Source: an uncultured bacterium (GTDB lineage Bacteria > Babelota > Babeliae > Babelales > Vermiphilaceae). From it: a stretch of DNA of 64,000 bases. Within the stretch, counting starts at the first letter, position 1. Each line of letters opens with the position of its first letter. The notes below the pieces were generated by a model that did no database searches, was not told the DNA's origin, and saw only the letters and a program-made list of their open reading frames with translations. The stretch lies in contig OY968764.1 in assembly GCA_963695335.1 (NCBI GenBank), positions 736,001-800,000 of the forward strand, written 5' to 3'. Both the position numbers and the translations under genes were made by a program. Below are positions 1 through 64,000 of the stretch, one piece after another.

Positions 1-2
1 AT

Positions 3-1337
3 ACACTTGTTGCCATTCGCAAAAAATCACCGTTGTGTGTGGGGGTTGGCGATGGAGAGATGTTTATAGCTTCCGATGTGATTGCATTTGCAGGTAAAAC
101 GGATAATGTTTTCTTCTTGCCCGATGAAAGCTTTGCGTTTGTTGATAAACATGGCATTAAAGCATATAATTTTGCTGGTCAAGAAATTCCTGTCACCATA
201 GAAAAAACAAATGTCTCTTTTGATAACATTGATAAAGGTGGTCATGAACATTTTATGCTCAAAGAGATTTATGAACAAAAAAATGCGATTGCAAAAACTG
301 TTGCAGGGTTGCGATCTTTAGGTTCCTCTTTATGGGATCAACTTGGCACAACCGCCACAAAAATAGAAAATCTTAAAGGCATATCATTATTAGCATGCGG
401 AACATCATGGCATGCAGCGCGCATAGCGCAATTTTTTTTTGAATCAATCAGTAACATTCCTGTTTCTGTTCACCTTGCCTCCGAGTTTAGGCACCAGGTG
501 TTTTTCCCTGAGCAAGATACGTTGTATATTTTTATTTCACAGTCTGGTGAAACCGCCGATGTTCTTGAAGCATTACGATTAATTAATGAATATGATCTAT
601 TAACTGTTGCTCTGACGAATGTTGCAACAAGTACCGTTGTGCGAGAAGCAAAAGGGTATTTGCAAACGCATGCAGGGCCAGAGATTGCAGTTGCATCTAC
701 CAAAGCATTTTCTACGCAGCTTGCAGCACTGTATTGGTTGGCGCATCGCATTGCGCTTGAAAAGAAGGTGATTGAAGTTGCAACATTGTCTCAGGCTGAG
801 CAAGATTTATTGCATGCAGCAGATTTGATGGAAAAAAATCTAGAAAAATATCGAGATGTGATTGATACCACATATGCTCCTTTGTATGCGCAGCATAATA
901 AAGCGATGTTTTTGGGCAGATATATGAGTTATCCACTTGCAATGGAAAGTGCATTAAAAATAAAAGAAGTGGCGTATGTATTTGCAGCGAGTTACCCTGC
1001 AGGCGAACTGAAACATGGTTCTCTTGCTCTTGTTGATGACACTGTTCCTGTCTATGTTTTTTCTTATCCAGATCCAACAATTTATCAAAAGTTTGTTTCT
1101 AACGTGCATGAAGTTAAAGCACGTGGTGGGCATGTGATTGCATTTGCGTATGAAGGGCAGCATGAGTTGTGTGAATTGGCCGAAACGGCATTTGTTATTT
1201 CTGGTGAATTTCCACCATTGCTTGGTGTATTGGTAACACTCGGCGTGATGCAATATTTTGTGTACGCGGTCGCTCGCGAGCGTGGATGCCCGATCGATAA
1301 ACCGCGTAATTTAGCAAAATCCGTGACGGTTGAATAG
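3..1337 (+). CDS. glmS: Glutamine--fructose-6-phosphate aminotransferase (5' truncated by window edge)
   Basis: HFMLKEIYEQ, CGTSWHA, SQSGETAD, GPEIAVASTKAF, GELKHG and C-terminal DKPRNLAKSVTVE motifs. Confidence 0.98.
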   Translation, partial: TLVAIRKKSPLCVGVGDGEMFIASDVIAFAGKTDNVFFLPDESFAFVDKHGIKAYNFAGQEIPVTIEKTNVSFDNIDKGGHEHFMLKEIYEQKNAIAKTVAGLRSLGSSLWDQLGTTATKIENLKGISLLACGTSWHAARIAQFFFESISNIPVSVHLASEFRHQVFFPEQDTLYIFISQSGETADVLEALRLINEYDLLTVALTNVATSTVVREAKGYLQTHAGPEIAVASTKAFSTQLAALYWLAHRIALEKKVIEVATLSQAEQDLLHAADLMEKNLEKYRDVIDTTYAPLYAQHNKAMFLGRYMSYPLAMESALKIKEVAYVFAASYPAGELKHGSLALVDDTVPVYVFSYPDPTIYQKFVSNVHEVKARGGHVIAFAYEGQHELCELAETAFVISGEFPPLLGVLVTLGVMQYFVYAVARERGCPIDKPRNLAKSVTVE

Positions 1338-1340
1338 AAA

Positions 1341-1697
1341 TTACTCTTTATATGTGAGTTGTATATTGTACTTTTCTCTAAGAGATTTCTCCAGTGAGTC
1401 TAGTTTATTGTTTCGGATTCCATTATTCTGAATCTCTTTGCAAAGAGATAAATAATTTTGCATAATAATAGCACGTAACAATTCATTATTTTCTTTGAGT
1501 AAATTGTTATTTTGTTCGTTTTGTTGGATGATTTTGTGGAGTAATTCATTGTTGTTATACATTGGTGTGTTTGTGTAAAAAGATCTTATTCTTTTAATTT
1601 GTTTTATTGAAGATGCTTTGGTTAACATAGCAAGTGAGTTGTTGGTAATGGTGAGTGCGCATGCAGTTGTAACTAAAAGTGCTGTTGACTTTTTCAC
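1341..1697 (-). CDS. Small secreted coiled-coil protein, array member 1 (putative mitochondrial presequence)
   Basis: GTG start with AAAGGA RBS; signal peptide MKKSTALLVTTACALTITNNSLA; ENNELLRAIIMQN core shared with neighbours. Confidence 0.8.
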   Translation of the reverse strand: MKKSTALLVTTACALTITNNSLAMLTKASSIKQIKRIRSFYTNTPMYNNNELLHKIIQQNEQNNNLLKENNELLRAIIMQNYLSLCKEIQNNGIRNNKLDSLEKSLREKYNIQLTYKE

Positions 1698-1737
1698 AGA
1701 ATATCCTTTTGTTTAATTGTTTTTTGTTTGGCATAGT

Positions 1738-1764
1738 CTAGCAAAATCAGTTACGGTTGAATAG
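1738..1764 (+). repeat. Second copy of glmS 3' end (LAKSVTVE*)
   Basis: CTAGCAAAATCAGTTACGGTTGAATAG versus glmS 1311-1337 TTAGCAAAATCCGTGACGGTTGAATAG. Confidence 0.92.
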
Positions 1765-1779
1765 AAAATTATTTTTTTA

Positions 1780-2097
1780 ACGTGGGTTCGACTTAAGTAA
1801 AATATTATACGTTTTAATGAATTATTCCTCCGCGCTCGCCCTGAACTTGTTGAAGGGTATCTTTGAGCGCACTTCTAATAACAATAGAAAAACAACAAAG
1901 TTTCTATTCTTTAGTGATGATTAAAAAAGAAAAATATTTTTTATTAAAAAAAGAAACCGCGCTCAAAGATATCCTTTTACCCCAATTTCCATTTCATTCC
2001 AATCGGGGACCCCGTCGGAAGGAACTGAAGATGGGGAGTTGCTGACGAGCGCGTAAGATCAAATAATTTTTTAACTTTTCTTAGATTGAACTCACGT
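1780..2097 (-). mobile_element. IS982-derived MITE (318 bp, no transposase)
   Basis: Ends match the 18-bp IR of the IS982 at 37373 (15/18 and 17/18); flanked by 8-bp direct repeat TTTTTTTA (1772-1779, 2098-2105). Confidence 0.85.
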
Positions 2098-2102
2098 TTT
2101 TT

Positions 2103-2483
2103 TTATGACAATAAGGCGTTTTTATATTGCTGTAATTCTAGCAGCCTTTGCGCAAGAGCCGTCATTTCATGCTCTTCTAAGGCATATTCCATTTGCGTTC
2201 TTGGTTTGTTAGACCATTTTTCAATTTGATCAAGAACTTTATTTTGTTCAGTTATGCATCCCATGAGTAGCGTATTCTGTTTTTCTAAGATACTGTTTTT
2301 TGCTTTGATTGTATGACGATCCATGACTACTTGTACTCGTTGCATTGCTGCCAGTTCTTTGTTGTGCGTAGAAAATGAACGTATTTTTTTTGGACATAAA
2401 GCTTGTTTGATGAGCATTCCGGATGCATTGTTGATTGTTAATGCGCATGCAGTGCTGAGTAAAAGTGTGTTTATTTTTTTCAT
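2103..2483 (-). CDS. Small secreted coiled-coil protein, array member 2 (putative mitochondrial presequence)
   Basis: Signal peptide MKKINTLLLSTACALTINNASG followed by MLIKQALCPKKIRSFST. Confidence 0.8.
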   Translation of the reverse strand: MKKINTLLLSTACALTINNASGMLIKQALCPKKIRSFSTHNKELAAMQRVQVVMDRHTIKAKNSILEKQNTLLMGCITEQNKVLDQIEKWSNKPRTQMEYALEEHEMTALAQRLLELQQYKNALLS

Positions 2484-2525
2484 GAAATGTCTTTCTCTTT
2501 TTATTGTTTTTTTGTTTGGCGTAGC

Positions 2526-2552
2526 TTAGCAAAATCAGTCACGGTTGAATAG
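2526..2552 (+). repeat. Third copy of glmS 3' end (LAKSVTVE*)
   Basis: TTAGCAAAATCAGTCACGGTTGAATAG; differs from glmS only at third codon positions. Confidence 0.92.
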
Positions 2553-2556
2553 GAAT

Positions 2557-2943
2557 TTATTCCTTGGTATTAATTTTGAGGTTATATTGTTTTTCGAGTT
2601 TTTGATGCAAAGTGTTCAATGTTACATAATGATTAGCAGTTGGCATTTTAGACAAGCAATTGTGCAGGATCGAAAAGTATAGAACATTTTGTTGAAGTAG
2701 AGCGCGTAGCAATGCATTATTCTCTTTATTTTGTTCAATAATTTCGCGTAATAAATCCCTGTTATCTTTTGTTGAAATGTTAAGATCACTCTTTTGAAAT
2801 ATAAGGGGATGATCATGAGAGCTTGTTTTTGTACAGAAAGATCTTAGTTTTTTTATGTGGAAAGATTTTGTGGTTAACATACCACATGAGTTGCTGGTGA
2901 TAGCAAGTGTGCATGTCAGCAATAATTCTTTATTTATCTTCAT
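2557..2943 (-). CDS. Small secreted coiled-coil protein, array member 3
   Basis: Leader LLLTCTLAITSNSCG-M; ENNALLRALLQQN core; C-terminus similar to member 1. Confidence 0.8.
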   Translation of the reverse strand: MKINKELLLTCTLAITSNSCGMLTTKSFHIKKLRSFCTKTSSHDHPLIFQKSDLNISTKDNRDLLREIIEQNKENNALLRALLQQNVLYFSILHNCLSKMPTANHYVTLNTLHQKLEKQYNLKINTKE

Positions 2944-3308
2944 CTGAGATACTCCAAAGAAAGATCGTTGAGTCTTTCGGCCATATACGTTTCTTTTATT
3001 TTTGATGCGATTTTATATTTGTTTTCAAGTTTGTCTTTTTCAGAACATGAATAAGCAATTGCTCTTGGAGAACAAAGTTCAGTATGAAGATTTTGGTGTA
3101 GGTGGTTTAAGTAATTTTGTTGTATTATAACTCTATTTTGGCGTTTAATGTCACGTAATAATTTGTTATTTTCTTGCAATTCAGCTACAACGTCAAAAGA
3201 GACTGAATCATAATCAATTACATTTTGATCAGTCTCTTTTTTCATGGTAAATGAGTTGCTGGTAATGGTAAGTGCGCAGGTGAGTAAAAGTGCTGTTGTT
3301 TTTTTCAT
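2940..3308 (-). CDS. Small secreted coiled-coil protein, array member 4
   Basis: Leader LLLTCALTITSNSFT-M; QENNKLLRDIKRQN core; ATGA overlap with neighbours. Confidence 0.8.
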   Translation of the reverse strand: MKKTTALLLTCALTITSNSFTMKKETDQNVIDYDSVSFDVVAELQENNKLLRDIKRQNRVIIQQNYLNHLHQNLHTELCSPRAIAYSCSEKDKLENKYKIASKIKETYMAERLNDLSLEYLR

Positions 3309-3679
3309 ATCTTATCGTATTTTGTTTCGTCTTCGTACAGTTTTCTCATCATATCTCGATATGTGAATTCTGCTTTTTTTTCTGATTTTCCGTAAGCGAG
3401 GCTTCTGTGGGTTTCAACAAGGATTATTTCATGCTCAAAGCTTATATGGTTTTGACTTATAATAACTTTATTTTGGCGTTGGATATCTTTTAATAGTTTG
3501 TTGTTTTCTTGTAATAACGCGTTATTTTTTTCTTGTAATTGTCGTTTTTCGATTTTCTCCAGTTTTCTATTTTGCTTGGATATTGTTTCTTCGTGTTCCA
3601 TGCCACATGAGTTGTTGGTAATGGCAAGTGTGCATGTGAGTAAAGCTGCTGTTATTTTCTTCATAATTATCCTTTTCAT
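3305..3679 (-). CDS. Small secreted coiled-coil protein, array member 5 (start may be 3664)
   Basis: Leader ALLTCTLAITNNSCG-ME; QENNKLLKDIQRQN core. Confidence 0.8.
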   Translation of the reverse strand: MKRIIMKKITAALLTCTLAITNNSCGMEHEETISKQNRKLEKIEKRQLQEKNNALLQENNKLLKDIQRQNKVIISQNHISFEHEIILVETHRSLAYGKSEKKAEFTYRDMMRKLYEDETKYDKI

Positions 3680-4077
3680 TCTGATAACAAAATAGATGGT
3701 GTGTGTGTTATTTGATCAATCATCAATTGTGCTTCTGAATAATTGAGAAAATCTCTATTAAGAAGTTCATTGCCGTTGATGACATTAGTAGCATGATTTT
3801 GTTGTGCTTGTAACCTATTTATACTGTTTTGAATACGCAATTTTTCCAATTCAAGGTCACAAATTATCGCATCATTTCTATCATTAAGATCAGCCAATAA
3901 TTTTTTCTGTTCATGTTTTGTTGCTTTTTTAGAGTTGAATATATTTTTGGTGGGCAAGTGATAAGGTTTTATGTTTATTTGCTTTGTTGTGGATAACATT
4001 GTTTTGGGTAACATGCTTAATGAGTTGCCAGGAATAAACAGTGCACTTGTAAGTAAAACTATTATTATTGTTTTCAT
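3676..4077 (-). CDS. Small secreted protein, array member 6
   Basis: Leader MKTIIIVLLTSALFIPGNSLS-ML; basic, acid-free mature N-terminus. Confidence 0.75.
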   Translation of the reverse strand: MKTIIIVLLTSALFIPGNSLSMLPKTMLSTTKQINIKPYHLPTKNIFNSKKATKHEQKKLLADLNDRNDAIICDLELEKLRIQNSINRLQAQQNHATNVINGNELLNRDFLNYSEAQLMIDQITHTPSILLSE

Positions 4078-4523
4078 ATAATAGAGTCTTCTGTTTTACT
4101 GCTTTTTTTTGTTTGAGAGGTTTTTGGCTTTGTTTGACTTGTCATTGGAATATGAAGCGTTTCATCATCCAATTGTTTATTGTGTGATTTGTATATTTGT
4201 TCGAAGGTTACTAGAGCATCTTTAGCGTGTTGGTCTTTAGATTTTCTAGGGTCATTTTTCATGCTATCTTGATATTCGATATTTGCTTTGTTTTGCATGA
4301 GCATGGTATGCAATAAGACATTAGTTTTATTTACTGCTTTAAGGTTTTGTTCTAACAACTCATCTGTTGGATTATTGTTGCTTGATTTTCTACTGATGGT
4401 ACTGCTCGATTCTGATGTATTATTTGTGGTGAGATTAAGACATTCTTCTATATCCATTTCCATGCCTTGGATATGGTTGAAGATGAATAGAGTGGTAAGT
4501 AAAAAGAGCGTTGTTTTTTTCAT
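4074..4523 (-). CDS. Small secreted protein, array member 7
   Basis: Leader MKKTTLFLLTTLFIFNHIQG-ME; KTNVLLHTMLMQN variant of the core. Confidence 0.75.
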   Translation of the reverse strand: MKKTTLFLLTTLFIFNHIQGMEMDIEECLNLTTNNTSESSSTISRKSSNNNPTDELLEQNLKAVNKTNVLLHTMLMQNKANIEYQDSMKNDPRKSKDQHAKDALVTFEQIYKSHNKQLDDETLHIPMTSQTKPKTSQTKKSSKTEDSII

Positions 4524-4576
4524 TACCAGACCTTTTTTTATTTTTTTATCAATCATTACATGAAATTATATTTTGT

Positions 4577-4667
4577 TCAAATACTGTATTTTGACCAAAA
4601 TTAAACTGAATTTATATTGAATTTTAACCAAAAATATGTCATATTTATATTGAATTTCAACCAAAAA
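4577..4667 (+). repeat. Three 33-bp-period direct repeats upstream of the AAA ATPase
   Basis: ATTTATATTGAATTT(T/C)AACCAAAAA at 4610 and 4643; degenerate copy at about 4577. Confidence 0.75.
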
Positions 4668-4669
4668 AC

Positions 4670-6031
4670 ATGAGGATGTATGGAATGAAACGTATTATTG
4701 ATTACTATTTACATAGCTGGAAATACGATCTCCTTCGTAAGCCGTTATTGTTGCGCGGCGCCCGTCAGGTTGGCAAGACGCATGCAGCACGCATTTTGGG
4801 TAAAACATTTCCTGATTTTTTTGAAATTAACTTAGAAAGTCAACCAGCAGCGCATATTATTTTTGAAAAAGATCTGCAACCAGATAGGATCATCAGAGAG
4901 TTATCAGCATTTATGCAAAAACCAATTGTTCCTGGTAAAACATTATTATTTATTGATGAAATTCAAGCTGTTCCGCGGGCCATTTTGGCGCTGCGGTATT
5001 TTTATGAGCAAATGCCAGAATTGCATGTTATTGCCGCAGGATCGTTACTTGATTTTGCTATTGAAGAAGTTGGTATTCCTGTAGGGCGTGTTGAAAGTTT
5101 GTATATGCACCCAGTTTCATTTATTGAATTTTTATGTGCAACATCATCAGATATTTTGGTAGGAGCTTTATTTAAACATGTGAACACCAATCCAATCAGT
5201 GATATTGTACATCAACAACTGTTACAAGTTCTTGGTGAATATCTTGCCATTGGAGGGATGCCAGAAGCGGTGAAATGTTGGCAAGAAACAAAAGATGTAT
5301 TGAAATGTCCAAAAATTCATAAATCTATTCTATCTACCTATCGTCAAGATTTTGGCAAGTATACAAGAAAGCTGCAGGTAAAATATGTTGAACTTATTTT
5401 TCAATATATTCCGATGCAGCTTGGTCAAAAATTTAAATATACGGTTATAGAAGGTGAGTTTAGAAAACGTGAGCTTGCGCCAGCATTAGATCTTTTAGTA
5501 ACTGCAGGTGTTGCACAAAAAGTATATCATTCTGCTGGACAAGGAATTCCATTAGATGCGCAAGTTGATCCTCTTGATTATAAAGTTATTTTTCTTGATG
5601 TAGCACTTTCGCAACAAATGCTTGGATTGCAAACGTCTGGTTGGTACATAGACTCTTTAACTGAATTTGTGAATAAAGGGTCGTTGATTGAATCTTTTGT
5701 TGGGCAGGAAATATTGACCTATATGGACCCTTCAAGTTATCCAGCGCTGTATTACTGGCATAAGGAAACACGGGGCAGCAACGCTGAGATTGATTATTTA
5801 GTTCAACAAGAGGGGTATGTTGTACCGATCGAAGTAAAAAGTGGCGAAGGTCGTACATTAAAAAGTATGCAAACATTTCTTGAGTCGCATACCAAATCTT
5901 CATATGGCATTCGATTTTCCATACAAAATTATTCTGAATATAATAATGTGCGTTCTTATCCATTGTATGCAGTGTTTCAATTGGGTATGTGGGATAATGA
6001 ATTGCGTAAAGCGATTGAATTCCTTGTATAA
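4670..6031 (+). CDS. AAA_14/DUF4143-type ATP-binding protein
   Basis: GARQVGKT Walker A, LLFIDEIQ Walker B, GGMPE, and EIDY...PIEVKSG PD-(D/E)xK-like tail. Confidence 0.9.
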   Translation: MRMYGMKRIIDYYLHSWKYDLLRKPLLLRGARQVGKTHAARILGKTFPDFFEINLESQPAAHIIFEKDLQPDRIIRELSAFMQKPIVPGKTLLFIDEIQAVPRAILALRYFYEQMPELHVIAAGSLLDFAIEEVGIPVGRVESLYMHPVSFIEFLCATSSDILVGALFKHVNTNPISDIVHQQLLQVLGEYLAIGGMPEAVKCWQETKDVLKCPKIHKSILSTYRQDFGKYTRKLQVKYVELIFQYIPMQLGQKFKYTVIEGEFRKRELAPALDLLVTAGVAQKVYHSAGQGIPLDAQVDPLDYKVIFLDVALSQQMLGLQTSGWYIDSLTEFVNKGSLIESFVGQEILTYMDPSSYPALYYWHKETRGSNAEIDYLVQQEGYVVPIEVKSGEGRTLKSMQTFLESHTKSSYGIRFSIQNYSEYNNVRSYPLYAVFQLGMWDNELRKAIEFLV

Positions 6032-6080
6032 AATCAAATTTTTAAGATTCTTGAAAATAGGTGTTTTTTCTAATATCATG

Positions 6081-6113
6081 AGCTAAAGGTAACGCTACAT
6101 GTAACCTTTAGCT
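6081..6113. promoter_or_regulatory. Inverted-repeat operator upstream of the AbiE pair
   Basis: AGCTAAAGGT-N13-ACCTTTAGCT, ending 16 bp before the antitoxin ATG. Confidence 0.6.
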
Positions 6114-6129
6114 TACAATTGGAGAAAAA

Positions 6130-6717
6130 ATGGAAAAAAACGTTCTTTTGCAAATTTTCAAATCAAAATCGACTGTATTGTCTTTTAAAGAAATTTTGAT
6201 GGCAGCTGGCCCAATATCATCAGATCTTTTAAAGAGGCGTCTTCATTATTATGTGCAAAATGGAGAACTGTATGCAATTCGTAAAGGTTTTTATGCAAGG
6301 GATAAAAACTATGATCGGCGTGAATTTGCAACTAAATTATTTACTCCATCATATATTAGTTTTGAAACGGTTCTTGCTGAATCGGGTATAATTTTTCAAT
6401 ATTATTCTACTATTTTTGTGGCTACGTATCAGAGTAAAGATCTTGAGTGTGATGGTCAGGAATATTCATATAAAAAACTAAAAGATACCATTCTTGTTAA
6501 CACAACGGGTATTGAAAACAAGGGAGCTTATTTTATTGCTTCTCCTGAAAGAGCGTTTTTGGATGTGTTGTATCTGAATAAGAATTATTATTTTGATAAT
6601 TTGTCTGTGCTTAATTTTGATAAAATATTATCGATACTCCCTATTTATCATAATAAACGAATGGAAGAAGCTGTTTACGCACAATTGAAAGCTTTTAGAG
6701 AAGAGGAGTTGTCATGA
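6130..6717 (+). CDS. AbiEi-like type IV antitoxin / transcriptional regulator
   Basis: GELYAIRKGFY wHTH, PSYISFETVL and ASPERAFLD motifs; coupled to downstream NTase. Confidence 0.8.
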   Translation: MEKNVLLQIFKSKSTVLSFKEILMAAGPISSDLLKRRLHYYVQNGELYAIRKGFYARDKNYDRREFATKLFTPSYISFETVLAESGIIFQYYSTIFVATYQSKDLECDGQEYSYKKLKDTILVNTTGIENKGAYFIASPERAFLDVLYLNKNYYFDNLSVLNFDKILSILPIYHNKRMEEAVYAQLKAFREEELS

Positions 6718-7406
6718 CATTAGAAATAACAGCTCATAAAAATACCTTGCTGCATATTTTAAAAGATATTTATAGTGATGCAACGATGGCGCCGATCTTA
6801 GGTTTTAAGGGCGGAACTGCAGCATATCTCTTTTATGATTTACCTCGATTTTCAGTTGATTTAGATTTTGATATTTTGGATTCTCATCAAGAGGAATATG
6901 TCTTTGAGCAAATACAGAAAATTCTTGAACAATATGGCATAGTAAAAAAAGCACAGAAAAAAAGATTTAGTTTTTTCTTTTTACTTTCTTACGAAAATAA
7001 ACTTCACAATGCATATAACATTAAAGTTGAAATTAACCGTAGAAGTTTTGGATCAGAATATGAAATAAAATCATATCTTGGAATTCCTATGAAAGTTATG
7101 GTGAAACAAGATATGGCGGCACATAAATTAGTTGCTATGTTTGAACGTCTTGGTACAACTAACCGTGATATTTTTGATGTATGGTTTTTTTTGAAAAATA
7201 ATTGGCCAATTAATGAAAAAATTATTGAGTTACGAACAAACATGAGTATGAAGGAGTTTTTAAAGAAATGTATTATTGAGTTGGAAAAGATGAGTGATCG
7301 TGGCATTTTATCAGGATTGGGTGAATTGCTCGATGCGCAGCAAAAAGCGTGGGTTAAAAAACATTTGCGTGTGGAAACCATTTTTTTATTGAAGATGAAA
7401 TTGTAA
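6714..7406 (+). CDS. AbiEii-like nucleotidyltransferase toxin
   Basis: FKGGTA...LPRFSVDLDF, AHKLVA and RDIFD motifs. Confidence 0.88.
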   Translation: MTLEITAHKNTLLHILKDIYSDATMAPILGFKGGTAAYLFYDLPRFSVDLDFDILDSHQEEYVFEQIQKILEQYGIVKKAQKKRFSFFFLLSYENKLHNAYNIKVEINRRSFGSEYEIKSYLGIPMKVMVKQDMAAHKLVAMFERLGTTNRDIFDVWFFLKNNWPINEKIIELRTNMSMKEFLKKCIIELEKMSDRGILSGLGELLDAQQKAWVKKHLRVETIFLLKMKL

Positions 7407-7407
7407 G

Positions 7408-7446
7408 AAAAAGGCCAAAGTATCAGTTTATGACATTTTGGCCTTT
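7408..7446. terminator. Bidirectional terminator-like hairpin
   Basis: AAAAGGCCAAA...TTTGGCCTTTT between convergent genes. Confidence 0.6.
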
Positions 7447-7448
7447 TA

Positions 7449-7784
7449 TTATTCTTTATTCATATCACAATGTCCAAAATCTCTGTCTTTAGTTTTACCA
7501 GGCATTGCAGCGCGCTCGTCTGTTAAGTCTATGGTAACTCCAGAGAGAGATTCAAGTTTGCGTTCTAAGAATGCGTTTTCTTCTTTTAAACGTTTGTTCT
7601 CTTGCATAGTTTTGTGTAGCAATTTAGCTTGAGGAAATTCTGGAGGAAGTATTGAGTCGTAGCGTAATCGTTTTTGATTGTTTTTTTTGATGAGCTTTAG
7701 CGCAGATTTTTTTGTTGCAAGCATGCTGAATGCGGTTGTGCTGATTAAAGAGTTAAGAGCGCACAGAATTATTATTTTTTTCAT
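7449..7784 (-). CDS. Small secreted protein with basic post-signal segment and short coiled coil
   Basis: MKKIIILCALNSLISTTAFS-MLATKKSALKLIKK. Confidence 0.7.
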   Translation of the reverse strand: MKKIIILCALNSLISTTAFSMLATKKSALKLIKKNNQKRLRYDSILPPEFPQAKLLHKTMQENKRLKEENAFLERKLESLSGVTIDLTDERAAMPGKTKDRDFGHCDMNKE

Positions 7785-7811
7785 TACAGTTCATTTCTTT
7801 TTTTTGTGTGT

Positions 7812-9299
7812 TTACAACTTTACTTCTTCAATATCTAGTATATCACCACTAATATAATTTTGTTTAAGATATGCAAGCGCTTCTGCGCGTGTTGTTACTA
7901 ATTTGGGAGTGTATGTTTGTGCGGTGTGTAACATGCTGATGAGTGAAATACAATCACGCAGCTGATTATCGTTTTGGAGCATCTCTTTTGCGCGATCATA
8001 GCGTTTACTACTTTTTTTCTTTGTTTCTGGAGCATGTACTTCTTTTTTTTCTTTGGCAAGCGGTATACCTTCTTTAGTAACTTTTATAAAGTTATCTAAT
8101 GTTTCTTCTCGGCCATAATTTTTAGTAAACCATTGTACCTGTTCTGTTGGTGGAGTGGTACGTTCAATCATAAAATCTGGTTCAATGCCAGTGCCCTGGA
8201 TGGTACTGTTATCAGGTAAAAAGTAAAGGCATGTGGTAATTTTGAGCGCGCAGTTGTTACTTATGGGTATAACTTCTTGCACCGATCCTTTTCCAAAAGT
8301 TTTTGTTCCTACTAAAAACACCAAATAATCATTGGTTGTATCAGAATTAATTTTCAAGCAACCAGCTAAAATTTCTCCTGCTGAAGCAGTGTAATTATTG
8401 ATGAGAATAAAAATAGGAAGTGTATTTTTTGCAACGGGATTTCTGCGTGTAGCATAGCGTTCAATTTCTTTGCCATGTTTATCTTTGGTCAGTGCAACAA
8501 GGCTGCCTTTTTTAAGAAAGAGCCCAGCAATATCAATTGCAGCATTGAGTAATCCTCCAGAATTATTGCGTAGGTCAAGAATAAGACCTTTAGCATGTTG
8601 TTCTTGTGATTTTTTAAGTAAAGCTTCAATCTGTTTGGTTGCAGCTTCAGTGAACATACTCAGAGAAATGTAAGCAATGTTGTGACTTTTAATATGAAAA
8701 CTCAGTGAGTGTTGTTCTTTAACAACATCGCGCACAATATCGAATGGAAGTAAATCAGGGCTATTTTCGCGCATTATTTTTACTTTGACCGTGGAATGGC
8801 GCTCCCCTTTGAGTTTGGAAACTATTTTTTCTGTTGAAAGCCCTTCAAGAATTTCACCATCAATTTCTACAATTTTATCCATCGGTTGAATGCCCACTTT
8901 ATCAGCTGGACCATCAGGAACAGTATCAACAATAGTCAGATGTTTATCTTTTGTCTTGCGCATATTATCAATGACAATGCCAACACCAAAAAATTCACCG
9001 GAAGTCATTTCGAGCATTTCATGATACGTCTTAGGGTCTAAAAAATTGGAATGAGCATCTAATGAATTAATAAAGCCATCAATGGCTTTGATCATATTTT
9101 CTTTGGGGTCTGTGATAGCGTAATGTTTTTTATGCGCAATATCCATTGCTTGTGCAAATGTGCGTGACCAATTAAAGATTGTTTCATCAAATGTTTCGTC
9201 TGATACTTGTGCGGATGTTTTGATATTTTTTGTTTCAGCAACTGGTGATGAAAAATAGCATGTTATAGCACAGAATAGTGCAAGTGATTTTTTTTTCAT
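7812..9299 (-). CDS. ctpA: S41 family carboxy-terminal processing protease
   Basis: PDZ (GVGIV), LDLRNNSGG, TASAGE and TFGKGSVQ motifs; start reassigned to MKKKSLA. Confidence 0.93.
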   Translation of the reverse strand: MKKKSLALFCAITCYFSSPVAETKNIKTSAQVSDETFDETIFNWSRTFAQAMDIAHKKHYAITDPKENMIKAIDGFINSLDAHSNFLDPKTYHEMLEMTSGEFFGVGIVIDNMRKTKDKHLTIVDTVPDGPADKVGIQPMDKIVEIDGEILEGLSTEKIVSKLKGERHSTVKVKIMRENSPDLLPFDIVRDVVKEQHSLSFHIKSHNIAYISLSMFTEAATKQIEALLKKSQEQHAKGLILDLRNNSGGLLNAAIDIAGLFLKKGSLVALTKDKHGKEIERYATRRNPVAKNTLPIFILINNYTASAGEILAGCLKINSDTTNDYLVFLVGTKTFGKGSVQEVIPISNNCALKITTCLYFLPDNSTIQGTGIEPDFMIERTTPPTEQVQWFTKNYGREETLDNFIKVTKEGIPLAKEKKEVHAPETKKKSSKRYDRAKEMLQNDNQLRDCISLISMLHTAQTYTPKLVTTRAEALAYLKQNYISGDILDIEEVKL

Positions 9300-9382
9300 T
9301 TTGTCCTCTTTTTGTTGATAGTAAACGTAAATATTGCAACGTAAGTCAATATATGACCAATATGATTGGAAAGGAGGTTTGT

Positions 9383-9664
9383 ATGATACGTATAAAGAAA
9401 ATAGTACTGAAAGTTTTATTGGTATGCGAGATGGCAGGATTTGGGCACATTTATTTTTTTGGTAGTAATGGTATTGCATCATTGCAAGCGCAAAAAAAAG
9501 TTGTTGAAGATTTAAAAAGCTATATTCTGGTCCTTGATACAGAAATTACGCAGTTGGAAAAAGAAATGTATGCGTGGCAACATGATGATTTTTATAAAGA
9601 AAAAGTTGCGCGTGAACAGCTGCAGATGGCACGCAAAGGTGATGAACTGTTTTATATAGGATAA
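9383..9664 (+). CDS. Septum formation initiator (FtsB/DivIC family)
   Basis: AAGGAGGT RBS; TM segment, FFGSNG, coiled coil, EKVAREQLQMARKGD. Confidence 0.82.
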   Translation: MIRIKKIVLKVLLVCEMAGFGHIYFFGSNGIASLQAQKKVVEDLKSYILVLDTEITQLEKEMYAWQHDDFYKEKVAREQLQMARKGDELFYIG

Positions 9665-9672
9665 GGAGTACT

Positions 9673-10290
9673 ATGAAATTTGTATTACCAGCTTTACCGT
9701 ATGATTATGATGCCCTCGAACCGTATATTGATGCACGCACCATGGAAATTCATCATAATAAGCATCATCAAGCATATATCAGTAATCTCATCGCAGCACT
9801 TGATACATGTCCTGAATTTCAACCAACATCAGTGGAAAGTTTATTAATTAATCTTACAAATGTATCAGATGATATTCGTACAGCAGTACGTAATAATGCA
9901 GGTGGCCATTACAACCATTCCCTTTTTTGGAAAATTATGAAAAAAGATGGTGGAGGTAAACCAGTTGGTTTAGTGGCGAGTGAAATTAATAAAGCATTTG
10001 GTAGCTTTCAAGAGTTTCAAGAACTGTTCAACGCACGCGCAAAAACGGTATTTGGCAGTGGATGGGCATGGCTTTCGGTTGATAAAGAGGGCAAGCTTGA
10101 GTTAACTGCACTACCCAATCAAGATTCTCCATTGATATACGGTGAAACGCCAATTATGGGCCTTGATGTGTGGGAACATGCATATTATCTTAAATATCAA
10201 AATAAGCGTCCGGACTATATTACTGCGTGGTGGCATGTGATTAATTGGGAGCAGATTGAAGAAAACTACTTGGCTGCTACTAAGTATTGA
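9673..10290 (+). CDS. sodA: Fe/Mn superoxide dismutase
   Basis: HHNKHH, NAGGHYNH, FGSGWAW and DVWEHAYY motifs. Confidence 0.96.
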   Translation: MKFVLPALPYDYDALEPYIDARTMEIHHNKHHQAYISNLIAALDTCPEFQPTSVESLLINLTNVSDDIRTAVRNNAGGHYNHSLFWKIMKKDGGGKPVGLVASEINKAFGSFQEFQELFNARAKTVFGSGWAWLSVDKEGKLELTALPNQDSPLIYGETPIMGLDVWEHAYYLKYQNKRPDYITAWWHVINWEQIEENYLAATKY

Positions 10291-10358
10291 TAAGTAGTAA
10301 AAAAATGTAGATATCCTATACTAATAAATAAAATTATCTCATCTTTAATTTTCTTGAT

Positions 10359-10392
10359 GGGTCCCCAATTGAAACGAAGTGAAAATTGGGGT
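10359..10392. repeat. GGGTCCCC-type palindromic repeat (family C); other copies at 1979-2013 and 28321-28354
   Basis: GGGTCCCCAATTGAAACGAAGTGAAAATTGGGGT. Confidence 0.7.
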
Positions 10393-10412
10393 AAATAGTA
10401 TAGGATATTTTT

Positions 10413-11900
10413 ATGGAATTACAAAATAGCTCGCCAGAGCTACTAGAAGAACAATATAAAGTTCGTGTTGAAAAAGTTGAAAAAATGCGCGCTATGGGCA
10501 TAGACCCATGGCCTCAATTTAAACCAGTCAATGCAATAAGCAAAGAAGTTGTAGGCGAATTTTTTGATGAAAAAGAGTCTCGCACATATGAGCTTGTTGG
10601 TCGTATTTTAACATCACGTATGCATGGTAAAGCAGGGTTTTTAACCATTCAAGATGTAGGCGGCAAAATACAATTATATCTGCGTGAAGATATGATTGGT
10701 GAGCAGCAATTTTCTTTTTTACAACATTTTATTGATCTTGGTGATATTATGTGGTGCAAAGGAAAATCGTTCCGTACCAAAACGGGTGAAATTACCATCA
10801 AAGCAGAAGAATTTACGTTGTTGAGTAAATGCTTGCACCCGCTTCCAGAAAAGTTCCATGGCATAGCTGATAGAGAAATTAAGTATCGTCAGCGTTATTT
10901 AGATTTAATTACTGATGCAGAAGATAGAGAACGTTTTATAAAGCGTTCTCATATTGTTTCATCAATGCGTTTGTTTTTTAAAGAGCATGGTTTCTTGGAA
11001 GTAGAAACACCAATGTTGCATCCAATTCCTGGTGGTGCAATTGCAAAACCATTTGTAACGCATCACAATGCATTGGGAATGGATTTATATTTACGTATTG
11101 CGCCAGAACTTTATTTAAAGCGTTTGGTGATTGGCGGATTTCCACGAGTGTATGAAATTAACCGTTGCTTTAGAAATGAAGGTTTATCAATTCGTCATAA
11201 TCCAGAATTCACCACCGTTGAATATTATATAGCGCATCATGATTATATTTTTATGATGGCATTAACAGAAAATTTGATTGAATATCTGGCGCGTGCAGTG
11301 TGCAAAACAACAGAAGTACAATTTGGTGATTATCAGATCAGTTTTGCAGCGCCATTTGCACGAATGACAATGCAAGAAGCGGTTGCAAAAGTTGTGGGTT
11401 GTAAGCCTGCAGATCTTGAAGGTGATAAGATTGATGCAGTTATTGCGCAGCATAAAATAAAACTTGAGCAAAAAAACCCATCATGGGGATACAAATTAAA
11501 TGCATTGTTTGAAGAGTTAGTGGAATCAACATTAATTCAACCAACATTTATTACGCAGTTCCCTGTTGAAGTTTCTCCACTCTCTAAACGTAATCCAGAT
11601 AATTATGACTTTGCAGACCGTTTTGAGTTGTATGTTGCGGGTATGGAATTAGCGAATGGATTTACTGAGTTGAATAATCCATTTGATCAGGCGGAACGTT
11701 TTCATGATCAGGCGCATGCGCGTGCAGCCGGTGAAGATGAAACGCATTTTTATGATGCAGATTTTGTCACCGCGCTTGAATATGGCATGCCGCCAACAGT
11801 TGGTTCTGGTATTGGTATTGATCGTTTGACTATGTTCTTGACCAATGCACCATCAATTCGTGATGTTATTTTGTTTCCAACATTGCGAGTAAAAGAGTAA
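10413..11900 (+). CDS. lysS: Lysine--tRNA ligase (class II)
   Basis: YRQRYLDL, LRIAPELYLKRL, FRNEG and GIGIDRL motifs. Confidence 0.98.
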   Translation: MELQNSSPELLEEQYKVRVEKVEKMRAMGIDPWPQFKPVNAISKEVVGEFFDEKESRTYELVGRILTSRMHGKAGFLTIQDVGGKIQLYLREDMIGEQQFSFLQHFIDLGDIMWCKGKSFRTKTGEITIKAEEFTLLSKCLHPLPEKFHGIADREIKYRQRYLDLITDAEDRERFIKRSHIVSSMRLFFKEHGFLEVETPMLHPIPGGAIAKPFVTHHNALGMDLYLRIAPELYLKRLVIGGFPRVYEINRCFRNEGLSIRHNPEFTTVEYYIAHHDYIFMMALTENLIEYLARAVCKTTEVQFGDYQISFAAPFARMTMQEAVAKVVGCKPADLEGDKIDAVIAQHKIKLEQKNPSWGYKLNALFEELVESTLIQPTFITQFPVEVSPLSKRNPDNYDFADRFELYVAGMELANGFTELNNPFDQAERFHDQAHARAAGEDETHFYDADFVTALEYGMPPTVGSGIGIDRLTMFLTNAPSIRDVILFPTLRVKE

Positions 11901-11925
11901 TATTTAGATTTTTGATTTTGATACT

Positions 11926-11960
11926 AAAAAAACCTCATGTTGTTGCATGAGGTTTTTTTT
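11926..11960. terminator. Rho-independent bidirectional terminator
   Basis: AAAAAAACCTCATG-TTGTTG-CATGAGGTTTTTTT. Confidence 0.8.
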
Positions 11961-11997
11961 AATTTACGTGATGAATCTATTGTATATTTGTTTTTCG

Positions 11998-12600
11998 TTA
12001 TAATTTTTCCAATTTAGCTGCTTTATGATCTGCTTTAAGATCGGCATATATTTGTAGGTAATTTATAGTTGCTTGACACTGCTGGAATGCTTGCTGATCA
12101 AAACCAACTTTTAAAGCTGTTTTTCTAGCTAGAGTTATAGGAGATATTCCATCTTTATTTTTTAGATTAAGTTCATGTTCATAAACATTTAAAAGTTGTA
12201 GCATATTAATATTACATTTTTCAGCTGCAAAATGAGCAGCGGTATCGCCAGTAAAGGTTTGTTCATCCGTAAGCAATGCAGAACCACAATATTTATTATC
12301 TTTTTCAAGAAGCACACTTGCTGATCTAATACAATTTTTATTATGATTAGAGCTTTTGTGTATTGTTGTGGGTGAATATAGGCTTTCTGCAGTGACATGC
12401 AACGCTGTTCTACCAAATTTATCTTTTGCATCTATTTCAGCATTAGTTTTAAGAAGTTTTTTTATTGTTGTAACATCTCCATTGCTTGCAGCTATATGTA
12501 AAGGGGTTTGCCCGAATGGTAATTCCTGTTCCGTTGCTAATGTTACAGCGCTAGTAGCGCCAAGAATGAGAGCTGAAAATAGCATTTGTTTTATAGTCAT
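11998..12600 (-). CDS. Secreted ankyrin-repeat protein
   Basis: Signal peptide; GQTPLHIAA, GRTALH and GDTAAHFAA repeats. Confidence 0.9.
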   Translation of the reverse strand: MTIKQMLFSALILGATSAVTLATEQELPFGQTPLHIAASNGDVTTIKKLLKTNAEIDAKDKFGRTALHVTAESLYSPTTIHKSSNHNKNCIRSASVLLEKDNKYCGSALLTDEQTFTGDTAAHFAAEKCNINMLQLLNVYEHELNLKNKDGISPITLARKTALKVGFDQQAFQQCQATINYLQIYADLKADHKAAKLEKL

Positions 12601-12798
12601 AATGTGTCCTTTTGAGTAATAATGGTTACTAATCTACTTCACTATTTAGTTTACCAAAACCATAAAAAATGTCAATTAGAAACGTTTGGGTTTAGAGGGG
12701 GGGGCTTTGAGCGATTAGATCGTGCTATTGATGGGGGGTAAGAAAAAACATAAAAACCCCATGTTTTGGCATGAGGTTTTTTGTTGTTTTTGCGTGAT

Positions 12799-13155
12799 TT
12801 ATCGCTGTTTTTTTAAATAATCAATTGCATCAAGGAATGGTGTTATTTGTTGTTGATCTAATCGACAATCAAGGTAAAAACCAAGCCCATATGGTGAATT
12901 ATACTTACTGGATGCGGCGGGTTTACCATTAATAAAATAACCTCGACCGTTATTATTATGGAATGTTACCATTTTATCTTGTTCTTCTTTTGGCCATGTT
13001 TTAAAATCCATGACAAAATCCGCAATAGGTTTGCTTAATTGTTCAACATAGGTTTGAAAAATTGTTTCTTTTAGATTTTCATTTTCCATTGCTAACGCAA
13101 TATTGTTCATAGCAACAAAGATAAGAGTAGAAAGTACTATTTGTTTAGTAGTCAT
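12799..13155 (-). CDS. Secreted hypothetical protein
   Basis: MTTKQIVLSTLIFVAMNNIALA-ME leader resembles that of 12600. Confidence 0.7.
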   Translation of the reverse strand: MTTKQIVLSTLIFVAMNNIALAMENENLKETIFQTYVEQLSKPIADFVMDFKTWPKEEQDKMVTFHNNNGRGYFINGKPAASSKYNSPYGLGFYLDCRLDQQQITPFLDAIDYLKKQR

Positions 13156-13273
13156 GAATTATCCTTTTTTCAGTGATTGATATTTTACGGGTAGTTTATC
13201 ATGTTTTTGTTGAGTGTATATCACTATTTTTAGGATATTGCGTTGGGAAGTCATTTTTAAGTATGGTGCATAA

Positions 13274-13375
13274 GAGCGCTCGAAGGTACCCTTCGACATG
13301 CTTCCTTCTACGCCACTCTTTCGCCAAGGCTACAAAGCGCAGGCAAGGCTACGGAGGACACGGCAGGGCGAGCGC
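13274..13375. repeat. Nested palindromic repeat (family A containing B containing B)
   Basis: CCCTTCGACATGCT|...|CAGGGCGAGCGC interrupted by two CGCCAAGGCTAC units. Confidence 0.8.
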
Positions 13376-13410
13376 AGAGGAACAAAACCAGTCTGTTGTA
13401 AAGGGGAATT

Positions 13411-15138
13411 ATGAAGCGCTTTAAAGTACATATATTTTGTGCAGTTGTAGCATGTGCATTTTTATTGATTGTGCGTGGAACACGCACGGTTGATTATGCA
13501 GAAATGTTTAGTAATTGGAAAAGTGCAGCAGTGAGTGCATTAAAGCAGCGTTACGATCAAACAAAAGCATTTGTAGGGCGAGAGTTAATTTCTCCCGTTA
13601 TTGCTAAAGTGATTAAAACTCAAGAAAAATCGATTATTGATAATCCGTATCAAGATACTATTGCAACAGTGCGTATCGGTAATAATTTGAACCCTGAAGA
13701 AAATGCGTACCGCATATATCGCGAACCAAAAGTAAAAGCTGCTTTAGAACGCTTATTGGGCAGATCATTAGATGGTAAAAAGATTCCCGTTATTTCTTTT
13801 GTGGGTAGTGGTGGTGGGTATCGTGCAATGTTATGTACAACCGGTTCTATGGTTGGCGCAGAAAAAATTGGTCTGTTGGATGTTACAACATATATTACTG
13901 CTTTATCAGGTTCCACATGGGCATTGGGGCCATGGATGATGACAGGGTGGTCATGGGCAGATTTTAGAATATATCTTGAGGGTATTGTTGTCAGAAATAT
14001 TTTTCAAATAGGTACTGATGTTGTACGCAATATTGCTGATGTGTGTGCAACAAAGCTTGCATTTGATCAATCTGTTACAACAGTTGATCTGTTTGGTGCG
14101 TTGCTTGCCAATAGATTATTAGATGGATTTGGTGAAGATAGACAATTGTTATACTTATCGCAGCAAACTCAACGTGTACAAGATGGTAACTGGCCGTATC
14201 CAATTTACACTGCAACAGATGGCAGTGAACAAGTTGTGCAAAATGCTCATTGGTATGAATTTACACCGCATGAAGTTGGATCCGCGGCATTTGGAGTGTA
14301 TGTTCCAACATGGGCGTATGGAAGAGCGTTTTATGGAGGTGGATCATTAGATTTTGCACCAGAGCAAACGTTAGGATTTATTTTAGGTACCTGTGGATCA
14401 GCGTATGCATTGCATATTGGTTTTGCGTGGGATGCATTAGTAGAAAATCTTTCCAATATGGTGTTAAAACAGTTGATGGATGAATATGTTATAGCACCGT
14501 TAAGAGGTAAACGTGTTTTCTGGGCTGAAGTTAATAACTTTATGAAAGGCATACCAAACATAGCAAATGCATATTCCAATCTACAAACACGTGACACATT
14601 AAAACTGGTTGATGCTGGACTTACCTTCAATTTACCATATCCACCCGTGAGTGGTGAACGCGCTGAACGTAAAGCTGATGTGCTGATTATGCTTGATGCT
14701 TCAGCGGGTATTATACCTGAGGAATTGAAAAAAGTTGAACAATATGCACGCAACCATAAACTTAAATTTCCCGTGATTGATTACACAGACTTGAATAAAA
14801 AAACGTTTGCAGTGTTTAAAAATGAAAAAGATGAAACTGTTCCAGTAGTTATATATATGCCACGTATAACTGATGCGCAATTGTGGCAAGAACATAAAAT
14901 AAAACCCGAAATGAGTGCATATAATAATCTTGAAGGTTTTAATTTGGAAACATGCACCAATGAAAGTGGTCAGGTGTGTAATACCTTAAATTTTGAATAT
15001 ACCGAAAAACAAGCGCAGCAGGTGATGAATCAGACGGAATTTAATATGGTGGCGAATAAAGATAACATTATTGAAGTTCTTAATTGGGTGATTGATCGTC
15101 AGGCGCCCAATGTTCCAGGAGCGCCACCTGCGGTATAA
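13411..15138 (+). CDS. Lysophospholipase / cPLA2-like phospholipase with N-terminal signal
   Basis: SGGGYRAM oxyanion motif, ALSGSTW nucleophile, PYPIY, WYEFTP and LVDAG Asp motif. Confidence 0.88.
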   Translation: MKRFKVHIFCAVVACAFLLIVRGTRTVDYAEMFSNWKSAAVSALKQRYDQTKAFVGRELISPVIAKVIKTQEKSIIDNPYQDTIATVRIGNNLNPEENAYRIYREPKVKAALERLLGRSLDGKKIPVISFVGSGGGYRAMLCTTGSMVGAEKIGLLDVTTYITALSGSTWALGPWMMTGWSWADFRIYLEGIVVRNIFQIGTDVVRNIADVCATKLAFDQSVTTVDLFGALLANRLLDGFGEDRQLLYLSQQTQRVQDGNWPYPIYTATDGSEQVVQNAHWYEFTPHEVGSAAFGVYVPTWAYGRAFYGGGSLDFAPEQTLGFILGTCGSAYALHIGFAWDALVENLSNMVLKQLMDEYVIAPLRGKRVFWAEVNNFMKGIPNIANAYSNLQTRDTLKLVDAGLTFNLPYPPVSGERAERKADVLIMLDASAGIIPEELKKVEQYARNHKLKFPVIDYTDLNKKTFAVFKNEKDETVPVVIYMPRITDAQLWQEHKIKPEMSAYNNLEGFNLETCTNESGQVCNTLNFEYTEKQAQQVMNQTEFNMVANKDNIIEVLNWVIDRQAPNVPGAPPAV

Positions 15139-15285
15139 TTACGTTGTATATATTTTACTGTTCGAATATATAAAGCCAGTCATTTGTAGGACTACCATAG
15201 CCATATTTATACTTATTATTGACTATATGAAAATGATTTGTGTAATCTGAAGATAGATATTAAAGTATAAAATAGGGGTTTTTGT

Positions 15286-16905
15286 ATGAAAATGATCAAA
15301 AGTAGGCTTTTTCTCGCATTTTTAGCTTTCAGCTTTGGGTATAATCTCCAAAGTATGGAACCTGAAAAAACGTTTCCTTTTGCCGATTTGCCACCAGAGA
15401 TGCAATATTATGTTGTAGCGCTCATGAGTGTCTCGAGTACTGCGAAATCGCTCCAAGAAGCTACTGATACAATAAGTGCACTTGCTGTAACCAATGAAAA
15501 TTTGAATGAGTTACTTAATGATCCTACAATTTGTCTTAAGATTATTAAAAATCTTGCAAAGCAGTTTGGATGCTCAGATCAAGAAGCAGCTGAAGCATTA
15601 GGAACGCAAGAAGCAAAAAGACGTTTAGATATTCAACAACAGTTTTTTGATCTGTGCGATCAAGATGTTGAACTTTTTACGCAAGCAGATTTTGATGATC
15701 TTTATGAGCTATATAAAAAATATGTAGATTTTAATTTCACTTATTATGTTGTTTTTCATCACGAAGGCTTTAATCCAGAAAAAATTGAAACAACTCTTTT
15801 AATGTTAGCAATAAGAGCAGAAAATTGTTCCCTCATTAAAATATTGCTTACACTTGGGGCAAATAGTAATCTGGCTAATGCTGACGGATATACACCATTA
15901 ATGGTTGCTGTTGATACTAACAATAAGGATATAGTCCAGTGTCTTTTAGAAAATTCTGAGCCTCATATTGATCTGCAAGATAGTGAAGGTAAGACGGCTC
16001 TTATGTTTGCGGTAATAAAAAATAACTGTTCTATTATCAAAAAGCTTCTTGAACGTGGAGCAGATATAAATAAGACTGATAATAGTGGAATGACAGCGTT
16101 AATGATCGCAGTTGGTCATGGACATACAGAAGCAGTTCAATGTCTTTTGCAAAATCCTTATATTGAAATAAATAAAAAAGATAAAACTGGATTGGTAGCG
16201 TTTATGTACGTGGTAGGAGCAAAACAAAACAGTTGTCCTATTCTTCAAATATTTTTGCGTCATGGAGTAGATATTAATCAAGTTGATGATGAGGGAATAA
16301 CAGTATTAATGCTGGCGATTATGGTTAATAAAATGGATCTGTTTGAATGTCTTGTGTATAATCGCAAGATTGCAATTGATCAAGCAGATAAAAAGGGAAT
16401 TACTCCTCTTATGTGGGCAGTAAGATACAACAATTGCCCTATGATTAAAATTCTTCTTGAGCGTGGAGCAGATGTTAATAAAGGTGACCTCGGCGGAATA
16501 ACAGCGTTAATGCTAGCGGCTTATGATGGTCATATAGAGACGGTTCAATGTCTTTTTGATAATTCTACTAATATTGCAATAAATCAACGAACTGAAGAAG
16601 GCTTGACAGCTCTTATGTTTGCAGCAAGAGGAAAAGCGCATAATGATTATATTATTAAAATGCTTCTTAATCATGGAGCAGATATTGACCAACAGGATGC
16701 AAAGGGATGGACTGCTCTGATGATAGCAATGAGTATGAAAAATAAGCCAATTATCAAATTTCTTCTTGATGCGGGCGCAAATCCAGAACTTGGAACTTAT
16801 GACGGCCTCACGCCTTTACAATTGGCAGAACAAACTGGTGATCAAGACATTATTGATCTTGTTGTGGATGCCATAAAAAAATGGGGTTTAAAAAAGAGTA
16901 TGTAA
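15286..16905 (-). other. Strand note only: no minus-strand feature is claimed here; see the + strand CDS entry
   Basis: The only antisense ORF (16099-16281) is a shadow ORF. Confidence 0.05.
15286..16905 (+). CDS. Secreted ankyrin-repeat protein with N-terminal F-box-like motif
   Basis: Signal peptide-SME, FADLPPEMQYYVV, about 11 GxTxLMxA ankyrin repeats. Confidence 0.9.
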   Translation: MKMIKSRLFLAFLAFSFGYNLQSMEPEKTFPFADLPPEMQYYVVALMSVSSTAKSLQEATDTISALAVTNENLNELLNDPTICLKIIKNLAKQFGCSDQEAAEALGTQEAKRRLDIQQQFFDLCDQDVELFTQADFDDLYELYKKYVDFNFTYYVVFHHEGFNPEKIETTLLMLAIRAENCSLIKILLTLGANSNLANADGYTPLMVAVDTNNKDIVQCLLENSEPHIDLQDSEGKTALMFAVIKNNCSIIKKLLERGADINKTDNSGMTALMIAVGHGHTEAVQCLLQNPYIEINKKDKTGLVAFMYVVGAKQNSCPILQIFLRHGVDINQVDDEGITVLMLAIMVNKMDLFECLVYNRKIAIDQADKKGITPLMWAVRYNNCPMIKILLERGADVNKGDLGGITALMLAAYDGHIETVQCLFDNSTNIAINQRTEEGLTALMFAARGKAHNDYIIKMLLNHGADIDQQDAKGWTALMIAMSMKNKPIIKFLLDAGANPELGTYDGLTPLQLAEQTGDQDIIDLVVDAIKKWGLKKSM

Positions 16906-16938
16906 TATTTTATCTATTCTTTTTAACTGTTGAAAATG

Positions 16939-16968
16939 AAAGCCGTTACGTTGTGTAACGGCTTTTTT
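16939..16968 (+). terminator. Rho-independent terminator
   Basis: AAAGCCGTTAC-GTTGT-GTAACGGCTTTTTT. Confidence 0.8.
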
Positions 16969-17058
16969 GTGTTTACGATTTTTTATATTCATATTATTGT
17001 GTTTATTGTGTTTTAAATGTTTTTACATGTCATGATTTTTTAATAAAAGGAAGATGAA

Positions 17059-17688
17059 GTGAAGAGATTGGTATTAGCTATTATTATGTGCGGTGGTTAT
17101 TTGTGTGGCATGGAAACTGAATCAAATTCTATTACGTACACCTATGGCAACACAAAAATTAATCTTGTGAGGGGTAAGATTGAAGATTTTGATGGCAAGG
17201 TAGCAGTGATCGTTGTTGGAGAAAATACGCTTTTAACATCATCTTTTTGGGATCGTAGTAAAAATATTGTAGTTTCCGGCGTAGAGCCGAACCTTTATAT
17301 GAGTTATGATGAAGATAATCGTAAAGATGTTCTTTGTTATCACAGATATTTGCAAGCTTCTTCTGATGGTAATGTTCGTCTTCATAAATTTTATCAAGGA
17401 AAAGCAGCAATAGATCGTGCTGAAAAAGATTTATATAAAGCATACCAGAATGCTTTAATCTTGGGGAATTTACGAAGGTTAAAAAAGAACAACCCAAATA
17501 AAACTATAGCAATGCCTCTTTTAAGTTCAGTCTGTTTTCCAAGAGATAAAGCAGTACAATGTGCTGTATCAGTAATTATTGATAGAATTACAAAGTATCC
17601 TGGTGATTATGATATTATGCATCTTGTGGCGAATAGCGACTCTGATATTGATGAGTGCAAAAAATTGCTTGCGGGATATATACGTTAA
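17059..17688 (+). CDS. Secreted macro-domain-like protein (degenerate)
   Basis: Signal-GME; TKINLVRGKI, LYKAYQNAL and TIAMPLLSS..FPRDKA resemble macro-domain elements. Confidence 0.6.
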   Translation: MKRLVLAIIMCGGYLCGMETESNSITYTYGNTKINLVRGKIEDFDGKVAVIVVGENTLLTSSFWDRSKNIVVSGVEPNLYMSYDEDNRKDVLCYHRYLQASSDGNVRLHKFYQGKAAIDRAEKDLYKAYQNALILGNLRRLKKNNPNKTIAMPLLSSVCFPRDKAVQCAVSVIIDRITKYPGDYDIMHLVANSDSDIDECKKLLAGYIR

Positions 17689-17713
17689 ATAAAAATTATT
17701 GAGGAGTTTTTTA

Positions 17714-18430
17714 TTATTTTGCAGAAATTTGTTTTAAGAGATTTTTACAAATTCCTTGTTGAGCACAGTATTTTGCGAATGTTTTTATGTGAATAGTATG
17801 TAATTGAAAAGTCTTTATTTGAAAAATTTTATATTGAGACTTTTTCGCGTGAGCAATGATATGAGTTTCTTGTTTATTAAAAGCGATGGTAGGATGTTTA
17901 TCGCACAATGTAAAAGATAATGGGATATCAAAAGATTGGTTTTCATCGAGTACAACATGGGTAACAACTAAAGAATATGTATTGATTACATTTTTTGTGG
18001 ATGGATCAAGAATTGATTCAGGATAAAGTGTTGCAAACCAATTACCCGTACGTGAGATTGCTAAACTTTGGTGTTTTTTACCGATGCAATATTCTTTGTA
18101 TTCTCCATCAGATCGATTCATAATAACGAGTTTTGGCATTATTATTTTGTTGCAAATTATTTCAATGTCAGGTTCTTGGCGCTTCTCCGATGCAATAAAT
18201 AGTGCATTGTCAGAGCTGTACGCTACATATTTGAAAGGGAATTCTTTAGATATGATTCTTGTTTTTAATGCTTGAGTGCGTTCAATAAACTCTTTTTCAG
18301 TTTCATAGTCATGAAATGGTAAATATTGCGCGATATGATTGAAAACAGTTATTGGAAGTTTGATTTTTGCTTCCATGGCATGTAGATGTATGGAGACGAT
18401 GATGAGTATAATGAGTAGATATTTTTTCAT
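17714..18430 (-). CDS. Secreted effector-like protein (F-box-like motif plus partial WD/beta-propeller family)
   Basis: Signal-AME; NHIAQYL.F.DYET..EFIER; IAFNKQ; KTFAKYCAQ.GICKNL shared with paralogs. Confidence 0.75.
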   Translation of the reverse strand: MKKYLLIILIIVSIHLHAMEAKIKLPITVFNHIAQYLPFHDYETEKEFIERTQALKTRIISKEFPFKYVAYSSDNALFIASEKRQEPDIEIICNKIIMPKLVIMNRSDGEYKEYCIGKKHQSLAISRTGNWFATLYPESILDPSTKNVINTYSLVVTHVVLDENQSFDIPLSFTLCDKHPTIAFNKQETHIIAHAKKSQYKIFQIKTFQLHTIHIKTFAKYCAQQGICKNLLKQISAK

Positions 18431-18485
18431 GTAAAATTGTTATTGAGTAGGGCCCCTGACTTTGCAAAAAAGCAAGGGGCTTGTG

Positions 18486-19274
18486 TTATTTTGAATTAAT
18501 TTGCGCTAAGAGATTTTTGCAAATTCCTCGTTGCGCGCAGTATTTTGCGAATGTTTTGAGAAAATTAGTAGTTGGTTTTGGTCTATCAAAATTCTCATCA
18601 TCAAGTCTTAATGGAAAAATTATATATTGACCGTCTTGTGAGTGAACAATGATATCTGTTCCTTGTTTATTGAAGGCAATCGTTGGATGTTCATCGCATA
18701 ATTCAAAGTTTGAGGGGATATTGTAGTAGGAGCCGTTGTTAGATTGGTCGTTTGGGTCTGATGGAAGGTAGGTAACATCTAAGTTAAGTTCTGGATCAAG
18801 ATTATAATCTACGTAAATAGTTGCGACTATATTTCCATCATTTGAGACAGCTAATTTTTGATGGAAGTCACCGATGATATTTTTATACATTTTTTTTTGA
18901 TTGGTTTTTCTATCAACAATACATATTTGTGGACGTGATGGTTCTTCATGTTGAACAAGGTCGTATTTGGGAAAATTTTCTTTTTGTGATGCAGCAACTA
19001 TTATATTATTTGGGCTATATGCAGAATATTTCTTGGAAAAATCAATAAAGCATTCTTCTGGCAATTGTCTTGTTGTTAATGCTCGAGTGCGTTCAATAAA
19101 TTCTTCTTTAAGTTCATAATCATGAAATGGCAAATATTGTGCCATACAGTTAAGAATATCAGTATGGCATGGTTTTAGATAAATAGGTACTATGGCATTT
19201 GTATTGTTTTCGGTTTCCATAGCATGAGCATGTATAGTTATGATGCTGAGCGTGATAATAAGATGTTTCTTCAT
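18486..19274 (-). CDS. Tandem paralog of 17714-18430
   Basis: Same blocks: AQYLPFHDYE, HPTIAFNKQ, KTFAKYCAQRGICKNLL. Confidence 0.75.
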   Translation of the reverse strand: MKKHLIITLSIITIHAHAMETENNTNAIVPIYLKPCHTDILNCMAQYLPFHDYELKEEFIERTRALTTRQLPEECFIDFSKKYSAYSPNNIIVAASQKENFPKYDLVQHEEPSRPQICIVDRKTNQKKMYKNIIGDFHQKLAVSNDGNIVATIYVDYNLDPELNLDVTYLPSDPNDQSNNGSYYNIPSNFELCDEHPTIAFNKQGTDIIVHSQDGQYIIFPLRLDDENFDRPKPTTNFLKTFAKYCAQRGICKNLLAQINSK

Positions 19275-19289
19275 GGAATTCCTTTTTTT

Positions 19290-19331
19290 GAGCGCTCGAA
19301 GATACCCTTCAACAGGTTCAGGGCGAGCGCG
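19290..19331. repeat. Family A REP-like palindrome
   Basis: GAGCGCTCGAAGATACCCTTCAACAGGTTCAGGGCGAGCGCG. Confidence 0.8.
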
Positions 19332-19475
19332 AATAAGAATTAATTTAGGGATGAATTAGGTGTTGAGCGTAATTTTAGTACATGTATGATAAAAAGTCAC
19401 ACATTTCCTTTTGCTTGTTGCAATCTTTGGTACACTAAAATAAGAGACAAGATTTTAACTTTGTGAACAATAATT

Positions 19476-21209
19476 ATGAATACTCAGATCATTTCCGGTC
19501 AAAAATATATTTGGAAGATTCCAACCGTTGATCAGCAACAGGTTGCAGCGATTGCAGCAAAGTATAATTTATCATTTGCGGTAGCGCATATTCTGCATAC
19601 TCGTGGATTTAATGACCCGCAAAGCATTGAATCTTTTTTATTTAGTAGATTTGAAGACAGTGTGGCAGATCCGCGGTTACTGAAAGATGCGGAAAAAGCA
19701 GTTGATAGAATTTTACTTGCGATGGAAAAACAAGAGCAGATGCTCGTGTTTGGAGACTATGATGTGGATGGTATTACGTCATCTTCATTAATGATGATCT
19801 GTTTGTTGCCACTTGGTGCAAAGATTAACTATTTTTTACCCAATCGTGTTAAAGATGGATATGGGTTATCAACTAAAATAGTTGAGCGTGCTGCAGAAAA
19901 TAAGTATGCAGTGATTATCACTGTTGATAATGGAATCACCGCAATTGAACAAGCAGACCGTGCAAAAGAGTTGGGAATTGATCTTATTATCACTGATCAC
20001 CACAGACCGCATGCGCATGTTCCTGATGCATATGCAATTGTGAATCCTAATCAAGTTGATTGCGCGTACCCGTATAAAACGTTGGCGGGTGTTGGTGTAA
20101 CGTTTAAACTTCTTTCTTTATTGTATGAAAAAAAGGGATTGCAATTACCACCCAAAGCGTATGAGCTTTTATTATTGGGAACAGTTGCCGATGTGGTGCC
20201 TTTGATTGGTGAAAATAGATTTTGGGTGCGTCATGGGCTTAATTATATTAATAAGATTGAGAGTTTATCATTTAAGTTATTAAAAGCGAATGGTAAAGTC
20301 ACCAAGCCAAAACTTTCTTCGACTGATATTGGTTTTTCTATTACTCCACAAATTAATGCGCTTGGCAGATTAGAAGATCCACGCCAGGCGGTTAAATTTT
20401 TGATTGGTACTGATAAAAGCAATGCGGAAACTGTTGCACGTGTATTATTGGAGATGAATGAGGCACGTAAAGCAATAGAAAAATCGATTGTAGAAGAGAT
20501 AGAAGAGCAGATCAGATTAAAACATATTGATCTTGAAAAAGAGAATGTGATTATTGCTGCAAGTAAAAATTGGCCTGCAGGAGTTATTGGTCTTGTTGCA
20601 TCACGGTTTGTTTCTGCGTATGGTAAACCAACATTGTTGTTCCATTTAACCAAAGATGGCCTTGCAAAAGGTTCATGCAGATCAATTCAAGAATTTAATA
20701 TGTTTGATGCATTGACTGCATCATCAGATTTATTATTGCAATTTGGTGGGCATTCAGTTGCTGCGGGTTTATCATTAAAAATTGAAAATTTACCAATATT
20801 AAAGCAAAGATTAGAAACGTTGGTTGCACAGCAATTAACGCCATTTGATTTACAGCCTAAAATAAAAGTTGATGCGCACGTAGAACTTTCTGAATTAACT
20901 AAAAAATTTATTGATGATCTTGAGCATCTTGAGCCGTTTGGTAACAGCAATGATCAACCTATTTTTTACGTTAATAATGTGGTACAAGTGCAAAAACCAC
21001 AACTGCTTAAAGATGCACATGTAAAATGTTTTATGTTTGCTGATGGGGTAATTAAGCCAGTCATTTTTTTTAATCGCCCTGAGTTATTTGCATTATTAAA
21101 TGAACAGTATGAGCAACCATTTATTTTGGCTGCGCGTGTGACGGAAAATCATTGGCAGGATCGTGTGAATATTGAGTTAATTGGTGTTGATATAGCAGTG
21201 AAGGTGTAA
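19476..21209 (+). CDS. recJ: ssDNA-specific exonuclease RecJ
   Basis: GDYDVDG, TVDNG, TDHH, GTVAD and FGGH motifs. Confidence 0.97.
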   Translation: MNTQIISGQKYIWKIPTVDQQQVAAIAAKYNLSFAVAHILHTRGFNDPQSIESFLFSRFEDSVADPRLLKDAEKAVDRILLAMEKQEQMLVFGDYDVDGITSSSLMMICLLPLGAKINYFLPNRVKDGYGLSTKIVERAAENKYAVIITVDNGITAIEQADRAKELGIDLIITDHHRPHAHVPDAYAIVNPNQVDCAYPYKTLAGVGVTFKLLSLLYEKKGLQLPPKAYELLLLGTVADVVPLIGENRFWVRHGLNYINKIESLSFKLLKANGKVTKPKLSSTDIGFSITPQINALGRLEDPRQAVKFLIGTDKSNAETVARVLLEMNEARKAIEKSIVEEIEEQIRLKHIDLEKENVIIAASKNWPAGVIGLVASRFVSAYGKPTLLFHLTKDGLAKGSCRSIQEFNMFDALTASSDLLLQFGGHSVAAGLSLKIENLPILKQRLETLVAQQLTPFDLQPKIKVDAHVELSELTKKFIDDLEHLEPFGNSNDQPIFYVNNVVQVQKPQLLKDAHVKCFMFADGVIKPVIFFNRPELFALLNEQYEQPFILAARVTENHWQDRVNIELIGVDIAVKV

Positions 21210-21211
21210 TA

Positions 21212-21898
21212 ATGATTATAACCATCGATGGGCCTGTGGCGAGCGGGAAATCAACGATCAGTCGAATTTTAGCCGATAAGTTAGAATATTATTATGTGTG
21301 CTCAGGTCTTATATACCGCGCAATTGCATATGTATTGGTTAATCATTATGGATATACGCCAGAAACATTAGCATCAGTGTCCGTGGAAGATGTTATGAAA
21401 TGCGCAGATCCAAAACGTTTACAATATAGTTATGATGGACTTTCGCAAGAGCGTATTTTTTTTGATCATGAAGATATCACCAGTTATTTAAAAGATAAGT
21501 TTGTTGATAATATTACATCGCTCGTGAGTGTGAATAAAGATGTGCGGAAAGCGGTAACAGCTTTGCAACGTGATATTGCAGATAATCATAACGTTATTGT
21601 GGATGGGCGTGATGTTGGATCAGTGGTGTTTCCCAATGCGCAACTGAAGTTTTTTGTAACAGCATCCGTTGCAGTGCGTGCAGAACGTTGGCGCAAAGAT
21701 CAAGAACGGTACAATAATTATGTTTCACATGAGCAAGCAGTTAAACTCATAACAGAACGGGACGAACGTGATAAAAATCGCGTTATCGCCCCGTTGATTG
21801 TTCCTGAAAATGCAATTGTTATTGATACCTCAGATTTAACTATCGATCAAACAATTGAAAAAATGATAAAATATATTAACCACGACGCATCATTCTAG
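21212..21898 (+). CDS. cmk: Cytidylate kinase
   Basis: IDGPVASGKST, GLIYR, DGRDVGSVVFP and ERDERD motifs. Confidence 0.95.
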   Translation: MIITIDGPVASGKSTISRILADKLEYYYVCSGLIYRAIAYVLVNHYGYTPETLASVSVEDVMKCADPKRLQYSYDGLSQERIFFDHEDITSYLKDKFVDNITSLVSVNKDVRKAVTALQRDIADNHNVIVDGRDVGSVVFPNAQLKFFVTASVAVRAERWRKDQERYNNYVSHEQAVKLITERDERDKNRVIAPLIVPENAIVIDTSDLTIDQTIEKMIKYINHDASF

Positions 21899-22007
21899 CT
21901 TTAGTTGCTTTTTCCAGTTGTTTTTCTGATTTGCTTTTTTTTCGACAAGCGGGAAATACCAGTACAAGACTTAAAAAACAGAATATGATTATTACATTTT
22001 TCTTCAT
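21876..22007 (-). CDS. 43-aa putative lipoprotein (below ORF-track cutoff)
   Basis: Hand translation MKKNVIIIFCFLSLVLVFPA-CRKKSKSEKQLEKATKARMMRRG; AGGGG RBS. Confidence 0.6.
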   Translation of the reverse strand: MKKNVIIIFCFLSLVLVFPACRKKSKSEKQLEKATKARMMRRG

Positions 22008-22123
22008 GTTTTTATCCCCTCTTTTTTTATATATCCCTATGTGTAGTCTAAAGAATGATGTGTGATATTTGCAATGCTTATGTGGTAAATGACCAAGATG
22101 TGTTAATATTATTTGGTTTTATC

Positions 22124-22268
22124 CCGCTCGCCCTGAGTGTTCTGCGCAGCAGAATGTATCGAAGGGTGCGGAAACACAAAAAGCAATAAAAGAAAGATTC
22201 TAATTAATTTTGCACCCTTCGATACATTTTACTACGCTGACGCTACGTAAAACACTCAGGGCGAGCGG
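22124..22268. repeat. About 145-bp composite inverted repeat (REPIN/BIME-like); second copy at 53709-53857
   Basis: CCGCTCGCCCTGAGTGTT...TGTATCGAAGGGTGC-spacer-GCACCCTTCGATACA...AACACTCAGGGCGAGCGG. Confidence 0.85.
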
Positions 22269-22351
22269 TGGGAATGCCGTAAAAAAGCCGCCTTTTTAGG
22301 GCGGCTTTGCAAATTCAATCCTTCGACGGGCTCAGGATGAGCGCGAAGGAC

Positions 22352-22564
22352 TTAGAACTTGACGATTGATTTTTGTTCGTCAGTTGCTTCTTCCATTTCA
22401 AAAACTTCATTTTCCAATTCAATCATCGTGTTGATATCCCTATCCTTCGAAGCCTTGGTGTAGTAGGAGTCTCTAGATTGAGCTTTTTGTTTATTTTTTG
22501 TGCATGCGGGAGCGAATGTAAGTACTGTAACGCAAAGTATTGAAGCTAAATATTTGTTGTTCAT
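22352..22564 (-). CDS. Small putative lipoprotein
   Basis: MNNKYLASILCVTVLTFAPA-C lipobox-like leader; flanked by family A repeats at 22319-22345 and 22613-22652. Confidence 0.65.
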   Translation of the reverse strand: MNNKYLASILCVTVLTFAPACTKNKQKAQSRDSYYTKASKDRDINTMIELENEVFEMEEATDEQKSIVKF

Positions 22565-22638
22565 TGTGAACTCCGTTTTAGTAATGATTATGTTGATTTT
22601 ACTTTTTTTCGTGCGCTCGAAGATATCCTTCGACAGGC

Positions 22639-25147
22639 TCAGGACGAGCGGGTCGGAGTTTTTGTTTTCTTCGTTGTTTTTTTCTTTTTCATAGGTCTTT
22701 TGCCATCGCTACCTTTTTCACGAGTAGCCGCCTTTTTTCCATTTTCACTGGAATTTTTGCGAGCAGGTTCGAAAGGGTTTTTAACAAAGGCGAGCTTAAG
22801 CACTTCATCCATGTTGCTGACAAAATGAATCGTAAAGTCATCAAGAGACATCTCTTTTTTGATGTCTTGAACGTCATCAGCATTTTCTTGCGGTATAATA
22901 ACAGTCATGCAGCCATGTTGTTTTGCAGCAAGAAGTTTTTCTTTTAATCCACCAATAGCAAGCGTTCGCCCTTGAAGGGTTATTTCACCCGTCATTGCAA
23001 GATTAGGTTTTGTTGGATTATTGGTTAACACGGAAACTAATGCTGTGCAAATGGTGATACCAGCAGAAGGGCCATCTTTTGGTGTTGCGCCTTCTGGAAT
23101 ATGTAAATGAATGTCATTTGCTGAATAAAAGTTTGGTTTGAGTCCCAAATCTTTTGCGCGCGATCTGATATAACTCATAGCGGCTTGGGCTGATTCTTGC
23201 ATCACGTCACCAAGCTGACCAGTAAGCGTGAGCCCACCTTTACCAGTGAGAACTGATGTTTCAATTTCTAAAACATCACCACCAATTTCTGTCCATGCCA
23301 AACCGGTTGCGAGACCAATACGTTCTTCTTTTTGGCTCATACTTGTTTTTTTGTGTGTAGAGTTTCCAAGCCATTCAAGCACAACTGGTTTAGTTATAGT
23401 GTATGATTTAAGCTTTTCATTCTTGAGAACAAGCTGAATTGTTTTACGCATCAGTTTTGCGATAATACGTTCAAGTTGACGCACGCCAGCTTCTTTGGTG
23501 TATTCATCGATAATACTTAAAAGAAGTTCATCAGAAATAGTGAACTGTTTTTTTGTAAGGTTATACTCTTTTAAGTTCTTTGGAATAAGAAATTCTTTTG
23601 CAATGGCCAGTTTTTCTTGATCTGAATAACCAGAAAGATACACAATTTCAAGACGATCATAGAGTGCGTAAGGAATTTGATCCATCATATTTGCTGTTGC
23701 AATGAACATAACTTGCGATAGATCATATCCTGTATCAAGGAAGTGATCGATAAAATTTTTGTTTTGTTCTGGATCAAGAACTTCAAGCAATGCCGCTGCA
23801 GGGTCGCCATGCATATCGCGTGACATTTTATCAATTTCATCAAGCAAGATTACGGGGTTGAGTACGTTTGCTTTTTTCATTGCTTGAATAATTTTTCCTG
23901 GAAGTGCACCAATATAGGTACGTCTGTGTCCACGGATTTCTGCTTCATCACGCACACCACCAAGTGATATGCGAATAAATTCGCGCCCCATACTTTCAGC
24001 AATTGATTTTGCTAAAGATGTTTTACCCACACCTGGAGGGCCAACAAGGCAGATAACAGGTGAGCGGTGCAAATTTTTGGAGAATTTTTTTGCAGCAATG
24101 AACTCAACAATTCGTATCTTTTGCTTTTTTAAGCCCAGCATGATTTTTATCTAAAATAGTTTCCGCTTGCGTAATGTTAATCGTATCTGTGCTGACGTTT
24201 TGCCATGGCAATGATATAATCCAATCAATGTAATTTCTTGCCACAGCGGCTTCTGATGACATTGGAGGCATTTGCTCAAGGCGTTTCAGTTCGCTTTCAA
24301 CTTTCTGTTTTGCTTCTTTAGAAAGCCCGAGATTTTTAATTTTTTGACGAATAGCGGTAATTTCTTCTGATTGGTCTTCGCGCCCAAGCTCTTTTTGAAT
24401 CGCTTTCATCTGTTCGTGGAGGTAGTATTCACGTTGATTTTTATCAACTTGTGTTTGAATTTGCCCACGAATGCGCTGCTCTGTTTGGAGAATGTCGATC
24501 TCTTTTTCTAAGAAAGAGCACAATTTAAGTAATCTACGCTTAAGATCAGGTAGCTCAAGAATAGTCTGTCTATCTTCGAGTGTTAAACTATCAATATGAA
24601 CAACAATGGTATCAGCCATGTAATCCATATCCTGAACTGTTTTTACGCCACCAATCAGGTCAGATGGTACTTTATCATTGAAAGATGAATACGTGGTATA
24701 TAACTGTACTGTTTCACGCCAGGTTGCTTCCAATTCAATGGTAAGATTACTATCCGGAGTTGGAATATCTTCGTATACTGCTTGGATAAAGCCATCTTCA
24801 TGCTCTACAAACTGGGTTACTTTTGCTCTACAAAGGCCTTCAGCAAGTATTTTGAGTGGTCCATTGGGCATACGCATAACCTGTAATATGGTTGAGCGTG
24901 TACCATAGGTAAAGACATCATCTTTGGTTGGGTTTTCTGTAGCAGCATTTCTTTGGGCAGAAATAAAGAGCATGCGATCTGTTTTAAGCGCATGTTCTAC
25001 CGCTTTTATTGATATATCACGTCCAACAATTACCGGAATAATGCTTTTTGGGAGCATAGCTACATTTTTAAGAGGTAGAAGAGGGAGAGAGCCTATATTA
25101 AGCTCTGGTAGCTGATGTTGTATTTTTTTGATTCTTTGTTTTTGCAT
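22639..25147 (-). pseudogene. lon: Lon protease split by a single extra base (about 24115); pseudogene or assembly error
   Basis: N-terminal Lon domain in 24104-25147; GPPGVGKT and PKDGPSAG in 22639-24141; removing one A restores GLKKAKD-RIVEF. Confidence 0.9.
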
Positions 25148-25437
25148 AGTACTTCCAGTTTTTCTTTATATTAAGGTAAAACTACTCTTTTTTAGAGTAA
25201 ATTATTGCCATTTTTTGTCAATCAAAAATAATTTTTCTAATTGTAAATGCTGTTCTTGGCTGTGTGGGAGATGGGGTTGTTGGAGGCGGGGTTTTTGCGA
25301 TAAGAGCCCTTTAAAAACTGTTTTTTATTGAATTTAGTAATATAATTTTTACAAATCATTAATCCTCTGCTAAATTTATGGTGTAAAGTCGGTCTTTATG
25401 GTAAATAATATTAATTTTATTCGGAAGGATTGCTCTG

Positions 25438-26796
25438 ATGTTGAAACGTCTGGCTACAACGCTTTGGGGAAATTTTGAAAGCAGAGAAGAGCTGCAGAAG
25501 TTTGGAATTCTGGCGCTGATTTTCTGTGGTATTATCGGTATCTACTGGGCATTACGCCCAATGAAAGATAGTATTTTTAATGCTATGATCGGTATGGAAT
25601 GGCAACCTTGGGCGAAAGTGCTTTCATTAGTAGTTATTTTTCCTATAGTAATTCTTTATAGTAAACTTGTTGATACGTTCCCGCGTCACAAGGTTTTTTA
25701 CTTCTTAACAGCTCTTTATGGCGTAATCGCATTGATTATGTTTTTCTGTTTTTCTGATGCTTCACTTGGTCTAGCAAATACCGTTAAAAGTCCGACACGT
25801 ATTCTTGGATGGGCATGGTATGTTTGGGTTGAAAGTTTTGGTTCATTAATGGTTGCTCTTTTCTGGGCTATTGTTACTGACATCACCTCTCCTGAATCAG
25901 CAAAAAGAGGATTCCCTCTTGTAGCATTATTTGGACAAGTAGGTAATATGATTGGACCAAAATTCCTTAATGCAAAAGCATTAGGCTTTTCTAACAGCGC
26001 ACCAGTTGTTGGTATTGTTTCTGGTCTTCTTTTCTTGGTTGGGATTCTATTCTGGGTGTTTATGAAAGTAACTCCAGCATCACAACTTAAAGGTTATCAT
26101 GCAGCGGGTGAATCTGAAGTAGAAGGTGAACCAGGGTTTTTTGAGGGGCTAAAACTTCTCGTTACTCAAGGTTATTTACTTGGCATTTTCCTTATCATTA
26201 CTATTTTTGAAGTAATCGTAACAGTTCTTGATTTCCACTTTAAAATGAGTGTTTCTACAGTATTCACCAGTGAAGCTGAAGTTGGAGCTTACTTAGCATC
26301 TTACGCAACAATGACTGGTGTTGTTTCAACATTATGTGTGTTGTTTGGCATTAATAGCATTCAACGTATTTTGGGTATGAGAGCTTCATTGTTAATGCTT
26401 CCTGTACTAACTATATCAGCAGTTCTTTTGATTTACTTTAATCCACAATCATTGTTGATTGGTTTCTGGATTATGGTGTTCTCAAAAGCAGTAAATTATG
26501 CATTGAACCAGCCAACATTAAAACAGCTTTATATTCCAACTTCAAAAGATACTCGCTATAAAGCACAAGCATGGATTGAAATGTTTGGTGGCCGTTTTTC
26601 AAAAGGCAGCGGATCATATATCAATACATTCCGTGCACCGTTGGTTGCTCAACATGGCGCGCTTGATGGTGTTACAAAGTTCTTGTTTGTTAGCTCAGCA
26701 ATATCGTTTGGTTTAGTTGGCGTTTGGTTGTTAGTTGCGATTTATGTTGCTGCAACATATGACAAAGCAATTAAAGAAAAACGTATTGTGTGTTAA
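25438..26796 (+). CDS. NTT/TLC-family nucleotide (ATP/ADP) transporter
   Basis: LRPMKDS, SLMVALFW, AKRGFP, NYALNQP..LYIP and KAQAWIEMFGGRFSK motifs; multi-TM. Confidence 0.92.
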   Translation: MLKRLATTLWGNFESREELQKFGILALIFCGIIGIYWALRPMKDSIFNAMIGMEWQPWAKVLSLVVIFPIVILYSKLVDTFPRHKVFYFLTALYGVIALIMFFCFSDASLGLANTVKSPTRILGWAWYVWVESFGSLMVALFWAIVTDITSPESAKRGFPLVALFGQVGNMIGPKFLNAKALGFSNSAPVVGIVSGLLFLVGILFWVFMKVTPASQLKGYHAAGESEVEGEPGFFEGLKLLVTQGYLLGIFLIITIFEVIVTVLDFHFKMSVSTVFTSEAEVGAYLASYATMTGVVSTLCVLFGINSIQRILGMRASLLMLPVLTISAVLLIYFNPQSLLIGFWIMVFSKAVNYALNQPTLKQLYIPTSKDTRYKAQAWIEMFGGRFSKGSGSYINTFRAPLVAQHGALDGVTKFLFVSSAISFGLVGVWLLVAIYVAATYDKAIKEKRIVC

Positions 26797-26905
26797 TAAG
26801 GTTCATTATTGAGTAAATAATAAAAAGCGTCTTCTAAAAAAAGTAATTAGAAGACGCTTTTTGGTTCAAAACAACGTAAGATTCAGCAGAAAGGCTTTGG
26901 TTAGG

Positions 26906-28300
26906 ATGGTATCTAAAGTGACACAAATGGTGCGTGGGCTGTTTGATATTGAACCACAAGAGAGAATGAAACTCTTCTTTTTATCACTTCTTTATTTTCT
27001 TGTTGTAGGAGCATATACCGTAACTCGTGATTTGAAGAGCTCGATTTTCTTGGGTACTGTGGGGAAAGAGTATATACCGTGGGTAAAAGTTATTTCTATG
27101 TTGATGCTTGTTCCTGCAATTTTTTTCTATTCTCGTCTTGTTGATAAAATCAAGCGTTATCAGTTGTTGATTTTTTATAGTGTTTTGTTCGGTGTAGCTA
27201 ATTTAATTTTTGCATATTATATAGGGCATCCAACGATTGGAATTTTGAATACTGATGCACAGCCAACTCGTTTATTTGGTTGGTTTTTTTATTTCTTTGT
27301 TGAAGGATATTCGCCATTTGTGGTGAGTGTTTTTTGGGCATTAGCTAACTCTGTTAATAGTCCAGCTGAAGCAAAGAAAAATTATGGTTATATGGTAGCA
27401 GGTTCAAAGTTTGGGGGTATGGTTGCAGCAGCATTAGCCTGGTATATTTTTGGGTTAAGCGCTGAGTTGGTTAAACCATGTCTAACTCATGTTGAAGCGC
27501 ATCAGTTAATTTTAGTTATTTCTTCGCTCTTTTTGTCATTAGTTCCAATGGCTACTGTACTTTTTATAAAAAAAGTACCAGCACATTTGATGCATGGGTA
27601 TGAAGCAGCTTATAAGCTTGAAACGCAGAAAAAAGCTAAGCAAGCCAAGCCAAGTATGTTTGCTGGCCTTGAGATGTTTGTTAAATATCCCTATGTGCTT
27701 GGTATTTTTGGAATGGTATTTTTTTATGAAGTTGTTTCAACGGTACTTGGATATTTACGTTTAGGGGTTGCAGAGGCTGGTGCAGGGTCTATTTCGGATG
27801 TTTCTCGGGTGTTATTTGAAATAGCGTTTAAAGCACACTTTGTTGGATTTGTTATTTCTCTTATTGGTACTCAGGCATTGCTTGCTCGCCTTGGAACGCG
27901 CATCTGTTTGATGTTGATTCCGTTGTCTATGGGAGCGATTCTTTTTTATCTTATTTTTGAAACTTCCCCTGAGTCGCTCCGAAACGCCTTTGTTGTGTTT
28001 ACAGCGTTGAATTATGCATTTCTTGCTCCTGTTAGAGAAAGTTTGTATTTACCAACTATTAAAGAGATTAAGTTCAAGTCTAAGTCGTGGATTGATGCGT
28101 TTGGTAGTAAATTTGCCAAGACAGCTGGTTCTATGTTTAATGTATTTGCTTCAACAATGGGTGAAACATTTATGTTGCCTGTGCATTCTTTCTTTTTTGC
28201 AGTGATAATTGGTTTGTGGTTTGGGGTAACTTTTTTATTAGGACGTCGTTTTGAACAGGTAATCGCTAAAAATGAGGTTATTGGGGCAGAGGAAGAATAA
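26906..28300 (+). CDS. Second NTT/TLC-family nucleotide transporter
   Basis: TRDLKSS, VSVFW, EAKKNYG, NYAF..P.RESLYLP and KSKSWIDAFGSK motifs. Confidence 0.9.
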   Translation: MVSKVTQMVRGLFDIEPQERMKLFFLSLLYFLVVGAYTVTRDLKSSIFLGTVGKEYIPWVKVISMLMLVPAIFFYSRLVDKIKRYQLLIFYSVLFGVANLIFAYYIGHPTIGILNTDAQPTRLFGWFFYFFVEGYSPFVVSVFWALANSVNSPAEAKKNYGYMVAGSKFGGMVAAALAWYIFGLSAELVKPCLTHVEAHQLILVISSLFLSLVPMATVLFIKKVPAHLMHGYEAAYKLETQKKAKQAKPSMFAGLEMFVKYPYVLGIFGMVFFYEVVSTVLGYLRLGVAEAGAGSISDVSRVLFEIAFKAHFVGFVISLIGTQALLARLGTRICLMLIPLSMGAILFYLIFETSPESLRNAFVVFTALNYAFLAPVRESLYLPTIKEIKFKSKSWIDAFGSKFAKTAGSMFNVFASTMGETFMLPVHSFFFAVIIGLWFGVTFLLGRRFEQVIAKNEVIGAEEE

Positions 28301-28446
28301 AAAAAATTGCAGTTTTTTTAACCCCATTTCCATTGTATTTCAATGGGGACCCCGGTTAGGAAAAGAAAAAATATAGTATGCATTGCAATTTTCTAGAGTT
28401 TTGTTACACTTTTTATGAATGAAATAAAAGTATAAAGGATGTTTGG

Positions 28447-29262
28447 ATGAGAGATTTTAAAGAATTGTTCGGAGAATTGGTAAAAGCAGGCGTTCATTTT
28501 GGTCATCAAAAATCACGTTGGTGTCCTAAAATGGAGCAATATATTTGGGGCTATAAAAATAAGGTACATTTGATTGATGTTTCCAAAACTGCTTTCCAGT
28601 TGGACAAATCAGAGAAATTCTTAGAATCAGTAGCTGCTGAAGGCGGAACTGTGTTATGGGTTGGTACAAAAAAAGCTGCGGCAGACAGTATTGAAAAAGT
28701 TGGCCGTAAATTAACTCAACCGTATGTGAATCACAGATGGTTGGGTGGAACATTGCTTAACTTTAGCCAAGTTAAAAAATCTTTAACAAGATTGCTTCAT
28801 TATGAAGATATTTTGGCAAAATCTGAAAGCAATCCTTTCTACACTAAAAAAGAACTTAACTTATACAGAAAAACAGCTGATAAGCTTGAAAAAACAGTTG
28901 GTGGTATTAGAAAGTTAGCATTGCCAATTAGTGCGATTGTTATTGTTGACGTAACTAAAGAGCAATCAGCAGTTAAAGAAGCTGTTTTGATGGGTGTTCC
29001 TGTAGTTGGTATTGTTGATACAAACTCAGATCCTTCATTAGTCGATTATGTAATTCCTGCTAACGATGATTCTCCGCAATCAATTAATTTAATTTTAGGT
29101 TACCTTGCTGATGCCGTTGCTCGTGGTAAAGAAAAAGCAGCACAAAATGCAAAAAATGCGAGTGAAGCTCAAGTTACTAAAAAAGGCACTAAAGAGCAGG
29201 CTACTCAAGAAGCTCCAAGTGATGTTGAAATAGCATTGCAACAATTGGATGCGCAAGAATAA
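28447..29262 (+). CDS. rpsB: 30S ribosomal protein S2
   Basis: AGVHFGH, RWLGGTL, IVDTNSDP and IPANDD motifs. Confidence 0.98.
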   Translation: MRDFKELFGELVKAGVHFGHQKSRWCPKMEQYIWGYKNKVHLIDVSKTAFQLDKSEKFLESVAAEGGTVLWVGTKKAAADSIEKVGRKLTQPYVNHRWLGGTLLNFSQVKKSLTRLLHYEDILAKSESNPFYTKKELNLYRKTADKLEKTVGGIRKLALPISAIVIVDVTKEQSAVKEAVLMGVPVVGIVDTNSDPSLVDYVIPANDDSPQSINLILGYLADAVARGKEKAAQNAKNASEAQVTKKGTKEQATQEAPSDVEIALQQLDAQE

Positions 29263-29270
29263 TTCCTCTT

Positions 29271-29362
29271 GGAGAGGTGTCTGAGTGGTTGAAGGAGCAT
29301 GATTGGAAATCATGTATGTTTCGAAAGGGGCATCGAGGGTTCGAATCCCTCTCTCTCCACCA
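29271..29362 (+). tRNA. tRNA-Ser(GGA)
   Basis: Cloverleaf with CATGA-TTGGAAA-TCATG anticodon arm, long variable arm, GGTTCGAATCC and encoded CCA. Confidence 0.95.
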
Positions 29363-29481
29363 GTCTTCGTTGCTGTGCAACTTCGTCTGGCTTCGCCAAT
29401 AAATGAAGATTGTGACAGAAATAAACATTGAAATTGTGTAAAGAAGACTGTCCGACGTAGTTCGGTAGAACGTAGACGGAC
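29363..29481. repeat. tRNA-adjacent inverted pair of family B palindromes
   Basis: The distal 37-mer is identical to 43790-43826 except for one base. Confidence 0.75.
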
Positions 29482-29543
29482 TGCGCCAAGTTTGAAATAA
29501 AGAAATAAATCAAAGTGGCTCACAAGTTGCTTTGGGTAAAAAT

Positions 29544-29638
29544 AATGGGAAAGTAAATAAAGAGATAGAATATATAATCTGTCAGGTCTGAAAGGAAGCA
29601 GCAGAATATATTCAGTTTTTTGTAGATACTTTCCCATT
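29544..29638 (+). ncRNA. ffs: Signal recognition particle RNA (4.5S)
   Basis: Domain IV GTCAGGTCTGAAAGGAAGCAGC inside a long hairpin closed by AATGGGAAAGTA/TACTTTCCCATT; lies upstream of dnaX. Confidence 0.9.
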
Positions 29639-29724
29639 TCACATTTCCGGCAAGGAAATGTGTCCGTCGTAGCCTTGGCGAAGTCGGACTTTTGATTTAA
29701 TTAAAAATTCTAGGTAAAGACTTA

Positions 29725-31485
29725 ATGAGCTCTGTTGTATTAAACTTAAGTAGAAAATGGCGATCTCAGGATTTTGATCATATTGTTGGTCAAGACCTTG
29801 CGGTGCGTATTCTTAAAAATAGTCTTTATCTTGGTCATTATTTTCCTGTCTATTTATGTGCCGGACAACGTGGTTGTGGAAAAACTTCAACAGCACGTGT
29901 TTTTGCGGCAGCGGTAAATTGTCATGCTTTGCCGTTATTCCAAAAAGATCCTAAAAAACATTCTATTCCTTGTTTGGTGTGTGAGTCATGCGTTGCAATG
30001 AAAGAAGGGAATCATCCTGATTTTGTTGAAATTGATGCGGCTTCTCATACTGGTGTTGATAATATTCGCGCAGTCATTGAATCATCTTCATTGCTTCCGG
30101 TAATGGGGCGTAAGCGTGTGTATCTGATTGATGAAGCGCACATGCTCAGTAAAGCGGCATTCAATGCTGCATTAAAAATTTTAGAAGAGCCCCCAGCAAC
30201 CGCGCTATTTATTTTAGCAACAACCAATCCTCATAAAATTATTGATACAGTGCGATCTCGTTGTTTCCAACTGTTTTTCACGCCAATTGCGCATGAAACG
30301 CTTAAAAATCATTTAGTTTTCATCTGCAAACAAGAAAAAATTGCACACACCGAGGATGCTCTTGACCTTATAGTTCGACATACTGAAGGGTCAGCTCGTG
30401 ATGCATTGAATTTGTTGGAGCAAATTAGATTTTCTAATTCTATAGTTAATAAAGAAGCGGTACTTGCATTGCTTGGTCACATTGATGATCAGCAAATTAT
30501 GAATCTTATTCAATTGACTATGCAAGGTGAAGCGAAAAGTTTGGTCCAATTATTGCATTCTTTGAATATTGATAAGCACAAAGCTGAATTTGTGTGGCAG
30601 CGCATGGTAATACTGTTGCGTGCATTATTGTGGATTAAGTATGATGTGCAACCTCATGAACTTATTGCATCCGTTGCGCTCCTTGAATCAAGCGCTCGCT
30701 GGTGCACATTACATGATCTTCATCGTATGATTGAAACATTATATACCCACGAAGAACTTTTTTTAAAAACAACAATGCAGCACATTTTCTTAGAAATGAT
30801 CTTGCTCAGTTTGTGCGCTAAAGATAGCAAAAAAGATGATAATGGTGATGGATCTGCTCCGTGTACTTTAGCGGTTGCATCTTCTGATGGGCAAGAGTCT
30901 GATGATGAATTTGAAGATGAAGAAGACGATGATGATGTTGAAGAAGATGATGAAGCACTAAGTTATGATCAAAAATGGTTAAAGTTTGTTACAAAAGTTG
31001 CATCTTTAAATGAACATTTGGTTCATTCAGTCTTTAAGCAAGCTCGTTTTATTGAATATGTACCAGAAACTCATCGTTTATCAGTGGAATTATCAAAAGA
31101 TTTTGTTCTTTTTAAAGAATGGTTGGATAGTACACAACCGTTATGGCAACCGTTATTAAAAGAGCTTTTTTCAGGTAATGTAGCGCTGGATGCGCAATTT
31201 ACTGGAACATCTTCTAAGCTTGAGCCTCAAGCTAAAAAAACATTTGTAAGTTCTGCGCAACTAACAGAAAAGAGTAATGTTATTAAACCCAAACCACAAT
31301 CGCAAGAAAAGCCAATCAAGCAATCCTTTAATGGTGGCATGCGTTACAACAATCAAAAAAGTACAGTTGTCTCAATACATAAAAATGAGCAACGTATTGA
31401 TGTCTCTGATGAAAATAGATGGAAAACTGCAGCAATGTTGATGCGTCACTTTCCTGGAACTGTTACCGAAATACGTGAAAATTAA
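29725..31485 (+). CDS. dnaX: DNA polymerase III subunit gamma/tau
   Basis: GQRGCGKT, EIDAAS, IDEAHML, LKILEEPP, SRC and GSARDA motifs. Confidence 0.96.
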   Translation: MSSVVLNLSRKWRSQDFDHIVGQDLAVRILKNSLYLGHYFPVYLCAGQRGCGKTSTARVFAAAVNCHALPLFQKDPKKHSIPCLVCESCVAMKEGNHPDFVEIDAASHTGVDNIRAVIESSSLLPVMGRKRVYLIDEAHMLSKAAFNAALKILEEPPATALFILATTNPHKIIDTVRSRCFQLFFTPIAHETLKNHLVFICKQEKIAHTEDALDLIVRHTEGSARDALNLLEQIRFSNSIVNKEAVLALLGHIDDQQIMNLIQLTMQGEAKSLVQLLHSLNIDKHKAEFVWQRMVILLRALLWIKYDVQPHELIASVALLESSARWCTLHDLHRMIETLYTHEELFLKTTMQHIFLEMILLSLCAKDSKKDDNGDGSAPCTLAVASSDGQESDDEFEDEEDDDDVEEDDEALSYDQKWLKFVTKVASLNEHLVHSVFKQARFIEYVPETHRLSVELSKDFVLFKEWLDSTQPLWQPLLKELFSGNVALDAQFTGTSSKLEPQAKKTFVSSAQLTEKSNVIKPKPQSQEKPIKQSFNGGMRYNNQKSTVVSIHKNEQRIDVSDENRWKTAAMLMRHFPGTVTEIREN

Positions 31486-32804
31486 TGAAAAAAATTAAAC
31501 TTCCTCAAGTTGTCATTGTTGGTCGTACCAACGTTGGCAAATCTACATTATTTAACCGCTTGTCTGAAAATGTAAAAGCTATTGCGTTGGACCTAGAAGG
31601 TGTAACGCGTGATTTTTTACGAGATACCATTGCATGGCAGGGCAGAAGTTTTGAGCTTGTTGATACTGGTGGTATCAGTTTGCGTAAAACACAAGATCCT
31701 ATTTTAAGCCAATCGCGAGCAATTGCTTTATCTATGATTGAATCAGCCGACATAATATTGTTTGTTGTTGATGGTAAAGCAGGACTCGTTAATGAAGATC
31801 GTGAGATTGCACAATTGCTTCACAAGCATGGTAAAACAGTTTTCTTGGTTGTGAATAAAGTTGATGTTAAAGATGCAGCTGAAAATATGTATGAATTTGA
31901 AGGTCTTGGTTTTCCAAAAAGCTGCTTTATTTCTGCTTCTCATGGCAAAAATATAGTTGATTTATTAGAGTTGATCGTTGCGCATTTGCCGGCGCCTTTG
32001 ATGGTTGAAGTAGAAGAGCCTGCGTACAAAGTTATGTTGCTGGGTAAACCAAATGTGGGTAAATCATCATTGATGAATTTATTGCTTGAAAAAGAGCGTG
32101 CAATTGTGTCTCCTGAAGCCGGAACAACACGCGAAGCACTTGCTGAACGTGTTACGTTTTATCAAGAAGATATTCAACTTTCTGATACCCCTGGTGTACG
32201 TAGAATGCGTTCTGTCACCGAACCGCTTGAAGGTATGATGGTACAGAGCACTATGCAAGCTCTCAAAGGTTCTGATATTGTGTTGTTACTTATTGATGCA
32301 AGCGCAGAATCAGTTGTGGATCAAGAATTAAAGCTTGCGTTTTATGCATTTGATAGCCAATATAAGGCTCTGATTATTTTATTCAATAAATATGACTTGG
32401 TTGATGAAGGAACCAAAGTGCGCTTTGATCATGCTCTTTCAGAGTATGATTTCTTTTTAAAGAAAGTAGTAACGCTTAATATTTCTTGTAAAACAGGAAA
32501 AAATGTTGGCAGAATCTTGCCTACGGTAAAAGAAGTGTGGGAGCGCTATTCACGTAAATTTAATCAAAATGAGTTAACGCAACTGTTTAAAGATGCATCG
32601 GTAAAACGCCCATTGTACCATAATAAAAATTTGTTAATGTTCTTTTCTGCTCATCAGATCAACACTGCTCCAATTACTATTGTGATGCACGTGAACCAAC
32701 CAACATGGTTTGGTGATTCGCAACTTGCGTATTTTGAAAAAGTTTTGCGTCAAGAATATGATTTGCGTGGTGTACCTGTTAAATTTATTGTGCGATCACG
32801 GTAA
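31485..32804 (+). CDS. der: Ribosome biogenesis GTPase Der
   Basis: Two G domains (GRTNVGKS, GKPNVGKS) plus KH-like tail. Confidence 0.96.
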   Translation: MKKIKLPQVVIVGRTNVGKSTLFNRLSENVKAIALDLEGVTRDFLRDTIAWQGRSFELVDTGGISLRKTQDPILSQSRAIALSMIESADIILFVVDGKAGLVNEDREIAQLLHKHGKTVFLVVNKVDVKDAAENMYEFEGLGFPKSCFISASHGKNIVDLLELIVAHLPAPLMVEVEEPAYKVMLLGKPNVGKSSLMNLLLEKERAIVSPEAGTTREALAERVTFYQEDIQLSDTPGVRRMRSVTEPLEGMMVQSTMQALKGSDIVLLLIDASAESVVDQELKLAFYAFDSQYKALIILFNKYDLVDEGTKVRFDHALSEYDFFLKKVVTLNISCKTGKNVGRILPTVKEVWERYSRKFNQNELTQLFKDASVKRPLYHNKNLLMFFSAHQINTAPITIVMHVNQPTWFGDSQLAYFEKVLRQEYDLRGVPVKFIVRSR

Positions 32805-32837
32805 TATAGTTTATTGTAAGTAAAAAAAGGAGTACTT

Positions 32838-33188
32838 ATGAATAAACGTATTGTTTTTCGTAATATGGATCATTCTGATGTTATGCAAGAGTATGCAAAT
32901 GGTCAGCTGGAACGTGTAGTTGAGTTTTTACACGATGATCGTGGGCCAGTATTTATTGATCTTTATCTTGAACCAAGTCGTGTTCATAAGCATCATCGTG
33001 TTGAACTGCATGTTAAAAGTGCTGATTATAGTTTGAATTCATCGTATGAGCATGAAGGTATGGATTTTTATGCTACGCTTGATCGTGTGATTGATAATAT
33101 GTATTTGCAGTTACGTGAAGCAAAGCAGCGACATCATGATGAGAAGAAAAGTTGTGGACGACATGATGAGTTTAAAAAACAGCGTTAA
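32838..33188 (+). CDS. hpf: Ribosome hibernation factor HPF/RaiA family
   Basis: IVFRNMDHS...DFYATLD..IDNM..QLR pattern. Confidence 0.8.
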   Translation: MNKRIVFRNMDHSDVMQEYANGQLERVVEFLHDDRGPVFIDLYLEPSRVHKHHRVELHVKSADYSLNSSYEHEGMDFYATLDRVIDNMYLQLREAKQRHHDEKKSCGRHDEFKKQR

Positions 33189-34274
33189 TTAGAGTAAATT
33201 AAATTGTTGATCTGCATATTGCAGCGCTTTAAAAGATAAAAGTAGTGTGCTGCAGATACACAACATTCCTAGAAAAGTACATAAAGTGCGAAGGTTTTTT
33301 GATTGAACCTGCGTACTTTTTTTTGTATAAAACAGTCCAAAAAATAATGCACATATGCTGGCCATGATCATAGTAAGTAATGGTGTGCTGATGATGTATG
33401 TGTATGCCAATAGATACGCCGTAATGATCATCATAAAAAGAGAGATAATGATTTCCAGCAATTCTTTTATTCTGATCTGTTTTTTCAGTTCTTCTCTAAA
33501 GAAATAATAAAAAGTGATAAGTACGCTTAAAAGAAAGAGTAAAATCGCAAAGTATTTTTTATGGTCAACGTGCAGTGATGCAGTAATAATGTACATTGTA
33601 GTGAGTATCATTAAGCTATAACGTTCAATAATTGTTGGTCTATGGCGTTTTTTTATTGGCTCGTAATCATCTATTACTGTAAATGTTGAATCAATTGTTT
33701 CATCGTTTTGTGGAGCTGTAGCGGAAAAAACCAAAGGAAACTGTAGGTGATTAATTTTTTTGTCTGCATGGCGATAATAGCTGCAATAAAGGTAAGCTGA
33801 ATGAGTATTTTTGTCATTTGTTGTCGCTCGTAGAGTGACGATAAAATCCTCATTAAAAATCTGTTTTGCTTCTTTAAATGATGAATCATAATGAGCAACA
33901 GTGGGTTTATTTGCTTTCCATGGCGATAGGGTAATGTGTGGATTATCAATTGAGCATGTAATAAAATCTTTGTAGATGAAATCTTTTTTGGGAATGGTGA
34001 AATTGATTGTTATTTCTTTGGTTTGAGTATCAATATCTGTTGCATTAAAGGATATAAGCCCTGGAGTTGATTTTCCAAGGCTTATGGTGAATAAAGGCAG
34101 TAGGATAATGTAGTTCCACGTTTGAAAAGTGTGTCCCGCGCTCGTCCTGAGCTTGTCGAAGGATTTCTTCGAGCGCTCAAGGATATTCTTCGACAGGCTC
34201 AGAACGAGCGCAATAAAATACAAAGATATAGAATATGCAATAATTACTACTCTATTTAACCGCATTAAATGCAT
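33189..34274 (-). CDS. Membrane protein with DsbD N-terminal-like domain; start uncertain
   Basis: ITINFTIP..FIYKD and YD..FKE..QIF motifs; several C-terminal TM helices. Confidence 0.55.
   Translation of the reverse strand: MHLMRLNRVVIIAYSISLYFIALVLSLSKNILERSKKSFDKLRTSAGHTFQTWNYIILLPLFTISLGKSTPGLISFNATDIDTQTKEITINFTIPKKDFIYKDFITCSIDNPHITLSPWKANKPTVAHYDSSFKEAKQIFNEDFIVTLRATTNDKNTHSAYLYCSYYRHADKKINHLQFPLVFSATAPQNDETIDSTFTVIDDYEPIKKRHRPTIIERYSLMILTTMYIITASLHVDHKKYFAILLFLLSVLITFYYFFREELKKQIRIKELLEIIISLFMMIITAYLLAYTYIISTPLLTMIMASICALFFGLFYTKKSTQVQSKNLRTLCTFLGMLCICSTLLLSFKALQYADQQFNLL
34138..34211. repeat. Inverted dimer of family A palindromes
   Basis: GCGCTCGTCCTGAGCTTGTCGAAGGA...TTCTTCGACAGGCTCAGAACGAGCGC. 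Confidence 0.85.
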
Positions 34275-34773
34275 CTAATATCTGTTGTGCGTGATGTTTT
34301 GTGTCAACATCTTTAATAATTCCAACAATGAGGCCATATTCATTAACTAAAAAAGTCCAACGTTTTGGAAGGCCAAATATGTACCACCAAAATCCACGAT
34401 TAACGCCGTAATCTTTGAGTATTTGTTTTGTAGCAACAAGTAACGTGAATGGTAGACCTTTTTTTGCAATAAATTTCTGTTTACTTTTGACTGATCCTCT
34501 ACTCAAACCAAGAATAGTAATACCAGCTTCAGTTAATGCTGCATAATCATCGCGTAAACTGCATGCTTGTTCTGAGCATCCTGGGGTACTATCTTTTGGA
34601 TAAAAATAGAGTGCCACTTTTTGACCTTTAAAATCATCGAGTGTTACGGTTTCACCATTTTGATTTACTAAAGAAAAATTGGGAGCTCTATTGCCAATTT
34701 GCAGTTGTTTGGCTGAACAATGGAGCGCAGTAAAACAGATGAGGGCAGTGAGAAATAGTACGATCGCTTTCAT
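34252..34773 (-). CDS. bcp: BCP/PrxQ peroxiredoxin with signal peptide
   Basis: FYPKDSTPGCSEQAC motif. Confidence 0.9.
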   Translation of the reverse strand: MKAIVLFLTALICFTALHCSAKQLQIGNRAPNFSLVNQNGETVTLDDFKGQKVALYFYPKDSTPGCSEQACSLRDDYAALTEAGITILGLSRGSVKSKQKFIAKKGLPFTLLVATKQILKDYGVNRGFWWYIFGLPKRWTFLVNEYGLIVGIIKDVDTKHHAQQILDAFNAVK

Positions 34774-34816
34774 AGTGTTCCTTATATTATGGTTTTTTTA
34801 TTTAGTATACCATATT

Positions 34817-35746
34817 TTATGTTGTTTTGATTTCATTAATTTTCAAATTCCCCTTGATGCTATGAAGCGCAATAGTCGCTTCACCAGTCCCAATGGTTCC
34901 ATCCACCTCTTTTTTGAATTTATTCCATGCAGAGCTATTCAGTTGCGTTGCATAAGGTTTGAGGGTAATAACATGATCAGACAGAAGAGTGCCATGCGTT
35001 GTGTGTCCTTTAATTTCAGCATTGGTGTCTGTTGGTAAAGCAAGGGTGATGTGTCCTGATGTTGTATTCAGATCAATAGCGCTCGTAGATGGTAATTTTT
35101 TGTAAGCGACTGAAATTTTCCCTGATGTTGAATGTGCGTTAAAGCTATGAGCTATATTTTCCCCGTTGATGTTGCCGTAATGAGTATGTGCATCAACAGG
35201 TCCAAGAGCATGAGCAATGTTGATTGTTCCTTTTTTAAGTGTGCGGGCAGATACTGTTTTTTTGCTGTTGGAGATGGTAATATTATCATTGGTGACAACA
35301 TTAATGGATCCATGAACGTTTTTTATAGACGCATCCCCGTTTTCTGACACGTTAACTGTAATATCAAGAGATGCGGGAATAATAAGTTCATATTCAACTA
35401 ATCCGACGAGTTTTTGATTGATATGTTTGGTGGTGATTGCCAGATGGTCAGTTGTGTTTGCATCAACAACAATTTTAATATGATCTAAATCTTCTTCTTT
35501 TTTTGCACGTTTTGTGGTTTTGAGAAATATTGAGTTTTTTTTCCATGTTTTGATACTGATTGGACCATTAATATTATTAATTGATATGTTATGAATTGAT
35601 GTTGTCGGTAATTCGCGTTGATCAACTTTTTCAAGTTTATAACCAGTAAGAAGCGATGTGATTTTTTGCAAAGGGGATTGCTTGTTCGTTGCGCAGAAGG
35701 ATGAGATAGTTGTTGATAAGAGTATTATATATATTGTTTTATTCAT
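34817..35746 (-). CDS. Secreted DUF4097-like beta-strand repeat protein
   Basis: Signal peptide; repeated T.xG.I motifs (NINGPI, THYGNI, STSGKI, TTSGHI). Confidence 0.75.
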   Translation of the reverse strand: MNKTIYIILLSTTISSFCATNKQSPLQKITSLLTGYKLEKVDQRELPTTSIHNISINNINGPISIKTWKKNSIFLKTTKRAKKEEDLDHIKIVVDANTTDHLAITTKHINQKLVGLVEYELIIPASLDITVNVSENGDASIKNVHGSINVVTNDNITISNSKKTVSARTLKKGTINIAHALGPVDAHTHYGNINGENIAHSFNAHSTSGKISVAYKKLPSTSAIDLNTTSGHITLALPTDTNAEIKGHTTHGTLLSDHVITLKPYATQLNSSAWNKFKKEVDGTIGTGEATIALHSIKGNLKINEIKTT

Positions 35747-35838
35747 CGGGTATCCTTTTTATAAAAGTAATGTGTTTGTAATATACAAAAAATGTTGTGC
35801 TCATTCAAAGAATAGTCGTAGTGCAATCAGGAGATGAA

Positions 35839-37218
35839 ATGAAATTAGTAAGTCAGCAGTCTGAAAAGATATATGCAATTGCGCAGGCAATTGCTCAGCA
35901 CAAAGGACGTGCATTGCTTGTTGGTGGTGCGGTGCGTGATATGACAATGAATCGTCCTGTTAAAGATATAGACATAGAAGTTTATGGTCTCTCTGAACAA
36001 CAATTGGAACAATTGTTATCTCAATTTGGACCAGTGAGCTTGGTAGGTAAAGCGTTTGGAGTGCTACGTATTCATGGTCTTGATGTTGATTGGTCTTTGC
36101 CACGTGCAGATAGTCCAGGACGTAAGCCAACAGTGGTTATTGATCCGCATATGCCAATTGAGGTTGCTGCGCGTCGCAGAGATTTGACGATGAATGCAAT
36201 GGCTTTTGATCTCATGATCAATGAATTAATCGATCCGTGTGATGGAATAAGCGATATTAAACATAAGATATTGCGTACTCCTGATGCACGTTTTTTTATT
36301 CAAGATCCGTTACGTTTTTACCGTGTGATGCAATTTATTGGACGTTTTGAGATGTGCCCCGATGATGAGTTGAATACATTATGTGCGGAAATGGATATTG
36401 CACAGATTTCACGCGAGCGTATTGAAGAAGAATTTAGAAAACTGTTTTTATTTTCACGGCGCCCATCGCTTGGTATCCGTTGGTTGTATACAATTGGACG
36501 TTTACATGATGTACTGCCAGAACTTGCTGCAACTGTTGGCATTGAGCAAGAGCCAAAATGGCATCCAGAAGGCGATGTGTTTGAGCATACAATGCAGGCA
36601 ATTGATGCTGCTGTAGAATTAATAGGCAAGTATGATAATGAATTTGATAAGCTTGTTTTAGTGTACGCCGCATTGTGTCATGATTTGGGAAAAGTTACAA
36701 CAACTATTGAAGTTAATGGTGTTATTAAAAGTATTGGGCATGAAAAAGAGAGTAAAAAGTTTGCGCGTACAATGATGAAGCGTATTACGCATAATGTTGA
36801 TCTGATTAATGCGGTTTCATCGCTTGTGTTGCATCACATGACACCATTGCAGTTTATTACTAATAATGCAAAAATGCCTGCATATAAACGATTGGCAAAT
36901 AAGTTAGCTCATAATGTTAATGTACTCATGCTCATTGATCTGTGCATTGCTGATAAACGTGGCAGAAATGGAAACAGTCATGAACCTTTGACGTGTGATT
37001 TTCCTGATGTAGAACTGTTTAGAGAAAAAGTTTTGCAGGCAGGGGTTTCTACCAGTGCAGTTGAGCCATTATTAAAAGGTGTAGATCTTCTTGATGTTGT
37101 GCAGCCAGGACCAAAAATGGGGCAGTTGTTAAAATTAGCGTATGAAAAGCAGATTGATGATGGTGTTACTGATAAAGACATTTTGAAAGAGTTTGTTAGA
37201 AGAATGGTTAAAAAGTGA
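35839..37218 (+). CDS. cca: CCA-adding / tRNA nucleotidyltransferase with HD domain
   Basis: VGGAVRD, DIDIE, RRDLTMNAM, DPLR, HPEGDVFEHT and CHDLGK motifs. Confidence 0.92.
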   Translation: MKLVSQQSEKIYAIAQAIAQHKGRALLVGGAVRDMTMNRPVKDIDIEVYGLSEQQLEQLLSQFGPVSLVGKAFGVLRIHGLDVDWSLPRADSPGRKPTVVIDPHMPIEVAARRRDLTMNAMAFDLMINELIDPCDGISDIKHKILRTPDARFFIQDPLRFYRVMQFIGRFEMCPDDELNTLCAEMDIAQISRERIEEEFRKLFLFSRRPSLGIRWLYTIGRLHDVLPELAATVGIEQEPKWHPEGDVFEHTMQAIDAAVELIGKYDNEFDKLVLVYAALCHDLGKVTTTIEVNGVIKSIGHEKESKKFARTMMKRITHNVDLINAVSSLVLHHMTPLQFITNNAKMPAYKRLANKLAHNVNVLMLIDLCIADKRGRNGNSHEPLTCDFPDVELFREKVLQAGVSTSAVEPLLKGVDLLDVVQPGPKMGQLLKLAYEKQIDDGVTDKDILKEFVRRMVKK

Positions 37219-37229
37219 TATTTTTCTTA

Positions 37230-37302
37230 GTGCTCATTCTGAGCTTGTCGAAGGATATCTTTGAGCGCTCTAAGATATTCTTCGACAAGCTCAGAATGAG
37301 CA
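37230..37302. repeat. Inverted dimer of family A palindromes
   Basis: GTGCTCATTCTGAGCTTGTCGAAG...CTTCGACAAGCTCAGAATGAGCAC. Confidence 0.85.
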
Positions 37303-37372
37303 CGGCGATAAATTGTTATGCAAAATATGAAAAAAAAGCTATAATCATGCATAAAATTTACAATATATATTA

Positions 37373-38350
37373 ACGTGAGTTCGATCTAAGAAAATTTTAA
37401 AAAAAAATTCATTACGATATCCTTTTAAAAACAATCAAACTTAAAAAAGGGTATTGTAATGAATTTGACTACTATTTTCTACCATTGTGATGAATTTTGC
37501 AAATTTTTTGAAAAAGAGTTTCCAATCCGTGTTCTTTCTGATGGGAAAAATATTAGAAAAAGGAATGGATCTTTAAAGCTTAGTGAAACTATGACGATTG
37601 TCATTTATTATCAGCAATCTGGCTATAAAACATTCAAGGATTATTACACAAAAAGTGATGAATTAAAATCAGCGTTCCCTGGTCTTACAAGCTATAATCG
37701 TTTTGTAGAATTACAACAAAAAATTACAATGCCTTTAGCTATTTTTACAAAATTATATGCGCTTGGAAAATGTGATGGCAATTCATACATTGACAGTTTT
37801 TCACTGTCTGTAAGTCATCAAAAAAGAATATCTTCTCATAAAACCTTTAAAGGATTAGCCGCTCGAGGAAAAACAAGTGTGGGTTGGTTTTACGGATTCA
37901 AAGTTCATGTAATTATCAATGGTTGGGGAGAAATTATTGATTTTTGTATCACCTCAGGAAATGTTGTTGATAATAATACAAAAGTTATTGAAAAAATAAC
38001 TGAAAAAATTCATGGAAAAGTTTATGGAGATAAAGGCTATTTGCTTAATTCAGAACTGTTTCAAAAGCTTTACTCTAAAGGCATTCATATTGTTACAAAA
38101 ATTCGAAATAATATGAAAAATAAGCTTATGGATGTTAAAGATAAAATCATGTTAAAAAAACGTGGAATCATTGAGTCTGTTGGAGCAATTCTTAAGGAGG
38201 ATCTTAATATTGAACATTCACGATATCGTAGTCCAAGATCATTGATTATAAATGTATTTGCAGCTTTAGCTTCTTACGGATTTCGAAAAAAAAAGCCATC
38301 AATATACAAAAAAAGCTTTTTTCTATTGACGGCTTAGATCGAACTCACGT
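37373..38350 (+). mobile_element. IS982-family insertion sequence (978 bp)
   Basis: Perfect 18-bp IR ACGTGAGTTCGATCTAAG; 7-bp TSD TATATTA; single DDE ORF. Confidence 0.95.
37459..38337 (+). CDS. IS982-family DDE transposase
   Basis: SYNRF, YIDS, GWFYGFK.H, GDKGY and KR..IE motifs. Confidence 0.95.
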   Translation: MNLTTIFYHCDEFCKFFEKEFPIRVLSDGKNIRKRNGSLKLSETMTIVIYYQQSGYKTFKDYYTKSDELKSAFPGLTSYNRFVELQQKITMPLAIFTKLYALGKCDGNSYIDSFSLSVSHQKRISSHKTFKGLAARGKTSVGWFYGFKVHVIINGWGEIIDFCITSGNVVDNNTKVIEKITEKIHGKVYGDKGYLLNSELFQKLYSKGIHIVTKIRNNMKNKLMDVKDKIMLKKRGIIESVGAILKEDLNIEHSRYRSPRSLIINVFAALASYGFRKKKPSIYKKSFFLLTA

Positions 38351-38379
38351 TATATTATTAATCAAATGAAGGTTTTCTG

Positions 38380-38883
38380 ATGAATATAGCTTACAAAAAA
38401 CTGTCGGCAGTGATTTTTTCTGCAATGGTAACAGCTTCTATGCATGGTATGGAAGATATGGGAGAAGTAACAATAGAGCAAGTGACTCCTGCTGTGTGGT
38501 ATAGAAAAGGATCAGTGCAAGCTGCAGTGGTGGCAACAACAGCATTGGTTGTGGCTGTGGTAGCTCTTCGTGCAGGAAAATTAGCAATACCAGCTTTTAT
38601 GGCAGTGTTGGTTGGAACATCACAAACTGTTGCGGGCCTAGCACCAAACTCTGATGTTTCTGATGAAATCTCAGGACAAACTACTGAAGTTAACAACCAA
38701 GAGATTAAAGTAGGCGAAACTGCAGGGGCGTTGGAATCAACCAATGTACCTCGTAATGTGTTAGACGAAGTAACGGACTTTGTTAAAAATATAAAAATTC
38801 CGGTATGGAATCATCGTAAAGATGTTACAGAAAGTATGACTGCAGATGAATTTGAGCAAATAAATGAAGAATTAGTAAGATAA
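38380..38883 (+). CDS. Secreted hypothetical protein with internal hydrophobic segment
   Basis: Leader ending SMHG-ME; AAVVATTALVVAVVAL segment. Confidence 0.7.
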   Translation: MNIAYKKLSAVIFSAMVTASMHGMEDMGEVTIEQVTPAVWYRKGSVQAAVVATTALVVAVVALRAGKLAIPAFMAVLVGTSQTVAGLAPNSDVSDEISGQTTEVNNQEIKVGETAGALESTNVPRNVLDEVTDFVKNIKIPVWNHRKDVTESMTADEFEQINEELVR

Positions 38884-39015
38884 GTTTCATTCTTATTCAG
38901 CAATTATAAAAGTGTGCTTTTGGGCCTGGCAGGTCTGAAAAAGCACACTTTTTTTGTCTATCGCAATATGTATATTTGTGCTAAAATTATTCCTATAAGT
39001 TATAGGAAAATTATT

Positions 39016-40665
39016 ATGAATAGTATTGACCGAATTCAAAAAGCATTTAATGAACACCTTAAACAGTTATTTCAGCATACTGAAATAACTTCTGATCAAA
39101 CCAAGTTACATATCAATGTTGACGAATCAAAGCAGGCGTTTGGCAATCTTTCAACAAGCATAGCATTGGTGTTAGCCAAAGCATTAAAGCGTGTTCCACG
39201 AGAAGTGGCAACGGAAATTGCAACATTTACCCATCCATTAATAGAAAAAATAGAGATAGCAGGTCCTGGGTTTATTAATATTTATTTTAAGCCAGAAACA
39301 TTTAAACTCCTTGCCAAAGAACTGTACGAACAAAAAGAAACATTCTTTAAACCTGACACATTAGAAAAAAAATATAATGTTTCACTTGAATTTGTGAGTG
39401 CAAATCCAACTGGCCCATTGCATTTTGGTCATGGTAGGGGTGGTATTATTGGTGATGTGCTCGGTAATGTACTCCGTTTTGTAGGTCACAATGTTACGAA
39501 AGAATTTTATATCAATGATGCGGGTAACCAGATACAAAAATTAGGCGAATCATTCAAAGTGCGTTGTTTGCAAGCAGCGGGAATGGATGCAACTATCCCA
39601 GAAGATGGGTATCATGGACAGTATTTGGCTGATCTTGCGCAAGACTGTTACGCAGAATTTGGGCAAAAGTTGTTTGAAAAGCCCGATTCTTTTTTTGCTG
39701 AATATGCCAAAGATAATCTTTTGCAGGCACTACAAAATACACTTAAAGATTATGGCATTGAGTATGATGTTTGGTTCTCTGAAAAAACGCTGCATGCAAG
39801 TGATGCAATACCCAAAGCGTTAAAAGTTTTGCAAGCACATGGTTTACTGTTTGAGCACGATGGGGCTTTGTGGTTTAAGACAACTCAATTTGGTGATGAC
39901 AAAGACCGTGTGGTACAAAAATCAACGGGTGAATATACCTATATTGCCGCCGATATTGCGTATCTACAAAATAAGATTGATCGTGGAGCTGATAATGTGA
40001 TGATGGTTCTTGGTCATGATCATCATAGTTATGTAATGCGTCTTAACGCAGTCAAAAATGGACTTGGTTACACAGACCTTCCACTTTCAGTGATTTTGTA
40101 CCAGCTGGTTAAAATATCAGAAGGTGGGGCATTGGTACGTATGTCAAAACGTGCTGGGGCAATTGTTGGTTTGCAAGACATTATCGATACGGTTGGCAAA
40201 GATGTTGCTCGCTTTTTTTATTTAAACCGTAAAGCGGATGCACAGCTTGAGTTTGATCTTGAGTTAGCGCTTAAAAAAACAGAAGAAAATCCGGTGTATT
40301 ATGTACAATATGCATATGTGCGCACGGGTAGTATTTTGGCAAAAGCGGTGGCGCAAACAGAATTGAGTAATATTACCGCTGCAGATGCGCAGCATATTGG
40401 TCAAGAAGAAGCGTTTTTACTCAAAAAGATAGTGTTTCTTGAGCAACTGTTGATGGATATTACCATAAATCATCAGACACATTTGTTGACCTATTATGTG
40501 CTTGAGCTTGCACAGCTGTTCCACCGTTATTATAGTCATGTGCGTGTTATTGATATGGAAAATATTGAAAAAAGCCGAGCACGTTTGCTGATGATCGGTT
40601 TATTAAGAAATACGATTGCGCTTGTCTTGGATATTCTTGGGGTGAGTCATCCAGAAAAAATGTGA
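39016..40665 (+). CDS. argS: Arginine--tRNA ligase
   Basis: EFVSANPTGPLHFGHGR, MSKRAG and YVQYA motifs. Confidence 0.97.
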   Translation: MNSIDRIQKAFNEHLKQLFQHTEITSDQTKLHINVDESKQAFGNLSTSIALVLAKALKRVPREVATEIATFTHPLIEKIEIAGPGFINIYFKPETFKLLAKELYEQKETFFKPDTLEKKYNVSLEFVSANPTGPLHFGHGRGGIIGDVLGNVLRFVGHNVTKEFYINDAGNQIQKLGESFKVRCLQAAGMDATIPEDGYHGQYLADLAQDCYAEFGQKLFEKPDSFFAEYAKDNLLQALQNTLKDYGIEYDVWFSEKTLHASDAIPKALKVLQAHGLLFEHDGALWFKTTQFGDDKDRVVQKSTGEYTYIAADIAYLQNKIDRGADNVMMVLGHDHHSYVMRLNAVKNGLGYTDLPLSVILYQLVKISEGGALVRMSKRAGAIVGLQDIIDTVGKDVARFFYLNRKADAQLEFDLELALKKTEENPVYYVQYAYVRTGSILAKAVAQTELSNITAADAQHIGQEEAFLLKKIVFLEQLLMDITINHQTHLLTYYVLELAQLFHRYYSHVRVIDMENIEKSRARLLMIGLLRNTIALVLDILGVSHPEKM

Positions 40666-40670
40666 GTTAA

Positions 40671-40811
40671 CGCGCTCGTCCTGAGCTTGTCGAAGGATAT
40701 CTTTGAGTGCGTTTAATTCTTCAACCTGCCTTCGCCAAGGCTATGGCAGGCACGGCAAGTTCTCAAGGCAGGTGTTTACTGCTGAGCTTGACGAAGCATC
40801 AGAATGAGCGC
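40671..40811. repeat. Family A dimer with nested family B and A-like inserts
   Basis: Second arm interrupted by CCTGCCTTCGCCAAGGCTATGGCAGGCACGG. Confidence 0.75.
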
Positions 40812-40901
40812 CTTGAAGAAAAACTTGATAACTGTTGATAAAATGCCTATTTGTGGCACAATTAAAAATATAAGAATTATATAAATATATAGGAAGATCT
40901 T

Positions 40902-41495
40902 ATGAAAATAGATAAAGAAGTATTGCAAGAATTAAGAGATCATACTGGTCTTGGTCTTATGGATTGCCGTAAAGCATTGGAAGAAACAGCGGGCGATTTT
41001 CAACAAGCATTAGATTTGCTTCGTAAAAAAGGCGCAGCAGTTGCAGCTAAACGTTCTGATAAAGAAACTGGCGAAGGTATTATCAAGGCGTACGTTCATC
41101 CAGGTGATCGCATTGGTGTTTTACTCGAAATTAATTGCGAAACTGATTTTGTTGCAAATACTGAAGCTGTAAGACAGTTTGCACAAGATCTTTGTTTACA
41201 AATTGTTGCAAATAAAGCAATGTATGTATCATCTGAACAAGTTGATCAAGATTTATTAGCAAAAGAAAAAGAGATTTTTAGAGCTCAAATGGTAGATTCA
41301 GGTAAGCCTGACAAGATTATCGACCAAGTAGTTGAAGGTAAAGTTAAAAAACTTTACAGCGATATTTGCCTTCTTGAACAACCGTTTATCAAAAATGACC
41401 AATTCACTGTTAAACAGGTGTTAGAAGACTTGATTGCCAAAACCGGTGAAAGTGTACGTATTAGAAGATTTTGCCGCTTTGAATTAGGCAAGTAA
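40902..41495 (+). CDS. tsf: Elongation factor Ts (short form)
   Basis: LRDHTG.GLMDCRKAL, NCETDFVA and RRFCRFELG motifs. Confidence 0.97.
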   Translation: MKIDKEVLQELRDHTGLGLMDCRKALEETAGDFQQALDLLRKKGAAVAAKRSDKETGEGIIKAYVHPGDRIGVLLEINCETDFVANTEAVRQFAQDLCLQIVANKAMYVSSEQVDQDLLAKEKEIFRAQMVDSGKPDKIIDQVVEGKVKKLYSDICLLEQPFIKNDQFTVKQVLEDLIAKTGESVRIRRFCRFELGK

Positions 41496-41516
41496 CAGCA
41501 GATAAGGGGCACTATT

Positions 41517-42104
41517 ATGTCAGAGATTATTTTAATAGAAAATGATATAAAAAGTTTCCAAAAACCAATGGAAATTGAGATGGAAAATCCGCTCAGACAT
41601 TTTGAGCGTGAATTGGTTAAAATTCGTACAGGTAGAGCGCATACATCGATGATTGAAGATATTCCTGTGATGGTGTATGGACAAGATTCAGTGCCGCTCA
41701 AAGGGCTTGGCACTGTTTCAGCTCCCGATGCGCGTTTGTTGACAGTACAACCATGGGATTCATCAATTATTTCTGATATTGAAAAAGCGATTGTTGCAGC
41801 AGGTGTTGGTGTTTCTCCAGTTAATGATGGCAAAATCATTAGATTACGTTTGCCTGAGATGAGTTCTGAAAGACGTGAAGAGTTAGTAAAAATGCTTCAC
41901 AAAAAGCTTGAAGAATGCCGAGTTATCATTAGAAACGTTCGTAAAGACTTTAAAAATCTTATTACTGACGCTAAAAAAGATAAGAAAATTTCTGAAAATT
42001 TCTACAATAGATTGGAAGAAGTATTGCAAAAAATTACTGATTCATACATTGAAAAAGTAGAAAGCATGTCTAAGAAAAAAGAAGTAGAATTATCTACGGT
42101 CTAA
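41517..42104 (+). CDS. frr: Ribosome recycling factor
   Basis: IRTGRA, VQPWD, PVNDG, ERREE and IRNVR motifs. Confidence 0.97.
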   Translation: MSEIILIENDIKSFQKPMEIEMENPLRHFERELVKIRTGRAHTSMIEDIPVMVYGQDSVPLKGLGTVSAPDARLLTVQPWDSSIISDIEKAIVAAGVGVSPVNDGKIIRLRLPEMSSERREELVKMLHKKLEECRVIIRNVRKDFKNLITDAKKDKKISENFYNRLEEVLQKITDSYIEKVESMSKKKEVELSTV

Positions 42105-42206
42105 AATTCTTAGCAGAATGAATATAAAGAGAGCGAGTGATTATTTTTATAATCGCTCGCTTTTTTGTTGGTAGAGAGTGTAAGGTAAGCTTAAATTATG
42201 AAATCC

Positions 42207-42277
42207 TGCGCTCATTCTGAACTTGTTGAAGAATTAAGCGCTCGAAGATATCCTTCGACAAGCTCAGGACGAGCGCA
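42207..42277. repeat. Inverted dimer of family A palindromes
   Basis: TGCGCTCATTCTGAACTTGTTGAAG...CCTTCGACAAGCTCAGGACGAGCGCA. Confidence 0.8.
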
Positions 42278-42288
42278 GCGAAGGAATC

Positions 42289-43575
42289 ATGAAAAGGGCA
42301 ATGATGAAAAAAATGATAGTTATTGCGATGATGGTAATTATTACTAGTAGTTCTGATGCCAAGGTAATGAAAAGAATGAGTGATGTACAAGCAGTGTTAT
42401 CACGTCCTGCCGTGGCACCAGCTCCAATTCCAGTATCTGTGCCAAAAGTTGATCAGGATGCCATTACAAAAAGACTAGACGAACAGTTACGTTTTCCCGT
42501 GGAAAGTGCATGGAATGATAGAATTAATGATTTATTTGATCTTGCGATGGTAAATCGAGAGCTAGCGCGTGATTATTTTATAAAAATGCGATCAAAAATG
42601 GAGAGTGCGGAAGTTAGGCCTCTTGATGTTGAAGAGAAAAAACCAACAGAATCCATGTTGCCGGCAGGCGTAGAACCAATGAAAAAAGGGACAAAGCCTG
42701 CACCTAAACCGGCTGCTCCAAAAGCACAAGTAACTGAAGGTCCTAAAGCTGAAGTAATAGAATCTACATTGCCGGCTGGTGAAGAGCCAATGAAAAAATC
42801 TACAGGAAGACCAGCTCCTCAACGTAAACCAGCTGTACCAAAAGCAGAAGCAACTGAAGCTCCTAAAGTTGAAACACCTGAAATTCCATCTGGTGAAGAA
42901 ATGAAAAAAGGCACCAGACCTGCACCTTCAAGAAAACCTGGTGCTCCATCTGGTGGTCCTAAAAAAGCATTAACACCAGCAAAAGGAGAAGCGGCAAAGC
43001 CTGTGGCTTCTAAAGAGACAGCACCAAAAGTTGTTGAACAAATTTTTAGTGTGTCAAGGTTACAACAATTAGATAATGATAAACTCATGGAATTGTTGAA
43101 TGATCTTTTAGAAAAATTGGGAACAGTGCCAAGTAATTGGAATGGTATGATAGTTGAAAGGGTAGAAGAAAAAACTCAATACAGCTCTAAAATTCGTAAT
43201 GTATATGGAGCCCCGGTTGCAAAATGGACTAACGATATAAATACTTTGAAAAAAGTGATTATTTCTAAAAATATAATGCCTGAAGCAGAAGTTACACAAA
43301 AAATAGCTGATAGGATTGCACAGGTAAGAGCTGAAAAAAATGTAAAGCCTGCAGTGTCTACCCAGCCAGAAGAAAAGCCAAAAGAAGAGTTAACAGAAGA
43401 AGATTTAGTAAAATTGATTAAGGCGCAGTTAGCAGATCCTAAAGCAGATCAAATTGGTTGGGTTGTTTCTATAAAGGGTAATATAAAAGCGCTTGATAAG
43501 TTAAATCATGATGCAGCAATGCAATATCATGATCAATTTATTAAACTTACAAAAGAAAGACCGTTTTTGAAATAA
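42289..43575 (+). CDS. Secreted Pro/Lys/Ala-rich repeat protein
   Basis: Signal peptide; three imperfect P(A/S)G.E(P)MKK.T..PAP repeats. Confidence 0.75.
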   Translation: MKRAMMKKMIVIAMMVIITSSSDAKVMKRMSDVQAVLSRPAVAPAPIPVSVPKVDQDAITKRLDEQLRFPVESAWNDRINDLFDLAMVNRELARDYFIKMRSKMESAEVRPLDVEEKKPTESMLPAGVEPMKKGTKPAPKPAAPKAQVTEGPKAEVIESTLPAGEEPMKKSTGRPAPQRKPAVPKAEATEAPKVETPEIPSGEEMKKGTRPAPSRKPGAPSGGPKKALTPAKGEAAKPVASKETAPKVVEQIFSVSRLQQLDNDKLMELLNDLLEKLGTVPSNWNGMIVERVEEKTQYSSKIRNVYGAPVAKWTNDINTLKKVIISKNIMPEAEVTQKIADRIAQVRAEKNVKPAVSTQPEEKPKEELTEEDLVKLIKAQLADPKADQIGWVVSIKGNIKALDKLNHDAAMQYHDQFIKLTKERPFLK

Positions 43576-43630
43576 TAGAACTTTATTTTATTTAAATTTG
43601 TGGTACATTATTAACTATATTTTGATCTTT

Positions 43631-43706
43631 GGGTTGCTAGCTCAATTGGCAGAGCAACAGACTCTTAATCTGTGGGTTCTTGGTTCGAGTCCAAGGCAGC
43701 CCACCA
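43631..43706 (+). tRNA. tRNA-Lys(CTT)
   Basis: ACAGA-CTCTTAA-TCTGT anticodon arm; GGTTCGAGTCC; CCA. Confidence 0.96.
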
Positions 43707-43874
43707 GTCTACGCTCTAACGAGCTTCGTCTGGCTGGCGCCGCAAGAAAAGAGCTTAGCAAACACAAAAACTTTGATAAAAACAAGTGTAGACTGTCCGA
43801 CGTAGTTCGCTAGAACGTAGACGGACGGAAAAACAGAAAAGCGAAGATCAAAGATAATTTTGAAATAAAATAAT

Positions 43875-43959
43875 GCAAGAGTGGCGGAATTGGCAGACGC
43901 GCTGGACTTAGGATCCAGTACCGAAAGGTGTGTGGGTTCAACTCCCTCCTCTTGCACCA
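43875..43959 (+). tRNA. tRNA-Leu(TAG)
   Basis: CTGGA-CTTAGGA-TCCAG anticodon arm; long variable arm; CCA. Confidence 0.95.
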
Positions 43960-44204
43960 TACTACGCCAAGGCTTCCTCCTTCGCGTAAAGCTTCGGAGG
44001 ACACAGTCGTTTGGCGCGGTTTACCCTTCGTAGCTCGTTAGAGCGCAGTAGGGCTGGAATTAATAAAAAGTCATAATTTTCGCATATAATTTGGATTGGT
44101 GAAAGCCAATCTTTTTTTTGTGTCCTATCTCCATTCACATTTCAAATATACCCTTGCAAATTTTGACTAAGTGATGCAGTCTTTAAAAAAAAAGTTTTAA
44201 GGAG

Positions 44205-45533
44205 GTGTTTACGGTGAAGCAAAAAATTACGTTGGATAATAGCTCTCTTTTGAGCATAGAACATAATTATGATCAGTCTAGTTTGTGTCGGGCAACTATA
44301 ACTGTTGCTAAATCTTTAATTAATACTTTTTTTGATGAAACAGCCGTTGCATTACAAAATAATATTCAGGCATATGGCTTTCAACAAGGAGAGGTTCCCG
44401 TAGAATATATTGGTAAACAGTATAAGTTGAACATTACAGAACATCTGAAAGAATTTTTTTTAAAGTTTGGTATTATCAATTTTCTTTTTCAAGAAATACG
44501 AGCGCAAAAGTTACTTGTTGCAGGCGATCCGCGTCTTGTTGATATTTGTTTAGAATATGACCAAGACGCTCGTTTTATTTTTGAATTAAGTGTTTTTCCC
44601 ATGATTGCGTTGAATGAATGGAAATATTTTCCTTTTAAAGCACCTCACAGAAAGAATTATAAAGATTTAGATCGTCAAGTAGAAACATTTGTTCAAGAAG
44701 AGCAAAAAAATTTAGAAAAATATAGTGTTGATAAAGGAATATCGATTGGTGATTGGATAAATTTTACTGTTTCAGTTGTTAATAATAAATATGCGCCTTT
44801 GAATGAAAATTTTTCTCAGAATTTTTGGTTGAAACTCGATAATGAAGATGTTGAAGGTCATTTACAGTCTCTTTTTCTTGGCAAAAAAAAAGGTGATGAG
44901 TTTATTGTTGGCAATAAAGGTTTACAGGATTATTTTAGTGATCAATTACGTGTTTCTTATAATTTTAAAATACATGTTGTTGATGTTGTGCCACATGTTT
45001 ATTTTTGTTTTGATCAATTTAAAGACCATTTTAGAGTAAAAACTAACAAAGATATGCATAAAAAATTGATTGAAGTATTTTCATATCGTAATGATGTTTC
45101 GCAACGTCTTGCAATGGTTGAAGAAGCTTTTAAGTTATTATTGTCACGACATCGTTTTTTTGCACCAAATTATCTTGTTTTGCGTCAACAAAAAATAATT
45201 TTAGGTGCAATTCAGTCTAATCCAGATTATAATGTGTACAGAAAACAAAAAGATTTTAATTTTTGGATTCAACAGTTAGCTGAAAAACAAGTAAAAGAAA
45301 CGTTACTTATTGATCAGCTGATTTATCGTGAAAATATAGTTGTTACGCATGAAGATATCGTAAATTACTTAAATTTAGATAAACGACAACGTATGCGAGA
45401 ATTTATTTATTTTGGTTTACCAGAATCAAAACATTACGGGCAAGAAATGCCGCTGGTAACAAATGAATTAACTCGCGTATGTGCTCGTGAAAAAGCTATA
45501 AATTATGTGATTTACTATTTAACTAAAAAGTAA
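44205..45533 (+). CDS. tig: Divergent trigger factor-like protein
   Basis: Follows tRNA-Leu; GFQQGEVP resembles GFRxGxxP; GDWINF and LGKKKGDEF FKBP-like elements. Confidence 0.7.
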   Translation: MFTVKQKITLDNSSLLSIEHNYDQSSLCRATITVAKSLINTFFDETAVALQNNIQAYGFQQGEVPVEYIGKQYKLNITEHLKEFFLKFGIINFLFQEIRAQKLLVAGDPRLVDICLEYDQDARFIFELSVFPMIALNEWKYFPFKAPHRKNYKDLDRQVETFVQEEQKNLEKYSVDKGISIGDWINFTVSVVNNKYAPLNENFSQNFWLKLDNEDVEGHLQSLFLGKKKGDEFIVGNKGLQDYFSDQLRVSYNFKIHVVDVVPHVYFCFDQFKDHFRVKTNKDMHKKLIEVFSYRNDVSQRLAMVEEAFKLLLSRHRFFAPNYLVLRQQKIILGAIQSNPDYNVYRKQKDFNFWIQQLAEKQVKETLLIDQLIYRENIVVTHEDIVNYLNLDKRQRMREFIYFGLPESKHYGQEMPLVTNELTRVCAREKAINYVIYYLTKK

Positions 45534-45558
45534 ATATTAATTTAAAAGAAAAACATCG

Positions 45559-46488
45559 ATGGAAAGCAAAACTCACAAACTTATTATTGTTGGTTCAGGA
45601 CCTGCGGGATTAACTGCAGCTATTTATGCGGCCCGTGCAAATCTTGAACCAATTGTTATTGATGGTGATACGCCAGGTGGTCAGTTGATCAAAACATCAT
45701 ATGTTGAAAATTGGCCGGGAGAAAAAAGTATCCTCGGACCACAACTGATGATGAATATGCGTGACCACGCAAAACATTTTGGTACACAATTTGTGTCTGG
45801 CAATGTCACAAGTGTTGATTTTTCACAAAAACCGTTCTCTTTCACCATAGACAATAAAAAAACATTGCGATCCCATGTGGTTATTATTGCAACGGGAGCA
45901 ACTCCAAAACGTCTTGGGGTTCCTGGTGAAGATCAATATTGGGGTAAGGGTGTTACAACCTGCGCGGTGTGTGATGGTGCCTTTTATAAAGATAGAAAAG
46001 TGATTGTTATTGGTGGTGGCGACACAGCCATGGAAGATGCATCATTTTTGAAGAAATTTACCAAAGATATAACCATTATCCATATTTTAGACAAATTTAC
46101 CGCGTCTCATGCTATGCAAGAGCGCGTGATTAATGATCCTGATATTAAGACATATTATAATAGCACTGTTACTGAGATTCATGGCGATGGTAACAAGGTT
46201 ACGGGTGTTACAATGATCAATCAACAAGATGGTACAACGATGCAGCTTGAAGCAGACGGTATTTTTGTGGCTGTTGGGTTGAACCCTAATTCTGCCCCCT
46301 TCAAAGAACATATTACATGCAATAAGGGCGGTTGGATAGAAGTTAATGATCAGACGAGTTCGAACATTAAAGGCGTATTTGTAGCAGGTGATGTACATGA
46401 TTATCGTTATCGTCAAGCAGTAACTGCCGCGGGTGCTGGATGCATGGCAGCGCTTGATGCAGAGCGTTATTTGGCTCATATTGAATGA
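45559..46488 (+). CDS. trxB: Thioredoxin reductase
   Basis: GSGPAG, CAVCDG, GGGDTA and GDV..YRQA motifs. Confidence 0.98.
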   Translation: MESKTHKLIIVGSGPAGLTAAIYAARANLEPIVIDGDTPGGQLIKTSYVENWPGEKSILGPQLMMNMRDHAKHFGTQFVSGNVTSVDFSQKPFSFTIDNKKTLRSHVVIIATGATPKRLGVPGEDQYWGKGVTTCAVCDGAFYKDRKVIVIGGGDTAMEDASFLKKFTKDITIIHILDKFTASHAMQERVINDPDIKTYYNSTVTEIHGDGNKVTGVTMINQQDGTTMQLEADGIFVAVGLNPNSAPFKEHITCNKGGWIEVNDQTSSNIKGVFVAGDVHDYRYRQAVTAAGAGCMAALDAERYLAHIE

Positions 46489-46510
46489 TTTTATATTTTT
46501 AAGGGGTTTC

Positions 46511-46798
46511 ATGATTAAGAATTTGCAGCTTGTGGCATTAGGGGTAGTAGTTTTGCAAGCAGCGGGTATGAATGCTTCGGAGAATAAGGCAACGAATTGT
46601 CCAAGAAGTCAATTGTCTTTATCGGCTGAAATAGCAAAAAGAGCTACAGTAAAGCATCCAGTTGAAATAAATCAGGTGGAAAAGGGTACAAAAAGACAAT
46701 GTCTTAATTTATCTATACCAAGCTATATTGTATTAGAAAGGCGTGATTGGCACGCAGAGTTACAGAAAAATCCTGATCTTGCATGGTTACCGATTTAA
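46511..46798 (+). CDS. Small secreted protein
   Basis: AAGGGG RBS; leader MIKNLQLVALGVVVLQAAGMNA. Confidence 0.7.
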   Translation: MIKNLQLVALGVVVLQAAGMNASENKATNCPRSQLSLSAEIAKRATVKHPVEINQVEKGTKRQCLNLSIPSYIVLERRDWHAELQKNPDLAWLPI

Positions 46799-46806
46799 GG
46801 AATGTT

Positions 46807-47130
46807 ATGTTTAAGAATTTGCAGCTTGTTGTATTAGGAGTAGTAGTCTTGCAAGCAGCGGGTATGAATGCTATGGAAAATAAGTCTCAAACTTCCCCAC
46901 AAACGCCAAGAAGTCCATTGTCTTGTTCACAGCAAGCAAGACGTGATAGCGGTGATTTTCCAACTGTAGCAGGATTGAAACGCTCTCTTGAAAAACGTAA
47001 AGAAGAGCCAAACAGTACCTCATATGCGTATTATCCATGGCCTGGAGGTAACCCGGACTATTTTAACCGCCAGATTAGCGTGACAGACCAAATGAAACCT
47101 TGGTCACCCCATCACTTTTATGGTGTTTAG
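46807..47130 (+). CDS. Small secreted protein, paralog of the upstream gene
   Basis: Leader MFKNLQLVVLGVVVLQAAGMNA-ME, nearly identical at DNA level. Confidence 0.7.
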   Translation: MFKNLQLVVLGVVVLQAAGMNAMENKSQTSPQTPRSPLSCSQQARRDSGDFPTVAGLKRSLEKRKEEPNSTSYAYYPWPGGNPDYFNRQISVTDQMKPWSPHHFYGV

Positions 47131-47220
47131 ATAAAGACTCTATTCTAAAGTAATAAATTTGAAATTATATCATTTTTGCTTTAGAATAGAGATATAAGTT
47201 GATTTATAGCGGAGAAGATT

Positions 47221-47367
47221 ATGTCATTGACCGTATCCAAAAAAAGTAATATTAAACGTCGCAGAAAGCATGGCTTTCTTAAAAGAATGAGCACAAAAGA
47301 TGGAAGAAAGATCATCAACCGTCGCCGTGCATCAGGTCGTAAACGTTTAGCACCAAGCAAATACTAA
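47221..47367 (+). CDS. rpmH: 50S ribosomal protein L34
   Basis: Hand translation ...[32 protein letters not shown]. Confidence 0.95.
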
Positions 47368-47376
47368 AAAGCTTGC

Positions 47377-47442
47377 CCTTCGTCCTTCGACAGGCGTACA
47401 TCCTTCGCTAAAAGCTTCGGAGCACACGGCAGGATGAGCGGG
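47377..47442. repeat. Family A palindrome with nested family B insert
   Basis: CCTTCGACAGGC|..CCTTCGCTAAAAGCTTCGGAGCACACGG|CAGGATGAGCGG. Confidence 0.75.
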
Positions 47443-47477
47443 AAGAAGCGAAGTAGGGTTTATCTGAGTAAAATTAT

Positions 47478-47816
47478 ATGTCGGGCATTGTAGGAAAGAT
47501 TTCAAAATTCACCAAACGGGAAATAGATTATCTTTTTAGCAATGCCCGACGTGTTGTTAGAAATCAATTTTGTACTGTTTTGGTTGCTCTTCGTCAAAAA
47601 GAAGATTTTGGCAGAGTTTTGATTGTTGTGTCACGTGCGGTTGGTAATGCTCCGGAACGTAATTTGATCCGACGACGTGTTAAATCTATTTTTTATGAAG
47701 AAAAGTTGTTTGAGCATAATTTTGATTGTGTTGTTATAGCACATAAAAAAATGACAACGCTTTCTTTTGAGCAGATTAAGAAAATGTTGCTAGCGGCGTA
47801 TGAAAATCTTCAATAA
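47478..47816 (+). CDS. rnpA: RNase P protein component
   Basis: VSRAVGNAPERNLIRRR motif; follows rpmH. Confidence 0.92.
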   Translation: MSGIVGKISKFTKREIDYLFSNARRVVRNQFCTVLVALRQKEDFGRVLIVVSRAVGNAPERNLIRRRVKSIFYEEKLFEHNFDCVVIAHKKMTTLSFEQIKKMLLAAYENLQ

Positions 47817-47982
47817 ATTAATAATTTTTTTAATTGTCGGCTTTCGTCCATTATTTGGAATAGCTCATTGTAAATATCCTGTAAGTTGTACGCAATTTGC
47901 TACAGAGCAGTTGCAAACCAATTCATTATTGCCGGCGGTGTGGGCAATAATCAAACGTGTTTTGTCGTGTAATCCTTTTTAA
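47800..47982 (+). CDS. yidD: Membrane protein insertion efficiency factor
   Basis: CKYPVSCTQFA...KRVLSCNPF. Confidence 0.85.
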   Translation: MKIFNKLIIFLIVGFRPLFGIAHCKYPVSCTQFATEQLQTNSLLPAVWAIIKRVLSCNPF

Positions 47983-48001
47983 TCCCATTGGGGAGACTCT
48001 T

Positions 48002-49339
48002 ATGTTCGATTTCATCATTTTTGCAGAATTAGCTGCATTTTTTACGTTTGTTACCGTGTTTTTGGTAGCAACATGTTATAAACGTTGCCCTTCAAATAAA
48101 ATTCTGGCGGTGTATGGAAACATTTCCGGTGAACAATCTGTTAAATGTTATCATGGTGGCGGTGCATTTATTTGGCCATTAATCCAAGATTATGCATTTC
48201 TTGATCTGACGCCAATGACATTACACATTCCACTTAAATCAGCATTATCTCAACAAAATATTCGTATTAACGTGCCAAGCACATTCACGGTTGCAATTGA
48301 TACAACGCAAGAAGCGATGAACCATGCAGCAGTACGTTTGCTTGCACTTTCACAAAAAGATATTGAGATGATGGCAACGGAAATTATTATTGGACAGTTG
48401 CGATTAACTATTGCTTCATTAATGATTGAAGAGATTAACCAAGATAGAGAGCGCTTTTTGTTGGAAGTGAGAAAGCATATTGAATCTGAGCTGAAAAAAA
48501 TTGGCCTTATGCTTTTGAACGTGAATATCACCGATATTACTGATGAATCAGGATATATTGAAAGTATTGGCAGAAAGTCAGTTGCCACTGCACTCAATCA
48601 GGCAAAAATTGATGTAGCAAATCAAGAAAAGAGTGGTGATATTGGTAAAACGGAAGCGGAAAAAGAGCGCCGTATCCAAGTAGCTACCTATAATGCTGAT
48701 GCAGTGCAAGGTGAAAATGAAGCCAAAGCAAAAATAGCAAACGTGAATGCGCAGTTGCTTGAGCAAGAAGCTAATGCAAAACGTATTGGGCAAATTGCTG
48801 AACAAAATGCATTTGCAGAGATTTATAAAGCAGCAAGCCTTGCAGAATTAAAACGCCTTGAAGCTGAAGAAATTGTACCCAAAGAAATTGAACGCCGTAA
48901 AATAGAGATTGCAGCAGCAGCTGATGCTGCAAAAAAACGCATTGAAGCAGAGGGTGAAGCTGCAGCAATTTTATCCATTAAACAAGCAGAAGCTGAAGGT
49001 GTGCGTAAAGTATTAGCTGCAAAAGCTGAAGGGTATAAATTGCTTGTGGAAGCGTGTGCAAATAATAGCCAAGATGCAGCAACCATGCTCATGATTGAAA
49101 AGCTAGAAGAAGTTGCAAAACTGCAAGCTGAAGCTATTAAAAATCTTAAGATTGATAAAATCACCGTGTGGGATAGTGGCTCATCTGAAAAGGGCAGTTC
49201 AACAGCTAACTTTGTAAGCAGCATGATTAAATCATTACCGCCACTTCACGAAATTGCCGCAATGTCTGGCGTTAATTTACCGTCATATTTGGGTGATTTG
49301 GAAAAGAAGAGTAATGATGAATGGCAAAAGCAGATTTAA
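48002..49339 (+). CDS. Flotillin / SPFH domain protein
   Basis: TM segment, GGAFIWP, GQLR, IEEINQDRE, EA-rich coiled coil, IDKITVWD. Confidence 0.93.
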   Translation: MFDFIIFAELAAFFTFVTVFLVATCYKRCPSNKILAVYGNISGEQSVKCYHGGGAFIWPLIQDYAFLDLTPMTLHIPLKSALSQQNIRINVPSTFTVAIDTTQEAMNHAAVRLLALSQKDIEMMATEIIIGQLRLTIASLMIEEINQDRERFLLEVRKHIESELKKIGLMLLNVNITDITDESGYIESIGRKSVATALNQAKIDVANQEKSGDIGKTEAEKERRIQVATYNADAVQGENEAKAKIANVNAQLLEQEANAKRIGQIAEQNAFAEIYKAASLAELKRLEAEEIVPKEIERRKIEIAAAADAAKKRIEAEGEAAAILSIKQAEAEGVRKVLAAKAEGYKLLVEACANNSQDAATMLMIEKLEEVAKLQAEAIKNLKIDKITVWDSGSSEKGSSTANFVSSMIKSLPPLHEIAAMSGVNLPSYLGDLEKKSNDEWQKQI

Positions 49340-49364
49340 TAATAGATGATCGAAGGGACAAATT

Positions 49365-49739
49365 ATGATGAAAAAAGAAATGTTGTTCATGTTGGTAATT
49401 GGATTTGTAACTCATAATGTATTGATTTATAGCAAGGACTGGGTATTATTGCCAGATAAAATTACATTAAAGAGTCGTTTAGTTGAAAATGGTTTTGAAT
49501 ATTTCGATGAAAGAATGAAATTGACGGATACATTTGGTTCTAAACGCATGAATCCTACTGGGGTTGCTGTAGCATTAGAATTGGTAGTATGTGATTTTTG
49601 TAAAGAATATTCAGCAGTTCATTGTGCCATAGCACAGAAATCAAAAAGGGGGATAATAGAAGTGCTGTTGGAAGATCGTTCAGGTCCAATTCATGAAGCA
49701 TGGAATGAATTGAATTCACTTGAGCGTTTAAAAAAATAA
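49365..49739 (+). CDS. Secreted hypothetical protein
   Basis: MKK plus hydrophobic leader; RBS-like AAGGG. Confidence 0.6.
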   Translation: MMKKEMLFMLVIGFVTHNVLIYSKDWVLLPDKITLKSRLVENGFEYFDERMKLTDTFGSKRMNPTGVAVALELVVCDFCKEYSAVHCAIAQKSKRGIIEVLLEDRSGPIHEAWNELNSLERLKK

Positions 49740-49821
49740 ATTATTTATAGCATAATTTTCACAATATTAATGAAATGAAAATAAACCCTGACCTGTAAAA
49801 AGAGCAGGGTTTATTTTTTGA

Positions 49822-50053
49822 TTAACTGTCCATTGTGACATATTCTAAATCTTCTATTTTGGCGCTGTTATAATTCAATCCCAATTCTTTAAGAAAAGAT
49901 GTTAATCCTATAAAATTGCTAATGTCAACTACTTGATTGTTAAGCCCAACAAGCTTCGCATTCATCACATATTTTTATTGTTATTCCTAAATCAACAATT
50001 TTTGCTCTGTAAATATTTCCTTGTCCTTCACATACAGGGCAGAGCATTATCAT
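49822..50053 (-). pseudogene. Zn-ribbon (CxxC..CxxCxxxW) protein with +1 frameshift in GGG at 49945-49947
   Basis: MIMLCPVCEGQG..ICDECEACW/LNNQ..NF.GLT.FL.. is colinear with the N-terminus of 50062-50508. Confidence 0.8.
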
Positions 50054-50061
50054 ATCAATCC

Positions 50062-50508
50062 TTATATTTTTACGGGATAAGCTGTTTTGATTTCAGCTGT
50101 GCCAGGTTTAACAATTATTTTTATTGCGGACTCTCCATTTGTACCAACAATTTTTTTCACGTTTATGATATATGCTCCGGGATCATTGGCTAAAGGGGCA
50201 TCTTTCATCATCCATGCTTCATCAATTAAAGATATTATTTCTTCTCTTGGGACATTAAAGAAGGTTCGTATTCTTTCGTTTGAGGATGCTTCTAGGTAGC
50301 CTAGATCTATTATTTCAGTATCTTGATAAACTAGATTATGTTCCTCAAGAAAAACAGTTAAATCTTTGAAGTTGTTAATGGTTATTTTTTGATTTTCAGG
50401 CCAGCAAGCATCGCATTCATCACATATGTTTAAGATAATCCCTAAATTAAGCACTTTTGCTTTATAGATTAATCCTTGATTATCACATCTTGGGCATAAG
50501 GTTGTCAT
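50062..50508 (-). CDS. Zn-ribbon domain fused to an orphan RNase-toxin C-terminal fragment
   Basis: CPRC..CDECDACW; C-terminal IDEAW..YIIN..VGT.GE..TAYPV matches 53126-53659. Confidence 0.75.
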   Translation of the reverse strand: MTTLCPRCDNQGLIYKAKVLNLGIILNICDECDACWPENQKITINNFKDLTVFLEEHNLVYQDTEIIDLGYLEASSNERIRTFFNVPREEIISLIDEAWMMKDAPLANDPGAYIINVKKIVGTNGESAIKIIVKPGTAEIKTAYPVKI

Positions 50509-51041
50509 AAAATATCAACATCCTCGAGTTCTTTCCATAACCCTTTGAGACCAATCGATTTCATAAATTTTTTGTAATCTTGAGCATTGTCCGTTCGAAT
50601 GTCTTCTGTTAGCCATACTAATTTACATGGCTTACAAATATAAATCTGTAAATCTTTGCCAATAACAGTTGCTTTTTCAATTAAGCTAAATTTCATTGCT
50701 ACTTTTGGATCAGGGCAACAGACAGGACAAAAAACAACTTTACAATTTTTTTGGAAATCTTCAGGTTTTACATTGGTAGGTCTATTTATTAATCGGTCAT
50801 ACAGAAACTTAAGAAATTTTTCTGTTTTTTCTATATCAAATATTCTGTTACCATATTTATCAATAAAACGGGATGCAAAGTCATAATTGTTAGTTTGTAT
50901 AATTTGATGAAGCTCTCTAATTAGTCGCAATTGGGTTTCATCATGTTCATGATCTTTAAAATTTTGAATAATCCTATTTAAATCCTTAAAGCCTTCGCTC
51001 TCGTTAAAACAGCACTCAAAAAAGTATTTTAATATTTCCAT
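50505..51041 (-). CDS. CdiI-like immunity protein fused to a Zn-ribbon domain
   Basis: LKYFFECCFN..L..IIQNF..E...LIREL pattern directly after the toxin; CPVC..CKPCKLVW tail. Confidence 0.65.
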   Translation of the reverse strand: MEILKYFFECCFNESEGFKDLNRIIQNFKDHEHDETQLRLIRELHQIIQTNNYDFASRFIDKYGNRIFDIEKTEKFLKFLYDRLINRPTNVKPEDFQKNCKVVFCPVCCPDPKVAMKFSLIEKATVIGKDLQIYICKPCKLVWLTEDIRTDNAQDYKKFMKSIGLKGLWKELEDVDIL

Positions 51042-51059
51042 GATATATTTTTCCTGTAA

Positions 51060-53003
51060 TTACGTTATAACTGGGAAGGCCGTTAATATTTTAAATCCAC
51101 ATTCTTGAGTAATATCTTTTTCTAACACAATTTTTGAATTTATCAAATCATAAAATGGTTTTTTTTTGCCTTTAAGAATTCCATTGCCAATTGAATATTG
51201 ATGCGAAAATTCCAAAACAATTTGATCTTTTAATGGATCGTTAAACCATGAAGCTATTTTTTCTGCATGATGTTTTAAATTTTCTTTTACAGCTTTTGTA
51301 GCTATTCGTTTAGAAGTAAAAGTTGTTGCATTTTTCACTTCATCTTTAATAATTCTGAACATTAACTCATCATATGTTTTAGCAATATGTCTTTCTAGTG
51401 TATGTCCACCAGCTTTTTCCATAATATCCAAAATATCATCGCTAATATGGCGTATTTTTTGAACAATATTTTCCGACCACTTTGCTTGTGTTATTGTATT
51501 TTTTATTTGCGGGGAAATGGCTTCAGTGCTTTTGGCGAAAAGCATAGATTCATTTTTAATAAGATCTGCCACTTTAGTTGATACTTCCGCCCCCTCTTCA
51601 ACAATCAATTTACCAAAACCAGCAACTTCAACAGCATATTGTTCAGTGAGTAGCGCGCCAGATTCGAGTGCGTTGTTTAATTCTTTGATAACCAGATTAC
51701 TTGTTGCACGACTAAAGCCATTAATTGCATTGAGCGCTAAAGTATCCAAGATGAGAGTTGTGCCAATTTCCGTGCCATGTTCAACAATCTCTTGCCAAGA
51801 CATTCTTTTAATTTTTGTATATGTTTCTTGCGCGCATTTATGGATTGCATCTTTTTGTGCTTGTGTATACGAGCAATATTGTTCTGCTGCAACAGTTAAA
51901 GCTTCAGTGTTATCTGTTGTTGCTGATAAAACCATTGCATAATGGAGTGCATCTTCTTGTCCTACCGCATCAGCAAATAATAAACCTAGTTGAAGAGCGC
52001 CAGTCGCCATGCCTTTCCAATGTTCAATAGTTGCAAAATCATGTGCACCTTTTACAATTCCTTTACCAATGGCGGATGATGTATCATAGAGAATGTGCAT
52101 TCCGTTTTCTAAAACTTGCGTAATGGTATGGCAAAAGTCTGAAAGCTCAAATGCTTTTAAAGGGCAGTGTTCGTTTTTTGCTTGTGTAGTATAACGGTAC
52201 ACAACAGGAGCTAAGATTTGCACATGAGGATCATGGGAATATGTGCGTTCAAGATAATTCATTTTGTTGCGCGTGTGGGATAATTCTTTATGCAGTTGGT
52301 TATCAAGCGCTATTTTATTGTTTTTGTGTGTCTGTTCGATTGCAGCAAGACGATTGCGTAGTCGCTCATGATTGTTATTTGAATATGTAGTATCAATTTT
52401 TCGAGTGCAATGATGAGCTAATGTATCAAGAGTTTGAGTGTTATTAATATGTAAAGTTCCTTTTTTTTCAGTAGTTTGATGATTGCGAATAATATTAGTT
52501 TCATGTTCTATAAATTTGTGAAATTCTGACGGATTAAAACCGGGAATATGGGTAGTGTGTGTTTTAAAATTTTTATCGGTTTGTACTTTAGAGTGGAGCG
52601 CGAGTATAAATTCGTTGTAGCATGGCAAATTGCGCGCAAAAGAACGAAAATTTGGGTATGCATATAATGCATAATTGTTTAAAATATCATATTTGTTTGT
52701 AACCGATGCAAATATGTATTGAAAGTCAGACACAGACATATAAGCAATATAGGGATTATAATAACTGTTTTTATTGTATGTGTGATGATTATTGTAGGAA
52801 GGCTGGATAGGGTGAATATTATAACTAAAATTAGTTTTAAGAAAATTTTTACATGTATGATGATTAGTATCAGGATAATTGTCAGAAGTAGACCAATGCA
52901 TTGTAACTTCGGGTGTATCAGATGATTTGCTTAAAGAATATGCACAAGAAAATAAGCTTAAAAGCAAGAAAAGGATGTAATTTTTTTGTAGTAGTTTAAT
53001 CAT
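51060..53003 (-). CDS. Secreted polymorphic toxin with C-terminal CdiA-CT RNase A-like domain
   Basis: Signal peptide; GGHTLERHI..ATTF..KIVL..ILTAFP resembles the RNAse_A_bac toxin domain. Confidence 0.75.
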   Translation of the reverse strand: MIKLLQKNYILFLLLSLFSCAYSLSKSSDTPEVTMHWSTSDNYPDTNHHTCKNFLKTNFSYNIHPIQPSYNNHHTYNKNSYYNPYIAYMSVSDFQYIFASVTNKYDILNNYALYAYPNFRSFARNLPCYNEFILALHSKVQTDKNFKTHTTHIPGFNPSEFHKFIEHETNIIRNHQTTEKKGTLHINNTQTLDTLAHHCTRKIDTTYSNNNHERLRNRLAAIEQTHKNNKIALDNQLHKELSHTRNKMNYLERTYSHDPHVQILAPVVYRYTTQAKNEHCPLKAFELSDFCHTITQVLENGMHILYDTSSAIGKGIVKGAHDFATIEHWKGMATGALQLGLLFADAVGQEDALHYAMVLSATTDNTEALTVAAEQYCSYTQAQKDAIHKCAQETYTKIKRMSWQEIVEHGTEIGTTLILDTLALNAINGFSRATSNLVIKELNNALESGALLTEQYAVEVAGFGKLIVEEGAEVSTKVADLIKNESMLFAKSTEAISPQIKNTITQAKWSENIVQKIRHISDDILDIMEKAGGHTLERHIAKTYDELMFRIIKDEVKNATTFTSKRIATKAVKENLKHHAEKIASWFNDPLKDQIVLEFSHQYSIGNGILKGKKKPFYDLINSKIVLEKDITQECGFKILTAFPVIT

Positions 53004-53125
53004 GGATATTTCCCTTTTTATGTTTTGGGGAAGTATACATAATTAAACTATTTTTTGCTAAATTTACTTTATAAGAGGGTGATCAATGATCACCCTTATT
53101 TTTTTGAGTTTTGATTACAAATAAC

Positions 53126-53659
53126 TTATTTCACAGGATATGCTGATATAACCTCTGGTGTACCTTGAAATGTATTTATTTGTATTTTTGTTTCGCCTTT
53201 TGTTCCAACAACTCTTCCCATATTTATGATATATATATCACCTTTGCCGTTGGGGTTTGCCTGTGGATTGCCTCTGTTACTCCATGCTTCATCAACCAAA
53301 TCTAATATTTGGTAGTCAGGAACACTAAAAACAGTATGATTTGCTTTTTTAGGATCAGCTTTAGCATGTGCCAATACATGATTGATTCGATTATGTAAGT
53401 TTTGATTTGATTTATACACTAATCCAGCTGATGATGTCCATGTATTTGTACCCACTGGAGCAGGTTGAACCTGTATAGGTTGAACTGGCGCTGGTTGAAT
53501 TGGTGCTGGAATTATTGGTATTACAGGTTGTGTTGGCATCGGTTGAATTGGCGCTGGACGAGTCGGCTGTGCTGTTGGTTTGCCCATTTGTTTAGTATGG
53601 GTTGGTGTGATGATGAAAAAGGTTGTGAGCAGCACTATTTTTTTGAAAATAGTTTTCAT
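53126..53659 (-). CDS. Secreted protein with Pro/Gln linker and putative RNase toxin domain
   Basis: Signal peptide; (PAPIQP)n linker; RINHVLAH..HTVF..DEAW..ISAYPV. Confidence 0.7.
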   Translation of the reverse strand: MKTIFKKIVLLTTFFIITPTHTKQMGKPTAQPTRPAPIQPMPTQPVIPIIPAPIQPAPVQPIQVQPAPVGTNTWTSSAGLVYKSNQNLHNRINHVLAHAKADPKKANHTVFSVPDYQILDLVDEAWSNRGNPQANPNGKGDIYIINMGRVVGTKGETKIQINTFQGTPEVISAYPVK

Positions 53660-53708
53660 AAGAATTTCCTTTTTTTGTAATTAGAGTTTGTTTGAAAATT
53701 TTAACCCT

Positions 53709-53857
53709 CCGCTCGTCCTGAGTGTTTTTTTGTCTTCAAAAAAATGTATCGAAGGATGCGGATCAACAAAAATATTGAATTAAAAAAATCTTTTTCATGT
53801 TGCACCCTTCGATACATTTTACTACGTTTCACTTCGTAAAACACTCAGGGCGAGCGG
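53709..53857. repeat. Composite inverted repeat, second copy of 22124-22268
   Basis: Same terminal and internal arms, different spacer. Confidence 0.85.
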
Positions 53858-53940
53858 CGGGGAAGTAATTAAAAAATTTAGTTTTAAGTTAAGTTTTTAA
53901 CAGCCTGACATAAATGTACACCAGGCTGTTTTTGATTTGT

Positions 53941-55350
53941 TTAGAGTAGCTCACCTGCAAGTCGACTTAATTCACTACGCTCACTGACAGGCAAGAACAC
54001 TGAACCAAACAGTGGTTGTCCTTTGAAGCGTTCACTGGCAACAACCAAACCGTTGCTTGCAAAATCAAGATATGGTGAATCAATTTGATATGGATCACCG
54101 GTTAAAATGATTTTACTTCCTTCACCAACACGCGTAACTAATGTTTTAATTTCATGCGGTGTTAAGTTTTGCGCTTCATCAATTAAAATGAGTTGATAAG
54201 GAATAGTACGCCCACGCATGTAGGTGATAGCTTCGAGTGAAATTTTGCCTTGATGAATTAAATCTTCAAAGGTAATACCGTGATGTTTTTTGTGTTTATG
54301 TTTACCTTTATGATTGTGATTATGTTTACCACCACCTTTATGACTCGGTTCATCTTCTTCTTTTGTTTCTTGAAATTTATTTGATTTGTTGATGGTGTGC
54401 ATGATGTATTGCATATTATCATAAATTGGCATCATCCAGCTTTGCAATTTTTCTGCCACAGTTCCTGGTAAAAATCCAATATCACGACCAAGTGGAACAA
54501 CAGGACGGGAAATAATCATGCGATCATAATTTTTGTTCACAAAGAGTGAATGTAATCCTGCAAGAAGCGCTAAGAATGTTTTACCGGTACCAGCTGGACC
54601 AAATAAACATGCAAATTGAATGCTCGGGTCGAGCAGAAGTTCCAAAGCCATTAACTGTTGTGCATTACGTGCTGCAATTGGCCAGTTGAGTGTTGGGTTG
54701 ACTATTGGTTTAAATTTATCACCACCAAGATAACGGAACACGCGATTATTATGTGGGTTGTTGTTGCTTTCTACTAAAACAAATTCATTTGGTGTAATTA
54801 TTTTATCTTTAGCAAGTCCGACAAGTTGTGGAGGGAAATCTTTTTTGAGTTCTACTGCAGGGACAGATATTTGTACCCATCCTTGGTAGAATACTTTTTC
54901 TGTTACTGTTTCTTTTGAATAATCTTCTGTTGCAATCCCGATAGCATCTGCCTTAACACGCGCATTAAGATCTTTAGAAATAAAGATCACATCGTACCCA
55001 TCTTGTTTCATACCAAGCGCGGTAAGTAAAATGGTGTTGTCTTCAGTTGCTGCTCTGATAAGGGGAGTTTTTTCTAATTTAGTATCATCATAAAAAAGAA
55101 TTTGGAGGGTACCTCCACCCTCCAAAGTAACTCCATCACGTAAAGATCCTCGTTCTCGTAGCTCATCGAGGGATCGTATAGTTTGGCGTGAATTACGACC
55201 GCGTTCAGTTCCCTCCCCTTTGAATTGATCAAGCTCCTCAAGAACAGTTGCTGGTATACCAACATGCGCACCATCAAAGCTGAACATTGCTTTTGGGTCA
55301 TGTATGAGAACATTGGTATCCAGAATAAAGATTTTTTTGTCTTTAGGCAT
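53941..55350 (-). CDS. PIN-PhoH family protein (PhoH2/YlaK type)
   Basis: LDTNVL PIN, GPAGTGKT, YMRGRT, DEAQN and GDP.QID motifs. Confidence 0.93.
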   Translation of the reverse strand: MPKDKKIFILDTNVLIHDPKAMFSFDGAHVGIPATVLEELDQFKGEGTERGRNSRQTIRSLDELRERGSLRDGVTLEGGGTLQILFYDDTKLEKTPLIRAATEDNTILLTALGMKQDGYDVIFISKDLNARVKADAIGIATEDYSKETVTEKVFYQGWVQISVPAVELKKDFPPQLVGLAKDKIITPNEFVLVESNNNPHNNRVFRYLGGDKFKPIVNPTLNWPIAARNAQQLMALELLLDPSIQFACLFGPAGTGKTFLALLAGLHSLFVNKNYDRMIISRPVVPLGRDIGFLPGTVAEKLQSWMMPIYDNMQYIMHTINKSNKFQETKEEDEPSHKGGGKHNHNHKGKHKHKKHHGITFEDLIHQGKISLEAITYMRGRTIPYQLILIDEAQNLTPHEIKTLVTRVGEGSKIILTGDPYQIDSPYLDFASNGLVVASERFKGQPLFGSVFLPVSERSELSRLAGELL

Positions 55351-55511
55351 CTTTCATCCCATGTTTAAGGGTTATCACTACTCTCGCTTGCAGCGTAGCA
55401 CAATGAGTTTGAGTGAAGCAATGGATGCGCTCCCCCTTATCTGTTTTTAATCTTTGTGGTATTCTTTACGTATATTTGAAAAAATAATTATTTTAAAATA
55501 TTTGATGGTTA

Positions 55512-55685
55512 CCGTTCGATATGTTTCGACCCGCCTTCGCTAAAGCTGCGACGGGCAGGCGGGCGTTTACTACTGAGTAAAGACGAAGTGTCAACACGAA
55601 CGGGTTAATTTAGTTTAATTAGTTCGTCCTGCTATGTCCTACGAAGCCTTGGCGAAGTAGGAAGCCTGTCGAAGGATATACGAAC
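55512..55685. repeat. Two family A palindromes, each carrying nested family B inserts
   Basis: GTTCGTCCTG|CTATGTCCTACGAAGCCTTGGCGAAGTAGGA|AGCCTGTCGAAGGA. Confidence 0.75.
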
Positions 55686-55701
55686 GATAATAGGATTCAT
55701 T

Positions 55702-57405
55702 ATGCACGAAAAAGATTTATCAGTATTGCGCCATTCGGCAGCCCATCTCCTTGCACATGCAGTTAAAGAACTGTTTCCGTCAACAATTTTAACCATCGGT
55801 CCAGCAACAAAAGAAGGTTTTTTTTATGATATGTTGCCGGAAAGAAATTTTAAAGATGAAGATTTAGTTCGCATAGAAGAAAAAATGCATGAACTTTCAC
55901 GTCAAAATATTCCGCTGACGCATAAACAAATTTCAAAAGATGTTGCGCGTGAAATGTATAGTAACAATCCATTCAAACTTGAACTGATTAATGACATTCC
56001 TGGTGATACAGTAGGTCTTGCCGAGCAAGGTGATTTTTATGATCTGTGCCGCGGTGGGCATGTTGCATCAACAGGTGATATTAAGTTTTTCAAATTACTT
56101 TTCATTTCTGGTTCTTACTGGCGCGCAGATAAAGATAAACAACCGTTGCAACGTATCACCGGTACAGCATTTTTTACACAAGAAGATTTGCAAGCATTTT
56201 TACAACAACGTGAAGATGCGATTCAATTTGATCACCGGAGACTTGGTAAAGAGCTGGATCTCTTTTCATTTCATGAAGAAGGTGTTGGGTTTCCGTTTTT
56301 CCATCCACGTGGAACCATTGTTTTGAATGAATTAATGGCTCATGTCAGAAAATATTTAAGAAAAGCTCGCTATCAAGAACTTTCAACTCCCGTTATGTTG
56401 AGTGATGAATTATGGCGTAGATCTGGGCATTATCAACATTATAAAGATAATATGTATTTTTCTATGGTTGAGGGGCATTCTTATGCACTCAAACCAATGA
56501 ACTGTCCTGCAGCTATTTTGGTATATAAAGAACGCCCACATTCGTATCGTGAATTACCATTACGTTGGTCAGATTTTGGAACTTTGCATCGCCATGAACT
56601 TTCTGGAGTTTTGAGTGGACTGTTTAGAGTACGTTCATTCCGTCAAGATGACGCGCACATTTTTTGTACGCCAGAACAGATAGAAAAAGAGATCGTAGAT
56701 TTTATTGCAGTGCATGATGAAGTTCTTAAACCGTTTGGGTTTGGCAATATTGTGATAGGTGTTTCCACTCGTCCTGCAAAAGCTATGGGGAGTGATGAGT
56801 TATGGGAAGTTGCAACAAAAGCTTTGATCAATGGACTTGATAAAGCGGGAAAAACATACGCAATCTATGAAGGTGAAGGCGCGTTTTATGGGCCTAAAAT
56901 AGAGTTTGGTATTGAAGATTCATTAAAACGTGTGTGGCAATGTGGTACTATTCAAGTTGATTTCTTTCAACCGGAAAATTTTGATTTGAGTTACATTTCT
57001 CCTGAAGGTACAAAGGCACGACCAGTCATGTTGCATCGCGCAATTTATGGATCATTTGAACGTTTCTTTGGAATTATTTTAGAACATTTTAAAGGTCGTT
57101 TACCATTCTGGTTGTCACCAGTTCAGATGAAAATTTTAACAATTACTGATGAACAAAAAGAGTATGCGCACCAGATTATGAATCAGCTGTTTGATTATGG
57201 TGTGCGTGTAGAAATTGATAACTCTTCTGATCCTATTGCTGGTCAAATTAAACGTGCGCAACTTGAGCGTGTGCCGTTGATGGTTGTGATTGGTAAAAAA
57301 GAGGTGGAAAATAAAACGGTCACATTGCGTGATTTGGATGGCAAGCAAGAATTTGGAGTCAGTTTTGAAGCATTATTGCAAAAAATTGATGCGCTCAAAA
57401 TATAG
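55702..57405 (+). CDS. thrS: Threonine--tRNA ligase (lacks N-terminal TGS domain)
   Basis: RHSAAHLLA, DLCRGGH, KPMNCP, GAFYGPK and HRAIYGS motifs. Confidence 0.98.
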   Translation: MHEKDLSVLRHSAAHLLAHAVKELFPSTILTIGPATKEGFFYDMLPERNFKDEDLVRIEEKMHELSRQNIPLTHKQISKDVAREMYSNNPFKLELINDIPGDTVGLAEQGDFYDLCRGGHVASTGDIKFFKLLFISGSYWRADKDKQPLQRITGTAFFTQEDLQAFLQQREDAIQFDHRRLGKELDLFSFHEEGVGFPFFHPRGTIVLNELMAHVRKYLRKARYQELSTPVMLSDELWRRSGHYQHYKDNMYFSMVEGHSYALKPMNCPAAILVYKERPHSYRELPLRWSDFGTLHRHELSGVLSGLFRVRSFRQDDAHIFCTPEQIEKEIVDFIAVHDEVLKPFGFGNIVIGVSTRPAKAMGSDELWEVATKALINGLDKAGKTYAIYEGEGAFYGPKIEFGIEDSLKRVWQCGTIQVDFFQPENFDLSYISPEGTKARPVMLHRAIYGSFERFFGIILEHFKGRLPFWLSPVQMKILTITDEQKEYAHQIMNQLFDYGVRVEIDNSSDPIAGQIKRAQLERVPLMVVIGKKEVENKTVTLRDLDGKQEFGVSFEALLQKIDALKI

Positions 57406-57460
57406 AATATGATCTGCATATCACAATCCCTTGTTATCATTATGATGGTGGCAAGGGATT

Positions 57461-58432
57461 TTATTTTTCAGCAGGCGTAATTAAATTTTTACAAACCATT
57501 TTTTGTGCAAAATAATAGTTCAATGTTTTTTGTGGTAGTGTATTATTTGCTAATGTTGTGGTGAGTGGAATTATTGCGTGATGTAGAACATCTTTATTAG
57601 TGCTACGATCGCGGTCGACTTTGTGCATAATCAGATGAGTACCTTGTTTATTAAATGCTATGGTTTCGCAAGAACCAGGAATTTTAGGAAAAATAGGGTA
57701 TTCTTTTTTTTGAGTGAGTAAGTTTTTGATTTTTATGGGAGTTTTCCATCCAATTATATTATCTATTTTTTTAAGATAGAGTATTGCATAAATGTTGCCG
57801 CAAGAAGAAATAGTCAGATTCTGAAAATATTTTTCTCGACGTTTTGTCTTATCTTTTTTGTAAGCAGAAATATTATGAATTTCTTCATTTGTTTTGGTAT
57901 TAACAATTGATAAGGTGTCAACTTTAAAGCTTTTATGAGAAACATATGTCATGGCGCACATATTTTTGTCTGGGGAATACACAGTTAAAAGGACATGAGT
58001 ACCTAAAATCGCTTTATGTTTTAGTAACCAGGTCAATGGCATAACCCTATCTTTACGAAACCTTTCTTCTGTTGGTTCTTCTGGAGAGACCTCTTCTTGA
58101 GAGTTTTCTACTTCTTTTTTGTACATTCTTATAAATATTGGTTTGGAACCTTCTGAGTCAGAACCAAAGTCCATTTCTTCTTCTTTCTCTATGACAACTG
58201 TTTTTGTTTTAGAGTAGAAAGATTTGGGGTACGATGAAGGGCCTTTTTTACGGTTAATAAATTCTTCTTCTGTTTCAACATCATCAAATGTCAAAAAGCT
58301 GGCGATATAATTCATGAGATCAGCCGGCATGTTTGCAAAAAAACATGGAGGGTTTTCTGGCTGCATGGCATTGAGGTGTGTGGAAATAGTGAGTGTGATG
58401 ATAAAGATGAATATATTGTTTTTCATGAGCAT
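57461..58432 (-). CDS. Third member of the F-box-like plus partial propeller secreted family
   Basis: Signal-AMQ; FANMPADLMNYIASFL.FDD.ET.EEFI.R; IAFNKQGTH; KTLNYYFAQKMVCKNL. Confidence 0.75.
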   Translation of the reverse strand: MLMKNNIFIFIITLTISTHLNAMQPENPPCFFANMPADLMNYIASFLTFDDVETEEEFINRKKGPSSYPKSFYSKTKTVVIEKEEEMDFGSDSEGSKPIFIRMYKKEVENSQEEVSPEEPTEERFRKDRVMPLTWLLKHKAILGTHVLLTVYSPDKNMCAMTYVSHKSFKVDTLSIVNTKTNEEIHNISAYKKDKTKRREKYFQNLTISSCGNIYAILYLKKIDNIIGWKTPIKIKNLLTQKKEYPIFPKIPGSCETIAFNKQGTHLIMHKVDRDRSTNKDVLHHAIIPLTTTLANNTLPQKTLNYYFAQKMVCKNLITPAEK

Positions 58433-58493
58433 TTCTTTATTATGTATTTTACATTGCCCATAAGTATAATGCTTAAATTGTCATAAAAAAAGT

Positions 58494-59363
58494 CTATTCT
58501 TGTTGCCAACTATCTTGTGCAACTAATGCTACAACCACCGGAATAGATACACCTTTTCTTTCCCACCACACAATGTATGGTTGATCAATAACAAGATTAT
58601 TGGAACAACATATAGATTCCATCAATGCAATTGCAACCGCACTTTTCACTTCAGCGCCAGTTTCATCAAGAGTAAACTTTGTTTGTTGTTTTGCTTGTTC
58701 TATGCTGTAGGTATCAAATCCCATGCCTAAAAGCCATGATACATCTGGCTGATGATCAATACATGCTTTGGGGAAAATAAGTTTGCCATTGTAATCATAT
58801 GATTCTGTGAGATCTCTTTTGATGGTGTTGACAGTATCAAGCAGTTCAAAACCACTTTGTTGTTCTGTTGCTTTGGTAAGATAAATAATGTCACCTGATT
58901 GCGTGCATAGTTGTGCAATAGGATGTTCATGGTTGGCAGATGAAAAAACTTTATACCCTTTAGAAATTTCAACACCATCATATGTTTGTCCATTATCTGG
59001 GCATAAAATAGTAGTTGGTGTTCCTGCATGCAACCATTCTGTTTTGATATCAAGTATAGATACCACACCAAAACCACGGTCGAAAGGTTCTAGGCGTATA
59101 TCAAAATCTTTGCTTGCAAGAATATTGTTAAGTTCTTCATAACTTCTTGAAGCCCATGCGCCGAGTTCATTTTGCGTGAAATGTGATAGTTCTTTGTGTG
59201 CTGGAGCATACGTGTTAATTAATGTGTGTTGCTGGTGATTGGTTGTAAAAAATTGTTGATACCATGTATCAGATATGTTTTGTGTCCCTGATGCAAAAAT
59301 GATTGATTGTGCTAATGCTTTGATGATCGGTAAGAGAGCGACTGTTTCTGTTGTCATTATCAT
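58494..59363 (-). CDS. Serpin-like protein (short, divergent)
   Basis: KTEW, LIFPK, LLGMG, FTLDETGAE hinge and VIDQPY..W serpin-signature-like motif. Confidence 0.65.
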   Translation of the reverse strand: MIMTTETVALLPIIKALAQSIIFASGTQNISDTWYQQFFTTNHQQHTLINTYAPAHKELSHFTQNELGAWASRSYEELNNILASKDFDIRLEPFDRGFGVVSILDIKTEWLHAGTPTTILCPDNGQTYDGVEISKGYKVFSSANHEHPIAQLCTQSGDIIYLTKATEQQSGFELLDTVNTIKRDLTESYDYNGKLIFPKACIDHQPDVSWLLGMGFDTYSIEQAKQQTKFTLDETGAEVKSAVAIALMESICCSNNLVIDQPYIVWWERKGVSIPVVVALVAQDSWQQE

Positions 59364-59473
59364 GAATGTCCCTTTAACAAATAATGTTAATGTTAATTAT
59401 TCCTGTTTATATAATACCATACAGGTGAAATGGTGTCGAAAGGGGGTATTTTTGATATTTTTTCTAATGAAAA

Positions 59474-60151
59474 TTAACGATGTCGTGTAACGCCAACTTG
59501 TGGGCAGAGTGGCAGCAGCGGGCAGATTGAGCATTTGGGAGAAATGGGCACACAGATATTTTGTCCCCACATGACCATCAGTTTGTTATATTCTGACCAA
59601 TATTTTTGCGGTAACAGTTTTTTGAGCGCTTCTTCTGTTTGCTCAGGGGTTTCTGTTTTTACCAAGCCTAGGCGGTTAGAGATGCGGTGGACATGAGTAT
59701 CAACGCAGATGGCAGGGATGCCAAAGCCTTCAGCAAGGGTCAGATTGGCAGTTTTGGGCCCTACGCCGGGCAATTCGATAAGTTTTTCATACGTATTGGG
59801 GACTTTGCCATTGTACTGTTTGAGTAAGATGGTACAAATTTTTAAGATTTGTGTCGTTTTCTGGCGATAAAAGCCGGTTGGGTAGATCAATTTTTGAATG
59901 GTTGCAGGAGATAAAAGTAGTAATGCTTGCGGGGTTTGAGCATGCTCAAATAAGCGCTGTGATGCAGGTAATGAAACAGAATCTTTTGTCCGTAAACTTA
60001 AAATACAACTGACAAGAATTAAAAAAGGGTTGCGCCCGTAGAGCTCAGTGATGCTGGTTGCGGCTGGTTGAACCATGCCTTTTGTTGCATCCTGCAATAT
60101 TTCTATTATAGAAATTGCGCGTTTTTTTAAATTGTCTTGTCCTTTTGCCAC
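59474..60151 (-). CDS. nth: Endonuclease III
   Basis: LPGVGPKTA HhH, VDTHVHR and C-x6-C-x2-C-x5-C motifs. Confidence 0.97.
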   Translation of the reverse strand: MAKGQDNLKKRAISIIEILQDATKGMVQPAATSITELYGRNPFLILVSCILSLRTKDSVSLPASQRLFEHAQTPQALLLLSPATIQKLIYPTGFYRQKTTQILKICTILLKQYNGKVPNTYEKLIELPGVGPKTANLTLAEGFGIPAICVDTHVHRISNRLGLVKTETPEQTEEALKKLLPQKYWSEYNKLMVMWGQNICVPISPKCSICPLLPLCPQVGVTRHR

Positions 60152-60371
60152 ATTACTACTCTCATTATTTGGTATAGCTGTGAAATTATGTTAGGATGAG
60201 AATTATGTTAGCATCCTGGAGGCATTTCTCCGAATATGAGTGCGAATGCTGCTATGATAAGTGTAGCGAAATTGAAATAGTTTTTCATAATGACTCCAAA
60301 TAGGGTTTTTACAATTTCTTGATTAAATAAAAGAAAGTATAATAAAGCCCTTTTAAAAGCGCAATATAATT

Positions 60372-63065
60372 ATGTTTTTTTTAGAATATATAGAATCAAT
60401 CCTTGGTTCTTTTTACTTTATTTTACCAGCCACTCTTTTATCTTTTTTTCTTAAACTAGGTATTTTAATTGCTTTAGTAAGAAAAACTGCGCATATGGAA
60501 AGAGTAATTAAACCACTCTTCTTCTTGGTTGCCATTCTTATTGGTAATATGTTTTCCGATTTAGCTTGGATATTAAAATTATCACAATTACTTTTTCTAC
60601 CTCAATTGAGTTATCAGATTATTTTATTTATCATACGTTCTGCATGGATATTTTTTATGGTTCAATACCAATCCATGTCATTATTTGTAGAAAGTTTGGT
60701 GACTGATAGATATATTATTTCCCTAAGACAAAAATGTTTGGTCTTTATTAGTAGTATATTTGGTTTATTTTTTGCAATAGCAGCTATTGTTGATTTTAAT
60801 TGTATAGACCCATCCCGTAGAAAATTTAGTTTTGAGCCAACAATTCAAAATCTTGCTACATTTTATGCCTTATTTATTGTTGTGTTGCCAAGTTTGTGTA
60901 TAGCAGTGCAAAAAATTAGATCTTCCGAGTTGCCTCATTTGCTCAAAAAGCAACTTAAATTGTTAATGCAAGGTCTTATAGCGCCTGTTTTTATGGCAGA
61001 TTTAATTCAAGGGTTTCCTTTTAAGATATATGGCATTACATGGATTGCACATACTTATGCGGGCGTTGGGTTTTCCACGATCCTTATTACGTGTGCCATT
61101 TATTTCTGCGCCCGTAAAATTTTTGGATTACGTTTCTTGAATCTCAAAAACCATGTATATCAGCCGATGAATATTAATTTTATTGATGAATTTAAAGGCG
61201 TGTTAGAAAAGTTGAGTAATGTGACTAATTTGCGTGAGCTTGGTCATATTACCCAAAATTTTTGCAAAGAAACCTTTGGTATTCCTGCCAATAAAACACG
61301 TCTTTATTTAAGAAAGATGGATCCAGTTGAAGATAGTACAACATCTCTTGTAGAAACATTCTTGGTAACACATAGCGAGATCATTGAACGTGCTATGCGT
61401 AATGAAAAAGTTCTTATTTATGATGAGATCGATTTTACTCATTTTTACCATGCATGTGAAAAAAGTGAGATTATTCTGAAATTCTTGGGCACGATTAATG
61501 CCGACATTTTCTTGCCGATTTATGAGAATGAAAAACTGATAGCATACATTATTGTTGAGCGGCATGCGCGTAAGCAGCATTTTTATAGTAATGTTGAGCG
61601 TGATGAACTTATTGTTTTCGCAAGTTACCTCGGCAATATCATTAACTTATTGCAGAATAAAAATTTGGACCTTCTCCTTGAACAATCACAGCTCTTGCGT
61701 GATGAGTTGTATGGTAAACATCAAGAGATTGAGCAATATAAAGAAAGTATGCGATCATTTTTGCGTAGGCATAAAACAAAACATATTGGCATTCTGTTTT
61801 ATAAAAACAGACAATTTTCATATGGTAATCATGCCGCTAAAGAGTTGGTTGATGTTAATATTAATCAGCAGCATGGCCATCCATTGGTACAATGTTTGCG
61901 TGATTTGGTGAGGCAAGTTGAATCATTTAAAGCACCAAAGACGGTGTTTGTCAGGGACGGTAGTGATAATCAGCTTGTTGTTTCTGCAGTACCGCATTTA
62001 GAAAAAAGTACTATTATTATCACTGTTTCATACCCATCTATTGCTGACACCATCAAGCACCATGTTGATTTATTAAAAGATCCAAGCGAATGGGATTATT
62101 TGCTGTATTTGCAAACAACACAATCTGGTAAGCTGATCAATCAGCTGATTCCTGGATCGGGGCCAATATTATTGAATTTTAAGATACAGCTGCTGAAAAT
62201 TGCATTGAGTAAAAAGGCTATTTTACTCGAGATGCCTGAACAAGATTTACAGCCTATGGCGGAGATTTTGCATCATATTAGCATGCGAGACGATTTGCAT
62301 GTGATAACGTTGCAAGGCCCATCACACAATTATGATATTGCGATTACATTGTTTGGTATTAATCCAGTTTTTGGCGTGCAAGAAAAATATGGCCAACCGT
62401 TGCTGGAAAAGCTTGATAACGTTGGTACCTTATTTATAAAAAATATTCACTTCCTTGATTTGGAAACGCAAGAATGTTTGGCAACATGTATCCGGTCTGG
62501 CACGTATAATTTGTTCAAAAGCGACCAGAGAATGACAAGTAATGTGCGTATTATGTGCTCAACTAATCAGAATTTAAACGTGTTGATGCAAGAAGGTAAA
62601 TTCAGTAAGGCACTGCTCCAAGAACTTAAATCAACGGTGGTAACCATGCCTTCATTGCTCACACTTCCTGAAGATGAGTTGCTTTCTTTAACAGAAGGTT
62701 TTACACAACAGGCATTGATGTCAGATGCTTTGCAACATGTGTTAGCACTCACTGATAAAGAAAAAGATTCACTTGCTGATCATCGGCCAATCAGTTTGCA
62801 AGAGCTGAAATCTCGTATCCAGCAACTTCTTGTTAAAAAGTCTAAGAAAAATCATATCTATCAAGAAGTTGAGTTTGATCCTACGTATGATATTACCGAT
62901 CCTGGTCTTGTTGAAGCTGCACGTCTTGGTAAAAAAGCATTGCAAGAGCCACGGGTGATGGCATTGCTGTGGAATAAGTTCAAAAATCAAAATAAAATCG
63001 CATTTTTCTTGGGTGTTAATCGTTCTTCTGTTAATCGTCGCTGTAAAGAGTATAATTTAATTTAG
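60372..63065 (+). CDS. Multi-TM sensor fused to degenerate sigma54-interaction AAA domain and Fis-like HTH
   Basis: About 7 TM segments; GAF-like region; GTLFIKNI, NVRIMCSTN, EGKF and MPSL motifs; IAFFLGVNRSSVNRR HTH. Confidence 0.75.
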   Translation: MFFLEYIESILGSFYFILPATLLSFFLKLGILIALVRKTAHMERVIKPLFFLVAILIGNMFSDLAWILKLSQLLFLPQLSYQIILFIIRSAWIFFMVQYQSMSLFVESLVTDRYIISLRQKCLVFISSIFGLFFAIAAIVDFNCIDPSRRKFSFEPTIQNLATFYALFIVVLPSLCIAVQKIRSSELPHLLKKQLKLLMQGLIAPVFMADLIQGFPFKIYGITWIAHTYAGVGFSTILITCAIYFCARKIFGLRFLNLKNHVYQPMNINFIDEFKGVLEKLSNVTNLRELGHITQNFCKETFGIPANKTRLYLRKMDPVEDSTTSLVETFLVTHSEIIERAMRNEKVLIYDEIDFTHFYHACEKSEIILKFLGTINADIFLPIYENEKLIAYIIVERHARKQHFYSNVERDELIVFASYLGNIINLLQNKNLDLLLEQSQLLRDELYGKHQEIEQYKESMRSFLRRHKTKHIGILFYKNRQFSYGNHAAKELVDVNINQQHGHPLVQCLRDLVRQVESFKAPKTVFVRDGSDNQLVVSAVPHLEKSTIIITVSYPSIADTIKHHVDLLKDPSEWDYLLYLQTTQSGKLINQLIPGSGPILLNFKIQLLKIALSKKAILLEMPEQDLQPMAEILHHISMRDDLHVITLQGPSHNYDIAITLFGINPVFGVQEKYGQPLLEKLDNVGTLFIKNIHFLDLETQECLATCIRSGTYNLFKSDQRMTSNVRIMCSTNQNLNVLMQEGKFSKALLQELKSTVVTMPSLLTLPEDELLSLTEGFTQQALMSDALQHVLALTDKEKDSLADHRPISLQELKSRIQQLLVKKSKKNHIYQEVEFDPTYDITDPGLVEAARLGKKALQEPRVMALLWNKFKNQNKIAFFLGVNRSSVNRRCKEYNLI

Positions 63066-63066
63066 A

Positions 63067-63238
63067 CGCTCGAAGATACCCTTCGACAGGCTCAGGGCGA
63101 GCGCCTAAAATATTGTTGTATAGATCAATAAATTTATATTTCTTAGAGTTCGTATGCTTCGACAGGCTCAGCACGAACGGGACAAGATCTATTTTCCCGC
63201 GCTCGTCCTGAACTTGTTGAAGGATATCTTCGAGCGCT
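63067..63238. repeat. Cluster of three family A palindromes
   Basis: CCCTTCGACAGGCTCAGGGCGAGCGC; CTTCGACAGGCTCAGCACGAAC; GCTCGTCCTGAACTTGTTGAAGG. Confidence 0.85.
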
Positions 63239-63253
63239 AAAAAGAGAGTAGTT

Positions 63254-64000
63254 ATGAAAAAAGAAGAATTTGAACAACATAAAGAAGCATTCTTATTACA
63301 CCTTAAAGCGGAGCGTAATTTCTCGGAACATACGCTGCGCGCTTATTTTTTAGACTTAAATCAATTTATTTCTTTTTGGTCAGACATGTCTGATTATGAT
63401 ATGCAAAATCTTGGATTGCGGCAAATCATTGAACGGTATTTAGTAGCACTGTTTTATAAAAAAATAAGTAAGACTTCCATTGCACGTAAATTTTCCTGTT
63501 TTACATCATTTGAACGTTTTCTTGAAACACGTGGCATTGAGCTTAATTTAAATTTAAAACGGCCACGTATCGATAAAAAATTACCTATCTACTTTAGTGT
63601 TGATGAACTTTGTTATCTTTTGGATGGGATTAAAAATGAATCGCTACCAACCAAATATCCCGTGCGTGATAAAACGATATTTGAACTGCTGTATGCAACC
63701 GGTGTGCGTTGTTCGGAACTGGTTAATATCTGCATTCAAGATGTTAATATGGATGAACGCACTATTCGTATCTTGGGTAAAGGAAAGCGAGAGCGGATTG
63801 TACTGTTTGGTGATAAAGCGCGTGAGAAAATTTTGTATTATTATAAAGCAGAACGGCCTGTGATACAAAATCAAGAAGAAGCACTGTTTTTGAACTATCG
63901 ATATGAAAAACTGACAACGCGTTCTGTGCAGCGCATTATCAAAATGTTTAGAGCATTTCTGCCCATAGATCGGCAACTGACACCTCATAAATTGCGTCAC
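63254..64000 (+). CDS. xerC: XerC/D-type tyrosine recombinase (3' truncated by window edge)
   Basis: Hand translation: ERNFSEHTLRAY, ELLYATGVRCSEL, GKGKRER, TPHKLRH. Confidence 0.88.
   Translation, partial: MKKEEFEQHKEAFLLHLKAERNFSEHTLRAYFLDLNQFISFWSDMSDYDMQNLGLRQIIERYLVALFYKKISKTSIARKFSCFTSFERFLETRGIELNLNLKRPRIDKKLPIYFSVDELCYLLDGIKNESLPTKYPVRDKTIFELLYATGVRCSELVNICIQDVNMDERTIRILGKGKRERIVLFGDKAREKILYYYKAERPVIQNQEEALFLNYRYEKLTTRSVQRIIKMFRAFLPIDRQLTPHKLRH

What the first reader, a model, noticed from the sequence alone, without database searches (positions are those of the whole stretch)
1311..2552. glmS 3' end occurs three times, with only synonymous changes, and delimits effector cassettes
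Seen: LAKSVTVE* is encoded at 1311-1337 (TTA GCA AAA TCC GTG ACG GTT GAA TAG), 1738-1764 (CTA..TCA GTT..) and 2526-2552 (TTA..TCA GTC..). Every difference is synonymous. Copies 1 and 3 are followed within 3-4 nt by the stop codon of a convergent effector gene; copy 2 is too, within about 15 nt, once the MITE is removed. Known: this stretch is the TnsD recognition sequence of attTn7, but Tn7 does not duplicate it, whereas integrase-type insertion into a gene's 3' end does. Inference: single-gene cassettes were added one after another at the glmS tail, each displacing the previous functional end. This would be an integron-like effector accretion site with no adjacent integrase.
Basis: partly seen in the sequence, partly recalled or inferred. 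Interest (0 to 1): 0.78.

Follow-up and report, generated by a model that had tools for sequence, protein, structure and literature searches.

The report
Displaced gene tails mark gene capture
In this protist-parasitic bacterium, new genes have been slotted in right behind essential genes such as glmS, leaving a spare copy of the essential gene's last few codons behind, most likely through ordinary DNA uptake and recombination rather than a dedicated integrase.

Summary
The three glmS-tail copies are real, at the stated coordinates, and unique in the genome. Soil contigs from other runs match copy 2 or 3 exactly. But glmS is not special. The same scar (gene, cargo, spare 3' end) follows 9 protein genes in this genome, among them polA, dnaA, atpG and bamA, and 0 of 35 tRNA/tmRNA genes. 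Independent glmS scars occur in relatives, with different lengths (27-84 nt); one filled/empty pair shows a foreign gene inserted and the old tail pushed away and decaying. Pooled differences are mostly synonymous (67 of 99), so displacement is supported. At glmS itself the synonymous pattern is weak: it depends on the boundary, and copies 2 and 3 share one junction, so they were not two independent displacements. No integrase trace lies in 17 cargos and no TnsD was found; ComEC, DprA and a ComM-like gene are present. Best reading: homology-anchored insertion-duplication in Babeliales, with the spare tail reused as a second homology arm. Several neighbouring genes carry a signal peptide followed by a mitochondrial-presequence-like segment. 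New variant of a known kind.

The parts
3..1337 (+). 3' part of glmS (SIS domains), intact; full ORF at G000:735451-737337
1304..1337 (+). tail copy 1, the working glmS end (core 27 nt at 1311-1337)
1341..1697 (-). gene A, 118 aa: signal peptide, then Met plus a basic, acid-free presequence-like segment, then a predicted coiled-coil-like region (by eye); closest relative G008 gene 1
1698..1730 (-). leader of gene A; reads like the last codons of a gene-G-type ORF (…KDIL*, as in G005, where that gene overlaps the start of the gene next to glmS)
   Evidence: 0 of 500 shuffles reached the score against the G005 sequence
1731..1764 (+). tail copy 2, displaced glmS end (core 1738-1764)
1777..2098 (.). 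MITE, an internally deleted copy of the IS110-family element at G000:1353983-1355422; holds two dispersed palindromic repeats (about 1830-1870 and 1975-2036, up to about 80 and 58 overlapping genome hits)
2103..2483 (-). gene B, 126 aa, same N-terminal design; orthologue of G008 gene 2 (53% identity, tree support 100/99)
2484..2518 (-). leader of gene B, same junction as the leader of A (31 of 42 identical over the region up to the 27-nt core)
2519..2552 (+). tail copy 3, displaced glmS end (core 2526-2552), abutting the resident array
2557..4556 (-). resident array of five related small signal-peptide genes C (2557-2943), D (2940-3308), E (3305-3679), F (3676-4077), G (4074-4556), stop/start overlapping, no tails between them; C, D and G match genes 1, 2 and 4 of metagenome locus L074
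4670..7784 (.). rest of the variable interval: AAA_14-DUF4143 gene (4670-6031 +), AbiEi-like/AbiEii pair (6130-7406 +), small gene H (7449-7784 -)
7812..9482 (-). ctpA (S41 peptidase), the conserved far boundary of the interval

Best explanation
The spare tails are scars of homology-anchored insertion-duplication, a genome-wide process in this Babeliales genus. DNA from a relative, carrying a core gene and whatever lies just behind it, pairs by RecA with the resident copy of that gene (long anchor). Its foreign end is then joined illegitimately to the resident strand a short way before the stop codon. The result is: working gene ending in the donor's tail, cargo, the recipient's old tail, the old neighbour (inferred; works like homology-facilitated illegitimate recombination, HFIR). 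At this glmS locus such a join was made once, between the last codons of a gene-G-type ORF and position -34/-27 of glmS. After that the spare tail gave a second, short homology arm, so a unit 'gene + leader + tail' could be doubled or added by ordinary unequal recombination. That gave cassettes A and B in front of the resident array C-G. An IS110-derived MITE later landed behind copy 2. Shown: the copies, the shared junction, the genome-wide scars, empty sites in relatives, the synonymous excess, the uptake genes. Inferred: natural transformation as the route, the joining chemistry, the order of events.
For: Nine protein genes in G000 have a spare 3' end 0.4-3.1 kb downstream that does not end an ORF: glmS, polA, dnaA, atpG, a secretin, an Omp85/BamA gene, a Glycos_transf_4 (mraY-like) gene, a 478-aa gene and a putative ABC permease. 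Among single-copy genes of 200 aa or more, the last 30 nt recur downstream in 5 of 446, mid-gene 30-mers in 0 of 450, and windows 60-150 nt before the stop in 0 of 453 each. Empty sites: polA directly precedes the same neighbour in G005 and G002, while G000, G004 and G006 each have different cargo and a tail of 30, 62 and 35 nt. L077 versus L081: a 427-nt foreign insert with an unrelated 84-aa ORF separates glmS from its old neighbour (88% identical to L077); the displaced 84-nt tail keeps two L077 codon states and is decaying. Boundaries at glmS differ: -34, -66, -58, -75, -84, -27; a displaced atpG end of about 345 nt lies in G001. 67 of 99 differences are synonymous over 17 pairs; 40 of 60 over the 10 G000 pairs, which were found by DNA likeness only (bamA 11 of 12, dnaA 7 of 7), against 40-50% expected if a duplicate simply decayed (P about 0.006 to 3e-5 for G000). 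0 of 35 tRNA/tmRNA genes have a displaced end and 0 of 17 cargos match the genome's four tyrosine recombinases. ComEC-family gene in 11 of 11 genus genomes; DprA and a ComM-like gene in G000. A and B are closer to G008 genes than to each other or to C. The 95-nt spacer of G009 matches the DNA that directly follows glmS in G010 (score 64, best of 1000 shuffles 38).
Against: No transfer event was caught and no near-identical strains were available; reads covered 5-8 of 30 bins and showed no joint between tails. In the passages read, HFIR is described as anchoring and replacing, not as duplicating the anchor's end, so the duplicating join is my inference. Scars sit at 3' ends; no housekeeping gene showed a displaced 5' end, which integrases explain more naturally. 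Three glmS boundaries lie within -58 to -75, and later deletion could blur a fixed crossover. All three G000 tails share the TAG stop, seen in only 2 of 16 relatives, so they may be native rather than donor-derived. At atpG the cargo is a paralogue of the next gene, which fits plain tandem duplication. ComEC and DprA are common in bacteria (controls rang in 10 and 11 of 14 genomes) and do not prove competence. The pooled pairs are not independent and G088 was found by a codon-degenerate pattern.
Confidence: 0.6

Rival explanations
1. Integrase-driven accretion (CIME-like): phages or integrative elements that target the 3' ends of glmS, polA, dnaA and other genes came and went; each left attR and a little cargo, and later elements integrated in tandem.
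For: Scars are confined to 3' ends. Synonymous excess is expected of an attP-borne tail. Copies 2 and 3 share a junction, as repeated use of one att site would give. Integrase-less CIMEs and gene-less microCIMEs in tandem at the 3' ends of rpmG, rpsI, fda and rplL are described in streptococci (PMC7563491, passages); the 95-nt and 42-nt spacers of G009 and G088 resemble them. G000 holds two tyrosine recombinases besides the Xer-like pair.
Against: Needs at least nine target specificities in a 1.37-Mb genome yet no tRNA or tmRNA scar (0 of 35); no recombinase trace in 17 cargos; boundaries differ between genomes at both glmS and polA; junction flanks printed share no motif by eye; cargo often looks like the DNA that follows the same gene in a relative.
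Confidence: 0.2
2. Plain tandem duplication of 'tail + neighbouring gene + a little of the next gene', amplified to three units by unequal crossing-over, with the genes then diverging fast or being swapped for other alleles.
For: The unit boundaries match the G005/G002 arrangement (tail, gene 1, end of gene G); the shared junction and the shared AAT to AGY state of copies 2 and 3 fit one origin; A, B and C are one family; atpG cargo is a paralogue of its neighbour.
Against: A and B are only 31% identical while the tails are 25 of 27 identical; B is the orthologue of G008 gene 2 and A is closest to G008 gene 1, so the genes are older than the tails. At polA, dnaA, the secretin and in L081 the cargo is unrelated to the neighbour. 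Pure decay predicts fewer synonymous differences than seen. It may still describe the second step at this locus.
Confidence: 0.15
3. The tail copies are kept because they do a job, as promoter or 3' UTR of the convergent genes or as a binding site (TnsD-like decoy).
For: Identity falls from the tail (25 of 27) through the leader (31 of 42) to the ORFs (42 of 66, then 36 of 60). By eye the reverse strand has TG-n-TAnnnT about 30-40 nt before the starts of A and B.
Against: The promoter scan lists no site there and finds 14 sites against 15.7 in shuffles; folds are not above chance (z -0.9 to 1.7); spare tails in G009 and L081 gather nonsense and missense changes; no TnsD or TniQ found.
Confidence: 0.05

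Closest known systems
Homology-facilitated illegitimate recombination (HFIR) and displacement arrays of Vibrio cholerae T6SS effector-immunity modules (PMC5361080, passages; PMC2884548 and PMC6382021, passages)
   Same: A conserved upstream gene anchors incoming DNA, new modules push old DNA downstream, breakpoints vary, no integrase is known, and the arrays look integron-like.
   Different: Here the anchors are unrelated housekeeping genes across the genome, the anchor's own 3' end is duplicated rather than replaced, and there are no immunity genes.
CIMEs and microCIMEs accreted in tandem at protein-gene 3' ends in streptococci (PMC7563491, passages)
   Same: Integrase-less cargo between repeats of a protein gene's 3' end, in tandem, sometimes with no gene at all.
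   Different: CIMEs have att sites fixed by a cognate ICE/IME integrase at a few genes and at tRNAs; here boundaries vary, nine genes are hit, no tRNA is, and no integrase was found at any site.
Integron cassette arrays (defining features recalled)
   Same: Single-gene units in a row, apparently added at one end.
   Different: No intI next to the array, no attC-type hairpin above chance, and the repeat is coding sequence of a host gene.
Tn7 attTn7 at glmS (PMC11406308, passages)
   Same: The repeated stretch is the glmS 3' coding end that TnsD recognises.
   Different: Tn7 makes a 5-bp target duplication and needs TnsD/TniQ; neither was found. The overlap is a by-product of how conserved, and so how visible, this tail is.

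Membership tests
Integron | Integron integrase next to the array | tested here: not met
   Four tyrosine recombinases in G000, nearest 62 kb away and Xer-like by context; none beside the array
Integron | attC sites: strong imperfect hairpins ending each cassette | tested here: not met
   Junction folds no better than shuffles (z -0.9 and -0.4); not searched with an attC model
Integrase-targeted island / CIME | Direct repeat of the target gene's 3' end on both sides of the cargo | tested here: met
Integrase-targeted island / CIME | Fixed crossover position at a given target gene | tested here: inconclusive
   glmS boundaries -27 to -84 and polA -30, -35, -62; later deletion could blur a fixed site
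Integrase-targeted island / CIME | Cognate integrase in or beside at least some elements | tested here: not met
   0 of 17 cargos with a match (best E 0.78) to the four G000 recombinases; serine recombinases not searched
Integrase-targeted island / CIME | Excision as a circle | tested here: inconclusive
   No joint between tails in 4 runs, but coverage was 5-8 of 30 bins, contigs only
Tn7-like element | tnsD/tniQ target selector | tested here: not met
   TniQ 0 of 11 genus genomes (control silent, so weak); TnsD 0 in G000 (control rang once below cut-off)
Tn7-like element | 5-bp target duplication, not a copy of the recognition sequence | tested here: not met
   Duplication is 27-34 nt of coding sequence; Tn7 rule from PMC11406308
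HFIR product | Long homologous anchor on one side, variable illegitimate joint on the other | tested here: met
   Gene body intact; joints vary between genomes
HFIR product | Microhomology of a few bases at the joint (feature recalled) | tested here: inconclusive
   The 7 nt at 1731-1737 and 2519-2525 fit both glmS and a G-type gene end in part; donors are unknown
HFIR product | Competence and RecA dependence | not testable with these tools
   ComEC, DprA and ComM-like genes present; function not shown
Mitochondrial presequence-bearing protein | Basic, acid-free N-terminus with an Arg-x-Phe/Tyr processing motif (rule recalled) | tested here: met
   First gene after glmS: 3-5 K/R and 0-1 D/E in the first 20 mature residues in 12 of 12; motif in 7 of 12, shuffle mean 0.28, maximum 3; pattern chosen after seeing the sequences, genes related
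Mitochondrial presequence-bearing protein | Import into mitochondria | not testable with these tools
   Needs a localisation test

The most novel reading that the evidence does not exclude
Babeliales run an integrase-free cassette system: transformation leaves short spare tails of essential genes, and these act as reusable second homology arms, so that 'gene + tail' units spread, stack and drop out behind many core genes. At glmS the units carry secreted proteins whose mature N-terminus mimics a mitochondrial presequence, so the locus would be a swap site for host-mitochondrion-targeted effectors.
Probability: 0.25. Interest if true: 0.75.

Novelty: new variant of a known kind. Interest (0 to 1): 0.5.

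Why it matters
It offers a readable footprint of how small-genome protist parasites without many mobile elements gain secreted proteins and toxin-antitoxin modules. Displaced tails date and orient each gain, so the share of gene gain by homology-anchored capture, proposed for T6SS arrays but rarely visible, becomes countable in genomes. The presequence-like N-termini give testable candidates for the mitochondrial remodelling seen with Chromulinavorax (PMC6561590, passages). It is not an integron and not Tn7-related.

Tried and rejected
Search of JGI metagenomes for the copy-2/3 junction: 0 matches. No RNA holder listed; four DNA runs held 5-10% of the words; laid contigs showed no cassette loss or circle, with low cover. 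Tn7 link rejected. Promoter and hairpin roles of the tails not above chance. ESM Atlas gave no usable hit for gene A; Pfam and NCBIfam gave none above cut-off for A-G. Order-wide pattern search: 11 of 187 genomes with a match had two or more; 4 are adjacent tails (G000, G009, G213, G088); G246-G249 and G198 have a second full glmS, G160 has the match on two near-identical contigs, G083 looks like a contig overlap. Control in the phylum of G261 (a Bacteroidales genome): 0 of 197 genomes with a match had a copy within 6 kb; 7 had two matches, far apart or on other contigs. 4 of 187 against 0 of 197 is too few to call a lineage difference. DNA-level scan of 103 loci: 100 had a glmS end, 87 had 2 kb or more downstream, 4 had a copy (window, G009, G213, L081); G088 was missed because all 9 codons differ. 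dnaA: no spare tail in the 9 congeners with the gene end in view. A stricter presequence motif was found in 0 of 21 basic-class secreted proteins genome-wide, so the motif signal is limited to the glmS-side family. G007 gave no glmS match. Literature searches listed no paper on displaced core-gene tails or presequence-bearing proteins in Dependentiae; the library lacks most subscription papers, the original HFIR paper tried was not held, and no supplements were read.
Full report
1. Observation. The window is G000:736001-800000. A close relative (G002) is titled Candidatus Babeliales, so the host is taken to be a Dependentiae bacterium. Short contigs of other soil runs match 1735-1885 and 2489-2639 exactly. 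The MITE at 1777-2098 is an internally deleted copy of an IS110-family element elsewhere in the genome; without it, copy 2 lies about 16 nt from the stop of gene B.

2. The synonymous argument at this locus is weak. The likeness runs 34 nt, not 27; with that boundary copy 2 has 3 synonymous and 2 non-synonymous differences and copy 3 has 3 and 1. In the 27-nt core, TCA is the state in 8 of 9 congeners, so TCC most likely arose in the working gene. That leaves as few as two changes on the spare copies; two synonymous changes have a chance of 0.06-0.25.

3. Anatomy. Copies 2 and 3 share their left flank, which is the leader of minus-strand genes A and B. The leader of A reads as the end of a gene-G-type ORF: in G005 that ORF ends …KDIL* on the start codon of the gene beside glmS, and 0 of 500 shuffles reached the match (part of the likeness may be the ribosome-binding site, and the same test for B was weaker, 0.018 among many comparisons). 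So one junction was made and is present twice. The genes are older than the tails: A and B are 31% identical, B groups with G008 gene 2 (100/99), A is closest to G008 gene 1 (weak support), and C, D and G match the array of closer relatives such as L074 (27 rows, none left out of the tree). Recent tandem duplication of C cannot give A and B.

4. Relatives at glmS. The interval between glmS and ctpA differs in all 9 congeners with a glmS match; 8 have one tail (G004 and G002 with only 654 and 2087 nt in view) and G009 has three. A codon pattern over 261 genomes of the order matched 187, with adjacent extra tails in G000, G009, G213 and G088. A DNA scan of 100 glmS ends added L081. L077 and L081 form an empty/filled pair: in L081 a 427-nt insert with an unrelated 84-aa ORF lies between glmS and its old neighbour, and the displaced 84-nt tail keeps two codon states of L077 while gathering missense changes. 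The 95-nt spacer of G009 matches the DNA that directly follows glmS in G010, upstream of its AbiEi-like gene. Boundaries range from -27 to -84. A Bacteroidota control gave 0 of 197; the counts are too small to claim a lineage difference.

5. The scar is genome-wide. In G000 a spare 3' end that ends no ORF follows polA, dnaA, atpG, a secretin, an Omp85/BamA gene, a Glycos_transf_4 gene, a 478-aa gene and a putative ABC permease, besides glmS. Cargo is toxin-antitoxin pairs, WD40, ankyrin, GNAT and unnamed secreted proteins, 0.4-3.1 kb. Among single-copy genes, terminal 30-mers recur downstream in 5 of 446 (one of the five is a pair of neighbouring ORF ends), mid-gene 30-mers in 0 of 450; upstream copies of gene starts were 1 of 439, a signal-peptide paralogue. 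At polA, G005 and G002 are empty, and G000, G004 and G006 have separate scars of 30, 62 and 35 nt; G009 has a weak fourth. G001 has a displaced atpG end of about 345 nt around 3.4 kb of cargo, read across contig ends. Over 17 pairs, 67 of 99 differences are synonymous; over the 10 G000 pairs, 40 of 60. This exceeds the 40-50% expected from duplication followed by decay, so much of the divergence arose while both ends were working, in different lineages. Allele replacement of the working gene after a duplication could give the same excess.

6. Mechanism. None of 35 tRNA/tmRNA genes has a displaced end within 60 kb, none of 17 cargos matches the genome's four tyrosine recombinases, and none of these lies at the array. 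TniQ and TnsD were not found, with weak controls. ComEC (11 of 11), DprA and a ComM-like gene are present. The best fit is anchoring by homology in the gene body with an illegitimate join just before the resident stop, as proposed for Vibrio T6SS arrays (PMC5361080, passages) and described for competent bacteria (PMC2884548 and PMC6382021, passages). The duplication of the anchor's end is my inference and is not described in those passages. Once a spare tail exists it is a second homology arm, which explains a second cassette with the same junction (inference). The main rival is decayed integrase islands (CIMEs; PMC7563491, passages), which explain the 3' bias better but the spread of targets and boundaries worse.

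7. The cargo. A heuristic found 283 of 1258 ORFs with a signal-peptide-like start followed by Met; 134 begin Met-Glu and 21 are basic and acid-free. The first gene after glmS is of the basic type in 12 of 12 genomes and loci examined, and 7 of 12 carry an Arg-x-aromatic-x-Ser/Thr motif (shuffle mean 0.28). This resembles a mitochondrial presequence (rule recalled). Chromulinavorax remodels the host mitochondrion and 44% of its proteins have signal peptides (PMC6561590, passages). 'Effector' stays a plausible, untested label.

8. Verdict. Observation confirmed; interpretation partly supported. A real accretion site, but one of many in the genome, most likely fed by recombination after DNA uptake and not by an integrase or Tn7. 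New variant of a known kind; interest 0.5.

Noticed in passing
window 1341-1697, 2103-2483, 2557-2943, 3676-4077, 7449-7784 and relatives: Signal peptide followed by Met and a basic, acid-free stretch, often ending in an Arg-x-Phe/Tyr motif, like a mitochondrial presequence; most other secreted proteins of the genome begin Met-Glu instead.
   Followed up: partly
G000:1353983-1355422 (L201) and window 1777-2098: IS110-family element with terminal inverted repeats and a derived MITE; two dispersed palindromic repeat families with dozens of genome copies sit inside the MITE.
   Followed up: partly
G000, e.g. 89328/90378, 90392/92182, 747928/748752 (window 11928/12752), 935650/936944, 1016585/1018162, 1337606/1339652: Terminator-like hairpins repeated on both sides of one or a few secreted-protein genes; possibly the intergenic form of the same insertion-duplication.
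   Followed up: no
L052 (G088), 69 nt after glmS: A second LAKSVTVE* with all 9 codons changed synonymously (10 differences) after only 42 nt of spacer.
   Followed up: partly
G000:249965-252005: A 65-nt repeat that looks like the 3' domains of a group II intron (recalled) flanks a 381-aa ORF and a small secreted gene.
   Followed up: no
G000:890291-894760: 408-aa integrase next to a 90-aa and a 781-aa ORF, perhaps a small satellite-like element; a 128-nt near-perfect tandem repeat follows it.
   Followed up: no
G000:497277-524000: Cluster of toxin-antitoxin-like pairs and repeated intergenic segments, several in decayed copies.
   Followed up: no
window 4590-4670 and L035: Three or four spaced copies of a TTG/TCG-ACCAAAA-like motif precede the AAA_14-DUF4143 gene in both G000 and G004, probably an operator.
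   Followed up: no
window 6064-6130: Inverted repeat before the AbiEi-like gene, also seen in G002, G009 and G010; likely the AbiE operator.
   Followed up: partly
G246, G247, G248, G249, G198: Two full-length glmS genes per genome.
   Followed up: no
G000:999238-999388: Perfect 75-nt tandem duplication spanning the stop codon of an 1801-aa gene.
   Followed up: no

Follow-up and report, generated by a model that had tools for sequence, protein, structure and literature searches.

The paralog array and its distribution

Eight paralogous genes, all on the minus strand, lie in tandem at 1341-4556 and 7449-7784 of the window, the 64,000-nucleotide stretch of DNA that was analysed. The encoded proteins share a signal-like N-terminus, a short tail and a common core, and the tails divide the array into five basic and three acidic members. 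Five minus-strand reading frames had been pointed out in a first-pass annotation, and re-translation recovered all of them together with the peptides quoted for them. Pairwise identity among the paralogs is only 26-45%. In a homology search the E values of the eight lie between 5.5e-40 and 1.5e-25, no other match in the genome falls below E 0.004, and Pfam gives no match above cut-off for any of the eight.

Paralog 1 (1341-1697, 118 aa) has a GTG start, a signal peptide at 1629-1697 and the basic tail MLTKASSIKQIKRIRSFYTNTPMYNNN at 1548-1628, with the helical core after it. Paralog 2 (2103-2483, 126 aa) carries its signal peptide at 2418-2483 and its basic tail at 2358-2417. Paralog 3 (2557-2943, 128 aa), with a signal peptide at 2881-2943 and a basic tail containing KKLRSFCT at 2815-2880, overlaps the next gene by 4 bases (ATGA), which suggests translational coupling. 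That gene, paralog 4 (2940-3308, 122 aa), has the same signal peptide and Met followed by an acidic tail (MKKETDQNVIDYD) with a net charge of -3, where net charges of tails refer to the first 18 mature residues. Paralog 5 (3305-3679, 124 aa) is likewise acidic (MEHEETISKQ, net charge -1), and paralog 6 (3676-4077, 133 aa) has a signal peptide at 4015-4077 and a basic tail of 34 residues at 3913-4014, whose basic residues are all Lys (seven, with no Arg). The third acidic tail (MEMDIEECL, net charge -5) belongs to paralog 7 (4074-4556), which measures 160 aa counted from the first ATG and likely has its true start at a later MKKTT. Paralog 8 (7449-7784, 111 aa) stands apart from the others, with a signal peptide at 7725-7784 and the basic tail MLATKKSALKLIKKNNQKRLRY at 7659-7724 (net charge +6).

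The array is divided by a plus-strand insertion at 4670-7406 that lies outside the family. It comprises an AAA_14/DUF4143 ATPase (4670-6031), a reading frame at 6130-6717 without Pfam match and, at 6714-7406, a nucleotidyltransferase toxin of the AbiEii type; the Pfam matches in the insertion are PF13635 (2e-25), PF13173 (1.6e-21) and PF08843 (4.8e-19). On one side the array is flanked by a plus-strand frame at 3-1337, open at the 5' end of the window, which we take by eye to be the 3' part of glmS. The window also holds a PDZ/S41 peptidase frame at 7812-9482.

Outside its own genome, the family matched at E 8e-5 or better in four of 10 genomes of the same genus, while in 50 genomes of other genera no E value fell below 3.7e-4; of the four best other-genus matches, two (G051 and G042) cover the signal-peptide part only (query residues 1-38 and 1-33). 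Metagenomes contributed 103 cluster representatives, of which 37 reach E 1e-10 or better. Copy number ranges from 1 to 8. In three species, counting two others of the genus (G002 and G008), the family adjoins a homolog of the frame at 3-1337 and is present in 8, 4 and 2 copies. Term searches of the open-access literature on Dependentiae/TM6 signal peptides, secretion and N-terminal motifs returned no mention of the family, of its tail motif or of a rule placing Met at +1.

Signal peptides and the methionine at +1

The signal-like N-termini of the five basic-tailed proteins are 20-23 aa long, with an MKK-type n-region and a hydrophobic core free of charge, and by our own heuristics all five have the features of a Sec/signal peptidase I signal peptide. 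Residues at -3/-1 are S/A, A/G, S/G, S/S and A/S for the genes at 1341, 2103, 2557, 3676 and 7449. As the earlier reading of this DNA had it, each signal peptide is followed by Met-Leu and 20-34 residues containing neither Asp nor Glu; from Met-Leu, the acid-free lengths are 27, 20, 22, 34 and 22 residues in the same order.

Placement of Met directly after the signal peptide extends well beyond the array. Signal-like N-termini occur in 699 of the 1376 reading frames of the genome, and in 261 of these 699 the signal ends in [AGSCT]-Met; these genome-wide counts are approximate and include paralogs, signal peptides and genes having been called with crude home-made heuristics rather than SignalP or Prodigal. 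Met-Glu predominates among the 261, and an Asp or Glu comes next in 145 of them. Met closes the uncharged run, directly before the first charged residue, in 189 of 668 cases, against a background of 3.6%, and the residue before it is small in 178 of those 189. Met at +1 is thus a general habit of the exported proteins of this genome and no hallmark of the paralog family.

A Shine-Dalgarno-like motif (-20 to -5) precedes 59% of the 261 signal-peptide starts and none of the internal Met codons. Within the family, the signal-peptide region is conserved as protein across 61 homologs (MKK, C, L and NNSFG). Both the motif placement and this conservation indicate that the signal peptide belongs to the translated protein. 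Sec-type export of the five proteins, which had been proposed for them, is supported by the signal-peptide features, the small -1 residues and the Shine-Dalgarno placement. The proposed cleavage just ahead of Met also gains support, from the small -1 residues genome-wide and from the restriction of Shine-Dalgarno motifs to the upstream start, and most probably signal peptidase cuts there.

Composition, conservation and predicted fold of the tail

The five basic tails together contain 24 Lys and 6 Arg in 125 residues, so that Lys reaches 19.2% against 7.3% in the proteome, while Arg stands at 4.8% against 3.8%. Across 71 homolog tails Arg makes up 6.7% and Lys 13.6%. At proteome composition the probability of meeting no Asp or Glu across 17 residues is 0.14, and acid-free stretches of at least 15 aa with at least three Lys or Arg open 151 of 677 signal-less N-termini (22%) and 28 of the 261 signal-Met proteins (10.7%). 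Tail composition alone is no more than chance. The net charge of the tails, +3 to +6, is unusual among the exported proteins of the genome, where 21 of the 261 reach at least +4 over the first 18 mature residues; such charges imply that some property is under selection, and a signal for organelle import would be consistent with that. Other unrelated signal-Met proteins, two J-domain proteins among them, expose acid-free tails richer in Arg.

Conservation of the tail, unlike its composition, exceeds chance. Among the aligned homologs the opening Met is invariant (61 of 61) and Leu follows in 56 of 60; the basic columns hold Lys in 47 of 59 and 41 of 60 and Arg or Lys in 40 of 59, and further columns hold Phe, Leu or Tyr (51 of 61), His or Cys (42 of 61) and Thr (39 of 61). 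The resulting block, KK-I-(R/K)-S-F-(H/C)-T, has an information content similar to that of the helix core across 61 homologs. A profile of the tail run against the 1376 reading frames of the genome matched family members only. The basic or acidic state of a tail is maintained between orthologs: those of paralog 7 in G008 and G002 are likewise acidic, and those of paralog 8 (L014:29-373 and L015:2873-3187) likewise basic.

For mature paralog 1, AlphaFold2 predicts coil over residues 1-23 (pLDDT 53-60) and helices at 24-69 and 74-87, with a mean pLDDT of 78.5. The long helix, of about 46 residues, is rich in Asn/Leu heptads.

Possible roles of the exported proteins

The genome (1.37 Mb, 36% GC) encodes two ATP/ADP translocases, recognised as TLC matches, and two secretins; two secretins (GspD) and ATP/ADP translocases fit the description of TM6 in PMC4776705. 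Its superoxide dismutase has a candidate division TM6 bacterium as closest named relative (67% identity). Small genome size, the translocases, the two secretins, a large share of signal peptides and, for this one protein, a nearest named relative in TM6 are all traits of the Dependentiae/TM6 group. PMC6561590 gives a signal-bearing share of 44% for Chromulinavorax. PMC4378268 describes secreted signal-peptide proteins of Babela as presumed to act in the amoeba cytoplasm; 79 of its 126 ankyrin proteins carry signals and are presumed there to be secreted into that cytoplasm.

Against this background, we give about an even chance to the reading that the paralogs are small candidate effectors exported by Sec, belonging to a lineage-specific and rapidly diversifying family of a TM6/Dependentiae-like intracellular bacterium and equipped with a putative docking peptide; most likely they are host-directed effector candidates. 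Translation would begin at the upstream codon led by the Shine-Dalgarno motif, the protein would pass through Sec by means of its signal peptide, and signal peptidase I would cut between the small residue and Met. Maturation would leave a disordered tail of 20-34 residues ahead of the helix of about 46 residues and a second, short one. The tails of most members carry a short linear motif particular to the family, M-L-T-K-(T/A)-S ... K-K-I-(R/K)-S-F-(H/C)-T; we infer that it docks onto one specific partner or onto an anionic surface and is not a generic organelle-import signal. The acidic-tail paralogs may have diverged toward other partners. Release past the outer membrane might proceed via the type II secretion machinery or vesicles.

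Alternatively, the proteins may stay with the bacterium, in the periplasm, at the inner face of the outer membrane or on the surface, where the helices would oligomerise while the Lys-rich tail attaches to anionic parts of the envelope, either lipid head groups or peptidoglycan. A Sec signal by itself reaches the periplasm only, and small helical proteins would suit such a role, as would the adjacent presumed glmS homolog in three species and the PDZ/S41 peptidase frame of the window. The patchy occurrence of the family, in four of 10 genomes of its genus and with no match better than E 3.7e-4 in 50 genomes of other genera, speaks against an envelope function, and variable copy number combined with low identity of the paralogs is what accessory genes facing the host would show, more than components of envelope structure. 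The tail charge also flips from paralog to paralog. We regard this alternative as unlikely, if still a credible one.

The first-pass annotation had proposed bipartite targeting, in which signal-peptide cleavage exposes the Met-Leu basic tail as a mitochondrial matrix presequence. Import would run through TOM/TIM23 of the host, with cutting by MPP (and Icp55) between the Ser and Phe of R-S-F. Several observations favour this proposal. The tails are acid-free, basic and rich in Ser/Thr, they start right at the predicted cleavage site, and few of the exported proteins (21 of 261 at +4 or more) begin their mature part with a basic region; the Arg-richer acid-free tails on unrelated signal-Met proteins and the easily unfolded, small helical cargo point the same way. 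Three of the five tails contain R-x-F, 13-15 residues from Met, which corresponds to the R-2 form of MPP site with a hydrophobic +1 residue given in PMC12670562, and PMC6561590 describes remodelling of the host mitochondrion by a Dependentiae species.

The motif on which the proposal had drawn, R-x-(F/Y/L)-(S/A)-(S/T), holds in its strict form for one tail of the five, that of paralog 2 (RSFST); two others are near-misses (RSFYT and RSFCT), and the remaining two, including paralog 6 with no R-x-F at all, lack it. The ortholog of paralog 2 in G008 (L014:1106-1504) reads KKIHSFCA. Across the homologs the strict motif occurs in four of 71 tails, the Arg of the putative processing site is retained in 28 of 59, and Phe is followed by His or Cys (42 of 61) instead of Ser or Ala. 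Presequences are described in PMC7723863 as 20-60 aa long, poor in acidic residues, Arg-rich and able to form a positively charged amphiphilic alpha-helix. The tails share the acid-free character but not the Arg content, since Lys dominates them and Arg is barely above proteome level, and cleavage within R-S-F would yield a short presequence of 14-16 aa. No amphiphilic helix is apparent either: the tail is coil in AlphaFold2, and the maximum hydrophobic moment at 100 degrees, a proxy uncalibrated on real presequences, gives z scores of -0.2 to 0.6 against shuffles for the five tails and a mean of 0.25 over 71 homolog tails, 1% of which exceed 1.64.

Nor do the tails rise by these proxies above ordinary acid-free basic N-termini of the genome, an outcome that the first-pass annotation had named as counting against its proposal: their mean moment of 0.50 equals the 0.50 of 151 acid-free basic control N-termini, which weakens the mitochondrial idea but does not refute it. 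Acid-free basic N-termini are commoner among signal-less proteins than among signal-Met proteins, three paralogs with the same core carry acidic tails, and residue-level conservation is stronger than a degenerate physicochemical signal would lead one to expect. With moment, Arg content, predicted structure and conservation of the putative processing site all failing to support it, the presequence interpretation appears improbable to us. We are equally doubtful of its lineage-wide extension, in which Sec export and signal-peptidase cleavage would create a Met N-terminus bearing a second-step address, the basic minority being read by the host as an organelle-import signal with mitochondria as prime candidate. 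Under this extension most exported proteins would expose Met-Glu, and the basic minority would include the five paralogs and unrelated J-domain and ankyrin proteins elsewhere in the genome.

The consensus of the classical monopartite nuclear localisation signal is K-(K/R)-x-(K/R), which the K-K-x-(R/K) of the tail resembles, and the tail might accordingly be a nuclear localisation or nucleic-acid-binding peptide. Four of the five tails contain the pattern (KRIR, KKIR, KKLR and KRLR) and the basic cluster coincides with the best-conserved basic columns, but with Lys at 7.3% of the proteome such matches must be common, the equally conserved S-F-(H/C)-T and M-L-T-K are left unexplained, and a protein of about 11 kDa can enter the nucleus without any signal; we consider this very unlikely. 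That the hydrophobic N-terminus is untranslated, or that the invariant Met is a second start for a cytoplasmic isoform, is barely credible: public gene callers began four homologs at that Met (P0035, P0054, P0065 and P0084), but a relative of P0035 (L017) has a full-length frame with signal peptide, and both the Shine-Dalgarno placement and the protein-level conservation described above point to the upstream start.

The preferred reading, a family of secreted effector candidates with a docking peptide, places the paralogs beside the signal-peptide ORFan and repeat-protein candidates proposed for Dependentiae such as Babela massiliensis and Chromulinavorax destructans. Points in common are a small AT-rich genome with a Sec-type signal on about half of the reading frames, and two secretins, as reported for TM6; the paralog family differs in that it has no Pfam domain and no description in the literature searched. 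Mitochondrial presequences (MPP R-2/Icp55 R-3) resemble the tails as acid-free, basic, hydroxylated N-terminal stretches with R-x-aromatic in three of five, and differ in the respects given above and in not standing behind a bacterial signal peptide. Bacterial proteins known to use host import machinery reach the host through type III or type IV secretion and carry the targeting sequence at the primary N-terminus. Under the mitochondrial interpretation the paralogs would also use host import, whereas it would take Sec export followed by signal-peptidase cleavage to expose their signal, an arrangement that we did not find documented in the literature searched. A second sorting element behind a cleavable signal peptide is known from the signal-plus-transit-peptide leaders of complex plastids and from PEXEL/RxLR motifs. 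As in those systems, a conserved element would lie at or near the new N-terminus; they are, however, eukaryotic and processed in the endomembrane system of the parasite or alga itself, and their motifs differ, so that no homology is implied.

The Dependentiae literature consulted here infers host delivery from signal peptides alone, for bacteria that export a very large share of their proteome. The family lends itself to testing: the protein is small, and basic- and acidic-tail paralogs occur naturally next to each other. Should its tails turn out to be import signals, this would be a new way for a bacterium to deliver proteins into an organelle of its host, and the address reading, if true, would give bacteria an equivalent of the bipartite leaders found in complex plastids; otherwise the eight genes make up an ordinary secreted family, specific to its lineage and marked by a conserved linear motif. 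The genome-wide signature of signal peptide, small residue, Met and usually Glu could be used to delimit the effector repertoire across the group and to sort it into subsets.

A lineage-specific array of small exported proteins

Eight tandem ORFs, all on the minus strand (1341-1697, 2103-2483, 2557-2943, 2940-3308, 3305-3679, 3676-4077, 4074-4556 and 7449-7784 in the ORF listing), align as one family with 26-45% identity to the first member, and the alignment of the eight paralogs has invariant columns at M1, K2, L15, I17 and a Met at position 24. The predicted mature proteins, taken to begin at the Met directly after the signal peptide, carry a basic tail in five paralogs (those starting at 1341, 2103, 2557, 3676 and 7449) and an acidic one in three (2940, 3305 and 4074). 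Five consecutive genes (2557-4556) are joined by four-base ATGA overlaps, so translational coupling as a single unit is probable. The array is flanked by an ORF that runs off the 5' end of the window (3-1337), a putative glmS, and by a PDZ/S41 peptidase gene (7812-9482). An insertion (4670-7406) interrupts it, in which Pfam identified an AAA_14/DUF4143 ATPase gene and an AbiEii-type toxin gene (6714-7406), and which also contains an ORF (6130-6717) without a Pfam match. A close relative of this last ORF also adjoins the family in G002, another species of the genus.

The genome holding the window is a single contig of 1.37 Mb with 36% GC that encodes two ATP/ADP translocases and two secretins, the latter number being reported for all TM6 genomes in excerpts of PMC4776705. 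The superoxide dismutase of the window is 67% identical to a protein whose source is named as 'candidate division TM6 bacterium', and crude home-made gene calls assign a signal-like N-terminus to 699 of 1376 ORFs, a share similar to the 44% given for Chromulinavorax in excerpts of PMC6561590. On these grounds, the source is accepted to be a Dependentiae-like intracellular bacterium. The translocase (TLC) genes are adjacent (25450-27748 in the window; G000:C1:761450-763748, where G000 is this genome and C1 its contig) and both score above the Pfam cut-off, which fits an energy-parasitic lifestyle. A search of the ESM Atlas with the neighbouring S41 peptidase returned generic bacterial clusters only and was of no help for taxonomy.

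Full-length relatives of the family were found in four of ten same-genus genomes, and a homolog of ORF 3-1337 again adjoins the family in two of those species; in the 50 genomes from other genera, matches were no better than E 3.7e-4. The related-loci search gave no matches with a single family protein from the window and, with the ortholog from G008 (a further species of the genus), returned only the record of G008 itself and one signal-peptide-only match. Metagenomes supplied 103 cluster representatives, which a parser divided into 67 with basic, 12 with acidic and 4 with intermediate tails and 20 unparsed, several of the last visibly carrying signal-Met-Glu. The basic or acidic state of the tail is kept between orthologs. 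None of the eight proteins exceeded a Pfam cut-off (YebO came closest, scoring 18.7 bits where 27 are required), a family protein yielded no usable match in the ESM Atlas, and Foldseek with an AlphaFold2 model found nothing in the PDB at E <=0.001. As far as can be told from these searches and those of the literature, the family itself is undescribed; in kind it joins the many signal-peptide-bearing ORFan effector candidates that have been noted in Dependentiae. Overall, the array is best explained as a lineage-specific, copy-number-variable (1-8 copies) and fast-diverging family of small Sec-exported proteins.

Two further features were observed among the homologs. Nearly half of the metagenome representatives (48/103) end in Glu, compared with approximately 10% of proteins genome-wide. 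In addition, some homologs (cluster representatives P0008, P0037 and P0062, and 1631-2080 of locus L016) have a Cys-rich insertion between tail and helix, of the pattern C-P-C-x-P-x-D-C-x-C-G-R-K-K-P or C-x2-C ... C-x-C, which suggests a small metal-binding knuckle.

Conservation and possible roles of the tail

The five peptides quoted in the first-pass annotation are present exactly as given, following signal-like segments of 20-23 residues whose -3 and -1 positions are small; the three acidic-tail paralogs share this signal peptide and the Met. In the basic-tail proteins the mature sequence opens with Met-Leu, and the stretches free of Asp and Glu that follow span 27, 20, 22, 34 and 22 residues. 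Their first 18 mature residues carry a net charge of +3 to +6, as against -1, -3 and -5 in the other three paralogs. At proteome composition, a run of 17 residues without Asp or Glu has a chance of 0.14. Starts that stay acid-free for 15 or more residues and include three or more Lys/Arg occur in 151/677 ORFs without a signal (22%) versus 28/261 proteins with the signal-Met arrangement (10.7%). Among exported proteins, the family tails rank at the high end of charge: a net charge of +4 or more was found in 21/261 signal-Met proteins versus 4.5% of random 18-mers, a modest excess in a count that includes paralogs, four of the 21 being family members. Given this modest excess and the higher frequency in ORFs without a signal, acid-free basic tails were rejected as a distinct class of signal-Met proteins.

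The basic tail is thus not more than chance by composition, but it is more than chance by conservation. In a 61-member alignment the mature end reads M (61/61), L (56/60), then T, K, T/K and S, followed by a second block of K (47/59), K (41/60), I, R (28/59) or K (12/59) and S (31/59) that ends in F/L/Y (51/61), H/C (42/61) and T (39/61); the information content of the tail is similar to that of the helix core. A profile of the tail matched only family members among the 1376 ORFs of the genome, so the motif is family-specific and not a module common to other proteins; a start of MLTKA or MLVKA was seen in two unrelated proteins. Among the exported proteins of this genome, so basic an early mature region is uncommon, and it has therefore probably been selected for something.

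In the mechanism that we propose, the signal peptide would be cut before a generic Met to leave a mature protein predicted to consist of a disordered tail and an Asn/Leu-heptad helix. The tail, a conserved short linear motif, would serve for docking to a specific partner or an anionic surface, which most likely belongs to the host, and the acidic-tail paralogs may have acquired different partners. The proteins would leave the periplasm by type II machinery or vesicles, as suggested by the presence of secretins and by the literature. A role of the family in the bacterial envelope is an unlikely alternative, rated only marginally above the presequence reading discussed below.

The presequence interpretation and other exported proteins

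The first-pass annotation had proposed that signal peptide cleavage exposes a mitochondrial presequence, and on this basis an undescribed bipartite targeting system. Several observations favor such a reading: the unusually basic early mature region; Arg-richer acid-free tails on a number of unrelated signal-Met proteins that the genome encodes elsewhere, two of which end in a J-domain and one in ankyrin repeats; and, from excerpts of PMC6561590, the host mitochondrion wrapped around the bacterium in Chromulinavorax. Passages of PMC7723863 describe presequences as segments of 20-60 residues with much Arg and few acidic residues that form a positively charged amphiphilic alpha-helix; MPP cuts two residues after an Arg and Icp55 takes off one more residue. 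In PMC12670562 the processing site is of the R-2 type, and its +1 residue is hydrophobic.

The family tails are Lys-driven (K 24 and R 6 of 125 residues), with Arg at 4.8% versus 3.8% in the proteome. Their maximum hydrophobic moment at 100 degrees is not above that of shuffled sequences (z -0.2 to 0.6 in the five tails; mean z 0.25, with 1% above 1.64, in 71 homolog tails), and their mean moment equals that of 151 control N-termini. AlphaFold2 with the 61-sequence alignment (mean pLDDT 78.5) predicted residues 1-23 as coil (pLDDT 53-60) and helices at 24-69 and 74-87; a two-copy complex prediction for the helical part (residues 20-95) scored 0.07 against a mark of 0.42 and is uninformative on oligomerisation. 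The R-3 processing motif R-x-(F/Y/L)-(S/A)-(S/T) that had been proposed is present in its strict form in one of the five tails and 4/71 homolog tails. The R-S-F of the family has the R-2/hydrophobic +1 form in three of the five; the Arg of the putative site is kept in under half of homologs, His or Cys stands in place of Ser/Ala after the Phe, and a cut at R-S|F would imply a presequence of only 14-16 residues. The amphiphilicity and composition proxies are uncalibrated on real presequences, because a search with the window superoxide dismutase for eukaryotic mitochondrial homologs to serve as a positive control yielded, in all 120 matches listed, close bacterial relatives. Apart from the R-S-F form, these tests go against a presequence, and the proposed targeting system is unsupported by the tests available; we consider a presequence improbable for this family. 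Still less probable is a role of the tail as a nuclear localisation or nucleic-acid-binding peptide, and a docking motif on small Sec-exported proteins remains our preferred interpretation.

A weak period-three signal was observed at 120 degrees (71 homolog tails: mean z 0.81, 28% above 1.64). The tail of ORF 1341-1697 (1548-1628) has a hydrophobic residue at every third position, with a 120-degree z of 3.5 versus shuffles; this is not an alpha-helical period.

In the two J-domain proteins, the signal peptide and Met are followed by an extended acid-free tail of Arg/Lys type, and the J-domain at the C-terminus has the HPD motif. These are L039 (G000:C1:688126-689466), with a DnaJ score of 37.2 bits against a cut-off of 27.8, and L042 (G000:C1:1028625-1029659), at 18.7 bits and below that cut-off. 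Both look like exported Hsp70 co-chaperone mimics and more presequence-like than the array family. A C-terminal Arg-Glu occurs in 15/1376 ORFs versus 3.1 expected, all 15 with a signal-like N-terminus and 8 also with an acid-free basic tail after Met, and may be a sorting or processing motif; examples on G000:C1 are L039, L042, 82294-85182 (L033), 162084-162857, 593164-595482, 1025490-1028489 (L041), 1088508-1089080 and 1290402-1291229. A block of the form SPF-x(2,3)-G-x-Q-K-R-x-Y-(S/H)-T recurs 65-110 residues past the Met in the large signal-Met proteins L033, L038 (593164-595470), L039 and L041 and is possibly a site of processing. The pattern Q[KQ]R.[FY], set post hoc and with two paralogs among its proteins, was found in the first 120 residues of 5/28 basic-tail versus 0/233 other signal-Met proteins.

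The methionine after the signal peptide

The Met that opens the mature family proteins is part of a genome-wide rule, which all eight paralogs follow, as counted by home-made heuristics with paralogs included. In 189/668 ORFs with an N-terminal hydrophobic region, the uncharged run up to the first charged residue ends in Met, versus a background of 3.6%; 143 of these 189 have the pair Met-Glu, and 178 have a small residue directly before the Met, as a signal peptidase I site requires. Under a slightly different rule, [AGSCT]-Met at the signal end, there are 261 cases among 699 ORFs, with Asp/Glu next in 145. Of these 261 genes, 59% have a Shine-Dalgarno-like motif ahead of the signal-peptide start and 0% have one ahead of the internal Met; translation therefore includes the signal peptide, and the Met does not serve as an ordinary second start, which effectively rules out the reading of the invariant Met as an alternative start.

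The signal-small-Met(-Glu) signature also occurs more widely in the order, in loci from other genera and families (L019, L021, L023, L024, L025 and L026). In samples of 20 kb per genome, drawn from 20 related genomes, [small]-Met-[charged] was found in 11/161 signal-like ORFs; this sample is too small, and too heavily weighted towards housekeeping genes, for an estimate of how prevalent the rule is. The rule was not mentioned in the literature searched on Dependentiae signal peptides, secretion and N-terminal motifs, nor in the TM6/Dependentiae papers searched by term. It might derive from fossil ancestral start codons, from a preference of signal peptidase or export, or from a host requirement for the new N-terminus. 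This rule of a signal peptide, a small residue and Met(-Glu) in the clade is the more interesting by-product of the analysis and is worth a study of its own.
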